A stretch of 64,000 nucleotides of DNA from Bacteroidota bacterium (GTDB lineage: Bacteria > Bacteroidota > Bacteroidia > Palsa-948), in the NCBI GenBank assembly GCA_016213435.1, contig JACRAL010000098.1:141-64140 (forward strand), in the 5' to 3' direction. Below are positions 1 through 64,000 of the stretch, in pieces (the stretch's first letter is position 1; each line of letters starts with the position of its first letter). Made by a program: the position numbers and the translations under genes. Under the pieces are notes generated by a model. It made no database searches. It had not been told where the DNA came from and was given only the letters and a program-made list of their open reading frames with translations.

Positions 1-281
1 TCTCTCCACAGGTGGAGACAATGATATTTGATAAGAGTGTAGTAAGATGGGTGGTAAAGAAACAGGTGAAATTAATTCAAAACACTCCATGAGGTTGGTA
101 GAAAGGTTGATAAAAACAACCCAAAAATGACCTGATTATCAAGGAAATAACTAATAGGGGTTGGTAGAAGGGTTGGTAGTAAAGTTTACTCTGACCACCT
201 TATAACTTTCGTCCTTAGTGGCGGTCGCACAAATCAAAAACACGTGCTCCAATAATTTTCTGCTCTATTTCACAGTAATTT

Positions 282-307
282 AATAGTTCGTATATTTGCG
301 AACTATT
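282..307. promoter_or_regulatory. 26-bp inverted repeat AATAGTTCG-N8-CGAACTATT overlapping a TAtaTTTG -7 box; candidate ArsR-family operator and promoter
   Basis: Arms 282-290 and 299-307 are exact reverse complements. The spacer tatatttg matches the Bacteroidetes -7 consensus TAnnTTTG. It lies 15 nt upstream of the ATG at 322. Confidence 0.45.
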
Positions 308-321
308 AAACTTACAGATTT

Positions 322-642
322 ATGACAGACAAAAATATTTACACACTTCACGCCAACATTTGCAAGGCACTAGGACATCCGACACGCATAGAAATCATTG
401 ACACTTTGCAAAACAAAGAAATGAACTTTGGTAAACTGCTTGAAAAAATTGGCGGAGCAAAATCAAACCTTTCACAGCACCTTTCCTCAATGACAAATAA
501 AGGAATTTTAATTCAGCGAAAAGAAGGATTGAATAATTATTATAAACTCTCCTCAAAAAAAGTATCCACCGCCTGCCGAATTATGCGGGAAGTATTGATT
601 GACAACTTAAAAAAACAACACGAAATCCTTAAACACATTTAA
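322..642 (+). CDS. ArsR/SmtB-family metalloregulatory HTH transcriptional repressor
   Basis: 106 aa. Winged-HTH region LGHPTRIEIIDTL...NFGKLLEKIGGAKSNLSQHLSSMTNKGIL is typical of ArsR/SmtB. Upstream palindromic operator. Confidence 0.7.
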   Translation: MTDKNIYTLHANICKALGHPTRIEIIDTLQNKEMNFGKLLEKIGGAKSNLSQHLSSMTNKGILIQRKEGLNNYYKLSSKKVSTACRIMREVLIDNLKKQHEILKHI

Positions 643-653
643 AAAACGACACA

Positions 654-1181
654 ATGGAACAACTCATTCACTCCTTATTATTAGCACTGCACAACATCGC
701 ATTAGTCGGATGTGCAGCAGCGCCATTTTACAACCGAAATCTTGTTATTAGCAGAAGCCAGTATGGTGCAAAACTTCTTTACGAATTAGATAAAGTAGTG
801 GAGGACACCTTACAGGGGAACGCACCTTACTGTATTTTTTTCATCGCCACATTATTCATCACAGGTTTCGGAATGCCGTTGAATCATTATTTCTTTCACG
901 GAGCATTTAAAGAAATATCCACCGTTGCCATGATAGCAGGAATCATAAAACTCCTTTTCATTTTCGGTATGGTTGTTATTATGACAATCATATTTCTGAA
1001 AATCAATCCCGAACTTAAAAAGATATTCAGCGGATTTACCAAAAATGTATTACCCGATGCAACTATTGAAGCTAAATTTTTCAAACTACGCAAGCGAAGA
1101 AAATATCTCTGTGAAATATGCCTTGTATTTGTAATTATTATTTTGGTGTCAAGTGCGTTTTTAGGTTTTAATATGAATTAA
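654..1181 (+). CDS. hypothetical polytopic membrane protein
   Basis: 175 aa with several hydrophobic segments, immediately downstream of arsR-like gene. Confidence 0.4.
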   Translation: MEQLIHSLLLALHNIALVGCAAAPFYNRNLVISRSQYGAKLLYELDKVVEDTLQGNAPYCIFFIATLFITGFGMPLNHYFFHGAFKEISTVAMIAGIIKLLFIFGMVVIMTIIFLKINPELKKIFSGFTKNVLPDATIEAKFFKLRKRRKYLCEICLVFVIIILVSSAFLGFNMN

Positions 1182-1196
1182 AAAGCAATTCAAAAA

Positions 1197-1646
1197 ATGA
1201 AAAATAAAAAAATCTCATTCGTCATTCTGTTTGCAATAACCATCATTGCTTTTGCATTTACCAAATTCCCTTTTCAAAATGGGAATGACCCTTGGGCAGA
1301 AAAGCAGTTGATGACCCCTGCCGACCTTGCAAAAATCCTGAACGATTCAAAAAGCAAACAGCCAATCATATTGAGCATAGGTTTTGGCGGTGGAATAAAA
1401 GGTTCTATTGAAATGGGAGCAGCCAAAGAAAAGGAAGGAATTAAAAATCTGAAAAAAGAATTAACAAAACTTCCTAAAGACGCAGACATTGTTATTTATT
1501 GCGGTTGCTGTCCGTTTGAACACTGCCCTAACATTCGACCTGCTTTTCAATTACTCAATGAAATGAAATTTACAAATCACAAACTTTTGAATCTTTCTCA
1601 TAATTTAAAAACTGATTGGATTGATAAAGGTTATCCCGATAAGTAA
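1197..1646 (+). CDS. hypothetical secreted protein, possible rhodanese-like domain (IVIYCGCCPFEHC)
   Basis: N-terminal signal/TM segment. Cys-rich IVIYCG motif resembles a rhodanese active-site loop. Weak. Confidence 0.3.
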   Translation: MKNKKISFVILFAITIIAFAFTKFPFQNGNDPWAEKQLMTPADLAKILNDSKSKQPIILSIGFGGGIKGSIEMGAAKEKEGIKNLKKELTKLPKDADIVIYCGCCPFEHCPNIRPAFQLLNEMKFTNHKLLNLSHNLKTDWIDKGYPDK

Positions 1647-2354
1647 ATGATTGCCGAAATAAATATATCAACATTTGACCAATACACATTGGAATATGAT
1701 AATTGGTTTGAACAACACGCAAGCCAATATCAATCTGAAATTCTTGCATTGAAAAAAGCTATTCCGAAAAATAAAATTGGAATTGAAATAGGAGTTGGCA
1801 CGGGTAGATTTGCACAACCATTAAACATAAAATTCGGAGTAGAATCATCTCAAAATATGCTCCAATTTTCAGAACAAAGGGGAATAAATGTTTTAAAAGC
1901 TGTTGCCGAAAAATTGCCGATAGAAAATGAAACCTATGATTTTGCTTTGATGGTAACAACCGTTTGTTTTCTCAATAACATTCCAAAAGCATTTTCAGAA
2001 GTTCACCGTATTTTAAAATCAAAAGGAGAAATCATTATCGGATTAATTGATAAGTACAGCGAATTGGGAAATAAATACGAGCAAGAAAAATCTACTAACA
2101 AATTTTACAAAGGCGCACACTTTCATTCCACCGAAGAAATAACATTGCTTCTTAAAAAAGCGGGTTTCAAAAATTTTCAATACTGGCAAACATTAACAAA
2201 TACCCAAAGTGAAAAAAATATCCCTTGCGCTTGCTGTACTCCATCATACTTCCCAATGTTGCCAATAGAAAATAAGGAACGACCTAAGTCGGGCTTTGGA
2301 GAAGGCAGTTTTGTGGTGATAAAAGCACAAAAGAAAAACCTTAAAAATAAATGA
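1647..2354 (+). CDS. class I SAM-dependent methyltransferase (Methyltransf_11-like)
   Basis: Motif I IEIGVGTGRF, acidic motif II, C-terminal CACC cysteine pair. Location next to ArsR could suggest a metalloid methyltransferase, but this is not proven. Confidence 0.55.
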   Translation: MIAEINISTFDQYTLEYDNWFEQHASQYQSEILALKKAIPKNKIGIEIGVGTGRFAQPLNIKFGVESSQNMLQFSEQRGINVLKAVAEKLPIENETYDFALMVTTVCFLNNIPKAFSEVHRILKSKGEIIIGLIDKYSELGNKYEQEKSTNKFYKGAHFHSTEEITLLLKKAGFKNFQYWQTLTNTQSEKNIPCACCTPSYFPMLPIENKERPKSGFGEGSFVVIKAQKKNLKNK

Positions 2355-2355
2355 T

Positions 2356-2709
2356 ATGAAAATCCTAATCTTAATCAATGAACCGCCCTACGGAAATGAA
2401 AAAGCATACAACGCTTTGCGTATAGCTAACCAATTAGGCAAAGATCATGAAACAGTTGAAGTCAGAATTTTTCTAATGGCAGACGCAGCTAATTGTGCAA
2501 TAGCAAATCAAACAACGCCAAACGGATATTACAACATTGAGCGAATGTTAAAACTTGCCATCACAAAAAAAGCCAAAGTAAAAATCTGCGGAAGTTGTGC
2601 AGATGCAAGGGGACTAAAAAATATTCCCTTAATTGAAGGAGCAGAAATCAGCACAATGGCAGAACTCACCAGCTGGGTAGTGGACAGCGACAAAATTCTA
2701 ATATTTTAA
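2356..2709 (+). CDS. DsrE/DsrF-like family protein
   Basis: 117 aa. N-terminus MKILILINEPPYGNEKAYNALR and overall size fit the DsrE/DsrF-like sulfur-relay fold. Confidence 0.5.
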   Translation: MKILILINEPPYGNEKAYNALRIANQLGKDHETVEVRIFLMADAANCAIANQTTPNGYYNIERMLKLAITKKAKVKICGSCADARGLKNIPLIEGAEISTMAELTSWVVDSDKILIF

Positions 2710-2721
2710 AACCTTAAATAA

Positions 2722-3162
2722 ATGAAAACAAAATTCTTTTTACTCATAATGCTATCCATGCTGTTTTTCTTTTCTAAAGACACTTCCGCACAATGCGGAA
2801 TGATGAATATGAATCACGGAATACAGACAACTGCAACGACCAAACAAGACACTGCACTTTCTAAGGACACCGGAAAGGTGGTTTATACCTGTCCTATGCA
2901 CCCGGAAGTAACATCTGATAAACCCGGCACTTATCCGAAATGCGGAATGAATCTCGTAAAGAAAGGTGGCAATACAAGTATGATGAAATGCCCGATGATG
3001 AACGGAATGGATAAAGAGCAAATGAACAATACACAGCAAAAAGACAGCACTAAAGATTCTTCTGCAAAAATTATTTACACCTGCACTATGCACCCCGATG
3101 TTCAATCCGGTAAACCGGGCAAATGTCCCAAATGCGGGATGATATTGGAAGAGAAAAAATAA
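2722..3162 (+). CDS. secreted Met-rich metal-binding protein with two TCPMHP-type heavy-metal-binding domains
   Basis: Signal peptide. Two copies of YTCPMHPEV...KCGM (heavy-metal-binding domain as found at the N-termini of CusB-like proteins). MMNMNHG and MMKCPMMNGM Met-rich tracts are typical of Cu(I) binding. Confidence 0.6.
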   Translation: MKTKFFLLIMLSMLFFFSKDTSAQCGMMNMNHGIQTTATTKQDTALSKDTGKVVYTCPMHPEVTSDKPGTYPKCGMNLVKKGGNTSMMKCPMMNGMDKEQMNNTQQKDSTKDSSAKIIYTCTMHPDVQSGKPGKCPKCGMILEEKK

Positions 3163-3179
3163 AACTAACCGATAGTAAC

Positions 3180-3265
3180 AACTTTAAACACTTTCATCTC
3201 CCCGCCCGATTAAACCTTTCATAGCTTTTAGCAATGCTTTTCAAAACGTGAATTGCTCGATTTAT
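3180..3265. repeat. degenerate copy (about 85-88% over ~60 bp, weaker to ~85 bp) of the 3' end, stop codon included, of the 522-aa ATPase gene
   Basis: aactttaaacactttcatctccccgcccgattaaacctttcatagcttttagcaatgc matches 3741-3800 aactttaaaacactttcatctcccctccctgattaaacctgccatagcttttagcaatgc. Confidence 0.6.
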
Positions 3266-3340
3266 TGACCAGTTACTGATAAAATCCTACCAGTTGCTAA
3301 ATTTCTAAAGTAATGATTGGAAATGAGATAATTTCGTCCG

Positions 3341-3727
3341 ATGGAAAAAATTGTTACCCGAACGGCTGAAATTTTCAAGGACGATGATGGCATTATACAC
3401 ATATGTATTCTTAATGGAGTATGTATTGACATGGAAGATGCTATTGATAATTTTTTGGTTGTTAGAAATCTTAGTCAGGAAGAAAAGTCAATAAAAAAAT
3501 TAATTGATGGTCGGGCGGATTGGTCAATAGATATAGCTGCAAAAAGGTTTATCGCAGGAAAAGATGTTCAAGGAAAAACCATAGCAAGGGCAGTTGTATT
3601 AAAATCACTGTTTAAAAGAGCTTTATGTAATTATTTTATTCGCCTTCACAAGATAAAATCTCCCACTAAGATTTTTACTGATTACGATGCTGCAATAAAA
3701 TGGCTAAAAGAATATAAACGTCAATAG
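3341..3727 (+). CDS. hypothetical protein (single-gene cassette between the two repeat copies)
   Basis: 128-aa ORF, no recognisable motif. Flanked by the 3180-3265 and 3741-3826 repeats. Confidence 0.4.
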   Translation: MEKIVTRTAEIFKDDDGIIHICILNGVCIDMEDAIDNFLVVRNLSQEEKSIKKLIDGRADWSIDIAAKRFIAGKDVQGKTIARAVVLKSLFKRALCNYFIRLHKIKSPTKIFTDYDAAIKWLKEYKRQ

Positions 3728-3740
3728 GAACTCAAAAGAA

Positions 3741-3826
3741 AACTTTAAAACACTTTCATCTCCCCTCCCTGATTAAACCTGCCATAGCTTTTAGCAATGC
3801 CATCCTGAACATGAATAACCACATCC
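3741..3826. repeat. authentic 3' end of the 522-aa ATPase gene; partner of repeat 3180-3265
   Basis: See 3180-3265. Confidence 0.6.
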
Positions 3827-5313
3827 ACCTCATGTTCTAAATCCCTGGATCCCTTATAACTTCCATCCTTAGTGGATTGAGCAATAACAATAATGCCGGT
3901 ACGAGGGTATTTTTCATGCAGCAAGTGAATATCATCCGCACTCATCCCGGCTTTGGTAATGGAATCAATGAAAACAAAATCATAGCCGGATAAATCCTCC
4001 TGAAGTGAATCGGTAAATGACAAATTCGGATGCGTTGCGCCCAGCCGGTTAATTTTTTCCTGCAAGGTGGCTCCAAAACCTTCCTCAATGGCTTCATAAA
4101 GGACTTTCCCGTGATGCTCGGCAAGATGTTTTGCAAATTCTATTGCCAGCGTGCTTTTTCCGCCTTTAGGATTGCCATATATCAGGATGCGGAAACCCAC
4201 CGCAGGATCACCGATAAGTTCTCTCCATTTTCCGTGCAGTGTCATGGTATCAAAATGAGCGTTGGCAAGTTCTTCTGAACCAAGTACCACTGTGCCGTTC
4301 AAACTGCCTCTGTGTTTAGAGCATCGTCCCGGCTTTCTGTGCGAATCGGAATACGTCCTATCAGTGCAACGGTCTAACTTTTTCCCTTTGGTATGGTAGA
4401 TAGCTCCGCAGGCAGCAAGCAATCCGTTGAGTTCTGCCTTTTCAATTTTCAATGCACCGGGTCTTGAGGTATGCAGGTAAGAAAATAGCCCTTTCTGTAC
4501 GAGCTGCAACTTGTCAAAATATTTATCATTCTCCGTTATTTTTTCTTTTTCAATAGAGGTTGTGATTTGGTCGTATAACTTTTTTACTTTTTCTTTTGTG
4601 GCTTTTCTGCCATCCATACCAACATAGCGTTTGATGTAGGCAATGGAAAGCATTGGCACTTCGCTTCCGGCAATTTCATGGAAGCGTTGCAGGGTGGACT
4701 GCTGAACGTCAAACTTTGCCTCATATTTTTTTTGCTGGATCATAGCGTTGTATGCCTTCACCAAGTTTTCCTGTATGCTCTCTATCTCCTGTGCGTAGGG
4801 AGAATCTTTTCGGATACGCCTTTCCAATATTGCTTTTTGCAGGGCATCAATGAAGCTCATAATCTGCTTATCGGTCTTCACTTTTCCGTCAAGGGCTGCA
4901 TAGCGTTTGATGAATTTAATTTCATCTTCTAACCGCTCCACAGGTTTTCCTGCCGGTGCAGTATCTTCCTCTGTGTGGGCAGGAATTTTACGAGATGCTT
5001 TAGCAGCTTGCTTTTCTCTTTTCACCGATTCTTTGGCTTCCCTTTTCGACTGAATGATTTCTTCCCTGCGCTGGGGACTTACCATTGGCTTTAAAGGTGT
5101 TTCTTTCTTGGGCTGTGTTTCAGCATACTCGTTGAGCTTTTGTAAATACAAATCAATCACTCGTTTTATCGTAGCGTTTGTATTGTATGTTTCCCAACTG
5201 CTACCATCCTGTGTAACCTTGCTGACAAGCTCATGGCTTTTCTTTAACGCTTCGGGTAAATTTTGTACACCGATGGTGTCAATGTTGCTGTAATAGTTCT
5301 GTGTGGTTATCAT
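3745..5313 (-). CDS. RecA-superfamily ATPase (RepA/DnaB-C-terminal-like, AAA_25-type) with Lys/Glu-rich N-terminal domain
   Basis: Walker A GNPKGGKSTLAIEF, Walker B DFVFIDSI, and RecA-fold layout in the C-terminal ~200 aa. Confidence 0.55.
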   Translation of the reverse strand: MITTQNYYSNIDTIGVQNLPEALKKSHELVSKVTQDGSSWETYNTNATIKRVIDLYLQKLNEYAETQPKKETPLKPMVSPQRREEIIQSKREAKESVKREKQAAKASRKIPAHTEEDTAPAGKPVERLEDEIKFIKRYAALDGKVKTDKQIMSFIDALQKAILERRIRKDSPYAQEIESIQENLVKAYNAMIQQKKYEAKFDVQQSTLQRFHEIAGSEVPMLSIAYIKRYVGMDGRKATKEKVKKLYDQITTSIEKEKITENDKYFDKLQLVQKGLFSYLHTSRPGALKIEKAELNGLLAACGAIYHTKGKKLDRCTDRTYSDSHRKPGRCSKHRGSLNGTVVLGSEELANAHFDTMTLHGKWRELIGDPAVGFRILIYGNPKGGKSTLAIEFAKHLAEHHGKVLYEAIEEGFGATLQEKINRLGATHPNLSFTDSLQEDLSGYDFVFIDSITKAGMSADDIHLLHEKYPRTGIIVIAQSTKDGSYKGSRDLEHEVDVVIHVQDGIAKSYGRFNQGGEMKVF

Positions 5314-5323
5314 TTTTTAAAGT

Positions 5324-6352
5324 TTAAAGGGTTAATAATTTCAGTTCTGTTTCAATAGCAAGAGCTTCTAATCGAAGTTCACTTTTGCTCATGGTTCCGC
5401 TTAATGAATGAGCAATTCGTTTGTTGGCAATTTTTATGTAAGCAGGTTTAAGTTCCAAACCGATAAAATTTCTGCCCAGCTTTTTAGCGACTACCGCAGT
5501 AGTGCCACTGCCCATGAACGGGTCCAACACGATTCCGTTTTTCGGGCAACCTGCTTTAATCGGTATGGTTATCAGTTCCTCCGGGAATACTGCAAAGTGA
5601 GCATCCTTAAATGGCTTGGTATTGATTTCCCAAACGGTGCGTTTGTTTCTGCCTTCAGCATTTCCGGCCACAAATGCGCTCTGCCTCGCACGAATCTTGT
5701 GTTCTCTTTTGTTGGCATTGCTTTTCCATTTACCATCGTATTCTTTTCGTCCTTTTCTCATCCGCTCCATATCATATTCGTTGCTCAAAAAATTCTCGTA
5801 TTGCTGCTCAAAGTGATACTGTTTTGACTTGGTGAAAAAAAATAAATATTCAAAGTCATTAGTAAATCTATCCCTCACACTTTCAGGCATGGCATTGGGC
5901 TTTTGCCATATAATCGTATTGCGTAATATCCAGCCCCGGTCTATCATGGCGAGAACAAAACGATATGGAATACCTATCAGGGACTTAGGGAATATCTTTG
6001 ATGCTAAAGGTTTTCCACTACTGGTAGGATAATATTTTTGTTTTACCACATTCTGAAAACCTGAACTGTTTTCGCTTTGTCCGTAACCGCAGTTGCTTCC
6101 ACCGTATGTATCACCCAAATTCACCCACACCGTTCCGGTAGTTTTCAGCACTCGTTTTACTTCATCAAAAATCAGCATGAGCTTATAGATGTACTGCTCA
6201 AATGTTTTTTCCAAACCGATTTGCCCTTTCACTCCATAATCACGCAAGCCCCAGTAAGGGGGAGAGGTTACAACACAATCTATGCTTTCGGCTTTCATGT
6301 TCTGCAATCCTTTTAAAGCATCCGTGTTATATATTTTGTTTACCTGTGTCAT
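5324..6352 (-). CDS. DNA methyltransferase, beta-class amino-MTase (N6-adenine or N4-cytosine), motif IV SPPY before motif I
   Basis: Motif IV VVTSPPYWGLRDYG near the N-terminus and motif I LDPFMGSGTTAVVA near the C-terminus. Its start codon overlaps the stop of the upstream 1715-aa gene (TAATG). Confidence 0.8.
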   Translation of the reverse strand: MTQVNKIYNTDALKGLQNMKAESIDCVVTSPPYWGLRDYGVKGQIGLEKTFEQYIYKLMLIFDEVKRVLKTTGTVWVNLGDTYGGSNCGYGQSENSSGFQNVVKQKYYPTSSGKPLASKIFPKSLIGIPYRFVLAMIDRGWILRNTIIWQKPNAMPESVRDRFTNDFEYLFFFTKSKQYHFEQQYENFLSNEYDMERMRKGRKEYDGKWKSNANKREHKIRARQSAFVAGNAEGRNKRTVWEINTKPFKDAHFAVFPEELITIPIKAGCPKNGIVLDPFMGSGTTAVVAKKLGRNFIGLELKPAYIKIANKRIAHSLSGTMSKSELRLEALAIETELKLLTL

Positions 6353-9300
6353 TATATTATTCCTTCGTCTGCAAATGAAAAATGTCCATCGGTTGTAATG
6401 ATTACATGATCTAAAACAGATATATCCATTACTTTCCCTGCCTCTTTTATTTGATGCGTAATTGCCTTGTCTTCTTCACTTGGTTTCAGGTTCCCGGAAG
6501 GGTGATTATGACAGAGGATAATAGAGCTTGCAAGCACATTGAGAGCTGCCGACATTATTAATCGCTTGTCCATAATGGTTGCATCAATGCCTCCCTCTGC
6601 TATCTTAAAATATCCCATCACATTGTTAGCTCTGTTGAGCAGCAGCATGAGCGCATGTTCCTTAACAGTTACTTGAGAACCGATTAACTGCCTGAAAATT
6701 TCAGCAGCATCTTTGGAATTAGTAATTTTTGTTTTATCACCTTTCTTTTTAGCATAGAGCATACGCACCTTTGGAGGGCGCCTTAAATTTTCAGGAACTC
6801 CATAAATTTGGTCGGCTTTCATCGGATAGGGCGTAAGCTCCCCGAATCCCGCTACCTGTGCATACTCGTTTAGGTCGAGCAGTTCAAGTTCGATTTCCAA
6901 TGCAGCAGCTTCCAATTCAAATTCGCTGACATGGGCAGACGGAGATTGTTTTATTATTTTAATTTTTGGCAGTTTTCGTATATTCTTTTTCTGAACTTCA
7001 TTTTTTATGATGTCAAACTGTGGCTGGGTAAGGGTAACGCTTGCGCTTAACTTTTCCTGAATCAGATTAACAATCTTATCAATCGTGCGAACATCAAAGG
7101 TGGCTACCATTTTATCGGCAGTTTTTTCAAAGAGGTTATTGTCCACTAAATCCAAAATATCTTCATCGAGGTAAACCTCTCCGCCCTTTTGCCTTGAAGC
7201 CGGTACAATGATTTTAAAATTGTCGCTCTGACGGATGAATGAAATACCATTGTTTGCATATATGGAGTTTCCGATAGCAATGGACTTGATGACCTTCAGG
7301 GCTTTGCCAATGGGTACAATAATTTTCCCTTTCAGGTTTTCATCGGGCTGCCAGTTGTCCGGCATGAGAATCCCCTTTTGGGTTTCTCCGGAGTTTGTTG
7401 TATAGCTTACGAGCTTGCCTTTAAAATCAGCAAACGCCTGTAAAAGATTTCCTGTGATGATGTGCCTGATTTTCCGGTCGGTAATATTTTCTTTGGTGAT
7501 AACATCCCATTGGCTTAGTAAATCTTCCCTATCAGGTTGTTCTATCGTAGTGCTGGCTCCTATGATAGCAGTGATGTCATTGGAATAGCTTGCAGGGATA
7601 GCTATGTATTTGTTGCTGCTTGCCAGTGCAAGGCGCAGCTTCATGGCGCTGGGAGCATAAGGGTTTTTCTTTTTCTTGTCAATCACAAACCCTAAGAAAA
7701 CAGACATGATTAATTCTTGTCCCCCTTCATAACTCTGTATCGGATAATTTACACGCCTTCCGCAGTAGAAAAATTTTAATACCCGAATGATATACTCTTT
7801 GCGGTTAGAAAATGTTTTTTCACTTTGGATATTTTGAGCTTCCTGTGCTGCCTTCAATTCTTTTTCACGTTCCCTTATTGTAAATTCATAAGTGGGAGAA
7901 CCTTGCAACTTTTGAATTTTCTTTTCGTTGGGAATGTTTTTTATCAGCTCTGCATATTTTTTATTGTTCTCCTGTATTTCCTGCTTCAGCTTACCGGCAA
8001 CAAATAGTTCGTATTCGGAGATAATTTCTGTTTGCTGTGTCAAATGGTCTTTGTTTTCCAATCCCTCCACAATCAGGTTTTCAAGCTCTGGTTTGGTAAA
8101 AGGTTTTTTCAGCACGTTTGCCCTGACTGTTTCCAATACGCTGTCATCCCCGAACTCGCTTTCTCCGCCCTTGCCCACTTTAATTATGTTCTGACTGATA
8201 GTTTCAGCTTCGAGGTTCATAGCTTCCACCTCCAGGTCATACTCACCGATTTGTTTCAGGTACTCTGTATAATCGGTATATCGCTCTGCTATTTCATTAT
8301 AGAAGTCCTGTTGCATCTTTGTTGAAAGAACTGCCACACGCCCGGAAACTTTGTGAGCTGCATCTTCGGTAGTATCTCCGTCCTCATTGCTTGTATCGGT
8401 TAATTTTAAAGGGTCATTCAGGATTAAATTGATTTCAGGATTTTCTTTCAGGTATTCCACGACCATTTTATCTCCGTACTTATTCAAAAAATCCGGCACG
8501 TCCAATATTTTGGTGCTTTGCTTTTGGTTAGAAGTAGTGTTAGCATCCAATGATTTCAGTTTCTTTTGTAACATCATCATTAATCGCTTCTCCGCAGGGA
8601 TAGCAGAGTTTACATAGTCATAAATTGGTTTCAGAATTTGTCCTGTGCGGTTAATCCTGCCACGTTTCTGTACTTCGGTATTGATATTCAGCTCTGCTTG
8701 CAATACAATCATTACTCTTTGCTTTACTTCACTTGCAGGAACTTTACTTGTAACAATAGCATGTGCCGATGCGCCTGTACTGCCCGATTGGTTTATCATC
8801 AGCACATCCACCTCGTTGTTGTTGAACTCACGAAACGCATCATTGGTATTGATTCTTTTCCGGGAGACGACCAATCCCTGACTATTTTTAGGATTAATCT
8901 GCACCTCAAATTTTCTTCCTGTTACTTCATTGACGGTATAACCTGCCTTCTGTATTTTATGAATGATAACATCAATCGGTGAAATAGTTATGCCACTGGA
9001 AACTGTTTTTATTTTTTCGCTTATCCGAAAGAATTCTGCCTGTGCTTCAGGAGCTAATTCAGACACTTCAAACTTTTTGTAAACCTTGCTTCCGTCCGGT
9101 GCCGTTTCAGTATATCGTAATATTCCATCTAATCCTTTCTGTAATACTTCGGTAAAATCTGTATTGATAACTGAACCGTTCTGCACAGGCAATCCGTTTG
9201 TATCTTCCATGTCCTCAATAAAACTTCCCATAGTGCTGGCAAAGGCAATGATTGGCTTTTTCCCTTCTTTCAATCTGCCAATAGCTCTCTGGGCAACCGC

Positions 9301-11499
9301 ATCCGCTTTGATGCTGAATAGCATTTGATTGATAACATTAAATACTTTGGAGAAATAAGGTTGATTGGAAACACCTGCTTCCGATGTTCCTTCACGTACA
9401 TCCACTCGTTTGCCTTCGGCAACTGCAATGCTGTCTAAATCTTCTATCTCCTCATCCACATGCTTTTTTTGAAAGCCGATAATATCCCGGAGTATATCGG
9501 TAATGTTATCGGCAATGGCTTTGTGTTCCTGCTCTTTATTGTCAAGGGTAATGTAATTGACTTCGATGCCTTCAAAAGAGCGTTCACGCCTTATCATTTG
9601 CCCTTCCTTCACTAACTGACTTGAAAGAACCTCCTGCAATGCAACGCCTCCTTTTGTAATAGCTTCCACTAATTCGTCTTTGGTCATGTTCGCATCGCTC
9701 ATAGCTGTTTTCATGGCATAGACAGGCATGTTATCGGGACGTTTGGCAAAAGTGGCGGAGAGGAATACAACGCCTTTTGTTACCGCTAATACGGACTGTA
9801 AAAATTCCCCTGTATTGCTTGAACCACTTGCATTATGGCTTTCATCCATGATAATTATGTTACCGTCTGCAATAGCTTTTAAGAAGCTCGGCTTTTCAGG
9901 TTTCCTTTCAGGGGAATTGAATTGTGAATAGGTAGCGAGTACAAATTGAAACTTAGCCGGAACTTTTTTGTCTTTGAAAATCCTGTTTTGTTCTGTGGTA
10001 GCCATCGCCTGATAAAGTATGTCGCCATTCTCATCTTTAATATCCGTTTTGCTATCTCTTGAATTGACGATAAAAGGAACAAAGTGGTTGGACCCGATTG
10101 CAGCTAAATCCCGGTAGATGTCGGAAAACAGGTTGGCTTTTTCAGTCAGAAAAATTGGTTTATGTCCCTGTAACACTCCGTAGCGGATGATGGAAGCTGC
10201 AATACGCCCTTTGCCGATACCCGTCTGATCGCCAATAATCATTCCCTGCCCTTTTGCTTCTATGTTATAGATAGCCATTGCCACCGCATCTATTTGTTCG
10301 GCAGAAAGGGATTTGCATAACTCCACGCTTGAACGGTAGCCCAAACGCTGCCTTACAAACTCATCTACATCACCGCCAACAGCTTCTTTTACCAAGCTCG
10401 TTGCTGTGTGTGTTTCAAAGTCCATCGAATCGGGAACTTGTGTATCGAGTACGACACAACTTTCGGAAGCAGGTTGATAAGGAGCATCCAAGCCACCGAG
10501 TAATTGCAGTTCTATCTCTAATGCTTCAGCTTCAATATCAACAGGTAATTTTTTCATGGTATTGTCATTTATATTTTCAATTACTCTTTCATATAAATCC
10601 TCAAAAGTTTTTACAACTACATCATGGTCTTGCTTTTTTGCAGGGGCAGCTCCCTGTGGTGTATTTTTTCTTCCCTCAATTAAAATCAGGCGTACATCAA
10701 AGGCAGTTCCTTGTCTTGAATAAAGTTTTTGTCCGTCAATATTGATAACGTCCGCCACCCAGTAGTGGCTGTACAGGTAATTGAAAAAGAGAATATTTTT
10801 TCCCGCTTGTATTCTGCCTTTCTCGTCCCAATTCGTATGACCGCCAATGATAATGGCTGCCCTGCCATCGTCTTTCATGGTGTCGAGTGTTCGTAAAGCC
10901 ATTAGATGATCCAATACTTTAATGGGATAGGTCTCGTACATCACCGGCTTATCCAATACTCCGAAAGGAGGATTGGTTATAACAGCATCGAATTTTTTCC
11001 GAAAAGAAATAAAGGGCTGTGTGGCATCCTGCTTTAATACTTTTGAAAAATTCTGTGTTTCCAAATTTCCCCTGCGGAAAGTATCTATTTCATTGACGAT
11101 TACATTTTCGGGATGAGCTGCAATGGTCAAAAGTCCGTTGCCGGCAGAGGGTTCAAATACCGAAACACCTTTATCGGCATTTACAAACACTCCTGCTAAA
11201 TATGCGATGGGCGCAGGGGTGCTGTATTGCTGCAAAAGAATACTTTGACTTGTACGATGAGAAAGATTGACTTGATTGGTGTATAAATCAACAATCTTTT
11301 TAAAACGGTCTCTGACCGTTTCAGGCAGGTGAGCGATTGCTCTTGCCCTGTGAACAATGGCAAGCTCGGTGAGTTCCTTTACTTCTGTTTTGCTCGTGAT
11401 TCCGTAGGTAGCCGCAATTTTTTCAATGGACGTTTTATTATGCTTTGTTTTAGCGAGCAATTCATTTTCTATCCTCTCTACAAACAGGAACTTGTCCAT
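6352..11499 (-). CDS. multidomain N6-adenine DNA methyltransferase (gamma-class) / SF2 helicase / RadC-like JAB domain protein; DarB-like anti-restriction candidate
   Basis: N-terminal motif I FEPSAGNGLL then motif IV ITNPPFGV. Helicase motifs IIGDQTGIGKGR (I), IIMDESH (II, DEAH-like) and QKRGRINRTGQ (VI). C-terminal ILCHNHPSGNLKPSEEDKAIT is the RadC/JAB signature. Confidence 0.8.
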   Translation of the reverse strand: MDKFLFVERIENELLAKTKHNKTSIEKIAATYGITSKTEVKELTELAIVHRARAIAHLPETVRDRFKKIVDLYTNQVNLSHRTSQSILLQQYSTPAPIAYLAGVFVNADKGVSVFEPSAGNGLLTIAAHPENVIVNEIDTFRRGNLETQNFSKVLKQDATQPFISFRKKFDAVITNPPFGVLDKPVMYETYPIKVLDHLMALRTLDTMKDDGRAAIIIGGHTNWDEKGRIQAGKNILFFNYLYSHYWVADVINIDGQKLYSRQGTAFDVRLILIEGRKNTPQGAAPAKKQDHDVVVKTFEDLYERVIENINDNTMKKLPVDIEAEALEIELQLLGGLDAPYQPASESCVVLDTQVPDSMDFETHTATSLVKEAVGGDVDEFVRQRLGYRSSVELCKSLSAEQIDAVAMAIYNIEAKGQGMIIGDQTGIGKGRIAASIIRYGVLQGHKPIFLTEKANLFSDIYRDLAAIGSNHFVPFIVNSRDSKTDIKDENGDILYQAMATTEQNRIFKDKKVPAKFQFVLATYSQFNSPERKPEKPSFLKAIADGNIIIMDESHNASGSSNTGEFLQSVLAVTKGVVFLSATFAKRPDNMPVYAMKTAMSDANMTKDELVEAITKGGVALQEVLSSQLVKEGQMIRRERSFEGIEVNYITLDNKEQEHKAIADNITDILRDIIGFQKKHVDEEIEDLDSIAVAEGKRVDVREGTSEAGVSNQPYFSKVFNVINQMLFSIKADAVAQRAIGRLKEGKKPIIAFASTMGSFIEDMEDTNGLPVQNGSVINTDFTEVLQKGLDGILRYTETAPDGSKVYKKFEVSELAPEAQAEFFRISEKIKTVSSGITISPIDVIIHKIQKAGYTVNEVTGRKFEVQINPKNSQGLVVSRKRINTNDAFREFNNNEVDVLMINQSGSTGASAHAIVTSKVPASEVKQRVMIVLQAELNINTEVQKRGRINRTGQILKPIYDYVNSAIPAEKRLMMMLQKKLKSLDANTTSNQKQSTKILDVPDFLNKYGDKMVVEYLKENPEINLILNDPLKLTDTSNEDGDTTEDAAHKVSGRVAVLSTKMQQDFYNEIAERYTDYTEYLKQIGEYDLEVEAMNLEAETISQNIIKVGKGGESEFGDDSVLETVRANVLKKPFTKPELENLIVEGLENKDHLTQQTEIISEYELFVAGKLKQEIQENNKKYAELIKNIPNEKKIQKLQGSPTYEFTIREREKELKAAQEAQNIQSEKTFSNRKEYIIRVLKFFYCGRRVNYPIQSYEGGQELIMSVFLGFVIDKKKKNPYAPSAMKLRLALASSNKYIAIPASYSNDITAIIGASTTIEQPDREDLLSQWDVITKENITDRKIRHIITGNLLQAFADFKGKLVSYTTNSGETQKGILMPDNWQPDENLKGKIIVPIGKALKVIKSIAIGNSIYANNGISFIRQSDNFKIIVPASRQKGGEVYLDEDILDLVDNNLFEKTADKMVATFDVRTIDKIVNLIQEKLSASVTLTQPQFDIIKNEVQKKNIRKLPKIKIIKQSPSAHVSEFELEAAALEIELELLDLNEYAQVAGFGELTPYPMKADQIYGVPENLRRPPKVRMLYAKKKGDKTKITNSKDAAEIFRQLIGSQVTVKEHALMLLLNRANNVMGYFKIAEGGIDATIMDKRLIMSAALNVLASSIILCHNHPSGNLKPSEEDKAITHQIKEAGKVMDISVLDHVIITTDGHFSFADEGII

Positions 11500-11514
11500 T
11501 GATTTTCATTTTTA

Positions 11515-12063
11515 TTAAATTGCAATACTGTCATTAAACAATAGGCTTATTTCCTCCTTATCCCTGTGCCTGATAAAATCCTGCGGAGTGATAAGCGGAA
11601 TGTCTTTGTAGCAATTCAGGTTCAGTGCGTTTGTATAAAACCTTGTAAATTCTGAACATATATCCCGCTTTTCGCTGCCAAGCCCGCTAAAATCAATTTT
11701 CAGTTTTTTGATAATTGCAATGCGAGGCAATAGAAAAAAATCGTACTTCGTTCCGTTGTCTCCACGTTCCAGTGCCTTGTCAATAGCTGTATTTATTTCA
11801 GCTTCGGTTTTTTGGGGAGAGAGTATGCAGAAATCCATATATCCGTTGATGCGATCACTTAAAAAATCGGGCTTCACTCCTTTACGGTTACTGTCAATTA
11901 TCATAAGTCGTTCACCAACTTTGAAAATTACTCCTGCATGATTGTAGTAAGCGGAATCAAAAAACTGTATGGCTTTTGCAAGCAGGTGTTTTCCCCTGAA
12001 CAATGCAATGTCTCCGCTATTTATATAAGGTCTTGCCTGATTGTATTTTTCTTTGATGGTCAT
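11515..12063 (-). CDS. permuted papain-fold (NlpC/P60-superfamily, YiiX/YaeF-like) hydrolase candidate
   Basis: 182 aa. INSGDIALFRG then YYNHAGVIF resembles the Cys-less-order GDIxF / H(V/A)G(I/V) layout of YiiX-type permuted papain amidases. Tentative. Confidence 0.35.
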   Translation of the reverse strand: MTIKEKYNQARPYINSGDIALFRGKHLLAKAIQFFDSAYYNHAGVIFKVGERLMIIDSNRKGVKPDFLSDRINGYMDFCILSPQKTEAEINTAIDKALERGDNGTKYDFFLLPRIAIIKKLKIDFSGLGSEKRDICSEFTRFYTNALNLNCYKDIPLITPQDFIRHRDKEEISLLFNDSIAI

Positions 12064-12080
12064 TGCTTTTATTTTATAGG

Positions 12081-13631
12081 TTATTGAACATTGGCATCTA
12101 CAAGCAGTACACCAACCAGTGTCGTTACGTTGGCATGTTTCGCCCTGTTTGCAAAACCTGTATAGACAATGGCATTGCGTAGAGCTGCTGCAAATAATGA
12201 ATTTGTACCTATGTTGGTTGTTACAATTATGGTTTGATTGAGTATCGGTGTACCTCCGTTAATGACAATGCCATGAGCATTGGCAGTGTTGCTCAGATTT
12301 TTCAACCTGCCTTTTACTTCCACAATACCACCCGACATGGTAACAACTCCTGCATCTTTTGTTATGACCACATCTCCGTTAATTCTTGCCTGTGCTGAAC
12401 TTCCGGTAACGCTGATATTTCCAACGCCTGAAATATTTCCGTAGTAATTCAGGATGCCTGAATTATTATTGATAAGCACCGCTATATCCGCATCATCCTG
12501 TAAGTCCCCATATACATTGACAATGGCAATGGAAGGAAAAATATTTTGCTGTACATGAATGGCTCCCTGCGTTAAATTACCAACGGTGCGTGTTAATTTG
12601 CCATGCACTTCCTGATAACCTCCTGCGCTCCATGTAACAATCCCACTGGCGGAATTGCTGATAATTTCTTTGGCATAGATGATATGCCTGTGCGTAGAAG
12701 ATGTGCCTGTGATAACGGTACACGCTCTGCCCTGTGCAATAATTTTATTCGCCACCACATATAAATTAGTGGTGGGGTCTGTGGACATCACGCCTTCTCC
12801 GGTTGTATTGATTATATCCCCTGCTACCTGCACATTCACTTTGCATCCACCCCCTGCAAAAATTACAGGTTGAGCAAAAGAACTGGAGGTCATAGACCTG
12901 CATTGAAAATTTATCGTACTGTTATTGAACGATACAATCAATACTGCGGAAGTAGATACCATATCCGCAAAACCTGTTACAGTATAGCTGTGTGTTCCTC
13001 CGGGGTCGTTCCAAAATCCATTTACGGTGCCGCCAAAAGGAAAATGATATGTCAATCCGTTTTTACCAAGTTGTCCGGGTTCATTATATGTTCCGGGAAA
13101 CATGACAAGGGCTTCCCCTGCCACTGCAACAACTTGTGCAGCAGTAATAGTTTTGTATTTGAACTCGGTACTGTTCTTTTTTGCGGTCAGGTCATCGCCA
13201 AAAACCGGGTCCACGTAAAGCGCATTGGTTTTTAACCGCAGGTTTACATTGGTAATTCCCCAACTGTTTCCTACCGCTACCTGATCGCCACCGGGATTAT
13301 CGGAGGTGGCATAGACAAAATCCCCGATTTCTACTTCAGCTCCATTTACCCCACCGATTTTCCCTGCCTGTATGATATAATACGCATCTCCTGTTTGTGC
13401 AGCAGGATAATTGGGATTAGCAGAAGCATCGATGCTGCCGATTATTTTCAATACTCCGGCAGGCAGAATCCCTTCGATACTGAGCGTAGAATAATCATAT
13501 TGTTTTTCATTGACCCTGATTATACGGTCAGGATTATTGAGAATCTGTGTGGACAGGGCAGCGAAGAACGCCTTGTTGTCTATGGCTTCCGGTAGGATGC
13601 CTCCTTTGGGTATCATTTGAATTGCTAACAT
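12081..13631 (-). CDS. beta-helix (pectate-lyase-like) fibre/tailspike-like protein
   Basis: 516 aa, extremely G/N/T/V/I-rich with periodic short beta-strand repeats (VNVQVAGDIINTTGEG, GNISVTGSSAQARINGDVVITKDAGVVTMSGG). Confidence 0.45.
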   Translation of the reverse strand: MLAIQMIPKGGILPEAIDNKAFFAALSTQILNNPDRIIRVNEKQYDYSTLSIEGILPAGVLKIIGSIDASANPNYPAAQTGDAYYIIQAGKIGGVNGAEVEIGDFVYATSDNPGGDQVAVGNSWGITNVNLRLKTNALYVDPVFGDDLTAKKNSTEFKYKTITAAQVVAVAGEALVMFPGTYNEPGQLGKNGLTYHFPFGGTVNGFWNDPGGTHSYTVTGFADMVSTSAVLIVSFNNSTINFQCRSMTSSSFAQPVIFAGGGCKVNVQVAGDIINTTGEGVMSTDPTTNLYVVANKIIAQGRACTVITGTSSTHRHIIYAKEIISNSASGIVTWSAGGYQEVHGKLTRTVGNLTQGAIHVQQNIFPSIAIVNVYGDLQDDADIAVLINNNSGILNYYGNISGVGNISVTGSSAQARINGDVVITKDAGVVTMSGGIVEVKGRLKNLSNTANAHGIVINGGTPILNQTIIVTTNIGTNSLFAAALRNAIVYTGFANRAKHANVTTLVGVLLVDANVQ

Positions 13632-13656
13632 GGTTGTATGTGTTTAGAATTAATAA

Positions 13657-14226
13657 TTAGAAAATGTTTTGGATTAAATACTTGATAATGAAAATGAAGG
13701 TGCCGTCTCCATTAGCCGGATTTGCTATTTGAGCGTAGAGTTCTACGCCCGCATTTTCAACAATAACTAAAGGGTTTGTGATGTTTGAGATTCCTGTACA
13801 AATCCTCGAATTAGGCGCTTGAAAAAAGAAGCTGTTGTTAAAAGCGCAAATCTGTTCTGCGGGGCTGGCTCCTGCATATTTTAAATAGGGTCCGAAGCCA
13901 CCTGTATATGGGATAGTGCCGAAGTTGTATTTCCCAATCACATCAGTTACCCTTGCATATTTCCCAACTCCAGGCGGGGGAACAACCAATTTGGGATTTG
14001 AAAACCAAGTTTGAGCATCTGCCGAAGAATGAGGGATGATAACCGTTTGGGGTGTATCGCTGCCTCCCGCAGTTTCAACATCAACGGTGCCGAGTTGAAA
14101 ATGAATGTCGTTAATGATAATCAGGTCATCTACAATGTTGGAGTGTTTTAAGGCGTGATAAAATTTATCCGTATTAACTGCTTCCATTGCAGCTCCGCCT
14201 TTTCGCTTTAGCTTAATTGTTTGCAT
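13657..14226 (-). CDS. hypothetical protein
   Basis: 189-aa ORF packed between the fibre-like and transglycosylase genes. Confidence 0.35.
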   Translation of the reverse strand: MQTIKLKRKGGAAMEAVNTDKFYHALKHSNIVDDLIIINDIHFQLGTVDVETAGGSDTPQTVIIPHSSADAQTWFSNPKLVVPPPGVGKYARVTDVIGKYNFGTIPYTGGFGPYLKYAGASPAEQICAFNNSFFFQAPNSRICTGISNITNPLVIVENAGVELYAQIANPANGDGTFIFIIKYLIQNIF

Positions 14227-14295
14227 AGGGTTAAAAATTATTCTTTAAAAATTTTATTATCTCTTTTCGTTTTGCATACGCAATTCCTGTGAGTG

Positions 14296-14964
14296 TTATG
14301 ATGAGCAATCCTCCGATGATGCCTCCTTTGTGTTGTTTGACGGTGGCAACGACTTTTTTTTTAAGGCAGCTAAAAACTCTTTCGGAATTTTCTTGTAAAC
14401 AAACTCCTTGAACTCGGCTACTGTCATGTGTCCGTCTTTATTCAGGTCAAGGGGATTTTGCTGCACAATCTTTTTAGCATAGTCCATTCCTTTCTCGCTT
14501 CCGATAATGTAATCGTCAGGTTTCCCTACCGATATGGGATAGAAGGTGTACAAATACAAATCCTCAAAACTTTTCAGCTTGCCCTTTGCGGACTGAAAAT
14601 ATTTGAACACATAGTCAAGCTGCTGCACATTGCTCATCTTGAAAAGTTCCTGTGTGGAAGTGCCAAGATTTTTAGCGGTCTTTGGCATGAACTGTATTAA
14701 GCCGGTTGCCCGGTACTTTGACCTTTCATAATCGTTGGTGCTGTCAGGTATTCCTGCGGATTTTACCTGCTTGCCATCACCATCATAACCCGGTGTACTT
14801 GCCTTTTGCTTATTGACTATCTGCGGATTGAATGTTCCCCCTGTTTCGGAGTTCATCACCGCCATAATCCAGTCGGGTTGCACACCCAGGTCGGCAGCAA
14901 TTTTTTTCAGCTTTGTGAAAAATGCCTCTGCATTGAATTTTATTTTGTCCTGAAAGAGTATCAT
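14296..14964 (-). CDS. lytic transglycosylase (SLT-domain) family protein
   Basis: Motif GLIQFMPKTAKNLG with downstream Tyr-rich segment typical of the SLT domain. Start overlaps the stop of the upstream gene. Confidence 0.6.
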   Translation of the reverse strand: MILFQDKIKFNAEAFFTKLKKIAADLGVQPDWIMAVMNSETGGTFNPQIVNKQKASTPGYDGDGKQVKSAGIPDSTNDYERSKYRATGLIQFMPKTAKNLGTSTQELFKMSNVQQLDYVFKYFQSAKGKLKSFEDLYLYTFYPISVGKPDDYIIGSEKGMDYAKKIVQQNPLDLNKDGHMTVAEFKEFVYKKIPKEFLAALKKKSLPPSNNTKEASSEDCSS

Positions 14965-15983
14965 TGGTTCACTGATTTAATAGTTACAAATTGTTTGTCC
15001 ACCCACCTTTTCGTATCGTCTATGGTTAAAAATTTCAGGAGCGTTTTATCTTTGGTTTTAAGTTCCATGATCGGAAAGCCAAGTATCATTTCACTTTCCG
15101 CCCTGCCCACTACATGAAACTTATCATCCATGATGTCTGCCGGTACATGGGTAATGATTTCCTGATGATAGTTCACATAATCCGTCCCGTTGAGGGAAGA
15201 ACTGGCATCGTCATATTGCGCTTTGGTGATGGAGAGAGCAGGATATTTCTTTTCCTTGTACTGGGCTCCGCTGATGGTCTCTACCTGCGAGGCAGCTACC
15301 CATGCGGTATAGCTGTCTTTAATAGTTCCTCCTTTTTTTAATACCTGCACTTCGATAAATAAAACTCCGCTTGGCTCTGCTTTTTCGTCAAAGGATGTTC
15401 TGCCGGTAGCTACACCTATGGCAATGCTTTTATCTACTGTGATGATAATATTGCTCCTGCCGAAAACAAGCAGCTTATCCTTTGTCGGTGAGCCGGTAGC
15501 TCTCGGGGTCTTGCGGATATTTACACTTGCTTTGGAAACTACAATCCGTCCTTTATTAGAATCAACCTTTGATTTACCCGGCTTGCCGGGAGATTTTTCA
15601 GTGAGATTGATGATGTTAAAAAACTTCTGATATTCTTCCGCAGATAAATCATCCTTTAAATCTTCCGTCAGATTGGTGTTGTATAGGTTTCTGTATGCTT
15701 TGGTAACAGCGTCCCAATCCGTGATTTCTTTTGCAGTTTCAAAAATTGTTTTCTCATCTGTTCCGGCTCCCTCCATTGCAGTTCTGAATTTTATTGCCTG
15801 TTGCGTTGAAGGATCGTCCCCTGCTTTCTTTTCCTGCTGGTTTGTCCTCCATTGGTTATAGAATTTCTTACCGCCCCATAAAAGCAATAACAAAAGTCCT
15901 CCCTTAACAGCATAATCAATGATGGTATCTTTCTTATGCTCCGGGATAAAAAACACATTGGGTTGTTTTTCTTTTACAGCCAT
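14961..15983 (-). CDS. membrane-anchored protein with annexin-like repeat (AMEGAGTDEKTIFE)
   Basis: N-terminal TM. IKFRTAMEGAGTDEKTIFETAKEIT...AVTKAYRNLYNTNLTEDLKDDLS fits the annexin endonexin fold signature GxGTDE. Confidence 0.35.
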   Translation of the reverse strand: MAVKEKQPNVFFIPEHKKDTIIDYAVKGGLLLLLLWGGKKFYNQWRTNQQEKKAGDDPSTQQAIKFRTAMEGAGTDEKTIFETAKEITDWDAVTKAYRNLYNTNLTEDLKDDLSAEEYQKFFNIINLTEKSPGKPGKSKVDSNKGRIVVSKASVNIRKTPRATGSPTKDKLLVFGRSNIIITVDKSIAIGVATGRTSFDEKAEPSGVLFIEVQVLKKGGTIKDSYTAWVAASQVETISGAQYKEKKYPALSITKAQYDDASSSLNGTDYVNYHQEIITHVPADIMDDKFHVVGRAESEMILGFPIMELKTKDKTLLKFLTIDDTKRWVDKQFVTIKSVNQ

Positions 15984-16147
15984 TTCTTAGCAGTTTGAAT
16001 GAGTCCCGGTTTTTCTTTCACCTTTTTAGCAAACAATAAAAGGTCTTCATGCGACATGGATTTTTTCAGATCAATCATTGCCTGTATTGCTTCCCTTGCT
16101 TTTTCACTCGTGGGAGCATCAATCTTTACATTGAATGTGAACTCCAT
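15974..16147 (-). CDS. small hypothetical protein (about 57 aa), not in the ORF track (below 60 aa)
   Basis: ORF MEFTFNVKIDAPTSEKAREAIQAMIDLKKSMSHEDLLLFAKKVKEKPGLIQTAKKWL fills the only gap in the gene array. Its stop overlaps the next start (ATGGCTGTAA). Confidence 0.3.
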   Translation of the reverse strand: MEFTFNVKIDAPTSEKAREAIQAMIDLKKSMSHEDLLLFAKKVKEKPGLIQTAKKWL

Positions 16148-16149
16148 TT

Positions 16150-17295
16150 TCAATTTTCTTTTTTGGTTTCTTCCGGTTTATTCTGATTGACAAATTGCAG
16201 GACTTTATCAGCCAGTTCATTGTTGAGCATCCCCGAAACAGGGTCTTGCATCATACAGTCAATCGTAAAGAGTTTTCGGAACTCATCCACTTTCACCTGC
16301 TTAAAAAATTGGATGAGGTCTTTTATCCCCTGTGCGTGTTTCGGGTCTAATCCTGCAAGATCACCGGCAGAACTACTTTCGCTGAAACTGCTATTGTCAG
16401 AAGATTTCCCATTTTCAATTTTCTTTTGCTCGCCTTCCCAAATCTTTTTTATTTCCTCATCGGTAAGCCCAAGTCCGATTTTCATTAGCTTGGGATTGTT
16501 CTTTAAAATATTTTCTCCTGCTTGCATCAGCACTCTGCCCAGTACCATTTCACCAAAGGGCTGTTCTTTTTCTTCGTTCAATCCTTCCAGATGTCCTTCG
16601 TACTCGTTTAACTCCCCTTCCATTTCCTCAATGATTTCATCCCTTTCTTTTATGGCAGCTTGCATTTCGTTGATTTCGTTTTGCTGCTGAAGTTTCAGCT
16701 CTTTGATTTCAGAGCTATGTTCCTGCGCTTTGAGCTTGGCATCAAAATCCCTTCGCATCAATTCCAGTTCATAGCTATTGGGATTGAGCGTGCTGCGTAT
16801 TTTTTCAATAGAGCTTTCAAAGTTTTCAGGGCTTCCCAGCTCGTCCAGGGTTTCCTTTGTCTCCGAAGGATTGGTAACGAGGTAAATGTCTTTGGAGTAA
16901 ACAGCACCCGATTTTTTCATTTTGCCTTTGTAGATTTCTACTTTAATGGCATCGGGGTCTCTCGATTCTAAAATCTTCGCAAGGTCTTTTATAAAAGGAT
17001 CACGCCCCGGTTTGGGGATGTAGGGTGTTTGTTCCCAACGTCCGTCTTTGCAGTAATGAGAAATTACCCCGCACTCCGGGCGGTAAACAAAAATCTTTTT
17101 CCCTTCCTTTGGGCTTTCTTCCGTAGAAACAGGTTCCGTTTTTTTCTTTTGTATTTCCTTGTTCTTCTGCTTTGCTTCCTTTTCGGATTCGTCCAGACGA
17201 ACTGCTATTTCCTCTACTTCGGGATGCTTCTTAAAAAAATCGTGTGGCTTGAATTTCATTTTTATAATTATTAGTTCGTATTTGTTGGCTGACAA
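16150..17295 (-). CDS. hypothetical Lys/Glu-rich coiled-coil protein
   Basis: 381 aa with long charged heptad-like stretches. No catalytic motif. Confidence 0.4.
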   Translation of the reverse strand: MSANKYELIIIKMKFKPHDFFKKHPEVEEIAVRLDESEKEAKQKNKEIQKKKTEPVSTEESPKEGKKIFVYRPECGVISHYCKDGRWEQTPYIPKPGRDPFIKDLAKILESRDPDAIKVEIYKGKMKKSGAVYSKDIYLVTNPSETKETLDELGSPENFESSIEKIRSTLNPNSYELELMRRDFDAKLKAQEHSSEIKELKLQQQNEINEMQAAIKERDEIIEEMEGELNEYEGHLEGLNEEKEQPFGEMVLGRVLMQAGENILKNNPKLMKIGLGLTDEEIKKIWEGEQKKIENGKSSDNSSFSESSSAGDLAGLDPKHAQGIKDLIQFFKQVKVDEFRKLFTIDCMMQDPVSGMLNNELADKVLQFVNQNKPEETKKEN

Positions 17296-17612
17296 AAAAG
17301 TTCCGGGACAACTTTCATAAACTGAATATCTATGGGTGCTGCCGGCTGACTTATTTCTATAAGCCCTGAAAATTCCTGTATGCTGTAATAAGTGAAGTCA
17401 GGAAAATTAGCTGCCTCGTTGAATATGTTGGTATCGGATGCTATCACTAAGCCCACAGGAACAGTTTTGCTTATCAGATAATAGTATTCGTTGTATGCTT
17501 CTACCATTGCTTTGCTCGCATTGATAAAAATTCTCACCGGCTCGAAATGAAATGTTTTATATCCCATTTCACTGAGGCGTTGAGTGATGTATGCTATTAA
17601 AAAGTCATCCAT
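17271..17612 (-). CDS. hypothetical protein
   Basis: 113-aa ORF. Confidence 0.35.
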   Translation of the reverse strand: MDDFLIAYITQRLSEMGYKTFHFEPVRIFINASKAMVEAYNEYYYLISKTVPVGLVIASDTNIFNEAANFPDFTYYSIQEFSGLIEISQPAAPIDIQFMKVVPELFCQPTNTN

Positions 17613-18114
17613 TGTTGATTTTGTTATCCGTTGTGTTTGTCGTGCAGTCCAAATAAATCCGAATTTTATAAGGAAATGATACTGCCGATGCTAAGTCCTC
17701 GTAATAGCCCTGTACGTATGAACCTGCTTCAATTTCTTCCTCCAGCTTCAGTGTTTCGTATTTCCTTCGGAGAAAATCCAATGGTTTTGATTCCACGATG
17801 TAATTAAGCGGTTGGGACTTTCGGTTATTGATAAACAAGCTCACTCTGCCCAGCACATAATTTTTTGCACTGCTGCCTTCCACGTTGCCGGAAAAAATAA
17901 ATCCTTTACAGCGTTTTATGTTGGCAGGGAGTTTGTATGTGATTTTCTTCACACTGCCTGAAGCAATGTTGTCAATCAGGATAAGCCCCCATTTTTTACG
18001 CTCATGCTTTTGCATCGTCCTGCCTGTTTTCAAGTCGTAAATAAATTCTCGCATTATAAGGATAGGCGGTAGCATTGCCCGCATCCTGAAAACTTCCTGA
18101 TACAGTTGAACCAT
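17605..18114 (-). CDS. hypothetical protein (true start probably the internal Met near 18015)
   Basis: 169-aa ORF. Overlaps the upstream ORF by 113 nt unless an internal start is used. Confidence 0.35.
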   Translation of the reverse strand: MVQLYQEVFRMRAMLPPILIMREFIYDLKTGRTMQKHERKKWGLILIDNIASGSVKKITYKLPANIKRCKGFIFSGNVEGSSAKNYVLGRVSLFINNRKSQPLNYIVESKPLDFLRRKYETLKLEEEIEAGSYVQGYYEDLASAVSFPYKIRIYLDCTTNTTDNKINNG

Positions 18115-18388
18115 CGGCTCGCTCCTCTATGTCATCATAGAAGCGTTTGTTAGGAGAAACTTCCTGCCCAGTTTGAATGAGTTTTACCTCAAATCCATCG
18201 GGGAATATTTCGTTGGAATCAATCTCGAATTTTGTAAAGACAGCATCTTTCAGGGCTGCTGTATCCGTGCCGGAATACTGTAACCCGGTAACTTTCTTGT
18301 ATGCTTTGTCTGTTTCCGCACTGATAGGAAAGTTTCCTGCCCCGGTTATGGTCAGCTTAATAATCTGATATTTAATTGGTCTCCGCAT
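18002..18388 (-). CDS. hypothetical protein
   Basis: 128-aa ORF. Confidence 0.35.
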   Translation of the reverse strand: MRRPIKYQIIKLTITGAGNFPISAETDKAYKKVTGLQYSGTDTAALKDAVFTKFEIDSNEIFPDGFEVKLIQTGQEVSPNKRFYDDIEERADGSTVSGSFQDAGNATAYPYNARIYLRLENRQDDAKA

Positions 18389-18463
18389 TGGCTTTATGTT
18401 AAAAGGTTAATGAACAAAACGTAGGGGCTTCTCATTTTGTGATCCACCCCTTCGTTTGTATTC

Positions 18464-19171
18464 TTAGTAAGGAGCCACTGAAGACCCTATCAAAATAGCT
18501 TTCAGCCATGTGTTCGCAGCCGGAGCTACTGCAAAGTCAAGGTTAAACTCAAGACCTTGTTCCGCTTCCACAAGTTTGGGATTCTCCAACCTGAAAAGTC
18601 CTTTGCGGATGTCTGTCCTGCCTCCGGTGTCAAATGCTTCGTTGGAAACACGGGCTGCCGGAGTGATGGCTTTTCCTCCGTTGATTTTGAGTTCAAAATC
18701 TCCGTTGCGGATTTCGTGAGGTATCACATCAAAGGTTACGTCCTCTTTGAGTGGTGCGATACCTGCCAAAAGAACTACCCCGCTTAACAGGAAGTGATTG
18801 TCTTTTTCGAGTTTCTGCTTGCTCACGTTGCCAAGTCCCGGAGCTTTGTTGTCGCTGTCGGTAATCATCTTCACGGTTTTGAAGCCACCGGCAGATTTCA
18901 CGAAATAAAATTCGCTGTCCACCATTTGCAGCCTCTTATCTAACAATCCTTTTTGGATGTCGGCAGGCAGCATGGCTGCTTTGCGTAAAAATTCCGTCCT
19001 GGAGTTTTGTTTCAACGCCACAGGAACACGCTTGTTCCACATTTTTTTCATTGCCATTGCTTTGCGGTCAGGAGGCAGTGCGTTGATAGCGCCAAGCAAT
19101 TCGTTGGTTGTTTCCACTGACAAGGCTCCGAGATCGAAGTCCTCACTGTCTAATACTTTGTTTAAGTCCAT
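18464..19171 (-). CDS. hypothetical protein
   Basis: 235-aa ORF. Confidence 0.4.
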   Translation of the reverse strand: MDLNKVLDSEDFDLGALSVETTNELLGAINALPPDRKAMAMKKMWNKRVPVALKQNSRTEFLRKAAMLPADIQKGLLDKRLQMVDSEFYFVKSAGGFKTVKMITDSDNKAPGLGNVSKQKLEKDNHFLLSGVVLLAGIAPLKEDVTFDVIPHEIRNGDFELKINGGKAITPAARVSNEAFDTGGRTDIRKGLFRLENPKLVEAEQGLEFNLDFAVAPAANTWLKAILIGSSVAPY

Positions 19172-19227
19172 TGTTTTTAGTTTTTAAGGGTTAATAATTG
19201 TTTTGGTTTTTTGATTTGATTTTTGGT

Positions 19228-19803
19228 TTATAATATTTCAGCATATTCCACATTCAGCCCTGAAATTTCTGATTCACTTTCTGTATCAACTGCTGAAATT
19301 GGTGTTGAAACAGGAGTGTTTATATTTTCAGGCAAGGCAGGTCGGAACGAATTGTCCTGCAATAGTTTCATAATTTCGTCTTTCGCTTCCCGGTAGTATT
19401 TGGCTTCCAAGGGTCGGTTTTCACTGTCTCCTGCCTCGCCAAGCCCTTCAAAGAGGTCTTTTTTCAGCAGCTTGGCACCGCTGATAACTCCTGAACCAGC
19501 AAAGCCATAGCCGAAACTTTTCACGAAATCATTTTTTCTTCCGAAGTAGATAATGGTGCCTCCGGCTCCGAGCTGCGCTAAGGGTTTGACGATTGTCTTC
19601 CACTGGAATTTGTCAGGGTTGGCAGCATCGGGGGTAACAGGAAGGAATTTATCTACGGCTTTGCCCGCCATGTTTCCTACCCATATTCCCGCTACAATCA
19701 AAAGAGGTTTGCTGCTTTCGCTTAATACTTTTTTTCCTGCCTCTTTTGCTTTTTCAATTCCGCTAAGTCCTTTGGACTTGCATTTTGTTTGTTTATTAGC
19801 CAT
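19228..19803 (-). CDS. hypothetical protein
   Basis: 191-aa ORF with a hydrophobic N-terminal segment. Confidence 0.4.
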   Translation of the reverse strand: MANKQTKCKSKGLSGIEKAKEAGKKVLSESSKPLLIVAGIWVGNMAGKAVDKFLPVTPDAANPDKFQWKTIVKPLAQLGAGGTIIYFGRKNDFVKSFGYGFAGSGVISGAKLLKKDLFEGLGEAGDSENRPLEAKYYREAKDEIMKLLQDNSFRPALPENINTPVSTPISAVDTESESEISGLNVEYAEIL

Positions 19804-19843
19804 TGTTATTTGATTTTTTTAGGTTAATAGATTTGTGATAGTT

Positions 19844-21664
19844 TTAGTTTAGATTCATTATTGGAATCGGGTTACGTTTTGGCTTTCTGTGTTTCCTTTT
19901 CGGAACAGCGCCTAATCCCACAGCTTTTCTTGCTTTTGGCGATACTGCCAGTGCGATAGCTGTTCCTATCACAGCAATACCGATAGCTGTTTTTCCCGGA
20001 TTCTCTTTCACGAATGAGCCAACCTTGCTTATAAATCCTTCGCCTTCGGGTTTATCATTTCCTTTATCATCACCGGATTCTGCATCACCGGATTCTGCCT
20101 TTTCATCAGGGGCTTTTTCCGCATCACTCACCGTTTCGGGAGCAAGCGCAGTTTCTTTTCCGAAAGATTTTTTCCACCATTCTTTGATTTTCTGAATGAA
20201 ACCTTTTTCATCGGCAGGAGTATCTTCGCCTTTTTCAGTCAGTCCTGCGCTCTTTATTTCTCCTGCTACTTTGATGAGTGGCGCTGCGGATGCTACAACC
20301 GTTGCAATGGTGGCTGGTTCTCCCAATTCTCCAAAACCTTTGAACTGCTTTGCAGCTCTGCCATTCATAATGGCTTTTTTCATGTTCTCGGCTTTGCCCT
20401 GAAGGGTACCCACAAAAAGTTTTTCAACTTTCGCCAATGCGTTTTTAGCCCTTTGCCATTTGTCGGTAGTGATTCCCCTTGTCTTCGCTTCGGATTCAGA
20501 GAGGTAAGCGGGATAGAGTTTTTTTGCGAAGCCCAGTAAGTTAATTTTCATGGCAAGCAGAAAACCGCCACGTACAGCAAGGGTCAAAGGATTGTATCTG
20601 ACTATTGCTTTAACTGCTTTTTTCGCAACTTCTCCTACTTTCTGCCCTACCTTTTTCACTCCCTGCCCGACTTTCTTCACCGCTTCCTTTATATTTTTAA
20701 AAAATTTCTTGCGGGCTTTGATAGCTCCAAGTCCGTTGATTTCACCATCATCGTCATCCTCTCCGTCAAGTCCACTCACGCCATTGTGCTGATTCCATCG
20801 TTCTTCTTCCTGCTCCAAAATTTCCAATGCCTTATCCCTGCCCGGAGTGTTCCAGTTGTCAATGGCATAGTTGAGCATCTGCAAATGAGCTGCTGCACCT
20901 CCTGACGTAAGGACTGATTTGGGATTTTCCATGATGTAATCCCTTGTCCGCACCAAGTGGTTGTAAATTGCTCTTAGCTCTTGTTCATCGGAAGGAATTT
21001 TGCCCATTCCTTCGAGGTAGTCAATCTCTGCGAAATCAACTCCTGTTAAAATGCCATACAGTTCTTCGTCCTGGATCGGATCCGGTCCGGACAGAACTGC
21101 TATCGGTAGTCCGTTTAGTGTTGTCATGTTGTATTCAAATTTTTCGGTGTATGGTTTTTCATAATTGAACTCGTCCACTACGCAATCCATGAGGTAATGA
21201 CTGCCCTGTGATTTGGGAACTGCCACGTACACATGCTGCCAGTCGCCTTCGTATTTGGTTATTCTGAACTTGTGAGGTATGCCGAGATTGGCAAGTATGG
21301 AACTGATAAAAATGGAATAGCAGTCGCAGTCCACGCCTGATATTCTATCGTACCATGACCTTGCAGGTCTGCGGAGTTGTTCTAATCCTTTCTGATCGAG
21401 CTTGTATTGAATGTGGTCGTAAACAAAATCCCAGATGTTCCGGCAGGTCTGCTCAAGATTTTTTCCTTTCAGTTTTGGTGCAATCAGTTTGGTATCGTCA
21501 ATGTATTTATTCACTACATCAGCCATGAGGTGAACGGTGTCTTTCACGTTACCATCCCGGATAACAACATCGTCCTGCATTTTGGCAACAGGAAACAGGT
21601 GATCGTATTCCAAACCACTTTGGATATTTCTTCTTTTGGTTGCTATGAGACCGAGTGTATTCAT
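19844..21664 (-). CDS. transglutaminase-like cysteine-protease-fold domain protein with Lys/Ala-rich repeat region and C-terminal TM segment
   Basis: GVDCDCYSIFISSILANLGIPHKFRITKYEGDWQHVYV...YLMDCV fits the Cys-His-Asp transglutaminase-like core. C-terminal KKVGQGVKKVGQKVGEVAKKAVKAI repeats, then a TM helix and a basic tail. Confidence 0.45.
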   Translation of the reverse strand: MNTLGLIATKRRNIQSGLEYDHLFPVAKMQDDVVIRDGNVKDTVHLMADVVNKYIDDTKLIAPKLKGKNLEQTCRNIWDFVYDHIQYKLDQKGLEQLRRPARSWYDRISGVDCDCYSIFISSILANLGIPHKFRITKYEGDWQHVYVAVPKSQGSHYLMDCVVDEFNYEKPYTEKFEYNMTTLNGLPIAVLSGPDPIQDEELYGILTGVDFAEIDYLEGMGKIPSDEQELRAIYNHLVRTRDYIMENPKSVLTSGGAAAHLQMLNYAIDNWNTPGRDKALEILEQEEERWNQHNGVSGLDGEDDDDGEINGLGAIKARKKFFKNIKEAVKKVGQGVKKVGQKVGEVAKKAVKAIVRYNPLTLAVRGGFLLAMKINLLGFAKKLYPAYLSESEAKTRGITTDKWQRAKNALAKVEKLFVGTLQGKAENMKKAIMNGRAAKQFKGFGELGEPATIATVVASAAPLIKVAGEIKSAGLTEKGEDTPADEKGFIQKIKEWWKKSFGKETALAPETVSDAEKAPDEKAESGDAESGDDKGNDKPEGEGFISKVGSFVKENPGKTAIGIAVIGTAIALAVSPKARKAVGLGAVPKRKHRKPKRNPIPIMNLN

Positions 21665-22212
21665 ATCATTACTTCCTCCGTAAAAGTTTTGTTGATGTCA
21701 TTCCCGCTGGTGATGACTTCTATTTTCAATTTTCTGCTTGGCTTCTTTCCTGCAAAGCGGGAAGCGAGGTATTTGATAAAGTCAGGCATGACCGGCAAAA
21801 CAGCATTGGCATAGAACACTACGTCCACATCGCTGATAAAAGAAGCGTCTTTCGCTTTGAGCGTAATTTTTTTATCGGAGGGCGTGGAGGTTCCTATGAG
21901 CTTGTTGTTATAGTAAACTTTCAGGTAGGGCTGTGAAACAATAAGGTCTTTGTCGGTAGGATTATCGGCTTTTATGTCTGCCTTGAAAACTACTTTCGGA
22001 ATAGCAAGCCCCAGCCCTTTTAATCCCTGTGATTTAAGGTCGAATCGGTCAATATGAAAATTGAGAGCATCGGCAGTAGCGGAAGTGCTTAAAAGCCGTG
22101 TAAGACCATAAATGCCTGCTGCGGATAAACCGCCAACTATTAATATGGTTCCTGCCTTACTCATCTTTTTTGTTCCTTTTACTTTTGATTTTATGCAGCA
22201 TCCAGTCTCCAA
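21661..22212 (-). CDS. hypothetical membrane-anchored protein
   Basis: 183 aa with N-terminal TM segment. Confidence 0.4.
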   Translation of the reverse strand: METGCCIKSKVKGTKKMSKAGTILIVGGLSAAGIYGLTRLLSTSATADALNFHIDRFDLKSQGLKGLGLAIPKVVFKADIKADNPTDKDLIVSQPYLKVYYNNKLIGTSTPSDKKITLKAKDASFISDVDVVFYANAVLPVMPDFIKYLASRFAGKKPSRKLKIEVITSGNDINKTFTEEVMI

Positions 22213-22381
22213 AAACCTTTACCGCCAGCATAATTGCACCGCCTATGAGCGAGTGAATTGTAAAATCAAACAGTTCACTTGTGCGGATATTCAGCAGAGC
22301 TTGTATGTTAGTTATGTAGTGGGTCATGGCTCCGATGAATCCACCGATAAATGCCAAAAAATTATTTGTACTTCCGTTCAT
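22157..22381 (-). CDS. small two-TM protein (holin-like candidate)
   Basis: 74 aa, two hydrophobic helices and a charged C-terminus KSKRNKKDE. Overlaps neighbouring ORFs, so gene status is uncertain. Confidence 0.25.
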   Translation of the reverse strand: MNGSTNNFLAFIGGFIGAMTHYITNIQALLNIRTSELFDFTIHSLIGGAIMLAVKVFGDWMLHKIKSKRNKKDE

Positions 22382-22405
22382 TTTTTTCTGAGATTAGAAA
22401 AATCG

Positions 22406-22648
22406 TTACAGAGGTTGAGTTTCGGAAGTTGGTTCATCAGGTGAAACAACAGGTTCAACAGGTTGTTCCAATACAACCGGAGCATCGAGGATTTCCCATT
22501 GAAGCGTATTTAAGTCGTATGGAGTACCTCTCTTTATAATGGTTTGTTTTACCGGGTCAATCGTGCCTTCGACAAGAAGTTCAGGCAGTGGGAAGGTCTT
22601 GCGCTCGTTTGAGCCGACTTCTTTGATACTTGCGTTTATGATTTTCAT
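22406..22648 (-). CDS. hypothetical protein
   Basis: 80-aa ORF. Confidence 0.35.
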   Translation of the reverse strand: MKIINASIKEVGSNERKTFPLPELLVEGTIDPVKQTIIKRGTPYDLNTLQWEILDAPVVLEQPVEPVVSPDEPTSETQPL

Positions 22649-22799
22649 GTTCCGAAATTTTTAATTGATGTTTAAAAATGTTTTCGGGACAAAGGTGAGC
22701 AGGGCTGATGAGTAGATTTTGAAAAGGGTGGAGGGTAATGGATACTTAATGACAGATGACGATAAAGGGAGATAAAAGAAGATTACAGTGGACAGCTAT

Positions 22800-23039
22800 T
22801 TATTTTTTCCTTGAGGGAGAAGTGTTGCGGATATAGGAGATAATTTCAGAAAAGTTTAATCCCTCGTAATCGCAGTATTCTTTTATCGTGAGCTTTCTTT
22901 TATCCGCAGCAAGACAATCACGAATAGCTTTATGCGACTTTGCAGTGCTTTTGTAGGAATCACTGCCGGTGAGCTGCATGAGGTCTTTTATTGTGAGATA
23001 TATTCCGCCTTCCATCTGGTAATCAAAAAAAGTTTGCAA
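22800..23039 (-). CDS. small HTH DNA-binding protein (AlpA/excisionase-like fold candidate)
   Basis: 79 aa. LTIKDLMQLTG and TIKEYCDYEGLNFSEIISYIR resemble a two-helix HTH_17-type unit. Divergent from the next gene. Confidence 0.4.
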   Translation of the reverse strand: MQTFFDYQMEGGIYLTIKDLMQLTGSDSYKSTAKSHKAIRDCLAADKRKLTIKEYCDYEGLNFSEIISYIRNTSPSRKK

Positions 23040-23082
23040 CTTTACAGTATTAATATTTTATCAATGGGAAGAAATTCCGTTT

Positions 23083-23298
23083 ATGCCAATTATGGCTAAA
23101 ATTGACATTAATAGAATATGTATCTACTCTAAAGACATTGAAAGAATTACAGGCAGGAAAGGGCGTACAGCAAGAAAGTTGCTAAATGAAATTCGGAAGA
23201 AATTGGGAAAAGCAAAAAACGATTTTGTTACTGTTACAGAGTTTTGCGACCATACCGGATTGAATGAAGAAGAAGTACGAATGTTTCTGATTGATTAA
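23083..23298 (+). CDS. HTH_17/AlpA-Xis-like DNA-binding protein
   Basis: 71 aa. ICIYSKDIERITGRKGRTARKLLNEIRK...FVTVTEFCDHTGLNEEEV is typical of phage excisionase/AlpA-like regulators. Confidence 0.5.
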   Translation: MPIMAKIDINRICIYSKDIERITGRKGRTARKLLNEIRKKLGKAKNDFVTVTEFCDHTGLNEEEVRMFLID

Positions 23299-23789
23299 CC
23301 ACCCCAAAATCTTTAGCCAACCAAATACTTTCCTTCCGGCATAAATTTTGATTTGTTTTGATTTTATTTGTATTGGTTTCAGAATATTTTTTACATTTGC
23401 ATAACGATATTTGTTCTTTTAAATAGAATGTCATTTACATAGTATTCGGTTACCAATTCGGTTACCAAAACTATTGCAAATAGGTAAAACTATTGATATT
23501 CAAACGATTATAAAAACGATCTCGCTCCCAGCGGGATCACAGGTTGCAAAACCAAACAACTATAAAACCGTTTGATTGTCTATGACATCAGGCGGTTTTT
23601 TGTTTTTATACTCTCCAAACAAAATCAAGAAATCGCATGGAATAGGTTGCCAATTGTATTGCATGGTGAAAATGTTCAACAAAGAACATTGATTTCAAAC
23701 CTCTGAAAATATTTTTTTGACTAATTATGTTTGTATCGTTTTTTTTTACATTTGAGTAGTTATTAGAGATGCCTGTAAGTAATGGAGGG

Positions 23790-23819
23790 TTGAACGCAAG
23801 TTAATACTAGTTACCTTTG
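23790..23819 (+). promoter_or_regulatory. Bacteroidetes sigmaA-type promoter for ruvX (TTG at about 23790-23792, 19-nt spacer, TAccTTTG at about 23812-23819)
   Basis: Matches the -33 TTG / -7 TAnnTTTG consensus with 19-bp spacing. Confidence 0.4.
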
Positions 23820-24233
23820 CACATGGGAAGAATAATGGCAATTGACTTCGGAACAAAAAGAATGGGTATTGCTGTTACGGATCCATTGAAACTGATTGCC
23901 AATGCGCTTACAACTGTTGATGCAAAAGGGATAATGTATTTTTTGGAAGAGTATTTTAAGAAAGAAGAAGTGGAATGTGTGGTGCTTGGAAATCCCAATT
24001 CTAAAGGTAGGGGAGGGGATATGACCCAAATGGCAAATGATTTTTTCGGAAAGTTGAAAGAAAAATTTCCCTCAGTGAAAATTGATCGAATAGATGAATT
24101 CTATACTTCAAAATTAGCACAGCGAACGATAATAAGCAGTGGAATAAATAAAACAGCAAGAAGAGATAAATCGTTGGTAGATAAAATTAGTGCAACTATA
24201 CTATTACAAAACTATTTGGAAACAAAACAATAG
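23817..24233 (+). CDS. ruvX: Holliday-junction resolvase-like protein RuvX/YqgF (true start probably the ATG near 23835, MAIDFG)
   Basis: MAIDFGTKRMGIAVTD is the canonical YqgF/RuvX N-terminus; 130-140 aa. Confidence 0.85.
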   Translation: MHMGRIMAIDFGTKRMGIAVTDPLKLIANALTTVDAKGIMYFLEEYFKKEEVECVVLGNPNSKGRGGDMTQMANDFFGKLKEKFPSVKIDRIDEFYTSKLAQRTIISSGINKTARRDKSLVDKISATILLQNYLETKQ

Positions 24234-24250
24234 CTCACCCCAAAAATCTT

Positions 24251-24264
24251 CCCCTTAGGAGGGG
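24251..24264. repeat. REP-like GC-rich hairpin CCCCT-TAGG-AGGGG between ruvX and def
   Basis: Perfect 5-bp stem with 4-nt loop in an AT-rich intergenic region. Core resembles other elements in the window. Confidence 0.4.
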
Positions 24265-24280
24265 CTTCAAATTTTTAATT

Positions 24281-24847
24281 ATGATTTTACCAATTGTAGC
24301 ATATGGTGACCCTGTACTTCGGAAAGTCGGAGTGGATATTGACAAGCAATATTCCGGCTTGGAAAAACTTATTGCCGATATGTTTGAGACGATGGCAAAG
24401 GCAAAAGGTGTTGGACTTGCCGCTCATCAGGTTGGAAAATCCATCCGTCTTTTTGTGGTTGATGCAAGCCCGCTTGCCGAAGAGGATGAGCATCCGGAAT
24501 TAAAAGAGTTTAGAAAGATTTTTATCAATGCAAAAATTGTGGAGGAGAGAGGGGATGAATGGACTTACAGTGAAGGGTGTCTGAGCATTCCTGATATTCG
24601 TGAAGAGGTAAAAAGATTGCCTACCATTAGGATGAAATATATGGATGAGAATTTTGTATCGCACGAAGAAATTTTTACCGGTATTGCTGCCCGTATTATT
24701 CAACATGAATATGACCACATTGAGGGGAAATTGTTTGTTGACAGAATAAATACGCTCAGGAGAACATTGCTGAAAAGTCGTTTGCTGGACATTGCAAAAG
24801 GGAATGTGGATGTATCATACAAAATGAAATTTCCATTGAAGAAATGA
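24281..24847 (+). CDS. def: peptide deformylase
   Basis: Three PDF motifs GVGLAAHQVG, EGCLSIPD, QHEYDHIEG. Confidence 0.9.
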   Translation: MILPIVAYGDPVLRKVGVDIDKQYSGLEKLIADMFETMAKAKGVGLAAHQVGKSIRLFVVDASPLAEEDEHPELKEFRKIFINAKIVEERGDEWTYSEGCLSIPDIREEVKRLPTIRMKYMDENFVSHEEIFTGIAARIIQHEYDHIEGKLFVDRINTLRRTLLKSRLLDIAKGNVDVSYKMKFPLKK

Positions 24848-24938
24848 TTTTGTATTGTGATTTTAATAGCCCTGTCCTTTCGGTCGGGTGATGGGTGAAA
24901 AAACAAATTGGGCTTCAGCCCTGATAAATGTTCCGAAT

Positions 24939-25490
24939 ATGAAAAATAAAATTTTCCTTTCAGTTTTAAGTATTACGGTTTTGTTTGCCTGTTCGAACGG
25001 AAACAAAGATAGTTCTGGCGAAAAGCAAAATATGATCTCTCAGATCGATTCCCTGCAGAAAAACATGTTTAATGCCAAGAGTATGGAACTGGATAAGAAC
25101 CTTGCTTTCAAAGGAATTGCTGCTTACCAGGATTTTGTGAAAAAGTTTCCTGAAGATTCAATTCACAGCGCGGAGTATTTGTTTCGCATGTCGGATTTGT
25201 TAAGAGCAATGGGAAATTACGGCAAAGCAATCGAAAACCTCGGGCAGATCACAAAAAACTATCCTTCCTTCAAAAAATTACCGGAATGTATTTTTCTTCA
25301 GGGATATTATTCTCAGGAGTTTTTTGGTGATACTATTCGTGCAAAAGAATTTTACTTGCAACTGATCTCAAAATATCCAACTCATGCTTTTGCGTATGAT
25401 GCAAAGGAGCTCATGAAAATGTTCGGCAAATCCGAACAGGATATAATCAAAGAATTTGAAAAGAAGGAGCAAGAAGGAAAGAAAAAATAA
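24939..25490 (+). CDS. TPR-repeat lipoprotein (ORF track starts at 24888; lipoprotein start MKNKIFLSVLSITVLFAC is more likely)
   Basis: Lipobox LFAC followed by TPR-like helical repeats. Confidence 0.5.
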   Translation: MKNKIFLSVLSITVLFACSNGNKDSSGEKQNMISQIDSLQKNMFNAKSMELDKNLAFKGIAAYQDFVKKFPEDSIHSAEYLFRMSDLLRAMGNYGKAIENLGQITKNYPSFKKLPECIFLQGYYSQEFFGDTIRAKEFYLQLISKYPTHAFAYDAKELMKMFGKSEQDIIKEFEKKEQEGKKK

Positions 25491-25519
25491 AGCTTTAATT
25501 TATTTGTTAAAATTTAATT

Positions 25520-27709
25520 ATGAAAAAAATATTTTTTTACTTCTGTCTTCTTCTTGTTTCGTGCACATCAACCATGAACCCTAATCCATCCGCCATTGAT
25601 CATTTGCCTTATCCACAAACAAAAAAGGTGGACACGACCGATGAGTACTTCGCTGCAAAAATAGCTGACCCTTATCGCTGGCTGGAAGACGATAACTCGG
25701 AAGAAACAAAACAGTGGGTGGAGGCTGAAAATAAAGTTACGTCTGATTACCTTTCTAAAATTCCTTTTCGCCAACAGATAAAGGACCGGCTCACACAGGT
25801 TTGGAACTACGAAAAGTTTACAGCGCCTTTTAAACGCGGCAACTATTATTTCTTCTATAAGAATAATGGTATGCAAAACCAAAGCGTATTGTATGTGCAG
25901 GAAGGGTTGAGCGGAACTCCAAAAGTTCTGATCGATCCTAACACACTTTCTGCCGATGGAACCACTTCGCTTGCCGGCATCAGCATTCGCGAAGATGGAA
26001 GATATATTGCTTACAACCTTTCTAAGTCAGGTTCTGATTGGAATGATATTGTGACGATGGAAATAAAAAATGTTGAGAGGCAAGATTTCCTTTCTCTTCC
26101 TGACACCATTCACTGGGTGAAATTTTCCCAAGCGTCATGGGAAGGCAATGGATTTTATTACAGCACTTATCCTGCTCCAACCAGTCATGCGTATTCGGGC
26201 AAGAATGAAAACAACAAAGCCTATTTTCATCAACTCGGAACAAGCCAGGCAAAAGATAAACTTGTTTACGAAGACAAAAAACATCCGAGTAGGGGATATT
26301 CCATCATCGTTACAGACGACCGGCATTTCATGGGGCTTTTTGGAACCGAATCTACGAGCGGAAGTTCTTTTGCAGTCAAAGACATATCGCAAAAACTAAA
26401 AGAGAATATAGATACGGAAAGTGCTAAATGGAAGGTTATTGATTCTACTTTCAAAAACGATTATAACTTAATTGACAATATTGGCGACATGCTCCTTGTA
26501 CACACAAATGCGAATGCGCCTAAGTGGCAGCTTGTGATGATTGATCCTGCAAAACCTCAGCCGGAGAACTGGAAAAAAATTCTTCCTGAAAGCAATGATT
26601 TGCTTGAAAGCATTTCTCTCTGCAACGGAAAATTTTTTGCAAAATATCTGCATGATGTAACCAATAAACTTTGTATCTATGATTTAGATGGTAAGCTGGA
26701 AAAAGAAATCCCTGTTCCTCCTCTTGGTGTTGTCGATTTCAGTTCGGATAAAAAAGACAGCATTGCGTTTTATTCTTTTACTAATTACACCACACCTAAA
26801 ACAATTTACAAATACAGCATGGGTTCAAATACTTCCGAAGTATTTTTTAAGCCGAAAGTTGATTTTAATTCTGATAATTACGAAAGCAAGCAGGTTTTTT
26901 ATTCAAGCAAGGATGGAACAAAAATTCCGATGATCATTACTTACAAGAAAGGAATTACTCTTGACGGGAACAACCCCTGCTTCCTGTACGGCTATGGAGG
27001 ATTTGACATCAGTGTAACACCAGCGTTCATTACAAACTCTGTTGCGTTTTTGGAAAATGGCGGAGTGTATGCGGTGGCGAACATGCGTGGAGGAGGGGAG
27101 TATGGAGAAGAGTGGCACAAAGCGGGTATTGTTTGCAACAAGCAAAATGTGTTTGATGATTTCATTGCAGCAGTAGAATATCTCATCAAAGAAAAATATA
27201 CTTCGTCAGAAAAACTGGCAGTGCATGGCCGTTCCAACGGAGGGCTTCTCATCGGTGCAGTCATGACTCAGCGCCCAGACCTGATGAAAGTCGCTTTGCC
27301 GGGTGTTGGGGTGTTGGATATGCTGCGCTATCATAAATTCACTATCGGACATGCATGGGCGAGCGATTACGGAACAAGCGACAACAAAGAGCAGTTTGAT
27401 TGCCTGGTAAAATATTCTCCTCTGCATAATGTGAAAGAAATACAATATCCTGCAACGATGATCATGACCGGAGATCACGATGATCGCGTTGTGCCTGCCC
27501 ACTCGTTTAAGTTTGCGGCAACAATGCAGGAAAAAAATAAAGGAGTAAATCCGATTCTCATCCGCATTGACCAAAAAGCAGGTCACGGAGCAGGTAAGCC
27601 GACTTCAAAACAAATTGACGAATGGTCAGATGTCTGGAGTTTTGTGTTTTATAATCTGGGAATGGAGGTAAAAATTCAGGAGGCAGATCTTCCTGAGGGA
27701 AAGAAATAG
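25520..27709 (+). CDS. prolyl oligopeptidase family (S9A) serine peptidase, lipoprotein
   Basis: 729 aa. N-terminal beta-propeller region, catalytic GRSNGGLL (GxSxGG) and C-terminal Asp/His region. Signal peptide with LVSC lipobox. Confidence 0.85.
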   Translation: MKKIFFYFCLLLVSCTSTMNPNPSAIDHLPYPQTKKVDTTDEYFAAKIADPYRWLEDDNSEETKQWVEAENKVTSDYLSKIPFRQQIKDRLTQVWNYEKFTAPFKRGNYYFFYKNNGMQNQSVLYVQEGLSGTPKVLIDPNTLSADGTTSLAGISIREDGRYIAYNLSKSGSDWNDIVTMEIKNVERQDFLSLPDTIHWVKFSQASWEGNGFYYSTYPAPTSHAYSGKNENNKAYFHQLGTSQAKDKLVYEDKKHPSRGYSIIVTDDRHFMGLFGTESTSGSSFAVKDISQKLKENIDTESAKWKVIDSTFKNDYNLIDNIGDMLLVHTNANAPKWQLVMIDPAKPQPENWKKILPESNDLLESISLCNGKFFAKYLHDVTNKLCIYDLDGKLEKEIPVPPLGVVDFSSDKKDSIAFYSFTNYTTPKTIYKYSMGSNTSEVFFKPKVDFNSDNYESKQVFYSSKDGTKIPMIITYKKGITLDGNNPCFLYGYGGFDISVTPAFITNSVAFLENGGVYAVANMRGGGEYGEEWHKAGIVCNKQNVFDDFIAAVEYLIKEKYTSSEKLAVHGRSNGGLLIGAVMTQRPDLMKVALPGVGVLDMLRYHKFTIGHAWASDYGTSDNKEQFDCLVKYSPLHNVKEIQYPATMIMTGDHDDRVVPAHSFKFAATMQEKNKGVNPILIRIDQKAGHGAGKPTSKQIDEWSDVWSFVFYNLGMEVKIQEADLPEGKK

Positions 27710-27716
27710 CGCATCA

Positions 27717-28133
27717 ATGAATTACAGCAAAGAAGCAATATTGCAGTTATCAGCACTTATTAAAGGAAATGATGAATCACGTCTTTGGCTGCTGAAAAAC
27801 AATTACCCCGAATTGGTTTTATTGCATTACTCCATTGAAGGACGTGAAGATGCATTGAAAGAGTTAATGAAGAAAAAATATGTAGAGGTTACAGCATTGG
27901 CACAATCTATTCGGGGAAATGCAAGGGCATTTAACTGGTTGGCGGAAAACAAAAAATTTATTTTTGCGGCAACCATTCAGGTTATGTATAAAAAAAAAGA
28001 GGCAGGAATATGGTTGAAAAAAAACAAGCTTGATCACTATCTAATACTTGCTGAAACAATCCGAAAGCGGTTAGAAGAAGATGAAAAAGGAGATATTTTT
28101 TCGATTTTTAACAAGATGTTAAAAAGAAAATGA
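27717..28133 (+). CDS. hypothetical protein
   Basis: 138-aa ORF. Confidence 0.4.
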   Translation: MNYSKEAILQLSALIKGNDESRLWLLKNNYPELVLLHYSIEGREDALKELMKKKYVEVTALAQSIRGNARAFNWLAENKKFIFAATIQVMYKKKEAGIWLKKNKLDHYLILAETIRKRLEEDEKGDIFSIFNKMLKRK

Positions 28134-28156
28134 CAAATAAACCAAAATCAACACCT

Positions 28157-28180
28157 GTCCTCTCCCTTTAGGGAAGGGAC
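28157..28180. repeat. REP-like hairpin TCCCTT-TAGGG-AAGGGA immediately upstream of cinA start
   Basis: 6-bp stem, core CCCTTTAGGGA shared with the element inside rarA. Confidence 0.4.
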
Positions 28181-28187
28181 ACCTCTA

Positions 28188-29519
28188 ATGTTCGCAGAAA
28201 TAATTTCCATAGGTGATGAGATTCTTATCGGGCAGATCACAAACTCCAATGCACAATGGATGGCTCAGCAGCTGAATCTTATCGGCATCTCGGTAAAGCA
28301 AATCAGCACTGTTGGCGACAATCGCGAAGATGTTATTAGAATATTTTCAGAAGCACTGCAGCGTGCAGATATCATTCTTATTACAGGAGGACTTGGACCC
28401 ACAAATGACGACATAACTAAACAATGTCTCTGTGATTTTTTTAAGACAAAACTTGTTTTCAACGAGCAGTGTTTTGAAGATGTAAAAAAAATGTTTTCTG
28501 ATCGAAATCTTGGAATGCCTGCCATCAACAAAGGTCAAGCAGAACTTCCGGAAAACTGTATTCCTATCAGAAATAAAAATGGAACTGCTCCGGGGATGTG
28601 GTTTGAAGCCCCACCCCAACCCTCCCCGTTAGGGAGGGAGAAAAATCAACAGCAAGTCCTCCCTAATGGGGAGGATATAGGAGGGGCTCTTTTTGTTTCC
28701 CTCCCGGGAGTTCCCTATGAAATGAAAGCAATGATGTCGGATTTTGTGATCCCTGAACTTCAAAAAAGATTTCAAAGAAATTTCATTGTTCACAAAACGG
28801 TTCATACGCAGGGAATCGGAGAATCAGCTCTTGCAGAAAAAATAAAAGAATGGGAGGACTCTCTTGCCAAACATGAAATCAAGCTAGCTTATCTTCCTTC
28901 ACCCGGGCAGGTAAAACTTCGGGTATCTCTAAACGGGAATGATCAGAAAAAAATTACTGACTTGGTCGATGAAAAAATCAACGAGTTAAGGCAATTAATC
29001 CCCGAATACATTTTTGCTACAGAAGAATTCGGAAAAGAGCCGGAGACGCTGGAAAAAGTTATAGGAGAAATTCTCCGAAAGAAAAAGAAAACACTTGCTG
29101 TCGCAGAAAGTTGTACGGGTGGTTATATTGCGCATCTCATTACAAGTATTGCCGGAAGCTCGGATTATTTCAATGGCGGAATTATCGCTTATGCAAATGA
29201 AATGAAAATTAATGTGTTGAAGGTGGATGTAAAAATTTTGGAAGAGAAAGGAGCTGTTTGTAAGGACGTGGCCGAGCAAATGTCAGACGGTGTTAGAAAA
29301 AGACTGAAGGCAGATTTTGGAATTTCAACTACAGGTATTGCAGGACCAACCGGTGGAAGCGCTGAAAAACCGGTTGGTACAGTTTGGATTTCGGTTACGT
29401 CTGACACTGAAATTATATCCGAAAAATTTAATTTCGGCAATAACAGGGAAAGAAATATTCGAAGAGCTTCTTTATCTGCCTTAAATATGTTGAGAACCCT
29501 GTTAGAAAAACATTCCTAA
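28188..29519 (+). CDS. cinA: competence/damage-inducible protein CinA (with about 24-aa in-frame insertion encoded by GC-rich hairpins)
   Basis: N-terminus AEIISIGDEILIGQITNSNAQW, GTAPGMWFE ... LPGVPYEMK motifs, C-terminal CinA domain. 443 aa versus about 415 typical. Confidence 0.85.
   Translation: MFAEIISIGDEILIGQITNSNAQWMAQQLNLIGISVKQISTVGDNREDVIRIFSEALQRADIILITGGLGPTNDDITKQCLCDFFKTKLVFNEQCFEDVKKMFSDRNLGMPAINKGQAELPENCIPIRNKNGTAPGMWFEAPPQPSPLGREKNQQQVLPNGEDIGGALFVSLPGVPYEMKAMMSDFVIPELQKRFQRNFIVHKTVHTQGIGESALAEKIKEWEDSLAKHEIKLAYLPSPGQVKLRVSLNGNDQKKITDLVDEKINELRQLIPEYIFATEEFGKEPETLEKVIGEILRKKKKTLAVAESCTGGYIAHLITSIAGSSDYFNGGIIAYANEMKINVLKVDVKILEEKGAVCKDVAEQMSDGVRKRLKADFGISTTGIAGPTGGSAEKPVGTVWISVTSDTEIISEKFNFGNNRERNIRRASLSALNMLRTLLEKHS
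28611..28711. repeat. cluster of three GC-rich REP-like hairpins embedded in-frame in cinA
   Basis: Hairpins CCCTCC(C)-CGTTA-GGGAGGG, CCTCCC-TAAT-GGGGAGG and palindrome CTCCCGGGAG. They encode PPQPSPLGREKNQQQVLPNGEDIGGALFVS between the conserved WFE and LPGVP motifs. Confidence 0.6.
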
Positions 29520-29552
29520 TTTTAGAAAAAATTGTAACTTTGAACAATAAAG

Positions 29553-29568
29553 TCTCGTTAGGACGAGA
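29553..29568. repeat. REP-like hairpin TCTCGT-TAGG-ACGAGA abutting the start codon of ORF 29571
   Basis: Perfect 6-bp stem 3 nt upstream of the ATG. Confidence 0.4.
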
Positions 29569-29570
29569 GT

Positions 29571-30020
29571 ATGAATACGACAAGATTTCTTCTTTCTTGG
29601 ATTCTGAGTGCATTGGTAATGTTTTCCCTTTCGTACTTATGGCATGGCGTTTTTTTGAATGATCTGCAACGCCTGTCCTATCCTAAAGGAATCTTCCTCA
29701 CCGGTTGCATCATCACTTATCTGATACTTGGGTTTCTTGTTACAAAAATTTATTTAATGAACTATCCGAAATCCATTGCGCGAAAACCGCTTGTCAGAGG
29801 ATTGATTGCAGGCTCGGTGCTTGGGGTATGCACGTATATTGTTTCACTTGTAGTTGGGGTTTCTTTTAATTATACACTTACTCTTGGCAACATCCTTTTT
29901 GACCTTTTATGGCAAACCGTAGAGCAAACCTTCGGAGGAGTTGTAGTTGCATTTGTCTATATCTGGATTTACGAAGGAAATCCTGTTGAGGTGATCGGCC
30001 GAAAAATGTTTGGTGATTAG
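29571..30020 (+). CDS. hypothetical membrane protein (4 TM)
   Basis: 149 aa, hydrophobic helices. Confidence 0.4.
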   Translation: MNTTRFLLSWILSALVMFSLSYLWHGVFLNDLQRLSYPKGIFLTGCIITYLILGFLVTKIYLMNYPKSIARKPLVRGLIAGSVLGVCTYIVSLVVGVSFNYTLTLGNILFDLLWQTVEQTFGGVVVAFVYIWIYEGNPVEVIGRKMFGD

Positions 30021-31339
30021 TATCCGTATTTCTCCTTCCAGTTCTTCTTCAAAAATTTCCGAAATCTTTTCTCTGCATCATTATCTCCCGGTTCATACCA
30101 TTTTGTGCCGCTTAATTCATCCGGAAGAAATTCTGCATTTATAAAATTTCCTTCATAGCTATGAGCATATTGATACTCTTTTCCATAGTTAAGATCTTTC
30201 ATCAGTTGAGTGGGAGCGTTGCGGATAGAAAGCGGAACGGATAGATCGCCAGTTTTTTTTACCGCTTCCTGCGCAGTTCCGATTGCTTTGTAAGAAGCAT
30301 TGCTTTTAGGAGAACAGGCAAGGTAAACAACCGCTTGTGAAAGAATAATTCTTGCTTCCGGCAGGCCAATTGCATTTACTGCCTGAAAACAATTATTAGC
30401 AAGAACAAGCGCCATCGGATTTGCATTGCCCACATCTTCCGAAGCGAGAATGAGCAATCTTCTGGCTATGAAAAGAGGATCTTCACCGCCTTCAATCATT
30501 CTTGCTAAGTAGTAAACTCCCGCATTTGGATCACTGCCACGTATTGATTTGATGAATGCGGAAATAATATCGTAATGCTGCTCGCCCGTTTTATCATACA
30601 AAGCCATTTTCTGCTGAACAACATTCAAAAGATTTTCATCAGTGATTACGATATCTTGCACCCCGCCCTGAAGGGAGCTATTGTCATCACTTTCCCCCTT
30701 TAGGGACGGGGTAATCGAACTCACATATAACTCCAATGCGTTATATAACTTCCTTACATCACCGCCTGAAAGACGAAGCAACGCATCACTTTCTTTCACA
30801 ATTATTTTTTTCTTTTTTAATATCTCATCTGCATGAATTGCATAATCAATGAGTGAGATCAAATCCTGTTTTTCCAGATGATTCAACAAATAAACCTGGC
30901 AGCGAGAAAGCAAAGCGGAAATTACTTCGAACGAAGGATTTTCTGTTGTGGCTCCGATCAGCGTAATGGTTCCTTTCTCCACTGCTCCAAGCAAAGAATC
31001 TTGTTGTGCCTTGCTGAAACGATGAATTTCATCTATGAAAAGTATAGGATAATTTGTTCCGAAAAATGAATCAGCGGATGCTTTGTCAATTACCTCGCGT
31101 ATGTCTTTGACTCCTGAATTGATTGCGCTCAGCTGGTAATAGGGGCGTTTTAGTTGAGTGGCAATGATCCTTGCCAGTGTTGTTTTTCCTACGCCCGGAG
31201 GTCCCCATAAGATCATGGAAGGAATAGTTCCGGCTTCAATGGCTCTTCTGAGAATAGCGCCTTCGCCCACAAGGTGTTTCTGACCGATAAATTCATTCAG
31301 CGTTTTAGGACGAAGCCGCTCTGCTAAAGGAATACTCAT
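30017..31339 (-). CDS. rarA: replication-associated recombination protein A (AAA ATPase RarA/MgsA)
   Basis: Walker A GPPGVGKTTLARIIA, Walker B LFIDEIHRF, and C-terminal MgsA helical/tetramerisation region with YDxxGEQHYDIISAFIKSIRGSD. Confidence 0.9.
   Translation of the reverse strand: MSIPLAERLRPKTLNEFIGQKHLVGEGAILRRAIEAGTIPSMILWGPPGVGKTTLARIIATQLKRPYYQLSAINSGVKDIREVIDKASADSFFGTNYPILFIDEIHRFSKAQQDSLLGAVEKGTITLIGATTENPSFEVISALLSRCQVYLLNHLEKQDLISLIDYAIHADEILKKKKIIVKESDALLRLSGGDVRKLYNALELYVSSITPSLKGESDDNSSLQGGVQDIVITDENLLNVVQQKMALYDKTGEQHYDIISAFIKSIRGSDPNAGVYYLARMIEGGEDPLFIARRLLILASEDVGNANPMALVLANNCFQAVNAIGLPEARIILSQAVVYLACSPKSNASYKAIGTAQEAVKKTGDLSVPLSIRNAPTQLMKDLNYGKEYQYAHSYEGNFINAEFLPDELSGTKWYEPGDNDAEKRFRKFLKKNWKEKYGY
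30664..30711. repeat. GC-rich REP-like element (CCCTGAAGGG ... CCCCCTTTAGGGACGGGG) in-frame in the rarA linker
   Basis: Encodes KGESDDNSSLQGG in a linker about 11 aa longer than in E. coli RarA (sequence recalled from memory). Confidence 0.45.
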
Positions 31340-31422
31340 GGATGCAAATATAGAAATAGAAAACTGTTCTTTTCCAGAAAGAACAAAAGGAAAGAGTAAT
31401 TTTTTACTTTTGCATCCCTTAC

Positions 31423-31497
31423 GGTGGTTGTAGCTCAGTTGGTTAGAGCACTAGATTGTGGTTCTAGGGGTCGCGGGTTCAAGTCCCGTCATCCACC
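31423..31497 (+). tRNA. tRNA-His (anticodon GTG) with genomically encoded G-1; no encoded CCA
   Basis: Cloverleaf read by hand: G-1, acceptor GTGGTTG/CATCCAC, D-arm GCTCAGTTGGTTAGAGC, anticodon stem CTAGA/TCTAG with loop TTGTGGT, T-arm GCGGGTTCAAGTCCCGT, discriminator C. Confidence 0.8.
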
Positions 31498-31694
31498 CTT
31501 CTTCAAATTACATTGCGACTCTGACGCACTAGTACTCCTGCGTCAGTAGTCAGAGTGCAGGTCAAAGCGTCAGCATTCAAGTCCCGTCATCCACCCTTCT
31601 TCAAATTACATTGCGGCTCTGACGCACTAGTACTCCTGCGTCAGTAGTCAGAGTGCAGGTCAAAGCGTCAGCATTCAAGTCCCGTCATCCACCC
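31478..31694 (+). repeat. 98-bp tandem repeat (2.2 copies) seeded in the tRNA-His 3' end; the 21-mer TTCAAGTCCCGTCATCCACCC occurs three times
   Basis: Copies at about 31478-31498, 31576-31596 and 31674-31694. The intervening 77-bp units differ by a single nt and contain the hairpin CTGACGCA-N10-TGCGTCAG. Confidence 0.8.
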
Positions 31695-31727
31695 AAATCC
31701 TGACTTATTGTAAGTCAGGATTTTTTA
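31695..31727 (+). terminator. rho-independent terminator AATCCTGACTTA-TTG-TAAGTCAGGATT followed by T6
   Basis: 12-bp perfect stem, 3-nt loop, T-run. Overlaps the stop codon of the convergent HK gene. Confidence 0.7.
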
Positions 31728-33104
31728 TATCGGCATTTCAATTTTATAGCTTGTTCCTTTGTTAATCACACTGTCTATTGTTAATGTGCCATTATAGGAT
31801 TCAACTTGTGATCGGATATATTTAATACCTAATCCTTTAGACTGATCCATGTTGCTGATTTTAAAACCAACTCCGTTATCTTCCAGCAGCAACATTACTT
31901 TATTGTCGTAGCTATTCAAGTTGATACTGATTTCGGTTGCTTTGCCATGCACAATGGAATTATCTATAAATTCTTGAATAATTCTGTAAATTAGAATTTG
32001 TAACGTTTTATCTAGATTGGGAAAAGAATCATTTATTGTGATTTTAAATTTCAGCCCATTACTTAGCATCCTGTTATTGCAAAGATCATGCATTGCGGCT
32101 ATTAAGCCAAACTCTATCAATGTTCTTGGCATCAGGTCGTAGCAGATCTGACGTAATTCAGTAAATACATTATCCATTGCATTTGTAGATTTGATAACTG
32201 TATTCCTGATCTTTTCTTTTGGAAAACTTCTGGTATTGCCATGTGTGATTGTTTGCAGATAAAACTTGATCCCTGCCAATTGTTGAGCCAAGCTGTCGTG
32301 TAAGGCACTGGCAAATTTATCCCTGTCAGTTTCCTGCTTATCTATAAGAGCACGAAGTAAACTGTTGTTGGCTTCCTTCTGTTTAGTAATGTCTTTTATC
32401 AAACCAAAATATCCTGACTCCTCGCTGTTTCCGTTGATAGGATTTACAGAAATTAATGCATCAATCCGCTTATTCTTCTTATCCTTTAACTTTATGTCCA
32501 TATTCTGAATGGCTCCATCTTTCTTTAATTTCTTTATTAATTCCTCCACATTAGTATCTACCAACAATTCATGGAAATCAATAGTGTAAAGCTGATTTCT
32601 CGAATATTTCAATATGACAGATGCTGCATTATTAAAATCTATCAGAAGTCCGTTTTTGTTTACTAGAAAAATAACATCTTTTGTTTCCTCAAAAATATTT
32701 TTATACTGGGTGAGTAATTTTTTGTTTCGTTCCTTAAAAGCATAAACTTCATACGCATTCTCAATGATAATTTTCAATTCATTTGCATTAAAAGGTTTTA
32801 AGATATAGCGGTAAACCTCCCCCAGATTAATCGCTTCTATTACTGTTTCTATATCTGAATAGGCGGTAAGAAGGATTCTGACAGGATCGGGATATTCCGG
32901 AATAATTGACTCTAGAAATTCTATGCCCGTGGTGTTGGGCATACGCTGATCGGTAATAATGATATTGATTTCTTTTTCCTTTAATATCTTTCTTCCTTGT
33001 TCTGCCGATTCTGCAGTATAAACTGCAAAATGTTCTCTGAAATTAGCTTTGAATGATGTTAAATTATTTACTTCATCATCTATGTAGAGTATTTGGATTT
33101 TCAT
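31725..33104 (-). CDS. hybrid signalling protein: N-terminal receiver (REC) - PAS - NarL-type histidine kinase (HisKA_3 + HATPase_c)
   Basis: REC with ITDQRMPNTTG (phospho-Asp), PAS-like middle, H-box ASALHDSLAQQLAG, ATPase box LEDNGVGF. Confidence 0.7.
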   Translation of the reverse strand: MKIQILYIDDEVNNLTSFKANFREHFAVYTAESAEQGRKILKEKEINIIITDQRMPNTTGIEFLESIIPEYPDPVRILLTAYSDIETVIEAINLGEVYRYILKPFNANELKIIIENAYEVYAFKERNKKLLTQYKNIFEETKDVIFLVNKNGLLIDFNNAASVILKYSRNQLYTIDFHELLVDTNVEELIKKLKKDGAIQNMDIKLKDKKNKRIDALISVNPINGNSEESGYFGLIKDITKQKEANNSLLRALIDKQETDRDKFASALHDSLAQQLAGIKFYLQTITHGNTRSFPKEKIRNTVIKSTNAMDNVFTELRQICYDLMPRTLIEFGLIAAMHDLCNNRMLSNGLKFKITINDSFPNLDKTLQILIYRIIQEFIDNSIVHGKATEISINLNSYDNKVMLLLEDNGVGFKISNMDQSKGLGIKYIRSQVESYNGTLTIDSVINKGTSYKIEMPI

Positions 33105-33184
33105 TTTTTTTATATTTAAAATATTGTCGTCTGATTATACTGATCACCAACTAACGCTACAAAGATAAGTTGCTTTGGTATATA

Positions 33185-33234
33185 CCCCTTTGTCTTTAAA
33201 TACCCTTAGTTAGGGTATAAATACTTATAAGGGG
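33185..33234. repeat. nested REP-like hairpin (outer CCCCTT/AAGGGG, inner TACCCT-TAGTT-AGGGTA) between the two kinase genes
   Basis: Read directly in the intergenic region 33105-33321. Confidence 0.4.
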
Positions 33235-33321
33235 AGCTAACAGCCAATATCCAAGCCAATTAAAATGTCCTACTTATCTGAACCACTAAACTGAACCCTT
33301 AATCTAAATAATGTCTATTTT

Positions 33322-35472
33322 TTATCCTTTTTTCTTGAAGTCTTTCTGTGTTATTGGTAAGGTTAAAATAAATGTAGTTCCCTTTCCTTCTTCTGATTCC
33401 ACCTGAATGTCTCCGTTGTGGCTCTTCATTATATTATATACGATGGATAATCCTAAGCCTGTTCCTTCTCCCACTTGTTTGGTGGTAAAAAACGGTTCAA
33501 AGATTTTATCTTTATTCTTTCCGGATATTCCAATGCCATTATCTTCGATGCTGATGATTACATGATTGTTATTGGTTCTTGTTTTTATAGTAATAACACC
33601 TTTTTTGCTTGAATCTTTTCTATCTATTATTGCATGAATGGCATTGTTTATCACGTTCATGAATACCTGATTCAATTTTCCGGGATAGCACTCTGTTTGA
33701 GGGAGTTGTTTGTCAAAGTCTTTTATGACATCTATTTCTGCTTTCTTAAGGTTGCTGTTCAGTAATATGAGGGTTGATTCTATGCCATCATGAATATTAA
33801 TCTGTTTTAAATCATTTTCATCTAAACGGGCAAACGTTTGAAGCCCTTTTACTATTTCAGCGGTTCGGTAGGCCCCCTCATCAATGCCCTTGAGTAAAAG
33901 ATCTATTTCTGTTATCAAATAACTTACATCCAGCTTTTCTTTTAAATCGTTTATCTCTTTTATTTTATCGTGTAGATCATGATCGCTTTTTATTTCGCTG
34001 TACTTATCCAATACACGCAGAATATTTCCAACATCTTTTTTTAAAGGAGCGACATTGGAAATTACAAAATTGATGGGATTATTTATTTCGTGTGCAATGC
34101 CGGCAGTGAGCTGACCCAAGGAAGCCATTTTCTCGGTATTGACAAGCTGGGCTTGTGTTTCTTTCAGGTCTTTATTGGATGCTTCTAATTGGGCTGTTCT
34201 TGCTTTTACATTGGCTTCTAAATAAATATTTTGTTCGGTAATAATTTTTTCGTTTTCTTTTAATGCGTTCAGTGCAATAATTCGCGATTCTTCTTTTTCT
34301 TCTTTAAGGATGTTAATTCTGTCGGCCAAAGCAAAGGAGAGTAACACGGTTTCGATGGCAGATCCTACAGGCATTGTATAAACAGTAAAATCATTGTAAG
34401 GAAGAATCCCCGCACTCTTCATGGCATGAATAAATACGCCCACTAAAAAACAAGACCATGCAATGGCAAAAAATTTTGCAGGTCTATATCCCATTCTTGC
34501 TATGCGAAAACTAATAAATAACATGTATAGCGACAAGGGGCTTACGATACCTAAAATTAATTGCCAGCTTATTTGATAGAATCCGGATACTACCAAAAGG
34601 GCAGCGATAGCATATAAACCATACGATAAAAGAAATATCTTATCCAGCTTTGGAACATATTGAGTTGTATGCAGAAATATGCGAAGAAATTGAACAGAGG
34701 CAACTCCAACGAAAATGCTTAAAAGCATAATACTTTGAACTTCAAATTGCGGACTGTCGGGCCAAAGGTATTTGAATGTATAACCTTGAAAAGCTGCTTG
34801 GGTAAGCATTACAGATACTATATATATTACATAGTACAAGTAACTTTTATCGCGTATGGAAAAATAAATGAAGAGATTGTAGCATATCATTATCAGCATT
34901 ATGCCGCAATATATTCCAAACATGAAATTGAGAGTAGTGCCTGATGAAAATGCAAGCACCGGAGTTGTGATTTTGAAGGGTAATTCAATCTGATCAAAAC
35001 TCTTTATTTTAATAAAGTATGTTCTTTCATTTTCTTTATTTATATGAAGATCAAATAAGTAAGCGGTGTGTTTGTATTTTCGTTCGAAGAATTTTTTATT
35101 CTGCCCTATGACCACCGAAGAATAAGTATCGTCTTCGTTTAAAGTAAACAGTTCCGCTTCATCAATTAAAGGCGCTTCTAATGCGAGTACCAGATTACTA
35201 TCGGTTGAATTATTTTTTATCTGAATTTTTACCCATATAGTTGCTGGTGTAAACTCTAAATTAGGTACCTCTTTTAAGCTTTTTTCAAAATTTGAATTTC
35301 TTTTCACTTCAGCTATTCCCATTTTACCGGATGTGTCTTTTAATATCCAGATATATTTTCCGATGTATTGATTTTGTTCTTTATCAGAAAAAACAAGCTG
35401 TGCATTGCAAATGGCTGATAAGTAAAATATAAACGTAAGAAGCAAGCCGAAGGAAAGTTTTATTTTATTCAT
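33322..35472 (-). CDS. 7TMR-DISM family sensor histidine kinase
   Basis: Signal peptide plus extracellular domain, seven predicted TM helices, coiled coil, HisKA H-box AGIAHEINNPINFV, HATPase_c G-boxes. Confidence 0.75.
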   Translation of the reverse strand: MNKIKLSFGLLLTFIFYLSAICNAQLVFSDKEQNQYIGKYIWILKDTSGKMGIAEVKRNSNFEKSLKEVPNLEFTPATIWVKIQIKNNSTDSNLVLALEAPLIDEAELFTLNEDDTYSSVVIGQNKKFFERKYKHTAYLFDLHINKENERTYFIKIKSFDQIELPFKITTPVLAFSSGTTLNFMFGIYCGIMLIMICYNLFIYFSIRDKSYLYYVIYIVSVMLTQAAFQGYTFKYLWPDSPQFEVQSIMLLSIFVGVASVQFLRIFLHTTQYVPKLDKIFLLSYGLYAIAALLVVSGFYQISWQLILGIVSPLSLYMLFISFRIARMGYRPAKFFAIAWSCFLVGVFIHAMKSAGILPYNDFTVYTMPVGSAIETVLLSFALADRINILKEEKEESRIIALNALKENEKIITEQNIYLEANVKARTAQLEASNKDLKETQAQLVNTEKMASLGQLTAGIAHEINNPINFVISNVAPLKKDVGNILRVLDKYSEIKSDHDLHDKIKEINDLKEKLDVSYLITEIDLLLKGIDEGAYRTAEIVKGLQTFARLDENDLKQINIHDGIESTLILLNSNLKKAEIDVIKDFDKQLPQTECYPGKLNQVFMNVINNAIHAIIDRKDSSKKGVITIKTRTNNNHVIISIEDNGIGISGKNKDKIFEPFFTTKQVGEGTGLGLSIVYNIMKSHNGDIQVESEEGKGTTFILTLPITQKDFKKKG

Positions 35473-35473
35473 G

Positions 35474-36211
35474 TTATATTTTATCCTTATTTGTTACATA
35501 TAATTCAGGTAATGTTATCTCAGTTACATTATTTACAATGAGGTTGTAGTTTACCATAAATTCTCCTTTAGGTCCCGTTTCTAACCGCTGCCGGATTGGA
35601 TTATCTCTCAAAGAAAGCATTCTTTCTTTATCATAAGGAGCGGCAGTATTTAATGCTATTCCATTCAGGATACCAACAGCACGGGCGATATTATTTTCAT
35701 TGGGATAAAGAAATGTTCCATTATTACCTAAAAATGTATTAACGACAAATCCTACATTTTGGAACATTTCTAAAGTATATTCACCACAAATACCAGTAAG
35801 AGTTTGAAATTTTAATTGATTAATGGCTGATATAGCAGCACGCACCAAAACTACGCTGATTCCTTTTCCTTTTACTTTATTTGAATTCCAAAGCCCGCAT
35901 AATTCTCCCGCACCTCCATCAATTGCATATTTCTTAACTACCTCATAAATTCTGGCATCCATTTTTCCAATGGCGCCTTCTATAGGAAGAGGAAATATTC
36001 CATTGGCTACTTGTATTCGAATTCCACCTACTAATTCATTTGATTCATCGGTTGCAATAAAACAGTAAACATTGGGATTATTTATCCAGTGGTTATTGTT
36101 AGAGGTAATATTCTCAATGCCATAATCTTTTAGTACTTGTACATGACCTTTTATATACTCTTTGCAAGTAGCAGATTCATCAATTGCCCGATATGCTCGT
36201 ATTAGGATCAT
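35474..36211 (-). CDS. GNAT-family N-acetyltransferase candidate
   Basis: 245 aa. VVLVRAAISAI...KGKGIS resembles the acetyl-CoA-binding motif A region. Start abuts the stop of the upstream kinase. Confidence 0.4.
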   Translation of the reverse strand: MILIRAYRAIDESATCKEYIKGHVQVLKDYGIENITSNNNHWINNPNVYCFIATDESNELVGGIRIQVANGIFPLPIEGAIGKMDARIYEVVKKYAIDGGAGELCGLWNSNKVKGKGISVVLVRAAISAINQLKFQTLTGICGEYTLEMFQNVGFVVNTFLGNNGTFLYPNENNIARAVGILNGIALNTAAPYDKERMLSLRDNPIRQRLETGPKGEFMVNYNLIVNNVTEITLPELYVTNKDKI

Positions 36212-36254
36212 ATTATATCGCTATTTGGATATATTGGCTTTTTGGTGAAAAATA

Positions 36255-36410
36255 TGAGCTTTCCGGCAGAGGATATGAGCTTTTCGGTGGACGATTTGAC
36301 ATTTCCTGTAGAGGATTTGAGCTTTCCGGTGGACGATTTGACATTTCCTGTAGAGGATTTGAGCTTTCCGGTATAGGATTTGAGCTTTCCGGTAGACGAT
36401 TTGACATTTA
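36255..36410. repeat. 21-bp tandem repeat, about 7.4 units (GAGCTTTCCGGTGGACGATTT / GACATTTCCTGTAGAGGATTT alternating; 42-bp higher-order period), filling the gap between the ThiF-nitroreductase gene stop and the GNAT gene start
   Basis: Units 2+3 and 4+5 are identical except for one nt. Both strands are open across the array (ORFs 36213-36407 minus and 36184-36441 plus). Confidence 0.8.
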
Positions 36411-38747
36411 TATTATAGAATTTGTGAATTTTAATACTTGATCAAGGGGATATCTTAATGATCTGAATTTCGGGGGATTATCAATTATAAATCGCATTAA
36501 TAGTACTTTTCCTTTTTGAGGATTGATGCCAAATAAATCTTCAAGTTCCTTCAACAAGGTTGTTGCTTCTTTTCGCATGTTATCTGGAAGGGCATCTTTT
36601 TTACCATATACTAAAGTATTAAATATTAAAATTGATAAAGAAGGAGGGTGGGTGGAGATGTTATCATGATTGGCAGCCAGCCATACTCTTTCTAAAGCCC
36701 GACCGCCTTGGTAAAAATTATTGGTTGTGAATGAAGGCACTGTTAACAGCCCGACAGCGGCTGAGCCGCGAATCCACTTGCGTTGAATTTTTCCAAATGC
36801 AGAACCTAATTCCCAATCGGCAAGATGTTTAACAACCGACCAATCTTTGCTTACAAAAAATCCGGCAAATTCTGTTGGAGTTAGATCCATTGTTTCCTGA
36901 AAGCTAATTCCGTTTCTTGTTCTTTCCGCTTCTTCAATAGTCCAACGAGCTTCTCCTCTAAAATCATTATGTCCTCCTTTGCTCAGATACCTGATTCGAT
37001 CCATCTTGGCGGTTATCTCACTTAGTTTAATGAGCTTATCTTCATCATCTATAATAATCATATCTGCTCCGGGAATGGTGCGGGCAATTTCTTGTAGTTT
37101 ATTTAACCTGTTTTTTTCAATTGTTTTTCTTTGTACAATTGTTCTGTTTGATACTCTGGAGTTGATTGTTTTAGATAAGTGGTCGCACACATGGGGTTCC
37201 AGTTTATCTTTTATTTCAGCATGTGCTGTATCAAAAAAACGAAAGGTGGTTATTAATTTTGTATCGTCATTAATTTCCACTGTTTGAGCTGCTACTTCCA
37301 GTCCGAGCTCATGGGCTTTTAATACCAAATTTTCGGCTGCTGCTCCAAGCCCCGTAATCATGGTTGTTCTTTGGCAATCCAATAAATCGGGACGGAACAC
37401 ATCATCAAAAAAGAAGTATAGATTTTTGTTGTGATACATCCATTTCCATGTCTGGCTGTTTGCTCCGGAGGGAGCTTTAGAGGCAGCTTCGGCTAATTGT
37501 TTAATTGTGTTTTCCGGCAGATCAATTTGTAAGTTCCAGGTTTCTTGATGGGCTGAATGGATTATATCTAACATTTCTTTATCACTCAAAGATGGTTTGA
37601 TATTCAAAGGCTGCTCGATATATTCTTTTGTGTTTTTATCTTTTATTACCTCTTCCAGATCCACAAAATATCTTCCCGAATCATGCAGTTGATTCAGCAA
37701 AACTCTTCGGCACACATCCGCACATATTCCCCCGCCCAAAACCACACCCGATGCCAATTGAGGCCAGGTTGTTATTGTTTGTTCAATTTCCAGCATAGAA
37801 GCCCTTAGCCGGGTGGATGAAGTTTCTACTCCTAACATGGGTAACAGATAAGGAACTTTTTCTTCATTGGTCTTGGCCTGTTTTACTAAACTCAAATCCA
37901 AGTGATCAATCAATCCGTGCAAGATTGGTAATTCAGGGTTTAGATCATAGCGCTCTATATCGGTTGTTCCTTTATCGCTTGAATTCATAACAACGGGAAT
38001 ACGCAGTGACTTTGCTTTTTGACGTGTAAATATCTTTGTATACAAACCATCGCATACCTCAATGCATACATCTAACTTGCCATCTTTTAGAAAAAAGTCA
38101 TCTGCATTTGCTTCGGTTAGTCCATCAGAATACCAGGTAACTTTTAAATAAGGATCAATTTCCGAGATTTCTCTGGCTACCACAATCGTTTTTTTAATTC
38201 CAAAGTTTTGAACTCCGGTTTGTATGCGGTTTAGGTTAGAGAGTTCAATAACATCAAAATCTGCAATCCGGAGCTCACTGCATATTCGTTCCATGGCTAT
38301 GGTTAAAGCAATGGCTTTTCCTACAGACAATCCTATTACTCCAATTTTTTTTGTTGCAAGTATTTTTTCCTCCTCAGGAGTTATCTTATAATGATTCCTA
38401 TTTGTTCTTACTTCCACAAATTCTTTTTCATCCAATATATGTATCAACTTTTTTGACCAAGGGTAGTAAACCCAAACACCGTATTCTTCACTCGGTATAG
38501 AGCCAATATGTTTTTTAGCTGCTTCGGTTAAAGCGCTTTTAGTAAATACTATTTTAGGATTTTGAGATTTTACGAGTTCTTCCAATTGCCCCTGAAGCTC
38601 ATCAAATACATTTATATCGGGGGTTTCTTTAAGTAATTGCGTCAGCTTGTTGTTGTCAGAGGCGTTATTTAAGCGAAAAAACAATGGGTAAGCAACTGTT
38701 TCGCTCGATTTAGTTTGTTTGCATAAAATGGCTAATTTATCCTTCAT
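36408..38747 (-). CDS. E1-like (ThiF/MoeB-fold) - nitroreductase-like (SagB-type dehydrogenase fold) fusion protein, Rv1355c/MoeY-like architecture
   Basis: Rossmann KKIGVIGLSVGKAIALTIAMERICSELRIADFDVIELSNLNRIQ (E1-like nucleotide-binding). C-terminal ASKAPSGANSQTWKW is the nitroreductase-family FMN-binding signature. Confidence 0.65.
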   Translation of the reverse strand: MKDKLAILCKQTKSSETVAYPLFFRLNNASDNNKLTQLLKETPDINVFDELQGQLEELVKSQNPKIVFTKSALTEAAKKHIGSIPSEEYGVWVYYPWSKKLIHILDEKEFVEVRTNRNHYKITPEEEKILATKKIGVIGLSVGKAIALTIAMERICSELRIADFDVIELSNLNRIQTGVQNFGIKKTIVVAREISEIDPYLKVTWYSDGLTEANADDFFLKDGKLDVCIEVCDGLYTKIFTRQKAKSLRIPVVMNSSDKGTTDIERYDLNPELPILHGLIDHLDLSLVKQAKTNEEKVPYLLPMLGVETSSTRLRASMLEIEQTITTWPQLASGVVLGGGICADVCRRVLLNQLHDSGRYFVDLEEVIKDKNTKEYIEQPLNIKPSLSDKEMLDIIHSAHQETWNLQIDLPENTIKQLAEAASKAPSGANSQTWKWMYHNKNLYFFFDDVFRPDLLDCQRTTMITGLGAAAENLVLKAHELGLEVAAQTVEINDDTKLITTFRFFDTAHAEIKDKLEPHVCDHLSKTINSRVSNRTIVQRKTIEKNRLNKLQEIARTIPGADMIIIDDEDKLIKLSEITAKMDRIRYLSKGGHNDFRGEARWTIEEAERTRNGISFQETMDLTPTEFAGFFVSKDWSVVKHLADWELGSAFGKIQRKWIRGSAAVGLLTVPSFTTNNFYQGGRALERVWLAANHDNISTHPPSLSILIFNTLVYGKKDALPDNMRKEATTLLKELEDLFGINPQKGKVLLMRFIIDNPPKFRSLRYPLDQVLKFTNSII

Positions 38748-38892
38748 GGTTAATTTTGGGGTGTATGAAATCTTCTAAAAATGTTATTGTTTATATCAAA
38801 TAAACGCATAAATTTATGCATTATAATCTATTGTCTTTAAATTTATTAAGAATAATAATAGATAAAGATAAAAATCAATCCTATTAGAAATC

Positions 38893-39378
38893 ATGAAAAA
38901 TAATAAAATCACTGTTCTTTATGTAGATGACGAGGCCAATAATTTATTGTCATTCAAAGCAAACTTCAGGGAATTGTATGAAGTTTATACAGCTGAATCT
39001 GCCGAAGAAGGCAAGCGCATATTAAAAGAGAAAAAAATACACGTTATCATTACGGATCAGCGCATGCCTAACACCACAGGCATAGAATTTTTAGAATCAA
39101 TTATCAAAGAATATCCGGAGCCAATCAGAATACTCTTTACAGGATATACAGATATAGGAGCTGTAATTGAAGCCATTAACAAAGGACAAGTATATCGTTA
39201 CATTACGAAACCTTCCAACATGGAAGAGTTAAAAGGTATTATTGAGAATGCGTATGAAGTGTATTCCCTCCGTGAAGAAAATAAGGAGTTAATGAAAAGT
39301 TTATTGCAAGTGAATCAGCAACTGGAGTTTATGTTGCGTCAGAGATTGATTGCCATGGATACCAATGCTGAAAATTAA
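38893..39378 (+). CDS. stand-alone response regulator receiver (REC) protein, paralogous to the REC of ORF 31725-33104
   Basis: About 70% identity to the N-terminal 120 aa of the 459-aa hybrid kinase (ITDQRMPNTTGIEFLESII, YRYI(T/L)KP, IENAYEVY). Confidence 0.75.
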   Translation: MKNNKITVLYVDDEANNLLSFKANFRELYEVYTAESAEEGKRILKEKKIHVIITDQRMPNTTGIEFLESIIKEYPEPIRILFTGYTDIGAVIEAINKGQVYRYITKPSNMEELKGIIENAYEVYSLREENKELMKSLLQVNQQLEFMLRQRLIAMDTNAEN

Positions 39379-39550
39379 ATTTGATTGTTACTGTTCAGTG
39401 CCACAGTTAAAATAATGCAAAAGATGCGAATGTATCGAATATCACGAATAAAACATTAGCATCATTCGCATTCGTCCCCGATAGCTATCGGGGTTGGCAT
39501 TATTCTATCAATTATACATACCCACTGAATAGTAATTAGGTTTTTATTAC

Positions 39551-39820
39551 TTACTTCTCTATTTCCAGTTCCAATCCACATTTGCGGCAGTTGCCGGCTT
39601 TGGATTCTCTCACTTCGGGGCAGCCGCCACAAGGACAAATATACACCAGAGATGCTTCTTCATGATGTGTGGAATCATGTGCCATTGCGGATACCCCTTT
39701 GGAAGTATCAACCGGCATTGTATCCTCTTGTTTTTTTTCTCCTGAACTTCCGCATCCGGAAAAGGTGAGTGACAATGCAACGGCTCCTGTTAATACAGGG
39801 AATAAAAAGTGTTTTTTCAT
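39551..39820 (-). CDS. small lipoprotein with C-terminal CPCGGCPEV...CRKCG metal-binding-like motif
   Basis: Lipobox FSGC. C-terminus YICPCGGCPEVRESKAGNCRKCGLEL parallels the TCPMHPEV...KCGM domains of ORF 2722-3162. Confidence 0.45.
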   Translation of the reverse strand: MKKHFLFPVLTGAVALSLTFSGCGSSGEKKQEDTMPVDTSKGVSAMAHDSTHHEEASLVYICPCGGCPEVRESKAGNCRKCGLELEIEK

Positions 39821-39824
39821 GCTG

Positions 39825-40238
39825 TTATTTGTTTTTTATTTTATTTGTATTTTTTCGTATTAGTTTTTCATTCTCCTTGATTGCTTGTTTCAATTTTTTA
39901 AGTTCTTTGTCCGATATATTTCCCTTGGCATCTCTCTTCAATTTTGTGCGAATCCTTATTCCATCCTTTCCCCAAATATCCACGTTGTAATATAATTCTT
40001 CGTCAGCAGTAACTTCATCTGCTTCCTTTCTGAAAAAACTGTAAAGAGGGATCCGTAGCGCTTTCGAGATCAGTTCAAGGGTGCGGATCTCGAGAGAATT
40101 ATTTTTAAACTGGCTGTCAAGTTCTTTTTCAGTGGTGCCGATATATTCAGCAAGCTGGCGGTACGTGTAATGATGAAAAGTAAGTACAGCCAATACTTTT
40201 TCTTTAAGATCAAATTCGGGTGGAGCGCTTTCGTTCAC
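39825..40238 (-). CDS. HTH DNA-binding protein (XRE-like N-terminus, Lys-rich C-terminus)
   Basis: LAVLTFHHYTYRQLAEYIGTTEKEL looks like an HTH. Weak. Confidence 0.35.
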   Translation of the reverse strand: MNESAPPEFDLKEKVLAVLTFHHYTYRQLAEYIGTTEKELDSQFKNNSLEIRTLELISKALRIPLYSFFRKEADEVTADEELYYNVDIWGKDGIRIRTKLKRDAKGNISDKELKKLKQAIKENEKLIRKNTNKIKNK

Positions 40239-40291
40239 TAAAAATAAATCCCGCCCTATGCGGAATTCCGGTATTTATTATTTTTTTGTAT

Positions 40292-40915
40292 TCAATGCAA
40301 AGGTGGAGTTACAGCAGGAGGAGGCGATGCGATCTCGCTCTTAAATGTTTTAGAATACTCTTCCCACTGAATGGTTTTATACACATTTTCTCCAAAATAT
40401 TTTACGATGGGTTCCAGTTGAGCCGGTTGAAGATATCCCGGAACCTGCGTAATAAGGTTAAAGTCTTCATCCAGATAAACCGTGGTGGGATAAGACAATT
40501 TATTGCCAAGAAGTGATTGTGCCAACTGGTGAGTGGATCGGGGCACATTCGGACTGGGATTAACGAAAGTATTGTTGTTGAACCTCACGGTGTCTTTCAT
40601 TTCTGCATCCAATTTAACGGCATAGAATTTTTCGTTTATATAGCTTGCTATTACGGGGTTGGTAAAGGTGTTTTTATCCATCACCTTGCACCATCCGCAC
40701 CAGCTGGTGTATACATCAATAAAAACTTTCTTCTTTTCTTTTTTGCCTAATTCCACTGCTTCCTGAAAAGTATGCCAATGAATGCCCTCGCCTGATTCTT
40801 GCGCAGCAGCAGGAGTAGAGTTGCTTTGGCTTTCGTTCTTCTGCGAAAAGAAAACAAATCCACTCAGAAGCAAACCCGAAGCAAGAAGTGCGGTTATGAT
40901 TTTAGTTGTTTTCAT
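40292..40915 (-). CDS. secreted thioredoxin-fold protein (WCGWC active site)
   Basis: Signal peptide and YTSWCGWCKVMD CxxC motif. Confidence 0.65.
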   Translation of the reverse strand: MKTTKIITALLASGLLLSGFVFFSQKNESQSNSTPAAAQESGEGIHWHTFQEAVELGKKEKKKVFIDVYTSWCGWCKVMDKNTFTNPVIASYINEKFYAVKLDAEMKDTVRFNNNTFVNPSPNVPRSTHQLAQSLLGNKLSYPTTVYLDEDFNLITQVPGYLQPAQLEPIVKYFGENVYKTIQWEEYSKTFKSEIASPPPAVTPPLH

Positions 40916-41127
40916 GTTAAGTGTAAAGTTAAGGATTTTTATTTTGAGTGAAACGAAAATTCATTCCTTACTTCCCGTTCCACAAACACTCTTCCTCATG
41001 TTGTTTGATAAGCACGCCCTGTTTTGCGGAACGGTGTAATAATTCAGGATAACCTGCATAGATTTTTGGATAGTATCTGACACAGATACGTGAACCTGCT
41101 CTTTAAAAGTTAATTCATCGGATGGTT

Positions 41128-41480
41128 CTACTTATTCCTCTGCTTTTTGAATCAACAAAGCGGATGATTTTATTCATTCCTCTGCGTTTTGAATTGCTTC
41201 CTCCGATCATGCTATTCATTCCTCCGCTTTTTGAATCAACAAAGCGGATGATTGTATTCATTCCTCCACCTTTTGAATTATTTCATCCGATAATGCTATT
41301 CATTCCTCGGATTTTTGAATTAACAAAGCGGATGATCCTATTCATTCCTCTTCTTTTTGAATTGCTTCCTCCGCTTTTTGAATAAACAAAGCGGATGATT
41401 GTATTCATTCCTCCACCTTTTGAATTATTTCATCCAATCATGCTATTCATTCATCCACTTTTTGAATCATATCCTCCTAT
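41128..41480. repeat. degenerate tandem array, about 42-bp subunits (TATTCATTCCTC-N5-TTTTGAAT-N17) alternating two variants, giving an 84-bp period with about 4 copies
   Basis: TATTCATTCCTC occurs about 9 times and CTTTTTGAATCAACAAAGCGGATGATT four times. The ORF 41122-41385 is a repeat artefact. Confidence 0.7.
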
Positions 41481-41631
41481 GGTGCTACCATGGTGCAAAA
41501 TAAGGCAAGTAAAATGAGATGGCTTAGGGCTTTAAAGCGTAAGCGTATGGGAGTAAAAAAATAAAAAGAGACAAATGAATGCATTTGACTCTTTTTATTT
41601 CTATCGGGTGAAAGATAGAACTTGCAATCAA

Positions 41632-41675
41632 TTAGGGCTTCTTAGGAAACTTAGCTAAAATCCTTGTTAAGCGTT
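41632..41675. repeat. degenerate copy of the last ~35 bp plus stop of the C1-peptidase gene (encodes ...ILAKFPKKP* versus genuine ...ILVKFPKKP* at 43287-43320)
   Basis: ttagggcttcttaggaaacttagctaaaatcc versus ttaaggtttcttgggaaacttaactaaaatct. Confidence 0.55.
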
Positions 41676-41752
41676 GAAACACTCTGAGAGATTTGTGTGG
41701 TATGTTTTTCCATTTCATACGAAAACATTCCTATTTATTCCTGCAATTTATA

Positions 41753-43024
41753 TTATTTATCCGGGTTTAATCTTTTAGGATGGCATGCTGATAATACTAT
41801 TATCATTAAGAAAGTACCAACAGTAATTGTTTTATAATGCTGAGAAATATAACTTAGATGCCGACCAATTATACCATCTGTAGTTAAGATTGCCAAAATA
41901 AAATACAGAACAATCAGCAGCCACATTAGTGTGTTTGTGTTTCTTGAAAATACGATCCTATTATAGGAAAAAATTAAAAAATATATAACGTATAAAATCG
42001 CAGGTGCGATAAAAAAGAAAGCATATTTCTGTTGATGAGGAAATATAAGGGGAGTAATACAGAAGATATAGCTCAATTCCCATAGTGTATGAAGTTTTGT
42101 TCTGGATTTAATAAAAGGAGGGAATTTTAAGAAATATAACGTCATACAAATGAAAAATAATCTTCCTCCGTTTAAAACAATAGGAAATATATCTTTTTGT
42201 AAAACAATAATAGTGCTTCTGTATAAAATGTCCCTCTTGCCTGCATCAGTAAAATATGTGGTAATAAATCCGGAAAGGCTATGAATACCTTCTCCATTAT
42301 CGTATACAAGCTCAGGATTATTAAAGTTGATAATATTCCACCAGTCTGTCAATAATAGTTTGTTGAATTCCCAGCCATAAATTATGACAGGTAGAAATAA
42401 AAATACTATCAGGCAAACAACTGCTATTATAACAGGTTTGATTTGTTTGCGATAAAGAAAGTAGGGAATCATAATGATGGGCATTATTTTTACTATAATC
42501 CCAACTGAGATTAAAATCCCGCTTAATATGTATTTATTATTTTTTAGTTGGTAGGTTGCTTCAAGGCAACAATAAAGAAGAAAAATAGTCATTTGAACCA
42601 TTTCAAAATTATTAAGAACAAATCTTGAGGTCAAAATCACGGATAATATTACCCATAATCGGTATTGCTTTGTAGTAAGAGAGGAAAGGGGCAAGTACCA
42701 ACGAATTATTTTAAAAAGGCGGTATAAGAAAAAGAGATTGGCGAACAACCATAGAACTTGTGCAGTTGGATATGGAAAAAATGTAAATGGTATTAGAAAT
42801 ATTGCAAAGAGAGGGCTATAGCTATAACCGCAATAATCGTCTACGCCAAGGTATATCCATACATTATAACAATTCTTTCCTTCTCTCAGTAATTCTGCAG
42901 CTCCCATGTAGATTTGAAAATCTCCTCCCGCGTATGCCTGAATGAAACAATAAGCTATAACCAGAATAGCTGCCAATACCCTCACACATGTAATCGCCAT
43001 ACGGCTGCAATAAAAATTTCTCAA
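41753..43024 (-). CDS. polytopic membrane protein, GT87/DUF2029-like glycosyltransferase candidate
   Basis: 423 aa with about 11 TM helices, Tyr/Phe-rich loops. Confidence 0.4.
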   Translation of the reverse strand: MRNFYCSRMAITCVRVLAAILVIAYCFIQAYAGGDFQIYMGAAELLREGKNCYNVWIYLGVDDYCGYSYSPLFAIFLIPFTFFPYPTAQVLWLFANLFFLYRLFKIIRWYLPLSSLTTKQYRLWVILSVILTSRFVLNNFEMVQMTIFLLYCCLEATYQLKNNKYILSGILISVGIIVKIMPIIMIPYFLYRKQIKPVIIAVVCLIVFLFLPVIIYGWEFNKLLLTDWWNIINFNNPELVYDNGEGIHSLSGFITTYFTDAGKRDILYRSTIIVLQKDIFPIVLNGGRLFFICMTLYFLKFPPFIKSRTKLHTLWELSYIFCITPLIFPHQQKYAFFFIAPAILYVIYFLIFSYNRIVFSRNTNTLMWLLIVLYFILAILTTDGIIGRHLSYISQHYKTITVGTFLMIIVLSACHPKRLNPDK

Positions 43025-43286
43025 TAGAATAAATTAAATCTTTTAGATATGGGTTAGTGTAATGAGTCGAAATAAAAAGTCCAATAACCGTTTTTATGAT
43101 TTTTAGAATTGAATTTGCTTAAAATATCGTTGAAGGTCTGCCCGAATGATATCAGACCGAAGAATAAAATTATCAATGTAAAGATAAACTCTTGTGAAGA
43201 AGAGAAAATCCAGCTGATTTAATCTACTGCGTCATCTGCATTTCATTTTTTATCACTACTGTGTTTTTAGAGGTTCCCATTATTGA

Positions 43287-44555
43287 TTAAGGTTTCTTGG
43301 GAAACTTAACTAAAATCTCTTTCACTGCATCTTTATGAATGGTATAAGTGGTCATTTTTAATTTGATAAAATCTTCGTGCATGAACCAATAACCCGGTGC
43401 GGAGCGGTTGTTGTGTCCGCTGCTGCCTGAGTCTTTGATCAAATACCAGGTTCCGTTTGTTTTTTCTTCATACCCAACCAAGTGCATGGCATGGTCATCG
43501 GTGGTAGAGCCATTTGAAAAACGCATCTGGCGTGCATACTCATCAATGTATGCCGATGGGATATCGTAAGTGGGCACCATGATGACTCCTGATTTGCTAT
43601 CCATGCCGCTTTCTGAAACATCGCCTCCAATGGACATGGAATATCCATTCTTTATGGCATTTTTTACGATACTCATGAAATCATTCAGCGGAACATTGTA
43701 ATAATCTGCCGAATGCCACCAATTATCGGCCACTTTATATTCTGCCTGAGTCCAATAAGGAGCTTCCATCAAACTCATAAAGTCAACATAGTCATCGGGA
43801 TTTAATTTAGCAACATTCTTCAAGTATTCAAGAGGGGTTATTTTCTTTCCCGCAAGTGTTACGGTTGTTGGCGGCTCGCCCAAATAAAAGTTCATAATTG
43901 ATTTTATGGTGGAGATAACTTCCTCGGTGTTCCATGCGTTGGAAGCTTTAACTCCTTGCAGATAATTTTTCATTTCCTGCACCATCTTTCTATGGTCATG
44001 ATAAGATTGTCCGATTTTCATTCCGGTGTATGCCTCAAGCGGAACGATGCCATATTTTTTCATCATGCCGGCAACTGCGTTTGTTTCAGATCCTTCGTCA
44101 AAAAGAGAGACACCGCGTGTGCGTACAAATTCTTTTGCTTTTTCCACATATTGCCAGTAAAAGGTAAATGCCTCTGATAGCTGAATGTCCTGATTGCTCA
44201 GGCGTTTAATTTCTGATTCGTAAAAAGAGGTGGTGGAAAAGCACCAGCATGTGCCGGTTGATCCCTGAGATACGGGCTGTTGAGCAAATACGGTTTTGAA
44301 TTCTGCAAAAGATTTAGGAACATCTATTCCTGTAAAATCCATGCGGAAGGACAATGGTTTCTCTGCTTTTGGTGCTTCAAATGCATCAATCCCTTTTTGG
44401 ATCTGTTCGTAAAACTCATTTGATCTCTGTTTAAATTCTGCTTTGTCTTTTCTGTCTTGAGCGAATGTGTTCATGCAGCTCAATACTGCAAACACCACTG
44501 CGCTTGTGGAGATGATTCGTTTTTTCATAATAAGTAGAATATTTTTTTTTGACAA
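43287..44555 (-). CDS. papain-family (C1) cysteine peptidase, aminopeptidase C/bleomycin-hydrolase-like, secreted
   Basis: Signal peptide. Active-site QGSTGTCWCFS, and a His region GHAMHLVGYEE. Confidence 0.7.
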   Translation of the reverse strand: MSKKNILLIMKKRIISTSAVVFAVLSCMNTFAQDRKDKAEFKQRSNEFYEQIQKGIDAFEAPKAEKPLSFRMDFTGIDVPKSFAEFKTVFAQQPVSQGSTGTCWCFSTTSFYESEIKRLSNQDIQLSEAFTFYWQYVEKAKEFVRTRGVSLFDEGSETNAVAGMMKKYGIVPLEAYTGMKIGQSYHDHRKMVQEMKNYLQGVKASNAWNTEEVISTIKSIMNFYLGEPPTTVTLAGKKITPLEYLKNVAKLNPDDYVDFMSLMEAPYWTQAEYKVADNWWHSADYYNVPLNDFMSIVKNAIKNGYSMSIGGDVSESGMDSKSGVIMVPTYDIPSAYIDEYARQMRFSNGSTTDDHAMHLVGYEEKTNGTWYLIKDSGSSGHNNRSAPGYWFMHEDFIKLKMTTYTIHKDAVKEILVKFPKKP

Positions 44556-44598
44556 AGATAAGAGAAATAAAATCCCTGATTTCGTGTCAGAAAAAAAA

Positions 44599-46197
44599 TC
44601 AAAAATCAGAATAGTGATTTGTAATTCCGGTTTTGATGCCTATAAAGAAGAAGTTGGAATTAAAAGATGAAGTTGAATTTCTTTCCTGTCTTACTGCTAC
44701 ACCGGCTTCTGCCATTAAATCAGATGAAGGAATCAGGCAATACGAGAGTTTTACCTGCATGTAATGCAAGTTGGTTTTTATTCCCTGCGCCAAATAATTT
44801 CCGTATTCCTTCTTTTGTGCTGTGTATGAAAGAAAAATATTGTTTCCCAGATTTCTTCCTCCAACAGAGTCTTTGCCGTAAACGGCATAAAGAAATTCTG
44901 TTTCAAATGTCCATCTTTTGTAGCGGTAATGAAGGAATGAAACCGATTCTGCAAAGTCTGCTCCAAGCGGATGTGCCAGAGGCTGGTTGTAGTTTGCATA
45001 GTTCTGCTGAACGCTTCCGTGTGTGTAAGTAAATGGGCGTGCATAATTTATTTCTGTCTGGAAGAAAAGATTTCTTAATGTAAACAGATCAAAACTCTTG
45101 AAGCCAAGCTGCAATCCGTATTTATTCCCCCACCATCCCCAATGGTGTTTTGTATTTGGGAATATGTCGTGAAAGATATCCGCTCCCATTTCTTTGAGTA
45201 AAAACTCATCTATCATAAATTGCCCGTAAAACTGTTGTTTCTTTGCAACTTTCTCTTTGAAAGAAATGCCCATCAGCACATTGTCGGATGAACCGAGAGA
45301 ATATTCTACCGGACGGTAAAAAATAATTGGATTGAGGTAGCTTACATCAAAGCTCCGGCTGCGGTTTTCATCAGCACCTTGCCAGATAACAGATTCAAAA
45401 AGTCCAAGGTTAAAACGCTTGGTTACATTCCAGCTCAGGTAATGAAAGCTTCCGAATTTATTTTTGAAATCATTTTTCATGCCGGAAGCTGCGGTAATGT
45501 CCTTGAATTCCGCAAATAAACAAACGTATTTTATCTTCCAGAGGGTAGTGGATATTTTTAAAAAAGGATAAGAATTAGATACATCCGATAAAAACATGGA
45601 TCGGTAGCCGTCTCCCAAAAAGTTTTTGTCTTTTCCGAACTGGAAATTGAATATTTTGTTTGGAGAGTAAGACAGATAGCCTGAATAATACTGGTAAGAA
45701 TAAGCATTATCTGTGCCATGCGCCTTTCCTAAACCGGGTATAACACCGGTTCGTTTAATGAACGTATCAATGTATGCCGGAAAGGAGGAAACAGCAGCCA
45801 GAAAATTTAATGAGTAATATAGTTTTGGAGTAAAAATATTTCCACCGCCCATGAAACCTATTGAAGATTGGAAACTTGTTTGATGATTCTTTAAATCATA
45901 TCCTGCTTCAAGATTCAAAAGAGGAGTGCCGCAAAAGTTCAGTTGTTTTTTGGAAGCAGGAATATTTGCCGTTTTTTCGGATGCAATTTTATTTGTGGAA
46001 TCAACTGCTGAAGGTGCTTTGCTTTGTTGTGCGGGTTCCCAAAGAAATGGTTTTATGGATGAATGAAATTTCGCATTAGAATCTTGCGATCTTTCTGCTA
46101 CATAATTCCTTTCCTTTTCAAGCACAAGATATTGTTGAGAGAAGGAGAGAGAGGGAAACAGGCAAGAGGCGGTAAGCAGCAGGCAATAAAGTCTCAT
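44599..46197 (-). CDS. outer-membrane beta-barrel protein (Wzi-like capsule-assembly family candidate), paralog of ORF 47536-49257
   Basis: Signal peptide, alternating beta-strand pattern, C-terminal aromatic residue. Shares GDGYRS(M/L)(F/L)LSD and YNQPLAHPLGA(D/N)F with the paralog. Confidence 0.4.
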   Translation of the reverse strand: MRLYCLLLTASCLFPSLSFSQQYLVLEKERNYVAERSQDSNAKFHSSIKPFLWEPAQQSKAPSAVDSTNKIASEKTANIPASKKQLNFCGTPLLNLEAGYDLKNHQTSFQSSIGFMGGGNIFTPKLYYSLNFLAAVSSFPAYIDTFIKRTGVIPGLGKAHGTDNAYSYQYYSGYLSYSPNKIFNFQFGKDKNFLGDGYRSMFLSDVSNSYPFLKISTTLWKIKYVCLFAEFKDITAASGMKNDFKNKFGSFHYLSWNVTKRFNLGLFESVIWQGADENRSRSFDVSYLNPIIFYRPVEYSLGSSDNVLMGISFKEKVAKKQQFYGQFMIDEFLLKEMGADIFHDIFPNTKHHWGWWGNKYGLQLGFKSFDLFTLRNLFFQTEINYARPFTYTHGSVQQNYANYNQPLAHPLGADFAESVSFLHYRYKRWTFETEFLYAVYGKDSVGGRNLGNNIFLSYTAQKKEYGNYLAQGIKTNLHYMQVKLSYCLIPSSDLMAEAGVAVRQERNSTSSFNSNFFFIGIKTGITNHYSDF

Positions 46198-46230
46198 TCG
46201 TAAATTCGTGCTGATTCGTTTTCCGTGGAT

Positions 46231-47448
46231 TTAAAAATCGTCTTCGTGGAATAGTTTTTTCTTTACCTCTTCGCTCACTTTGCCGTGTCCGTTACGACTT
46301 GTTCCGTTCTTTGAGTCATGGGCAAGTTTTGTTGTTTTTTTCTTTTTGAAAAAAAACGGAATCTGTGCTAAAGCAGCAGCAATAGTAAAAAGCAGAACGA
46401 AGGATGTCGTTGGACTCATTCCTCTGAATAATACAGCAAGTGCGATGAGGAGCAGATTGGCCCCATAAAGCGTGAGGGAAACGCCTCTATGCGTCATTCC
46501 GGTGTCGAGAAGGGTATGGTGAATGTGATTCCGGTCGGCTTCGAATGGAGAAACGCCTTTAACGGATCGGTAAACAAAAATCCGCAGTGTGTCAATGAGC
46601 GGGTAGGAGAGGATTGCCATCACAAAGATGGGGCGTTGTATCTCTGAAATAATGGTGTTGCTTACATCTGCACTTGGGGTTTCAATTGCTTTGATGGCGA
46701 GTATAGAGAGCATCAAACCGATAAGGGTTGAGCCAGAATCTCCCATGAAAATATGGGCAGGATAGAAATTAAAAAATAAGAATGCAAGCAGAGATCCTGC
46801 GAGTGAAAACGAAAGCAGCGACATCACAATGTCATTTGCCATGAAAAACCAAATTCCAAAAATCATGGAAGCAATAAAGCCGATCCCGGCAGCAAGTCCG
46901 TCAATTCCATCAATAAAGTTGAACGCGTTGATGATGACGATGATAGAGAAAAGTGAAATAAAGATACTCGACCAGAATGGAATTTCATCCACATTAAAAA
47001 TTCCATGCATATTTTCAATTCGGATGTCTGCCATCAGCACAATAATAAGTGCAACCAGGATGTGGGCAACCAATCTTTTTATCGGAGAAGTGCCCACAAT
47101 GTCATCTTTCGCACCGACAAAAAATAAAACTAATACAGTGGCAAGAATATATTTGAAATCATTTAAAGCTGATTTGGTGACTTCCAGCGCAAGTGCATTT
47201 TTCAGATAGCTTGAATTTGCAACATCAATGTCAAGAAGCGAATTGGATGGAAACCAAAGTACAAAAGAAAAAAATGTTCCGGCAAAAATAATAACACCAC
47301 CTATGGTAGGGATTATGCGTTTGTGGAGTTTCCTTTCTTCGGTGGGCTCGTCAAACAATCGCTTCAGTATAGCCACTTTGATGAGCGAAGGTGTTGAAAG
47401 CAAAACAACTCCGAAAGCAGTGATAAATGTGAGTAGAGGAAGATCCAT
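46231..47448 (-). CDS. MraY/WecA-family (GT4) undecaprenyl-phosphate sugar-1-phosphate transferase
   Basis: IPTIGGVIIF, NAFNFIDGIDGLAAG, multiple TM helices. Confidence 0.8.
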   Translation of the reverse strand: MDLPLLTFITAFGVVLLSTPSLIKVAILKRLFDEPTEERKLHKRIIPTIGGVIIFAGTFFSFVLWFPSNSLLDIDVANSSYLKNALALEVTKSALNDFKYILATVLVLFFVGAKDDIVGTSPIKRLVAHILVALIIVLMADIRIENMHGIFNVDEIPFWSSIFISLFSIIVIINAFNFIDGIDGLAAGIGFIASMIFGIWFFMANDIVMSLLSFSLAGSLLAFLFFNFYPAHIFMGDSGSTLIGLMLSILAIKAIETPSADVSNTIISEIQRPIFVMAILSYPLIDTLRIFVYRSVKGVSPFEADRNHIHHTLLDTGMTHRGVSLTLYGANLLLIALAVLFRGMSPTTSFVLLFTIAAALAQIPFFFKKKKTTKLAHDSKNGTSRNGHGKVSEEVKKKLFHEDDF

Positions 47449-47535
47449 TTGTTAAAATGTTGGTCAAACTTACGGAATTTTTTTTTAAAGGTTACAAAGA
47501 GAATTACAATAAGTGAAAATTAGTGCAATTCGCGA

Positions 47536-49257
47536 CTAAAAATCGTAATAAACATTGTTCAGAGAAGTGCGGATTCCAAAGTAAATGAAGTTGGTTTGAG
47601 AGTTTTCAATTGTGCTTGTGCTGCTTCGGTTTGAAATTCCAACCAAAATATTAAAGTTTGTTGCAGGATTTATAAGATAGCCGATATGAAAATCGAAAAT
47701 CCGTAGCGTTGTTTTTATGCCTTGTCCCATTTCATTGTGGGTAGAATTTACTCCATATAAAGCATTGTTATCTGAACTGAAAATGTTATTGCCGTAATTT
47801 CTTCCGAGAGAATCTTTGCCGATGATGGCATAATTCACTTTTACTTCAGTAAAGAGATTTCCGATGCGATAATTCAGGAAAGCAATTGCTTCTTTGAAAT
47901 TTGCTCCGAGCGGATGTGCCAGTGGCTGGTTGTAATGCGTGTAGCTCTGAGCAGATTTTTTTGAAGCATACGAATAAGGACGAACTTGGTTGTACTCGAC
48001 TTGCAAGTGCAGATTTCGTAATCCGAACAAGTCGAAATATTTTGCTCCTGCCTGAAACCCTTGTTTATTATGCAATGAATTTCTTGTAAAATCCTTTGAG
48101 ATGTCATCCAGCATGTATTGTCCGTAGAGGGAAATTGAATTAGTGATCTTGCATTTCAATGTCCATCCGAGCAACACGTTGTTTGTTCCCGCCAATCCTT
48201 CGGAGAGTGCAGCATTATAAATAAGCGGACTGAAATAATTAAAGTTCAAATCTTGCTTGTTCATCGAATCGCTTGCCTGCCAGACAATCCCTTGAAAAAA
48301 ACCTAATTGAATTCTCTTGTTGATATTCCAGCTCAGGAATTGAAAATTTCCTGCTTTCTTTTGGAATAATCTTTCTGTGCCGGGAGGAGTCTTTACTCCT
48401 CCATCCGTCAAATTCATGAACACAGTATAGAGATTTGTGTACTGAAATTTTCCAAAAGAAGAAGCGACACGCAGAAAAGGATAATTGAACGCATTGTCGC
48501 TCAGCAAAAGCGAGCGGTAGCCATCTCCAATAAAATGTTTTCCGATACCTGCTTGAAAATTAAAATACTTGCTTGGGGAATAGGAAACGTATCCTGAAGC
48601 CATCGCAAAGTCATAGCCGTTGGTTTTAAATCTTTTCCATCTGCCTTGGCCCGGCACAACCAAGGAAGCATTATTGAAGTCCTGTATGTAATTAACAAAG
48701 GTTGCTTGATTTTCAAGAAAAGAACTTTCAAAAGAAAAGTTTTTTCCTATATCTCCGCGCAGCAAAATTCCACGCATGTTCTTGTAAAATGATTTTGAAG
48801 AATCCGCACGATCTCTTCCATATTCAAAGTTAAAAAGGGGGTCAATGGTGAGGTGGAATTTGTCGGTGGTATCGTTGACGATGAAAAGATTTTCTTTTCT
48901 AAATTTAGTTCCAATTTTTTTCCAAAAGGTGTTTTGGTATATTTTTTCTGAATGCCAAGTGTTAGAAATAATTGGTTTGAAACAGGATGTAGAATCAACA
49001 TTATAATAAGCGACACCGTATCCTCCCCATGCACTTCCCCATGAATCAATTGCGTCACTTTTCCATTTGATTGTATCTGCATGTGAGTTAATTAGAGATC
49101 GATTTTTTTCTCTTCCCAAGCTCCATTCCCTATTCAAGGGCAAATTTTTTTGCTGAGAAAAGAGAAAGATTGGAAAAAAAATAAATAGTCCCGTTAGGGA
49201 CATAATATTTATAGAAAAAATGTCCGCAGATGTATTTGAGTTCTGTAGGAACGACAT
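47536..49257 (-). CDS. outer-membrane beta-barrel protein, paralog of 44599-46197 (true start probably the Met near 49203, MSLTGLFIFF)
   Basis: See paralog. A REP hairpin overlaps the probable start codon. Confidence 0.4.
   Translation of the reverse strand: MSFLQNSNTSADIFSINIMSLTGLFIFFPIFLFSQQKNLPLNREWSLGREKNRSLINSHADTIKWKSDAIDSWGSAWGGYGVAYYNVDSTSCFKPIISNTWHSEKIYQNTFWKKIGTKFRKENLFIVNDTTDKFHLTIDPLFNFEYGRDRADSSKSFYKNMRGILLRGDIGKNFSFESSFLENQATFVNYIQDFNNASLVVPGQGRWKRFKTNGYDFAMASGYVSYSPSKYFNFQAGIGKHFIGDGYRSLLLSDNAFNYPFLRVASSFGKFQYTNLYTVFMNLTDGGVKTPPGTERLFQKKAGNFQFLSWNINKRIQLGFFQGIVWQASDSMNKQDLNFNYFSPLIYNAALSEGLAGTNNVLLGWTLKCKITNSISLYGQYMLDDISKDFTRNSLHNKQGFQAGAKYFDLFGLRNLHLQVEYNQVRPYSYASKKSAQSYTHYNQPLAHPLGANFKEAIAFLNYRIGNLFTEVKVNYAIIGKDSLGRNYGNNIFSSDNNALYGVNSTHNEMGQGIKTTLRIFDFHIGYLINPATNFNILVGISNRSSTSTIENSQTNFIYFGIRTSLNNVYYDF
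49188..49201. repeat. REP element GTCCC-GTTA-GGGAC 3' of the RAYT gene
   Basis: Perfect 5-bp stem. Inverted orientation relative to the REPs at 49761-49824. Confidence 0.6.
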
Positions 49258-49258
49258 A

Positions 49259-49720
49259 TTATTGTATTTCTTTTAAAACATACCGTTCATCGTACTCAAC
49301 ATTAAATTTCTGTAACAATTTCGTGTATTTTTCTTTGAATGTCCTTTTCTGATGATGATGCTCCTGATTATTGATGTATTTAACAACCCTGTCAATATGA
49401 GAGTGAGAATAAGAAAATGCACCATAACCTTCCTGCCATTTGAATTTGCCTTTCACAAATCCTTTTTTATTAATCCAGCCGGAAGAATTTCCCTTAATGT
49501 CTTGCAGTAAATCCGGAATTAATTGGTGTGGCTTGTAGCCAATAAAAATATGAATGTGATCAGCCACGCCATTGATTGCAATCAATTTGTGTTTATTGTT
49601 TTGCACTATGCCTGTAATATATTTATACAACTCATCCTTCCATGAATTATTAATCAGGGAAATTCTATCTTGAACGGAAAATACAAATTGAATGTATAAT
49701 TGGGTGTATGTATTTGCCAT
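49259..49720 (-). CDS. IS200/IS605-family Y1 (HUH) transposase, REP-associated tyrosine transposase (RAYT)-like
   Basis: 153 aa. HUH motif DHIHIFI and GYGAFSYS...YINNQEHHH C-terminal Tyr helix, characteristic of Y1 transposases. Flanked by REP hairpins. Confidence 0.75.
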   Translation of the reverse strand: MANTYTQLYIQFVFSVQDRISLINNSWKDELYKYITGIVQNNKHKLIAINGVADHIHIFIGYKPHQLIPDLLQDIKGNSSGWINKKGFVKGKFKWQEGYGAFSYSHSHIDRVVKYINNQEHHHQKRTFKEKYTKLLQKFNVEYDERYVLKEIQ

Positions 49721-49736
49721 GTTTTGAATATTGTGT

Positions 49737-49824
49737 CCCTATGGGGCTATAAACATTTTGTCCCTAACGGGATTTGCATGGTTGGTTTCTTTTTCTATAA
49801 ATATCCTGTCCCTCACGGGACAGG
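49737..49824. repeat. three REP-like hairpins 5' of the RAYT gene (CCC-TAT-GGGG; TCCC-TAAC-GGGA; CCTGTCCC-TCAC-GGGACAGG), the last abutting the fcl stop codon
   Basis: Read directly. All share the GTCCC...GGGAC core. Confidence 0.6.
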
Positions 49825-49826
49825 GA

Positions 49827-50753
49827 TTAGAATTTTTCCTTCACTTCTTCATACACCAATCGAATTCCATCTTCCAAACCAATCTTATGTTTCCATCCGA
49901 TGGAATTAATTTTATTTACATCCATGAGTTTTCGGGGCGTGCCATCCGGTTTTGAAGAATCAAGTTTAAATTCTCCTTCATAACCAACAATCTTTTTTAT
50001 CAGAAGCGCAAGGTCCTTTATGGAGATGTCTGTTCCCATTCCCACATTAATCAATCCTTGTTCGTTGTATTTTTCCATTAGAAATAAACACGCTTCTGCG
50101 CAATCATCCACATGCAGAAATTCTCTTTTTGGTGTTCCGCTTCCCCAGATTTCTGTGAATGGTTTATTCTCTTTTTTCGTTTCGTGAAATTTTCTGAGCA
50201 GGGCGGGAAGCACGTGAGAATTATTTAAATCGTAATTATCGTTAGGTCCGAAAAGATTTGTCGGCATTACGGAAATAAAGTTGCATCCGTACTGTGCTCG
50301 GTAAGCATCGCACATTAATATCCCTGCGATCTTTGCGGCTGCGTAGGGCTCGTTGGTCTCTTCCAGTTTTCCGGTGAGTAAATATTCTTCCTTCAATGGC
50401 TGTGGAGCGAATTTCGGATAAATGCAGGAAGATCCGAGGAACAAAAGTTTCTTCACTTTATTATCGTAAGAACTGTGAATCACATTGTTCTGAATCATTA
50501 GATTTATATAAATGAACTCAGCCCTGAGCGTATTGTTTGCGTTAATGCCTCCCACTTTTGCCGCAGCAAGAAAAACATATTCGGGTTTTTCTTTTGCGAA
50601 AAAATCTTTTACTGCCTGTTGGTTGCAGAGATCAAGTTCTTTGGAAGTGCGTGTAACAATGTTGGAAAATCCTTCCTTCTGAAGTTTTCTCAGAATGGCA
50701 GAGCCCACCATTCCCTTGTGACCTGCGATGTATATCTTACTTTGTTTTTCCAT
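49827..50753 (-). CDS. fcl: GDP-L-fucose synthase (GDP-4-keto-6-deoxymannose 3,5-epimerase/4-reductase)
   Basis: N-terminal [19 protein letters not shown] Rossmann, catalytic YxxxK, 308 aa. Confidence 0.85.
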
Positions 50754-50760
50754 AATGTAT

Positions 50761-50833
50761 CGTCATTGCGAGCGTAGCGAAGCAATCTCACATATTAAAA
50801 AGATTGCTTCGTCATTTCATTCCTCGCAATGAC
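50761..50833. promoter_or_regulatory. nested double hairpin in the gmd-fcl intercistronic region (outer CGTCATTGCGAG/CTCGCAATGACG, inner CGAAGCAATCT/AGATTGCTTCG)
   Basis: 12-bp outer and 11-bp inner perfect stems. Candidate RNA processing/stability or attenuation element, or a dispersed repeat. Confidence 0.45.
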
Positions 50834-50839
50834 GTGAAG

Positions 50840-51928
50840 TTATTCATGTAGATTCAGTACGGTATGTCCTCCCTCCAAAAGGTATTTATCACGCTGAAAT
50901 AATTTAATATCGGATGTTACCATTTCTTTCACTAATTGCTCTACAGAAATCTTTGCCGACCAGCCAAGTTTCTTTTTTGCCTTGGATGCATCACCAATTA
51001 ACAGATCTACTTCTGTGGGACGGAAATATTTTTTATCAATTTCCATGATTGTTTTTCCTGTAGCGGAATTAATTCCTTTTTCGTTCTCATGTTTGCCTTT
51101 CCATTCGATCTTAGTCCCCGTTTCGGAAAAAGCGAGCTCCATAAATTTTCGTACAGATATTTTTTTTTCGGTAGCAAGTACAAAATCATCGGCTTCTTTT
51201 TGCTGAAGCATCAGCCACATTCCTTCCACATAATCTTTTGCATGCCCCCAATCGCGTTCTGCATCCAAGTTTCCAAGGAAAACTTTTTCCTGAAGTCCAA
51301 GATGGATTCTTGCAGCAGCGCGGGTAATTTTTCGTGTTACAAATGTTTCTCCTCTCACCGGACTTTCGTGGTTGAAAAGGATCCCGTTGCAGGCAAACAT
51401 GTTGTATGCTTCGCGGTAATTTTTTGTAATGTAAAATGCATACGCTTTGGCAGCACCATAAGGACTACGTGGATTAAATGGTGTGGATTCTTTCTGCGGG
51501 ATTTCCAGAACATCACCGTAAAGTTCCGAAGTAGAAGCCTGGTAGAATTTAGTTTTCTTTTCCAATTTCAGAATGCGGATGGCTTCGAGCAGGCGAAGCG
51601 CTCCGATTGCATCGGCATTGGCAGTGTATTCAGGAGTTTCAAATGAAACCTGTACGTGAGATTGTGCTGCGAGATTATAAATTTCATCGGGCTGAGTTTC
51701 CTGCACTACCCGGATGAGATTGGTGCTGTCGGTTAGATCACCGTAGTGAAGAAAAAACTTCACGTCTTTCTCGTGTAAATCATGATACAGATGGTCCACA
51801 CGCTGAGTATTGAACATAGAACTTCTGCGCTTGATGCCGTGCACGATATATCCTTTTTTGAGGAGAAGCTCGGCAAGATAGGATCCATCTTGTCCTGTAA
51901 TTCCGGTGATGAGTGCGGTTTTTGGCAT
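50840..51928 (-). CDS. gmd: GDP-mannose 4,6-dehydratase
   Basis: [23 protein letters not shown], catalytic STSELYG and YxxxK, 362 aa. Confidence 0.9.
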
Positions 51929-52012
51929 TAGTTAATTGGTTGATTGGTCCGAATGGTTAAAAAAGTCAGTGCGAATTTATGAATTAATATTCTTCGTAAA
52001 GGCGTTGAGTTT

Positions 52013-52780
52013 TCAAATATGAAGCATAGTAAAAATAGAATCCGCTAATCTGCTTGCTCCAAAACGAAACAATTCAGGTTTCAGCCACCCGCTGCCAAGA
52101 ATTTTTTCTGTCAGACGAAGATATTTTACCGCAGTTTCTCCATCCGTAATTCCACCGGAAGGTTTTATGCCGACTTTCTTTCCTGAATCTTTTATCGTCA
52201 GCAGCATGGCGCAAACAGATTCCAAGGTGGCATTGACTGAAGTTTTTCCTGTGGAAGTTTTGATGAAATCCGCACCTGCATCAATGGCGATTTCGCTTGC
52301 CTTGCGGATGTTTCCGATAGATTCAAGTTCTCCTGTTTCAAGAATCACTTTTAATATTTTTCCTTCGCATGTTTTTTTGAAAGCAGAAATTTCTTCAGAA
52401 ACTACATTGAAATTTTCTTCCAGAAACTTTCCGCGCGAGATCACCATGTCAATTTCATCCGCACCTTCGCTGATTGCATACTTCACTTCTTCTATGCGAA
52501 GATTTAAAGGTAATTGTCCCGATGGAAATGCTCCGGCCACGGATGCTATTTTAATTTTAGTTCCATTCAGATTTTTCTTTGCGGTTGCAACCAAAGTCGG
52601 ATAAACACAAACAGCTGCAGTTTCGAACTTTTTGGCTTTCTCGCAGAGAATAGAAATACTTTTCTCATTATCCTTACCTTCCAAAGAAGAGAGATCAATT
52701 AATGAGAGAATAAGACGAAGTTCTTCTTTTGTAGCCGTAGAAGAAGGAATTGCGCTTATGAGTTTTCGAATGTCGTTCAT
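52013..52780 (-). CDS. deoC: deoxyribose-phosphate aldolase (ORF track extends to 52888; start at MNDIRKL is more likely)
   Basis: Schiff-base Lys region FIKTSTGK, IDMVI, about 255 aa from the internal Met. Confidence 0.75.
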   Translation of the reverse strand: MNDIRKLISAIPSSTATKEELRLILSLIDLSSLEGKDNEKSISILCEKAKKFETAAVCVYPTLVATAKKNLNGTKIKIASVAGAFPSGQLPLNLRIEEVKYAISEGADEIDMVISRGKFLEENFNVVSEEISAFKKTCEGKILKVILETGELESIGNIRKASEIAIDAGADFIKTSTGKTSVNATLESVCAMLLTIKDSGKKVGIKPSGGITDGETAVKYLRLTEKILGSGWLKPELFRFGASRLADSIFTMLHI

Positions 52781-52908
52781 GATGAGATTCAAAGGTAGGT
52801 ATAAAAGCATTTTCAACACAGAGTGTGCAAGCACAAATGAAGTTTTACAGAGGAATGCAGGTAAAACATCTTTCGTATTTTCGTGCAAATTCGTTATTCG
52901 AAGATTTT

Positions 52909-53964
52909 ATGCTTGAAGATAAAAACCCCGCCCGCACTGAACTTTCCAAGCTTGGAGAGTTTGGATTGATCAAACACATTGCTGAACATATAAAACTCAG
53001 CAATCCTTCTTCTGTAAAAGGAATTGGTGATGACGCTGCTGTAATTAAATATGACGATGGCAAACAAACTGTTGTTACGACTGACATGCTTCTCGAAGGT
53101 GTGCATTTTGATCTGAGTTATTGCCCGCTGAAACATTTGGGTTATAAAGCGGTGTCTGTAAATGTTTCCGACATCTATGCGATGAACGCATCGCCAAAAC
53201 AAGTTCTGGTTTCCATTGCCATGTCGAATCGTTTTTCTCTTGAGGCGATTGAGGAATTATATGCTGGAATGCTGCTTGCCTGTGAAAGACATGGTGTTGA
53301 TCTGGTGGGCGGTGATACAAATTCTTCGCGCTCCGGATTAATAATCAGTATTACAGCGATTGGTCAAGCGGATAAAAACGAGATCGTTTGCCGCAGCGGT
53401 GCCAAGCCGACAAACTTGCTTTGTGTTTCGGGTGATCTGGGTTCAGCGTATTTGGGTTTGCAGATCCTTGAACGGGAGAAAAAAATATTCATGGAGAATC
53501 CGCAGATACAACCTGATATGGAAGGAAATGATTATTTGCTTGAGCGACAACTGAAACCCGAAGCGAGAAAAGACATTATTGCGCAACTGGGAGAGAATGG
53601 CGTGCAGCCCACTTCGATGATAGATATTTCTGACGGACTGGCATCGGAAACGCTTCACCTTTGTACCGAATCAAATGTGGGATGCCGTTTGTATGAAAAC
53701 AAAATCCCGATTGACGAAGTTGCAATGCTGCGTGCACAGGAATTTAATTTGAATCCAACCATGTGCGCGCTGAGCGGGGGAGAGGATTACGAATTGCTTT
53801 TTACAATTGACATTAAAGACCACGACAAAATAAAAAAGTGCAAGGATGTTACCGTGATCGGACACATCACTGAAAAAGCAGAAGGCGCAAACTTAGTTCT
53901 CACCGGAACAGAAATGCTTACACCGCTTACTGCTCAGGGCTGGGATGCGTTGTTGAAGAGGTAA
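52909..53964 (+). CDS. thiL: thiamine-monophosphate kinase (ORF track starts 52825; MLEDKN start is more likely)
   Basis: PurM-like fold with ThiL signature IGDDAAV and the DLVGGDT motif. Confidence 0.7.
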   Translation: MLEDKNPARTELSKLGEFGLIKHIAEHIKLSNPSSVKGIGDDAAVIKYDDGKQTVVTTDMLLEGVHFDLSYCPLKHLGYKAVSVNVSDIYAMNASPKQVLVSIAMSNRFSLEAIEELYAGMLLACERHGVDLVGGDTNSSRSGLIISITAIGQADKNEIVCRSGAKPTNLLCVSGDLGSAYLGLQILEREKKIFMENPQIQPDMEGNDYLLERQLKPEARKDIIAQLGENGVQPTSMIDISDGLASETLHLCTESNVGCRLYENKIPIDEVAMLRAQEFNLNPTMCALSGGEDYELLFTIDIKDHDKIKKCKDVTVIGHITEKAEGANLVLTGTEMLTPLTAQGWDALLKR

Positions 53965-53971
53965 TGTTGAT

Positions 53972-53996
53972 GGAAGTAAGCGCGAAGCTCTTACTT
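53972..53996 (+). terminator. stem-loop GAAGTAAG-cgcgaagct-CTTACTTC 8 nt after thiL stop (no T-run)
   Basis: 8-bp perfect stem. Could be a terminator or RNA-stability hairpin. Confidence 0.35.
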
Positions 53997-54000
53997 CGTG

Positions 54001-54585
54001 TTATTGGGATTCTGCCCTTAAAATATAATTTTTTCCTATGTCAAATCGCCTTTCCTTATTTCTTTTACCTATTAGCCAAGCTGTTCCTGTTAATAAAATA
54101 CCTGTTGAAAAAAAGATAGAAAAACCTTTTAAGTTAAATGGTTTTCCTTTTTCATGGGCAAGTCCTGCGGGTACTGAACCAAGTATTGTCATTATACCCA
54201 TAAAAGATAAAGCAAATGAATTATAAGCATTACTTGTTACTTTTTTAGCTCTTGTAATTTCTAAAGTCTTAATCTCATTAGTTGGTATTGCAACAATATT
54301 TCCTGGCCTACAAAAGTTTTCAAAGTATTCTGTAATTATTAATGTGTCCTTTCTCGTTTTATAAAGTCCATAGTTGTGTATTGAGAAGAAGGAATCATTT
54401 TTTAAAGTAAGGCCTATTGGTCTGCCTACAGAATATTTATTTGTTTTGTTGGATATGTTATTCACAATAACTATTGATTGAGAATATGAATTGTCAATTA
54501 AAAGAAGAAATGATATTAAGAATAGGGATCTCATAATTATGTATAAATTCGATATATATGTAAATCCGATTCTTTCGTGTTGCAA
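54001..54585 (-). CDS. hypothetical membrane protein
   Basis: 194 aa with N- and C-terminal TM helices. Confidence 0.35.
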   Translation of the reverse strand: MQHERIGFTYISNLYIIMRSLFLISFLLLIDNSYSQSIVIVNNISNKTNKYSVGRPIGLTLKNDSFFSIHNYGLYKTRKDTLIITEYFENFCRPGNIVAIPTNEIKTLEITRAKKVTSNAYNSFALSFMGIMTILGSVPAGLAHEKGKPFNLKGFSIFFSTGILLTGTAWLIGKRNKERRFDIGKNYILRAESQ

Positions 54586-54611
54586 ATATAAAGTATTCTC
54601 ATAAGATATTT

Positions 54612-54720
54612 TTTATTTATCCTTAATCTGAGCAATCTTCTTTAGCAAAACACTCACTGCTTTTCTTCCTTTTGTTCCCAGTGATATTGAATATTTATTC
54701 ACGTAAAGATGAATGTGCTA
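54612..54720. repeat. degenerate copy (about 93%, ~108 bp) of the 3' end of the mqnD-like gene, located on the far side of the carbonic anhydrase gene
   Basis: ttatttatccttaatctgagcaatcttctttagcaaaacactcactgcttttcttccttttgttcccagtgatattgaatatttattcacgtaaagatgaatgtgct matches 55514-55622. Confidence 0.8.
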
Positions 54721-54728
54721 TTTTAAAA

Positions 54729-55427
54729 TTATTCTATGAAACTTACACTTCCTGTTTCAATATCATAGAATGCTCCAATGATCTTCAGCTTTTTTTCGTT
54801 CACCATCTCGCTGATAATTTCGCTTCTGTTTAAAATATCTTTAATGGTATTTTTTACATTGTTTTGTGCGGTTTCGTCAATAATATTTGCGTTAGTAGAG
54901 TCAGAGGTAATTGCGGGTTTTATCTGATCTACTAATTGGGTTAAATTTCCGAGATGAATATTTTTTACAGCGCCTGTTACTGCGCCACAATGGCTGTGAC
55001 CCATCACCACAATAAGTTTTGCACCGGCATGTTCAGTGGCATATTCCATGCTTCCCAGCATGTTCTCGTCTTCAATATTTCCTGCAACGCGCACGGCAAA
55101 AATATTTCCGATTCCCTGATCAAAAATAATTTCAGGAGGCACTCTTGAATCCATGCAGGAAAGAATTACCGAATGGGGTTTTTGTCCTCCTTTGGTCAGC
55201 GCGATCTGTTCTTTGTAGTTGGTGTTTATCAGCTTGTTCTCGAGAAACCTTTTGTTTCCGTTTTTTAACTCCTGAACGGCATCGTCAGAAGAATTAACAG
55301 TCACCGCTGCGCTGGTGCTTACTGTGTCTTTTACTTGTGTTTGATTCGTTTCATTGCTTTTTTGATTGCATGAAACTGCAAAGCAAAAAAGAATGCTTGC
55401 GAGAAAAAATGTTTTTAGATTTTTCAT
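54729..55427 (-). CDS. beta-class carbonic anhydrase, secreted/lipoprotein (single-gene cassette between repeat copies)
   Basis: Zn ligand motifs SCMDSRV and HSHCGAV. Signal peptide with SC lipobox. Confidence 0.8.
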   Translation of the reverse strand: MKNLKTFFLASILFCFAVSCNQKSNETNQTQVKDTVSTSAAVTVNSSDDAVQELKNGNKRFLENKLINTNYKEQIALTKGGQKPHSVILSCMDSRVPPEIIFDQGIGNIFAVRVAGNIEDENMLGSMEYATEHAGAKLIVVMGHSHCGAVTGAVKNIHLGNLTQLVDQIKPAITSDSTNANIIDETAQNNVKNTIKDILNRSEIISEMVNEKKLKIIGAFYDIETGSVSFIE

Positions 55428-55513
55428 GATTAGGTTGTTTTAAGAATAGTAAATTGGTTTTATATTTATAGTTCTTTTAACGGTTGAGTTGAAATCATCG
55501 CAAAAATAATCCT

Positions 55514-55622
55514 TTTATTTGTCCTTAATTTGAGCAATCTTCCTCAGTAAAACACTCACTGCTTTTCTACCTTTTGTTCCCAGTGATATTGAATATTTAT
55601 TCACGTAAAGATGGATGTGCTG
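55514..55622. repeat. authentic 3' end of the mqnD-like gene; partner of 54612-54720
   Basis: See 54612-54720. Confidence 0.8.
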
Positions 55623-56372
55623 TTTGATCACTTCATCATCCATTTCCTGTGCGTTTTTTTTTATAAATGCTTTGCTTGAGTTGGGATTAGCAAAAGCAAA
55701 CTCCACGCTTCTGCGGATAATGCGTTCGACTTTTTTTTGAATTTCCTTTGGAAAACTTTTGTTGATGGCAATTCCTCCGAGGGGAATGGGTGATTTTGTT
55801 TTTTTCTCCCACCAGTTTCCAAGATCAATTACTTTCTTCAATCCCTTTTGTTTATAAGTGAAACGACTTTCATGAATGATCACTCCCAGATCAAACTTTC
55901 CTTTCAGCACCGCGTCTTCAATTTCAGAAAAAAGAACTTCGATTTTGTTTTTCAGTTTGGGATAAGCAAGTGAGAAGAGGAGATTGGCGGTGGTGTTTTT
56001 TCCGGGGATGGCAACACGTAAGTTAGAAGTTAGAAGTTTAAGGTTTAAAGTTGAAACAACCAAAGGTCCAACACCAAAGCCAAGTGCTGAACCTGAATCA
56101 AGTAAAGAATATTTATCTTGAACTTGTGAGAAAGCAAAAAAACTAATTTTTGTAATATCAAGTTGCTTTTTTGTCGCCTTCCCTTCGGGAAGGTCGGGAT
56201 GGGCTGCCCTTCTGTTCAATGCTTCTACATCTTCAATTATCGCTTTGAATTTTAATCCTTCGGTGTCTACTTTTCCATGAAGCATTGCATGGAAGATGAA
56301 GCAATCATTGGGGCAGGGAGAAAATCCGAGGGTTAATGGAAGATGGCTGATGGTTGATGGAATGCGTTTCAT
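55515..56372 (-). CDS. mqnD: MqnA/MqnD-family menaquinone (futalosine pathway) biosynthesis protein, most like 1,4-dihydroxy-6-naphthoate synthase MqnD
   Basis: N-terminus LTLGFSPCPNDCFIFHAMLHGKV...EDVEALN and GPLVV ... IPGKNTTANLL fit the MqnD periplasmic-binding-like fold. Ortholog comparison is from memory. Confidence 0.6.
   Translation of the reverse strand: MKRIPSTISHLPLTLGFSPCPNDCFIFHAMLHGKVDTEGLKFKAIIEDVEALNRRAAHPDLPEGKATKKQLDITKISFFAFSQVQDKYSLLDSGSALGFGVGPLVVSTLNLKLLTSNLRVAIPGKNTTANLLFSLAYPKLKNKIEVLFSEIEDAVLKGKFDLGVIIHESRFTYKQKGLKKVIDLGNWWEKKTKSPIPLGGIAINKSFPKEIQKKVERIIRRSVEFAFANPNSSKAFIKKNAQEMDDEVIKQHIHLYVNKYSISLGTKGRKAVSVLLRKIAQIKDK
56177..56193. repeat. perfect GC-rich palindrome CCTTCCC-TTC-GGGAAGG in-frame in mqnD-like gene (encodes DLPEGKA)
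   Basis: Read directly. 7-bp stem in an otherwise AT-rich gene. Confidence 0.5.
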
Positions 56373-56803
56373 TTTTCGAATGCCTCAATTTTTTCCTTCC
56401 ACTTATCGGGCATGAGAATGTTTTCTTTTTTTTCGTAATCAAAGCAAACATGTACGGTTGAGGCTTCTGCTAAAGTGATCTCTTTTCCGTTTTCAACCTT
56501 TGTAATCAAATAGGAAAGGTCAAAGCTTTTGTTCCCAATTTTCGAGCATTTTGTGTAAATAAAAACTTTATCGTAATAAAGGATAGGAATTTTGTAATCG
56601 CAAGTTGATTTTGCCAGTAAGAAACCTTCTTTTTGCCAATCTGCATCGTCACCGACAACATCGTCAAAATATTTTGCTCTTGCAATTTCTATATATGTAA
56701 AATGATTTGCGTTATTCACGTGTCCCATCATATCCAAATCCTTGAAACGAATTTGAATCGGAGTTTTGTGTTTGAATCCTTCCATGTATACTAGGGTGTC
56801 CAA
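56369..56803 (-). CDS. 4HBT-fold acyl-CoA thioesterase (YbgC-like)
   Basis: IRFKDLDMMGHVNNANHFTYIEIAR hot-dog fold signature. Overlaps neighbours by ATGA. Confidence 0.65.
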   Translation of the reverse strand: MDTLVYMEGFKHKTPIQIRFKDLDMMGHVNNANHFTYIEIARAKYFDDVVGDDADWQKEGFLLAKSTCDYKIPILYYDKVFIYTKCSKIGNKSFDLSYLITKVENGKEITLAEASTVHVCFDYEKKENILMPDKWKEKIEAFEK

Positions 56804-58479
56804 AGTCCTTTTTGCATTTTAATGTTATCTTGCTCAGTCATAACAGAAGTGTCAACAGAGGTGAAACGTGGGGATTTTCGGAATTTAAAATCGTGCGGTT
56901 TGTAAAAATGTAGCAGAAAATCAAGCGCATGTTTATCTATTTTAGGAAGGTAGAGTGCCCTATCCCAATGTCCATCAGGATGTTTTTTGTAAAGATATTT
57001 TACATACTCGGCACTGACGCTTTCCGCTGTAATCATCTCGGCAGCTTCTTCGCGATCGCGCTGCGACCATTTTTCAACAGGAGTAGTAATCAGATTTTCC
57101 AGAAAATTGTTCCCGAGAATAAATTCAGTATTGTCATTCTCCGGGATAAACAAAGCAAGGTCGCCATCACTCTCGAAATCAATTGTAAATTCAGGAGGAG
57201 TACTTTCTTTTTCTTCAGGTTCTTCTTTACCTCCATATTTCTTTTTCATTTCAGTTTGATGCCATCTCATAAAATTATTCATGTCTTTTTTTAGTTCTTG
57301 TTCATCCGAATAGGAAATGAGTTGTTTGCCAAAAAACTTTTGGGCGGAGCGACTGTATTCGGATGCCAAATCATTAAGATTTTTGAAGAAATCATTATCG
57401 AAACAATAAAACTTATTTTGCATCTTTAAGTTTTCAATTCGGATTTGGTCGGGTTTGTACACACAGGGAATACATGTTCCGGTTAATTCATATTCTCCTT
57501 TCCATGCTACAAGGTTGAATACCCACATATCCTGTTCGCGAGAGGGAAGAACATTATTAAAAGATTTTTTTATTACCTTGTAGTTCTTTTTTACGCCTGT
57601 ATGATAGAAATGATAATAACGGTTGTCTTCAGATTGCAAATGAAAAATCCCATAATGACGAACGACAAGGTTTGCGATTTGGGTTCGCATATTTTCTGAG
57701 CAACGGACTGTTTTAGCAAACAATTGAGAAGAAGTTAATGCGCCCAATGATAATGGGGTTTCGAAAATGCGAATATCTTGTGTGGAATAATTATAGATAC
57801 TCAGCAATTCAATATCTTTCTTGTCTTTAATTTTTTTATTACCCATGTACTCTTGCATATCTTGTTCATGTTTCCGCGTGAGTTCAAATCCGGTGAGATA
57901 ATTTTTTAATGCAAACCATAGTATTTTATTTTTAACTGGAATATATTCTTCCTCATCGGTTATGTGGAAATAATCATTATGTAAATCCGTAGTTGGGAAT
58001 TCAACAACAGCATCTAATTCGTCAAAAATATCTTTGCTTAATTTGATCAAGCCAGCGGAAGAAGGATTCAGCATGGGCTTATCTTCTCCTTTCGATACGC
58101 ATGTAATGTGAAAATACCATAGTAAAAAAAGAATATCTTCTGGTTGGATATCGTTTTCGTTATAATCAGGCGATAGGTTTTTTACAATGGGTAAAGGACT
58201 GCTGAATTTTAATTTAAAGTGTTGTCGCATTGTGTTGAAAATTCCAATATCATTAAATATATCTTCTGCATATCCGCCTATCATGTAGGAGAGTTCGCGG
58301 GTTTCTTCTGGAGTATATTTGAGAAGGGGCACATAGTATTTCTTAAGAAAATTATTTATCCGTGTAAAAATCTTTCGTGTCAATTCTAAATAAAACAAGT
58401 CATATTCGGTATGATGAAGAATGGAGTAAGGTTTTCGTTCAGAAAACCATTTCATGGAAATGAATTTCTCAGTATTCAT
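56791..58479 (-). CDS. hypothetical protein
   Basis: 562 aa, Tyr/Phe/Lys-rich, no recognised motif. Confidence 0.4.
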   Translation of the reverse strand: MNTEKFISMKWFSERKPYSILHHTEYDLFYLELTRKIFTRINNFLKKYYVPLLKYTPEETRELSYMIGGYAEDIFNDIGIFNTMRQHFKLKFSSPLPIVKNLSPDYNENDIQPEDILFLLWYFHITCVSKGEDKPMLNPSSAGLIKLSKDIFDELDAVVEFPTTDLHNDYFHITDEEEYIPVKNKILWFALKNYLTGFELTRKHEQDMQEYMGNKKIKDKKDIELLSIYNYSTQDIRIFETPLSLGALTSSQLFAKTVRCSENMRTQIANLVVRHYGIFHLQSEDNRYYHFYHTGVKKNYKVIKKSFNNVLPSREQDMWVFNLVAWKGEYELTGTCIPCVYKPDQIRIENLKMQNKFYCFDNDFFKNLNDLASEYSRSAQKFFGKQLISYSDEQELKKDMNNFMRWHQTEMKKKYGGKEEPEEKESTPPEFTIDFESDGDLALFIPENDNTEFILGNNFLENLITTPVEKWSQRDREEAAEMITAESVSAEYVKYLYKKHPDGHWDRALYLPKIDKHALDFLLHFYKPHDFKFRKSPRFTSVDTSVMTEQDNIKMQKGLWTP

Positions 58480-58495
58480 GCTGCAATAAATAATT

Positions 58496-60472
58496 TTATT
58501 CGGATTGGATACTTGGTTTTTGTTGTTTATCTAACTCTTCATACACTGAATTCTGACTTCTGAACTCAGGTACAATTTCTTTCATTCTTTTTACAATAGC
58601 AGTGCTGTCTTGATTTTGAAGAAGGGAAATCAGCGCACCCACTTTTTCTGAAACTTCCTCGTGTCCATATTCCCTCACCTTGCCAACCATAATCTGAGGA
58701 TTGTGAGTGGGAAGCGTATTTTCTTTTGTGGCAAGAAGTTCTTCGAAAAGTTTTTCCCCCGGACGCAATCCGGTGTAAACTATCTGTATGTCTTTCCCGA
58801 GTGTGAGTCCTGCAAGCTGGATCATCTTTTTGGCGAGGTCAGCAATCTTGACCGACTGTCCCATGTCGAACACAAAAATTTCTCCGCCTTTTCCCATCGC
58901 GCCTGCTTCTAAAACCAATTGGCATGCTTCGGGAATGGTCATAAAAAAACGTGTGATATCCGGATGAGTAACGGATATTGGTCCGCCTCTTTCAATTTGG
59001 TGTCTGAAAAGTTGAATCACCGAACCGTTAGATCCGAGCACATTTCCAAAGCGGGTGGTGATGAATTTGCAGCCCCCTCTAACTCCCCCTTCAGGGGAGG
59101 ATTTATTTTCGCCCTCCCTGAAGGGGAGGGAAGGGGTGGGGCTGAGCGATTGCACATACATCTCCGCAATTCTTTTTGAAGCGCCCATTACGTTGGTGGG
59201 ATTAACGGCTTTATCAGTAGACACCATCACGAATTTTTCTACTCCGTGTTTTACCGCGAGATCGGCCATGATCTTGGTGCCGAGCACATTGGTTTGAATG
59301 GCTTCAAGCGGATGGTGTTCCATCATCGGCACATGCTTGTATGCCGCTGCATGATACACAACTTGGGGAGAATATTTACTGAAAATACTTTCCATCCTTT
59401 CTTTATTTCTCACATCGGCAATCACAATTTCAAAAGAGCGCAGGTGGAAAATATTTTTCAGTTCCATCTCCATTTCATAGAGAGGAGATTCGGCAGTGTC
59501 GATCAGAACTATTTTTTTTGAATTGAATTTTGAAAGCTGTCTCACGATTTCGCTTCCGATAGAACCCGCAGCCCCGGTTACAAGAATCACTTTGTCGCGT
59601 GTCTGCCGTTTGATGTTTTCCATATCAAGTTTGATCGGATTGCGTTCGAGAAGATCTTCAATGCGAACTTTTTTTATCTGCTTGAAACTAAGCTCTCCGT
59701 TTATCCAGCTGCTCACCGGAGGCACATTCAGGATTTTGGTATTGTATTTTAAACATATTTCCACAATTTCTTCTTTTCGTTTCGCGGGAATATTTTGAAC
59801 AGAAATGATCATGTGTGCTACGTTTCCATCTCGTAGAAGTTCTTCCAGTTTGTTAAATCCGTAAATAGTAATTCCTTCCAGTTTGCTTTCCCATTTTTTT
59901 TCGTTGTCGTCAATAAAGGCAAGCACTTTGTATTTCATTCCTGCATCGCGGTCAAGTGTTCGCTTGGTGATGATGCCTGATTCGCCCGATCCGAAAATGA
60001 TGACGCTGGTTTTTGTGCGACTTGGATTTTTCCATTCGAGATAAATGGATTTAAAAATGAGCCGCAGGCTGATCATCAGGAAAGTGGTCGTCATGTATTC
60101 AATGACGAGGATGGAGAAGGGGATAATAAATGTATCTGTAATAAAGTAATATTTTATGATATTGGCAATAGCAAAAAAGATACTGCCAAGTGTGGTGACG
60201 ATAAAAATCCGTTGTGCATCTCTCGAACTGGTATAGCGAACAATGCCTTTATGTGTTTTTGAAATAAAAAAACTCAAAGCACGTACTCCGATTACAAAAG
60301 GGAAAATAAGAGGAAATGTGTCTAATTCCACCTGTGGAATTGCTGCGAAGTTGAAGCGGAGCAAATAGGCGATGATAAGAGCAAAAAAACAAATGAACAG
60401 ATCGATCAGGAAAATTATCCAGCGCGGAGCGGTGCGTTCAAAGAGAAGCATAATTTTTAAATTTGTGTTCAA
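58496..60472 (-). CDS. membrane-anchored polysaccharide biosynthesis protein CapD/PglF/WbpM-like (UDP-sugar 4,6-dehydratase)
   Basis: N-terminal 4 TM. Rossmann ILVTGAAGSIGSEIVRQL, GASKRIAEMYV and RFGNVLGSNGSV motifs. Confidence 0.8.
   Translation of the reverse strand: MNTNLKIMLLFERTAPRWIIFLIDLFICFFALIIAYLLRFNFAAIPQVELDTFPLIFPFVIGVRALSFFISKTHKGIVRYTSSRDAQRIFIVTTLGSIFFAIANIIKYYFITDTFIIPFSILVIEYMTTTFLMISLRLIFKSIYLEWKNPSRTKTSVIIFGSGESGIITKRTLDRDAGMKYKVLAFIDDNEKKWESKLEGITIYGFNKLEELLRDGNVAHMIISVQNIPAKRKEEIVEICLKYNTKILNVPPVSSWINGELSFKQIKKVRIEDLLERNPIKLDMENIKRQTRDKVILVTGAAGSIGSEIVRQLSKFNSKKIVLIDTAESPLYEMEMELKNIFHLRSFEIVIADVRNKERMESIFSKYSPQVVYHAAAYKHVPMMEHHPLEAIQTNVLGTKIMADLAVKHGVEKFVMVSTDKAVNPTNVMGASKRIAEMYVQSLSPTPSLPFREGENKSSPEGGVRGGCKFITTRFGNVLGSNGSVIQLFRHQIERGGPISVTHPDITRFFMTIPEACQLVLEAGAMGKGGEIFVFDMGQSVKIADLAKKMIQLAGLTLGKDIQIVYTGLRPGEKLFEELLATKENTLPTHNPQIMVGKVREYGHEEVSEKVGALISLLQNQDSTAIVKRMKEIVPEFRSQNSVYEELDKQQKPSIQSE
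59083..59130. repeat. two GC-rich REP-like hairpins (CTCCCC-CTTCA-GGGGAG; CCCTCCC-TGAAG-GGGAGGG) in-frame in the capD-like gene
   Basis: They encode about 20 extra residues (PTPSLPFREGENKSSPEGGVRGG) between the conserved YVQSL and TTRFGNV motifs. Confidence 0.55.
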
Positions 60473-60553
60473 AGATAAAACAAATAGATTAAGGATTTAG
60501 GAATAAGGATTTATGATTTTAACAGCAACATAATAGTATTTTTGTAAATCATT

Positions 60554-61636
60554 ATGCCCAGAATTCTTTTCATAGGTGCTCATCGGTTAAATCGCTCTCC
60601 AAGCCAGCGTTTTCGTTTTGAGCAATATCTTTCTTTTTTTCAAAAGAATGGTTTTGAATGCCATCTGTCTCCTTTACTGGATGAAAAGGATGACAGGAGG
60701 TTTTACAGCGAAGGGAATTTTTTTGGAAAAATTTCTGTTGTTGTAAAAAGCTTTTTTAGAAGATGGAAAGACATGGGTAAAGCAAAAAATTACGATATCA
60801 TTTTTATTCAGCGGGAAGCATTTATGACGGGATCTATTTTTTTTGAAAAAAAGTTAAAAGCAATAGGAAAGAAAGTAGTTTTTGATTTTGATGATGCTAT
60901 CTGGCTGCCGAATATTTCAGAAAGCAATAAAAAATATGAGTGGCTCAAAAATCCTTTAAAGACAGATCAGCTGATTTCGATTTCCGATTTAGTGATTGCG
61001 GGGAATGCTTTTCTTGCAGATTACGCGAAAAAGTTCAATGGCAATGTTCGGATGATCCCTACCACAATTGATACGGATTATCACATACGTAGAGTGCGTG
61101 TAAAAAAAGACGAATCCATTTGCATCGGATGGACGGGCAGCCACACTACTATACAGCACTTTGAACATGCAGTTCCGGTTTTGAAAAAACTGAAAAAGAA
61201 TTTTGGGAATAAAATTTATTTCAAAGTGATTGGCGATCCTGCGTATGAAAATAAAGAACTTGGACTTAAAGGAGTTTCATGGAAGCTGACAAGTGAAATT
61301 GAAGACCTCTCGGAGTTTGACATCGGCATTATGCCTTTGCCCGATGACGAATGGGCGAAAGGAAAATGCGGATTAAAAGGCTTGCAGTACATGGCACTCG
61401 AAATTCCAACCGTGATCTCTCCGGTTGGAGTGAACCGTGAAATCATTTCAGAAGGAGTAAATGGTTTTCTTGCACAGAATGAAGAGGAATGGATTGAGAA
61501 AATTTCTTTACTGATTGAAAATCCTGAACTAAGAAAGAAAATTGGAAGAGATGCCAGAAAAACCGTAGAAGAGAGATATTCCGTGAATTCTCAAAAAGAG
61601 AAATATCTCTCTTGTCTGAAGGATTTATTGGGGTGA
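60554..61636 (+). CDS. GT4-family (GT-B fold, glycos_transf_1) glycosyltransferase
   Basis: C-terminal half with E-x7-E-like region (ALEIPTVISPVGVNREII...GVNGFL). Confidence 0.6.
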   Translation: MPRILFIGAHRLNRSPSQRFRFEQYLSFFQKNGFECHLSPLLDEKDDRRFYSEGNFFGKISVVVKSFFRRWKDMGKAKNYDIIFIQREAFMTGSIFFEKKLKAIGKKVVFDFDDAIWLPNISESNKKYEWLKNPLKTDQLISISDLVIAGNAFLADYAKKFNGNVRMIPTTIDTDYHIRRVRVKKDESICIGWTGSHTTIQHFEHAVPVLKKLKKNFGNKIYFKVIGDPAYENKELGLKGVSWKLTSEIEDLSEFDIGIMPLPDDEWAKGKCGLKGLQYMALEIPTVISPVGVNREIISEGVNGFLAQNEEEWIEKISLLIENPELRKKIGRDARKTVEERYSVNSQKEKYLSCLKDLLG

Positions 61637-62131
61637 AGGCTTGCTTCTGTAAACCTTTATTGTCCATTCTCCTCTGAATTCAACATTCATATTCTTTAGA
61701 TTGAGTTGATAGGGAAGGCAGCCTGCCGTAAAAATAACTGCGCCAAGCAGGAAACTGCTTATTCCTACACCAGACTGAGGCTCTTTGAATATGGAAGCAG
61801 TACCATCTGCTATCATAATGGATCCTATCAGCATAATCGGCATTCCTATGATTTTTGTGAGCGTATGCAGTGTAGATTTTTTTTTGATTCCTGCAATGGA
61901 TGCAAGCATAACAGTGTCTTCTCCCAATACAACGGCTGAAGTATCAATCAGGTCGTTTAGTTTTTCGGTAGAATATCCCTCGTCACCTGATTTAATGTAC
62001 GTTACTATGGATCCCTTCTTATATGTCCAGGTTTTTCCGGTAGTGTTATTTCTTAGCAGCAGTCCTTCTTGTGCAGATGCAAAAAGACTGATAAAGCACG
62101 CTGTTGCTGCAAGGAAAAATGTTTTGTACAC
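61625..62131 (-). CDS. hypothetical secreted/membrane protein
   Basis: 168 aa with signal peptide and C-terminal hydrophobic stretch. Confidence 0.35.
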   Translation of the reverse strand: MYKTFFLAATACFISLFASAQEGLLLRNNTTGKTWTYKKGSIVTYIKSGDEGYSTEKLNDLIDTSAVVLGEDTVMLASIAGIKKKSTLHTLTKIIGMPIMLIGSIMIADGTASIFKEPQSGVGISSFLLGAVIFTAGCLPYQLNLKNMNVEFRGEWTIKVYRSKPSPQ

Positions 62132-62197
62132 GTGTGTGAATATTATTTCTCAAATATATCCAAGTTATCTTTAGCTAATAGTTGAATAATTTTACTT

Positions 62198-63301
62198 TTG
62201 CACAAGAAAATATCTATTATGAAAAATACAGCTATCACACACAAACACATTGCACTCGGTGCAAAAATGGTTCCCTTTGCGGGATTTAATATGCCTGTTT
62301 CCTATTCCGGATTGAACGATGAGCATTTGACGGTTCGGAATTCTGTCGGAATGTTTGACGTAAGCCACATGGGAGAATTCTTGCTGAAGGGAGAAAAAGC
62401 CCTTGATCTCATCCAGCGTGTTACTTCCAACGATGCCTCCAAACTTACAGATAAAAAAGTTCAGTACACCTGTTTGCCGAATGATAAAGGAGGAATTGTG
62501 GATGATTTACTTGTTTATCGATGGAAAGAAAATGAATATTATTTGGTGGTGAATGCTTCCAACATTGAAAAAGACTGGAGCTGGATTTCCAAGTCCAATA
62601 CCTTCGGAGTCGAGATGAAAAACATGAGCGATGATTTGAGTTTGTTTGCCGTGCAGGGTCCAAAAGCAATTACTGCTCTTCAGAAGCTAACGGACGTTGA
62701 TCTGTCGAAAATGGAATACTATACTTTCGATATGGGAAAAATGGCAGGTTGCGAGGGAGTAATCATTTCCAATACAGGCTATACCGGTGCCGGAGGTTTT
62801 GAAATTTATGTTTCGAACAAAGACGCAGAAAAAATGTGGGACGCCATCATGAATGCAGGAAAAGAATTCGGAATAAAGCCGATTGGACTTGGCGCACGCG
62901 ATACGCTGCGTTTGGAAATGGGCTTTTGTCTCTATGGAAATGATATTGATGACACCACTTCTCCCATCGAAGCGGGTCTCGGCTGGATCACAAAATTCAG
63001 CAAGGAATTCACGAATTCTAAAAATCTGAAAGAACAGAAAGAAAAAGGAGTTTCAAAAAAATTAGTTGGTTTTGAAATGATTGATCGCGGAATTCCGCGC
63101 CACGATTATGAAATCGCAGATGCTCAAGGAAATACAATCGGAAAAGTTACTTCTGGGACCCAATCTCCATCTCTTAACAAAGCGATAGGAATGGGATATG
63201 TGAAAACAGAATTTTCAAAACCGGATTCGGAAATATTTATCAAGATTAGAGATAAAGCATTGAAAGCAAAAGTTGTGACTACGCCTTTTCTGAAAAAATA
63301 A
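62198..63301 (+). CDS. gcvT: glycine cleavage system aminomethyltransferase T protein
   Basis: FDVSHMGEF, folate-binding region, 367 aa. Confidence 0.9.
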
Positions 63302-64000
63302 TGAAAGAGAAGAAGTTGAAAATTGACGCTTGCTTTTCCCCTCACCTATATCCTGTTTACAAGGACAATGACAGTATTGTAGTTATCATTGACGTGTTGC
63401 GCGCTACTTCCGCCATCTGTGTTGCATTTGAATACGGAGTTGAAAAAATGATTCCGGTTGCTACAGTTGAAGAAGCACGCGAATACAAACAGAAAGGATT
63501 TTTAGTGGGGGCAGAAAGAAACGGTTTGGCTATCGATGGTTTTGATTTCGGGAATTCTCCTTTTCATTATATGGGCGATCACGTGAAAGGAAAAACCATC
63601 GTGCTCACCACCACCAATGGCACGCAGGCAATTGAAGCGGCAAAGGGCGCGCATAAAGTGGTGATTGGTTCTTTCCTTAACATTGATGCCTTATGTTCCT
63701 GGCTTCTGAGTCAAAACAAAAATATTTTATTGCTTTGTTCCGGTTGGAAAAATAAATTTAATCTCGAAGATGCTGTTTTTGCAGGAGCTGTAACAGATAA
63801 AATTTCACATGGTAATGATAATTATAAATTAGGTGATGCCTGCCTTGCGCTGATGTATCTCTACCAGATGGCGAAGGAAAATCCGATTAAGTTTCTCAGT
63901 CATTCATCTCACAAGGAACGCCTTGCTGCTTTGAACCTGAAAGAAGATATTCGCTACTGTCTTACTCCCAACCAAACAAAGGTGATTCCGATATATAAGG
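63301..64000 (+). CDS. 2-phosphosulfolactate phosphatase (ComB) family protein, 3'-truncated by window end
   Basis: ATG overlaps gcvT stop (TAATG). VVIIDVLRATSAICVAFEYG is the ComB family N-terminal signature. Confidence 0.55.
   Translation, partial: MKEKKLKIDACFSPHLYPVYKDNDSIVVIIDVLRATSAICVAFEYGVEKMIPVATVEEAREYKQKGFLVGAERNGLAIDGFDFGNSPFHYMGDHVKGKTIVLTTTNGTQAIEAAKGAHKVVIGSFLNIDALCSWLLSQNKNILLLCSGWKNKFNLEDAVFAGAVTDKISHGNDNYKLGDACLALMYLYQMAKENPIKFLSHSSHKERLAALNLKEDIRYCLTPNQTKVIPIYK

Follow-up and report, generated by a model that had tools for sequence, protein, structure and literature searches.

A 75-nt palindromic element in the gene for a PglF/CapD-like dehydratase of the DNA stretch analysed here (64 kb, hereafter the window) is a lineage-specific insertion in which the reading frame is kept. 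Both cinA and rarA hold a sister copy, and relatives have empty sites there. In other genomes, DUF559 ORFs nested within the reading frames of WecB and IleRS are surrounded by end modules that match those of this element. The explanation that we favour, at a probability of about 0.62, is the insertion of a repeat element from the family of hairpins that flank DUF559. That DUF559 itself mobilised the element is a further step towards which we lean slightly negative; no experiment shows DUF559 proteins moving anything.

An in-frame palindromic insertion in the dehydratase gene

The host gene (58496-60472, minus strand) is an intact 658-aa ORF encoding a membrane-anchored PglF/CapD-like UDP-sugar 4,6-dehydratase. 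It was assigned to Polysacc_synt_2 (Pfam, E = 8e-117), and alignment of its product with PglF (5BJU) paired the STDKAV and NVMGASKR (M..K) motifs and left a gap of ~20 residues at the insert. An AlphaFold model superposed on PglF 5BJU with a TM score of 0.90-0.92. By its Polysacc_synt_2 domain, its STDKAV and M..K motifs and a PglF fold, the last taken from the model, the protein qualifies as a PglF/CapD-type UDP-sugar 4,6-dehydratase.

A hairpin scan identified two GC-rich hairpins within this ORF, CTCCCC-CTTCA-GGGGAG at 59083-59099 with a perfect 6-bp stem and CCCTCCC-TGAAG-GGGAGGG at 59112-59130 with a perfect 7-bp stem, both with a 5-nt loop. Across the 64 kb, GC-rich hairpins with a stem of ≥5 bp number only 15. 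With ≤1 mismatch allowed, CCCTGAAGGG occurs nine times in the window vs 2.19 expected, a number reached by none of 100 shuffles, and exact copies lie at 59087, 59116, 30666 (rarA) and 20397. A sequence-only reading had proposed two in-frame hairpins in a CapD/PglF-like gene, about 20 extra residues between GASKRIAEMYVQSL and TTRFGNVLGS, flanking motifs about 8 residues apart in the family, and a tie to a rarA copy. The hairpin scan and the intact ORF upheld the first of these claims, the two lengths proved close (19 and 9 residues, respectively), and the tie held in the form of a related shorter palindrome with the exact CCCTGAAGGG at 30666. That reading missed that a single long palindrome of 75 nt has the two hairpins as its inverted end modules, and that a much closer sister copy lies in cinA; the phylum-wide family and its link to DUF559 nuclease genes go beyond it.

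The whole element (59069..59143, minus strand) stands in place of native loop codons, and its coding strand, AGCCCCACCCCTTCCCTCCCCTTCAGGGAGGGCGAAAATAAATCCTCCCCTGAAGGGGGAGTTAGAGGGGGCTGC, is translated as SPTPSLPFREGENKSSPEGGVRGGC. Its two modules are inverted to each other and bear terminal inverted repeats, with an outer repeat of CAGCCCC...GGGGCTG (59144/59070), and the entire 75 nt folds as one hairpin; the RNA fold of 59066-59146 was calculated at -42.4 kcal/mol (z = -2.75) for the coding strand and at -50.1 kcal/mol (z = -4.2) for the plus strand. The left end module (59112..59143, minus strand) consists of the flank AGCCCCACCCC, then TT, then the hairpin CCCTCCCC-TTCA-GGGAGGG, which is the hairpin at 59112-59130. 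It is followed by an A-rich spacer of 12 nt (CGAAAATAAATC; 59100..59111, minus strand), the position at which long forms hold a DUF559 ORF, and then by the right end module (59071..59099, minus strand), in which the hairpin CTCCCC-TGAAG-GGGGAG, that at 59083-59099, precedes TTAGA and GGGGGCT. The template strand here carries a G run of four tracts (GGGGAGGGAAGGGGTGGGG). The element lies wholly within the host ORF and has no transposase gene of its own; four of its six frames are open, and no stop occurs in the frame used. An Rfam scan of the whole window returned a tRNA as its sole hit, with no curated covariance model reaching the gathering score at the element, and a permissive Rfam scan of the element gave merely sub-threshold, chance miRNA-like hairpin matches and no family. 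An assembly artefact was ruled out by inserts of the same kind in independent NCBI, JGI, ENA and Logan assemblies.

The insert, at about host residues 444-468, lengthens the spacing from GASKR to RFGNV to 44 residues; among the 120 closest homologs, 115 have 25. This difference of +19 aa upheld the proposed insertion, which an ortholog alignment without a length difference would have refuted. In the DNA of an 87%-identical ortholog (L003), the empty capD site was read as 18 nt (AACAAAGAATCTCAAACA) vs 75 nt here, a net insert of 57 bases by which, as we infer, 25 residues replace 6 in the protein. The sequence-only reading had also called for a structural check of a surface loop, and this check held: in the AlphaFold model the insert is a low-confidence loop (pLDDT < 50 at model residues 180-198), the sole internal low-confidence segment of such size, between helix 161-175, which follows the catalytic M..K motif, and strand 202-207. 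The inserted peptide is thus predicted by the model to be a disordered loop, and we infer that it probably lies across the Rossmann sheet from the active site. The residues translated from the element are inferred to have no role for the enzyme.

Palindromic inserts were also found in the PglF/CapD loop of at least three further lineages (P0017/L001, P0044/L002 and the Prevotellaceae locus L054), and no full-length DUF559 was found in this loop among the 120 closest homologs. A Cys codon 3′ of the insert in the window, L002 and L054 was considered as a mark of co-conversion and dropped, because the uninserted homolog P0033 also has Cys.

Further copies in the window and in other genomes

The window contains two close copies of the element and one or two related ones. 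The sister copy in cinA (gene 28188-29519; copy 28607-28688, plus strand) is 82 nt long and in frame, with a net gain of 21 aa, and it uses another frame of the element than the capD copy (APPQPSPLGREKNQQQVLPNGEDIGGA); the empty cinA site in the syntenic locus L123 measures 18 nt vs 81 nt here. The capD and cinA copies are just 87% alike over 38 nt, too little to show recent activity here. The related shorter palindrome in rarA (gene 30017-31339; copy 30660-30712, minus strand) is a 53-nt member of the 'CCCTAAAGGG' subfamily, in frame with a net gain of 16 aa; in L123, whose RarA is 93% identical, the site is empty, and rarA here is 48 nt longer. A solitary imperfect hairpin of similar style (TCTCCCTTTAGGGAAGGGA; 28154-28180, plus strand) lies just 5′ of the cinA start codon, and its kinship to the family is no more than possible, resting on a weak profile match (E = 2.7). 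Close relatives thus have empty sites at all three genes. No target-site duplication was found at capD, cinA or rarA; instead 18, 18 and ~5 native nt, respectively, are missing compared with the relatives. No shared target motif was found either, the GAATC near both the capD and cinA sites being within chance.

The left-end motif AGCCCCACCCCNNCCCTCCCC occurs in over 118 genome stretches, and 96 of the 118 stretches considered are from Bacteroidota. Thirty-seven of 128 motif sites (~29%) lie inside open frames of ≥200 codons; other family members lie in intergenic DNA. Pfam host domains flank three motif sites, in MetH, ValRS and methylmalonyl-CoA mutase, and an Acs fragment gave no Pfam match at the cutoff of 1e-10 used. 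About 35 motif sites are short doublets like the capD element, and several copies per MAG occur in other genomes; short doublets with near-identical spacers were found at unrelated genes within single MAGs (Cytophagales L015/L050/L070/L086, and L025/L026). Several frames and both orientations are used among family members, and the idea of one conserved frame was rejected, the capD and cinA frames being different and both orientations being used in other genomes. Depletion of stop codons was not significant against shuffled sequence (2.97 vs 2.57 open frames of six), and an element 'designed for ORFs' is unsupported because its stop codons are not significantly rarer than in shuffled sequence.

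Association with DUF559 nuclease genes and the rival readings

DUF559, a Vsr-like PD-(D/E)xK nuclease, was found in 8 of the 118 motif loci. In three of these loci 108-114 nt separate the start of the motif from the domain downstream, and at a fourth an inverted motif lies 15 nt downstream; hairpin modules were seen on both sides in seven of the eight DUF559 copies, and only upstream in the truncated copy L114. Alignment of the modules grouped the window's ends with the DUF559-flanking ends, including those of the isolate genome of Draconibacterium halophilum. The left end module matched a nhmmer profile built from 128 module copies of other genomes (E = 2e-6) and could be aligned with modules 5′ of DUF559 in L049, L022 and L071; the right end module could be aligned with modules 3′ of DUF559 in L049, L022, L071 and L124, and it is near-identical to the right module of L042 (Acs). 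Pfam placed DUF559 nested in Epimerase_2 and in tRNA-synt_1. In other genomes the ORF sits in frame in WecB and IleRS or splits ValRS, as a free-standing DUF559 ORF does in D. halophilum, where it is undecided whether the frame breaks are real or homopolymer errors. More nested cases, in RecG, an epimerase, Acs and IleRS, were found among DUF559 homologs, of which one query retrieved 3,675 at E ≤ 1e-10; the IleRS long forms occupy one identical site in three families. The long forms contain merely DUF559 and host domains, with no Hint/splicing domain by Pfam. No DUF559 was found in the 64-kb window by motif or HMM, and the source of a nuclease in this genome is unshown.

In the reading that we favour, the 75-nt element would have entered the capD-like gene once this lineage and its closest sampled relatives had diverged. 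It would be the short, nuclease-less form of a family in whose long form the same pair of modules encloses a DUF559 ORF. Its own two end modules, 12 nt apart and inverted to each other, each combine an outer C/G-tract flank with a short perfect hairpin. The short form is inferred to spread, or to have spread, as a non-autonomous unit with the DUF559 nuclease acting in trans. Its route may be break-and-repair rather than cut-and-paste, because 18 target nt are missing at capD and cinA and no target-site duplication is present. It may persist because it is stop-free in the frame used, keeps the frame by its length and occupies a loop away from the active site, as we infer. It is possible that the short form is equally an uninvaded target of a DUF559 homing gene, not a deletion derivative.

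The rival that remains live, and that we regard as possible, holds that the element is a REPIN-like doublet of REP hairpins moved as single-stranded DNA by an IS200/RAYT-type Y1 (HUH) transposase, with DUF559 a passenger or secondary invader. Two inverted palindromic units in one long hairpin are indeed the REPIN architecture, the window encodes an IS200/IS605 Y1 transposase (49259-49720) between inverted hairpin repeats, and in a Bacteroides MAG (L013) the AGCCCCACCCC..CCCTCCCC hairpin surrounds an IS200-family Y1 transposase, with three tandem copies upstream and one downstream. However, the transposase of the window is flanked by a different hairpin (GTCCC-NNNN-GGGAC with CTATAAATAT tails), no capD-type module was found beside it, the other Y1 genes found (L023 and L216) bear unrelated hairpins, and the L013 protein falls under the NCBIfam RAYT cutoff (33 vs 80 bits). 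An adjacent Y1 transposase was seen in one of the 118 motif loci, vs DUF559 next to the motif in four, with fixed spacing in three, and in eight loci in all. The GTAG/CGTC tag that marks most REPs (PMC3733652) is absent in and next to the modules; REPs are extragenic, whereas this family is largely intragenic, as are all three window copies; and Y1 transposition is precise, yet 18 target nt are missing at two sites.

An in-situ relic, in which a full-length DUF559 element once occupied the loop and later lost its ORF by deletion between the modules, the short form never having moved alone, is considered unlikely. It would fit the long forms that carry DUF559 between the same two modules, the single IleRS site shared by three families, and the palindromic inserts in the PglF/CapD loop of other lineages, which are expected from homing to one site and subsequent decay. 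Against it stand the lack of full-length DUF559 in this loop among the 120 closest homologs, the lack of a recognisable DUF559 remnant in the 12-nt spacer, and the short doublets recurring at unrelated genes within single MAGs, which fit copying of the short form. Least likely by a wide margin is that the segment is not selfish DNA but a loop extension or a regulatory RNA/DNA structure selected by the host (for example for translation pausing, or as an RNase III site or G-quadruplex/i-motif). The strong mRNA hairpin (-42 kcal/mol), the four-tract G run on the template strand and the still perfect hairpins speak for it; against it, the same sequence occurs in unrelated genes (cinA, and elsewhere MetH, ValRS, Acs and MCM) and in intergenic DNA, it is absent from 115 of the 120 closest orthologs, no Rfam family matches it, and its peptide is predicted to be disordered.

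A bolder reading, which taken as a whole we find rather harder to accept than to doubt, is that DUF559 is the nuclease of phylum-wide Bacteroidota mobile elements living within coding genes. Two inverted GC-rich hairpin modules would bracket the nuclease ORF, and the hairpin doublets would be miniature derivatives. The unit would enter loops of essential enzymes in frame (IleRS, ValRS, MetH, WecB, RecG and Acs) without splicing machinery, so that the host protein would carry the nuclease as an extra domain, and insertion by break-and-repair would remove a few target codons.

Relation to known systems and significance

The literature searched describes Rickettsia palindromic elements (RPEs), REP/RAYT systems and Vsr-like homing endonucleases. 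It yielded no description of DUF559 with hairpin ends or of in-frame elements in Bacteroidota; most subscription journals were not covered, and a prior description is not excluded. RPEs are palindromic repeats that lie in various unrelated housekeeping genes without breaking the frame; they are translated, and the resulting peptide is judged to be accommodated by the fold of the host protein (review PMC10969869). The present element is likewise palindromic and in frame in ORFs at fold-compatible sites. It differs in its host phylum (Bacteroidota vs Rickettsia), its length (53-82 nt here vs about 100-150), its very high GC content in an AT-rich genome, its use of several frames and both orientations where RPEs encode one conserved peptide, and its link to a long form with a nuclease, for which RPEs have no counterpart. 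By analogy it may work like RPEs; membership in the RPE family by sequence is not claimed, and homology is not expected. With REPIN/REP and RAYT systems it shares the doublet of inverted palindromes forming a long hairpin, many copies, a wide distribution and, at one locus (L013), the flanking of an IS200-family Y1 transposase; it departs from them in lacking the GTAG/CGTC tag (PMC3733652), in being largely intragenic, in the loss of target bases and in having DUF559, not a Y1 transposase, as the family's usual neighbour.

Bacterial MITEs (Correia, ERIC, QMITE and others) are short and non-coding, with inverted ends common to a longer coding form and occasional in-frame fusions (PMC10969869, PMC5896051). 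The element resembles them in its shortness, its inverted ends, its want of a transposase gene and the ends it has in common with DUF559-bearing long forms elsewhere, but it lacks a target-site duplication, its partner is a PD-(D/E)xK nuclease of unknown function rather than a demonstrated transposase, and its short doublets are strongly biased to coding sequence. Vsr-like homing endonucleases in 'fractured genes' and group I introns (Dassa et al., 2009, PMC2677866; I-Bth0305I, PDB 3r3p as listed in PMC3424549) belong to the same Vsr/DUF559 clade of the PD-(D/E)xK superfamily and lie within conserved enzyme genes. Here too the nuclease is sometimes free-standing with the gene split, as in the ValRS of D. 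halophilum, and the hairpins adjoin the nuclease ORF. The known cases, however, are mainly from phages, within split inteins or introns; their descriptions mention neither inverted end modules rich in GC nor nesting in frame nor miniature derivatives, and the window copy has no nuclease. Inteins are likewise in-frame intervening sequences in essential genes, with an endonuclease domain as in the long form, but the long forms have no Hint/splicing domain (Pfam), and an insert of 25 residues is far too short to splice and presumably stays in the mature protein.

For the dehydratase gene itself the consequence is small, a disordered 19-residue extension of a loop that is probably remote from the active site. 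DUF559 proteins are annotated merely as 'endonuclease domain-containing protein', and if the DUF559 link is true, a large family of domains of unknown function would gain a role. Selfish palindromes would then be seen to have colonised coding sequence a second time, independently of RPEs, here with a candidate enzyme at hand and with long forms that stay unspliced inside essential genes. GC-rich, homopolymer-laden inserts of this kind would also lead to split gene calls and odd annotations ('RecG, partial', 'methylmalonyl-CoA mutase' and 'guanylate kinase' fragments), and they would mark permissive loops in many enzymes, which may be of use in protein engineering.

The insertion in the dehydratase gene

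The minus (coding) strand of positions 59069-59143, within the PglF/CapD-like dehydratase gene capD, reads AGCCCCACCCCTTCCCTCCCCTTCAGGGAGGGCGAAAATAAATCCTCCCCTGAAGGGGGAGTTAGAGGGGGCTGC. A mechanical hairpin scan recovered both hairpins that the sequence-only reading had reported, at 59083-59099 (perfect 6-bp stem, 5-nt loop) and 59112-59130 (perfect 7-bp stem, 5-nt loop), among just 15 GC-rich hairpins in the 64 kb. The 81 nt from 59066 to 59146, which contain the element, fold into a single long imperfect hairpin with CAGCCCC/GGGGCTG as its outermost pairing. The folding energy is -42.4 kcal/mol (z = -2.75) for the coding strand, versus -50.1 kcal/mol (z = -4.2) for its complement; the capD feature is one element, not two separate hairpins. 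It comprises a left module (flank AGCCCCACCCC, 2 bases, then hairpin CCCTCCCC-loop-GGGAGGG), a 12 nt A-rich spacer, and a right module that is the inverted counterpart of the left (hairpin CTCCCC-loop-GGGGAG, 5 bases, then flank GGGGGCT), and four of its six frames are open. The left module, here at 59124-59143 (+ strand) and in every copy, is also a canonical four-tract G-quadruplex/i-motif sequence, GGGGAGGGAAGGGGTGGGG, lying on the template strand of capD.

The host ORF is intact (658 aa, 58496-60472, minus strand). Its product matches Polysacc_synt_2 in Pfam (E = 8e-117) and shares 42% identity with the catalytic domain of Campylobacter PglF, in an alignment that shows a ~20-residue gap exactly at the insert. 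The GASKR-to-RFGNV distance is 25 residues in 115 of the 120 closest homologs versus 44 in the window protein, and the full alignment of the family sample indicated that internal insertions of >6 residues are confined to this one loop, in three proteins. In an 87% identical ortholog (L003/L004) the empty site reads ...TCG CTG AAC AAA GAA TCT CAA ACA AAA TTT..., and 75 nt in the window gene stand where it has 18 nt (AAC...ACA), which lengthens the gene by 57 nt (19 codons). Thus, the claim that about 20 residues had been added in frame held. The element also occupies this loop in the PglF/CapD homolog of one Prevotellaceae MAG (L054). Independent palindromic inserts were also observed in this loop of two other homologs, with +27 aa of the CCCTAAAGGG subfamily in P0017 (L001 4001-5962) and +19 aa of a different GC-rich palindrome in P0044 (L002 425-2377).

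The position of the loop in the structure, a point the earlier reading had also raised, was addressed with an AlphaFold model of residues 268-658 (49 homologs, pTM 0.83), which superposed on PglF with a TM of 0.90-0.92. Confidence fell below 50 over model residues 180-198 (protein residues 447-465), within the insert, between helix 161-175, which comes after the catalytic M..K motif, and strand 202-207. The model thus predicts that the insert occupies a disordered loop. Helix-to-strand loops in Rossmann/SDR folds lie at the sheet edge opposite the active site, and from this topology, rather than by computation, the insert is inferred to lie away from the active site.

Sister copies and the wider hairpin family

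Two further copies reside in the window, one in frame in cinA (28607-28688), 87% identical to the capD element over the left 38 nt, and one in frame in rarA (30660-30712), a shorter palindrome of a related subfamily (ACCCCGTCCCTAAAGGGGG...CTCCCTTCAGGGCGGGGT). The decamer CCCTGAAGGG occurs 9 times with ≤1 mismatch versus 2.2 expected, a number that 0 shuffles reach; one of its exact copies lies in rarA and upholds the proposed sequence tie between rarA and the capD hairpins. Both sites are empty in the syntenic locus of a close relative (L123; CinA 86% and RarA 93% identical), compared with which cinA holds 81 nt in place of 18 native nt (+21 aa) and rarA has gained 48 nt (+16 aa). No target-site duplication was present at any of the three window sites, and the element frame used in translation differs between the capD and cinA copies. 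In capD, a repeat element has been inserted in this lineage specifically, with the reading frame preserved.

In CinA, the loop that follows APGMWFE is an insertion hot spot: ~40 of 120 close homologs (P0246, P0247, P0252, P0256, P0258, P0274 and ~35 others) have inserts of 5-29 residues there; some belong to the same hairpin family (QPSPKGK...SSPPLGE), others to a different palindrome family translated as GNxQLAxSNNTEDKxLPTANCQL. L003, with its empty capD site, bears both a complete doublet and a lone half-element of rarA type (12438-12462 and 12584-12637) in frame in an MqnA-like (VitK2_biosynth) gene; the family, whether active or only present, thus occurs elsewhere in that lineage as well. 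The window also holds a tRNA-His (31424-31498), behind which a 98-nt unit is repeated 2.2 times with 99% identity (region 31424-31694); the unit opens with the final ~20 tRNA bases (TTCAAGTCCCGTCATCCACCC), and the array resembles an att-site-type or tandem duplication at the tRNA 3′ end. Tandem arrays at 36255-36424 and 41119-41426 have periods of 21/42/63 nt and 42/84 nt (71-87% matches), multiples of three, and therefore probably encode repeat proteins.

An exact-pattern scan for AGCCCCACCCCNNCCCTCCCC, one genome per species, returned at least 118 stretches. Of these 118, 96 belong to Bacteroidota, across many orders (Prevotella, Bacteroidales, Flavobacteriales, Cytophagales, Sphingobacteriales, Chitinophagales, Saprospirales) and the remainder mostly from high-GC phyla; loop and GGGAGGG(AG) follow in nearly all matches. 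Open frames (≥200 codons, ≥40 codons either side) contain 37 of 128 sites, translated as SPTPTLPxxEG or APPQPSPxG, or on the other strand as SPLGRVGVGL or FGEGWGGA. Pfam confirmed flanking host domains at three intragenic sites (MetH, ValRS, methylmalonyl-CoA mutase), and an acetyl-CoA-synthetase-like ORF in L042 was identified by eye, its fragment having no Pfam match at the 1e-10 cutoff. Short doublets resembling the window copy (58-167 nt) account for about 35 sites, and the shortest are mostly intragenic. The rarA-type motif CCCCRNCCCTAAAGGGRGAAA also recurs in metagenomes, at mostly intergenic sites.

Several elements can occur per gene, as in a Cytophagales ValRS (L025, ≥3 hairpin inserts) and an Emticicia helicase-like ORF (L014, two). 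In several histidine-kinase-like ORFs of metagenome contigs (L155, L156, L164, L170, L201), half-modules APTLKGE ... TPSGAGG bracket ~15 native-looking residues (NYEPTVWVTTKRIS), representing either a single element that captured its spacer or a pair of solitary halves. Tandem arrays of the left-module hairpin, spaced at 56-67 nt, occur in some Bacteroides and Prevotella MAGs (L013 1400-1540, directly upstream of a Y1 transposase; L044 3665-3819; L060 5583-5715).

Hairpin modules around DUF559 domains

Two WecB (L022, L071) and two IleRS genes (L038, L049) continue in frame from the left module into ~110 residues that Pfam assigns to DUF559 (E = 3e-32 and 1e-33), with one half of the host domain on either side. 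An HMM of the nested domain found DUF559 in 8 of the 118 loci, the motif starting 108-114 nt upstream of the domain in three and an inverted motif lying 15 nt downstream in L038. Hairpin modules stand on both sides in seven of the eight copies, including one in a further IleRS (L061, Flavobacteriaceae), inserted where the other two are, and two that are free-standing genes (L054, L120); the truncated copy L114 has them upstream only. In a module alignment, the left and right modules of the window group among DUF559-flanking modules, including those of the isolate Draconibacterium halophilum. The ends of the capD element thus match those of DUF559-bearing units, and we favor its membership of a DUF559-flanking hairpin family, at a probability of about 0.6; that DUF559 mobilised it is, taken alone, more doubtful.

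One nested DUF559 used as query retrieved 3,675 relatives, mostly annotated as "endonuclease domain-containing proteins" of 120-170 aa; in several fragments the domain is likewise nested in RecG, NAD-epimerase, acetyl-CoA synthetase and IleRS, with hairpin-encoded peptides at the junctions. DUF559 also lies 180-330 nt downstream of CCCCRNCCCTAAAGGGRGAAA in three to four independent loci. In the D. halophilum isolate (L124, CP048409.1, 1157850-1161266), ValRS is called as ≥3 ORFs: the DUF559 ORF between hairpin modules is in the +1 frame, so that the host frame meets a stop codon, and a second frame break follows ~600 nt further on, reflecting either a genuine split of this essential gene or sequencing errors at homopolymers within the GC hairpins. 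In Flavobacterium davisii (L125, CP067378.1), MetH contains a nested DUF559, and another DUF559 ORF overlaps the 3′ end of the gene.

Rival movers and a putative mechanism

Palindromic elements inserted in frame have been described in Rickettsia (PMC10969869), Vsr-like homing endonucleases in the "fractured genes" of phage (PMC2677866), and REP doublets in association with RAYTs (PMC3733652). No description of this Bacteroidota hairpin family, or of DUF559 with hairpin ends, was found in the full-text literature searched, the coverage of which was incomplete. A REPIN/RAYT-like mechanism, with a Y1 transposase as mover, is less likely. Unlike REP/REPIN elements, the capD type lacks the GTAG/CGTC tag and is largely intragenic; target bases are lost at insertion sites; and Y1 genes adjoin the motif in 1 of 118 loci, versus 4 with DUF559 beside it and 8 with DUF559 in all. 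The window's own IS200/IS605 Y1 gene (49259-49720, minus strand; Pfam Y1_Tnp, E = 2e-26) is flanked by a different hairpin. However, the capD-type motif does flank a Y1 transposase in one Bacteroides MAG (L013), so the REPIN/RAYT-like mechanism cannot be dismissed. Around the window's Y1 gene (49188-49825), one flank carries GTCCCGTTAGGGAC then ATAATATTTATAG, and the other two inverted copies (CTATAAAcATttt/CTATAAATATcct then GTCCC-NNNN-GGGA(C)) as well as a third hairpin. This arrangement, which has a hairpin family of its own, is RAYT-like. Two other readings are not excluded: that the capD element is an in-situ decay product of the long form, in which modules bracket a DUF559 ORF, or that the doublet is the target of a DUF559 homing gene and not its derivative.

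Under the favored reading of a DUF559-flanking family, the 18 nt missing at two independent sites and the absence of duplication would point to break-and-repair rather than cut-and-paste. The capD element may be a miniature form of a DUF559-associated intragenic element that would have been moved in trans, and its insert is inferred to be translated and harmless.
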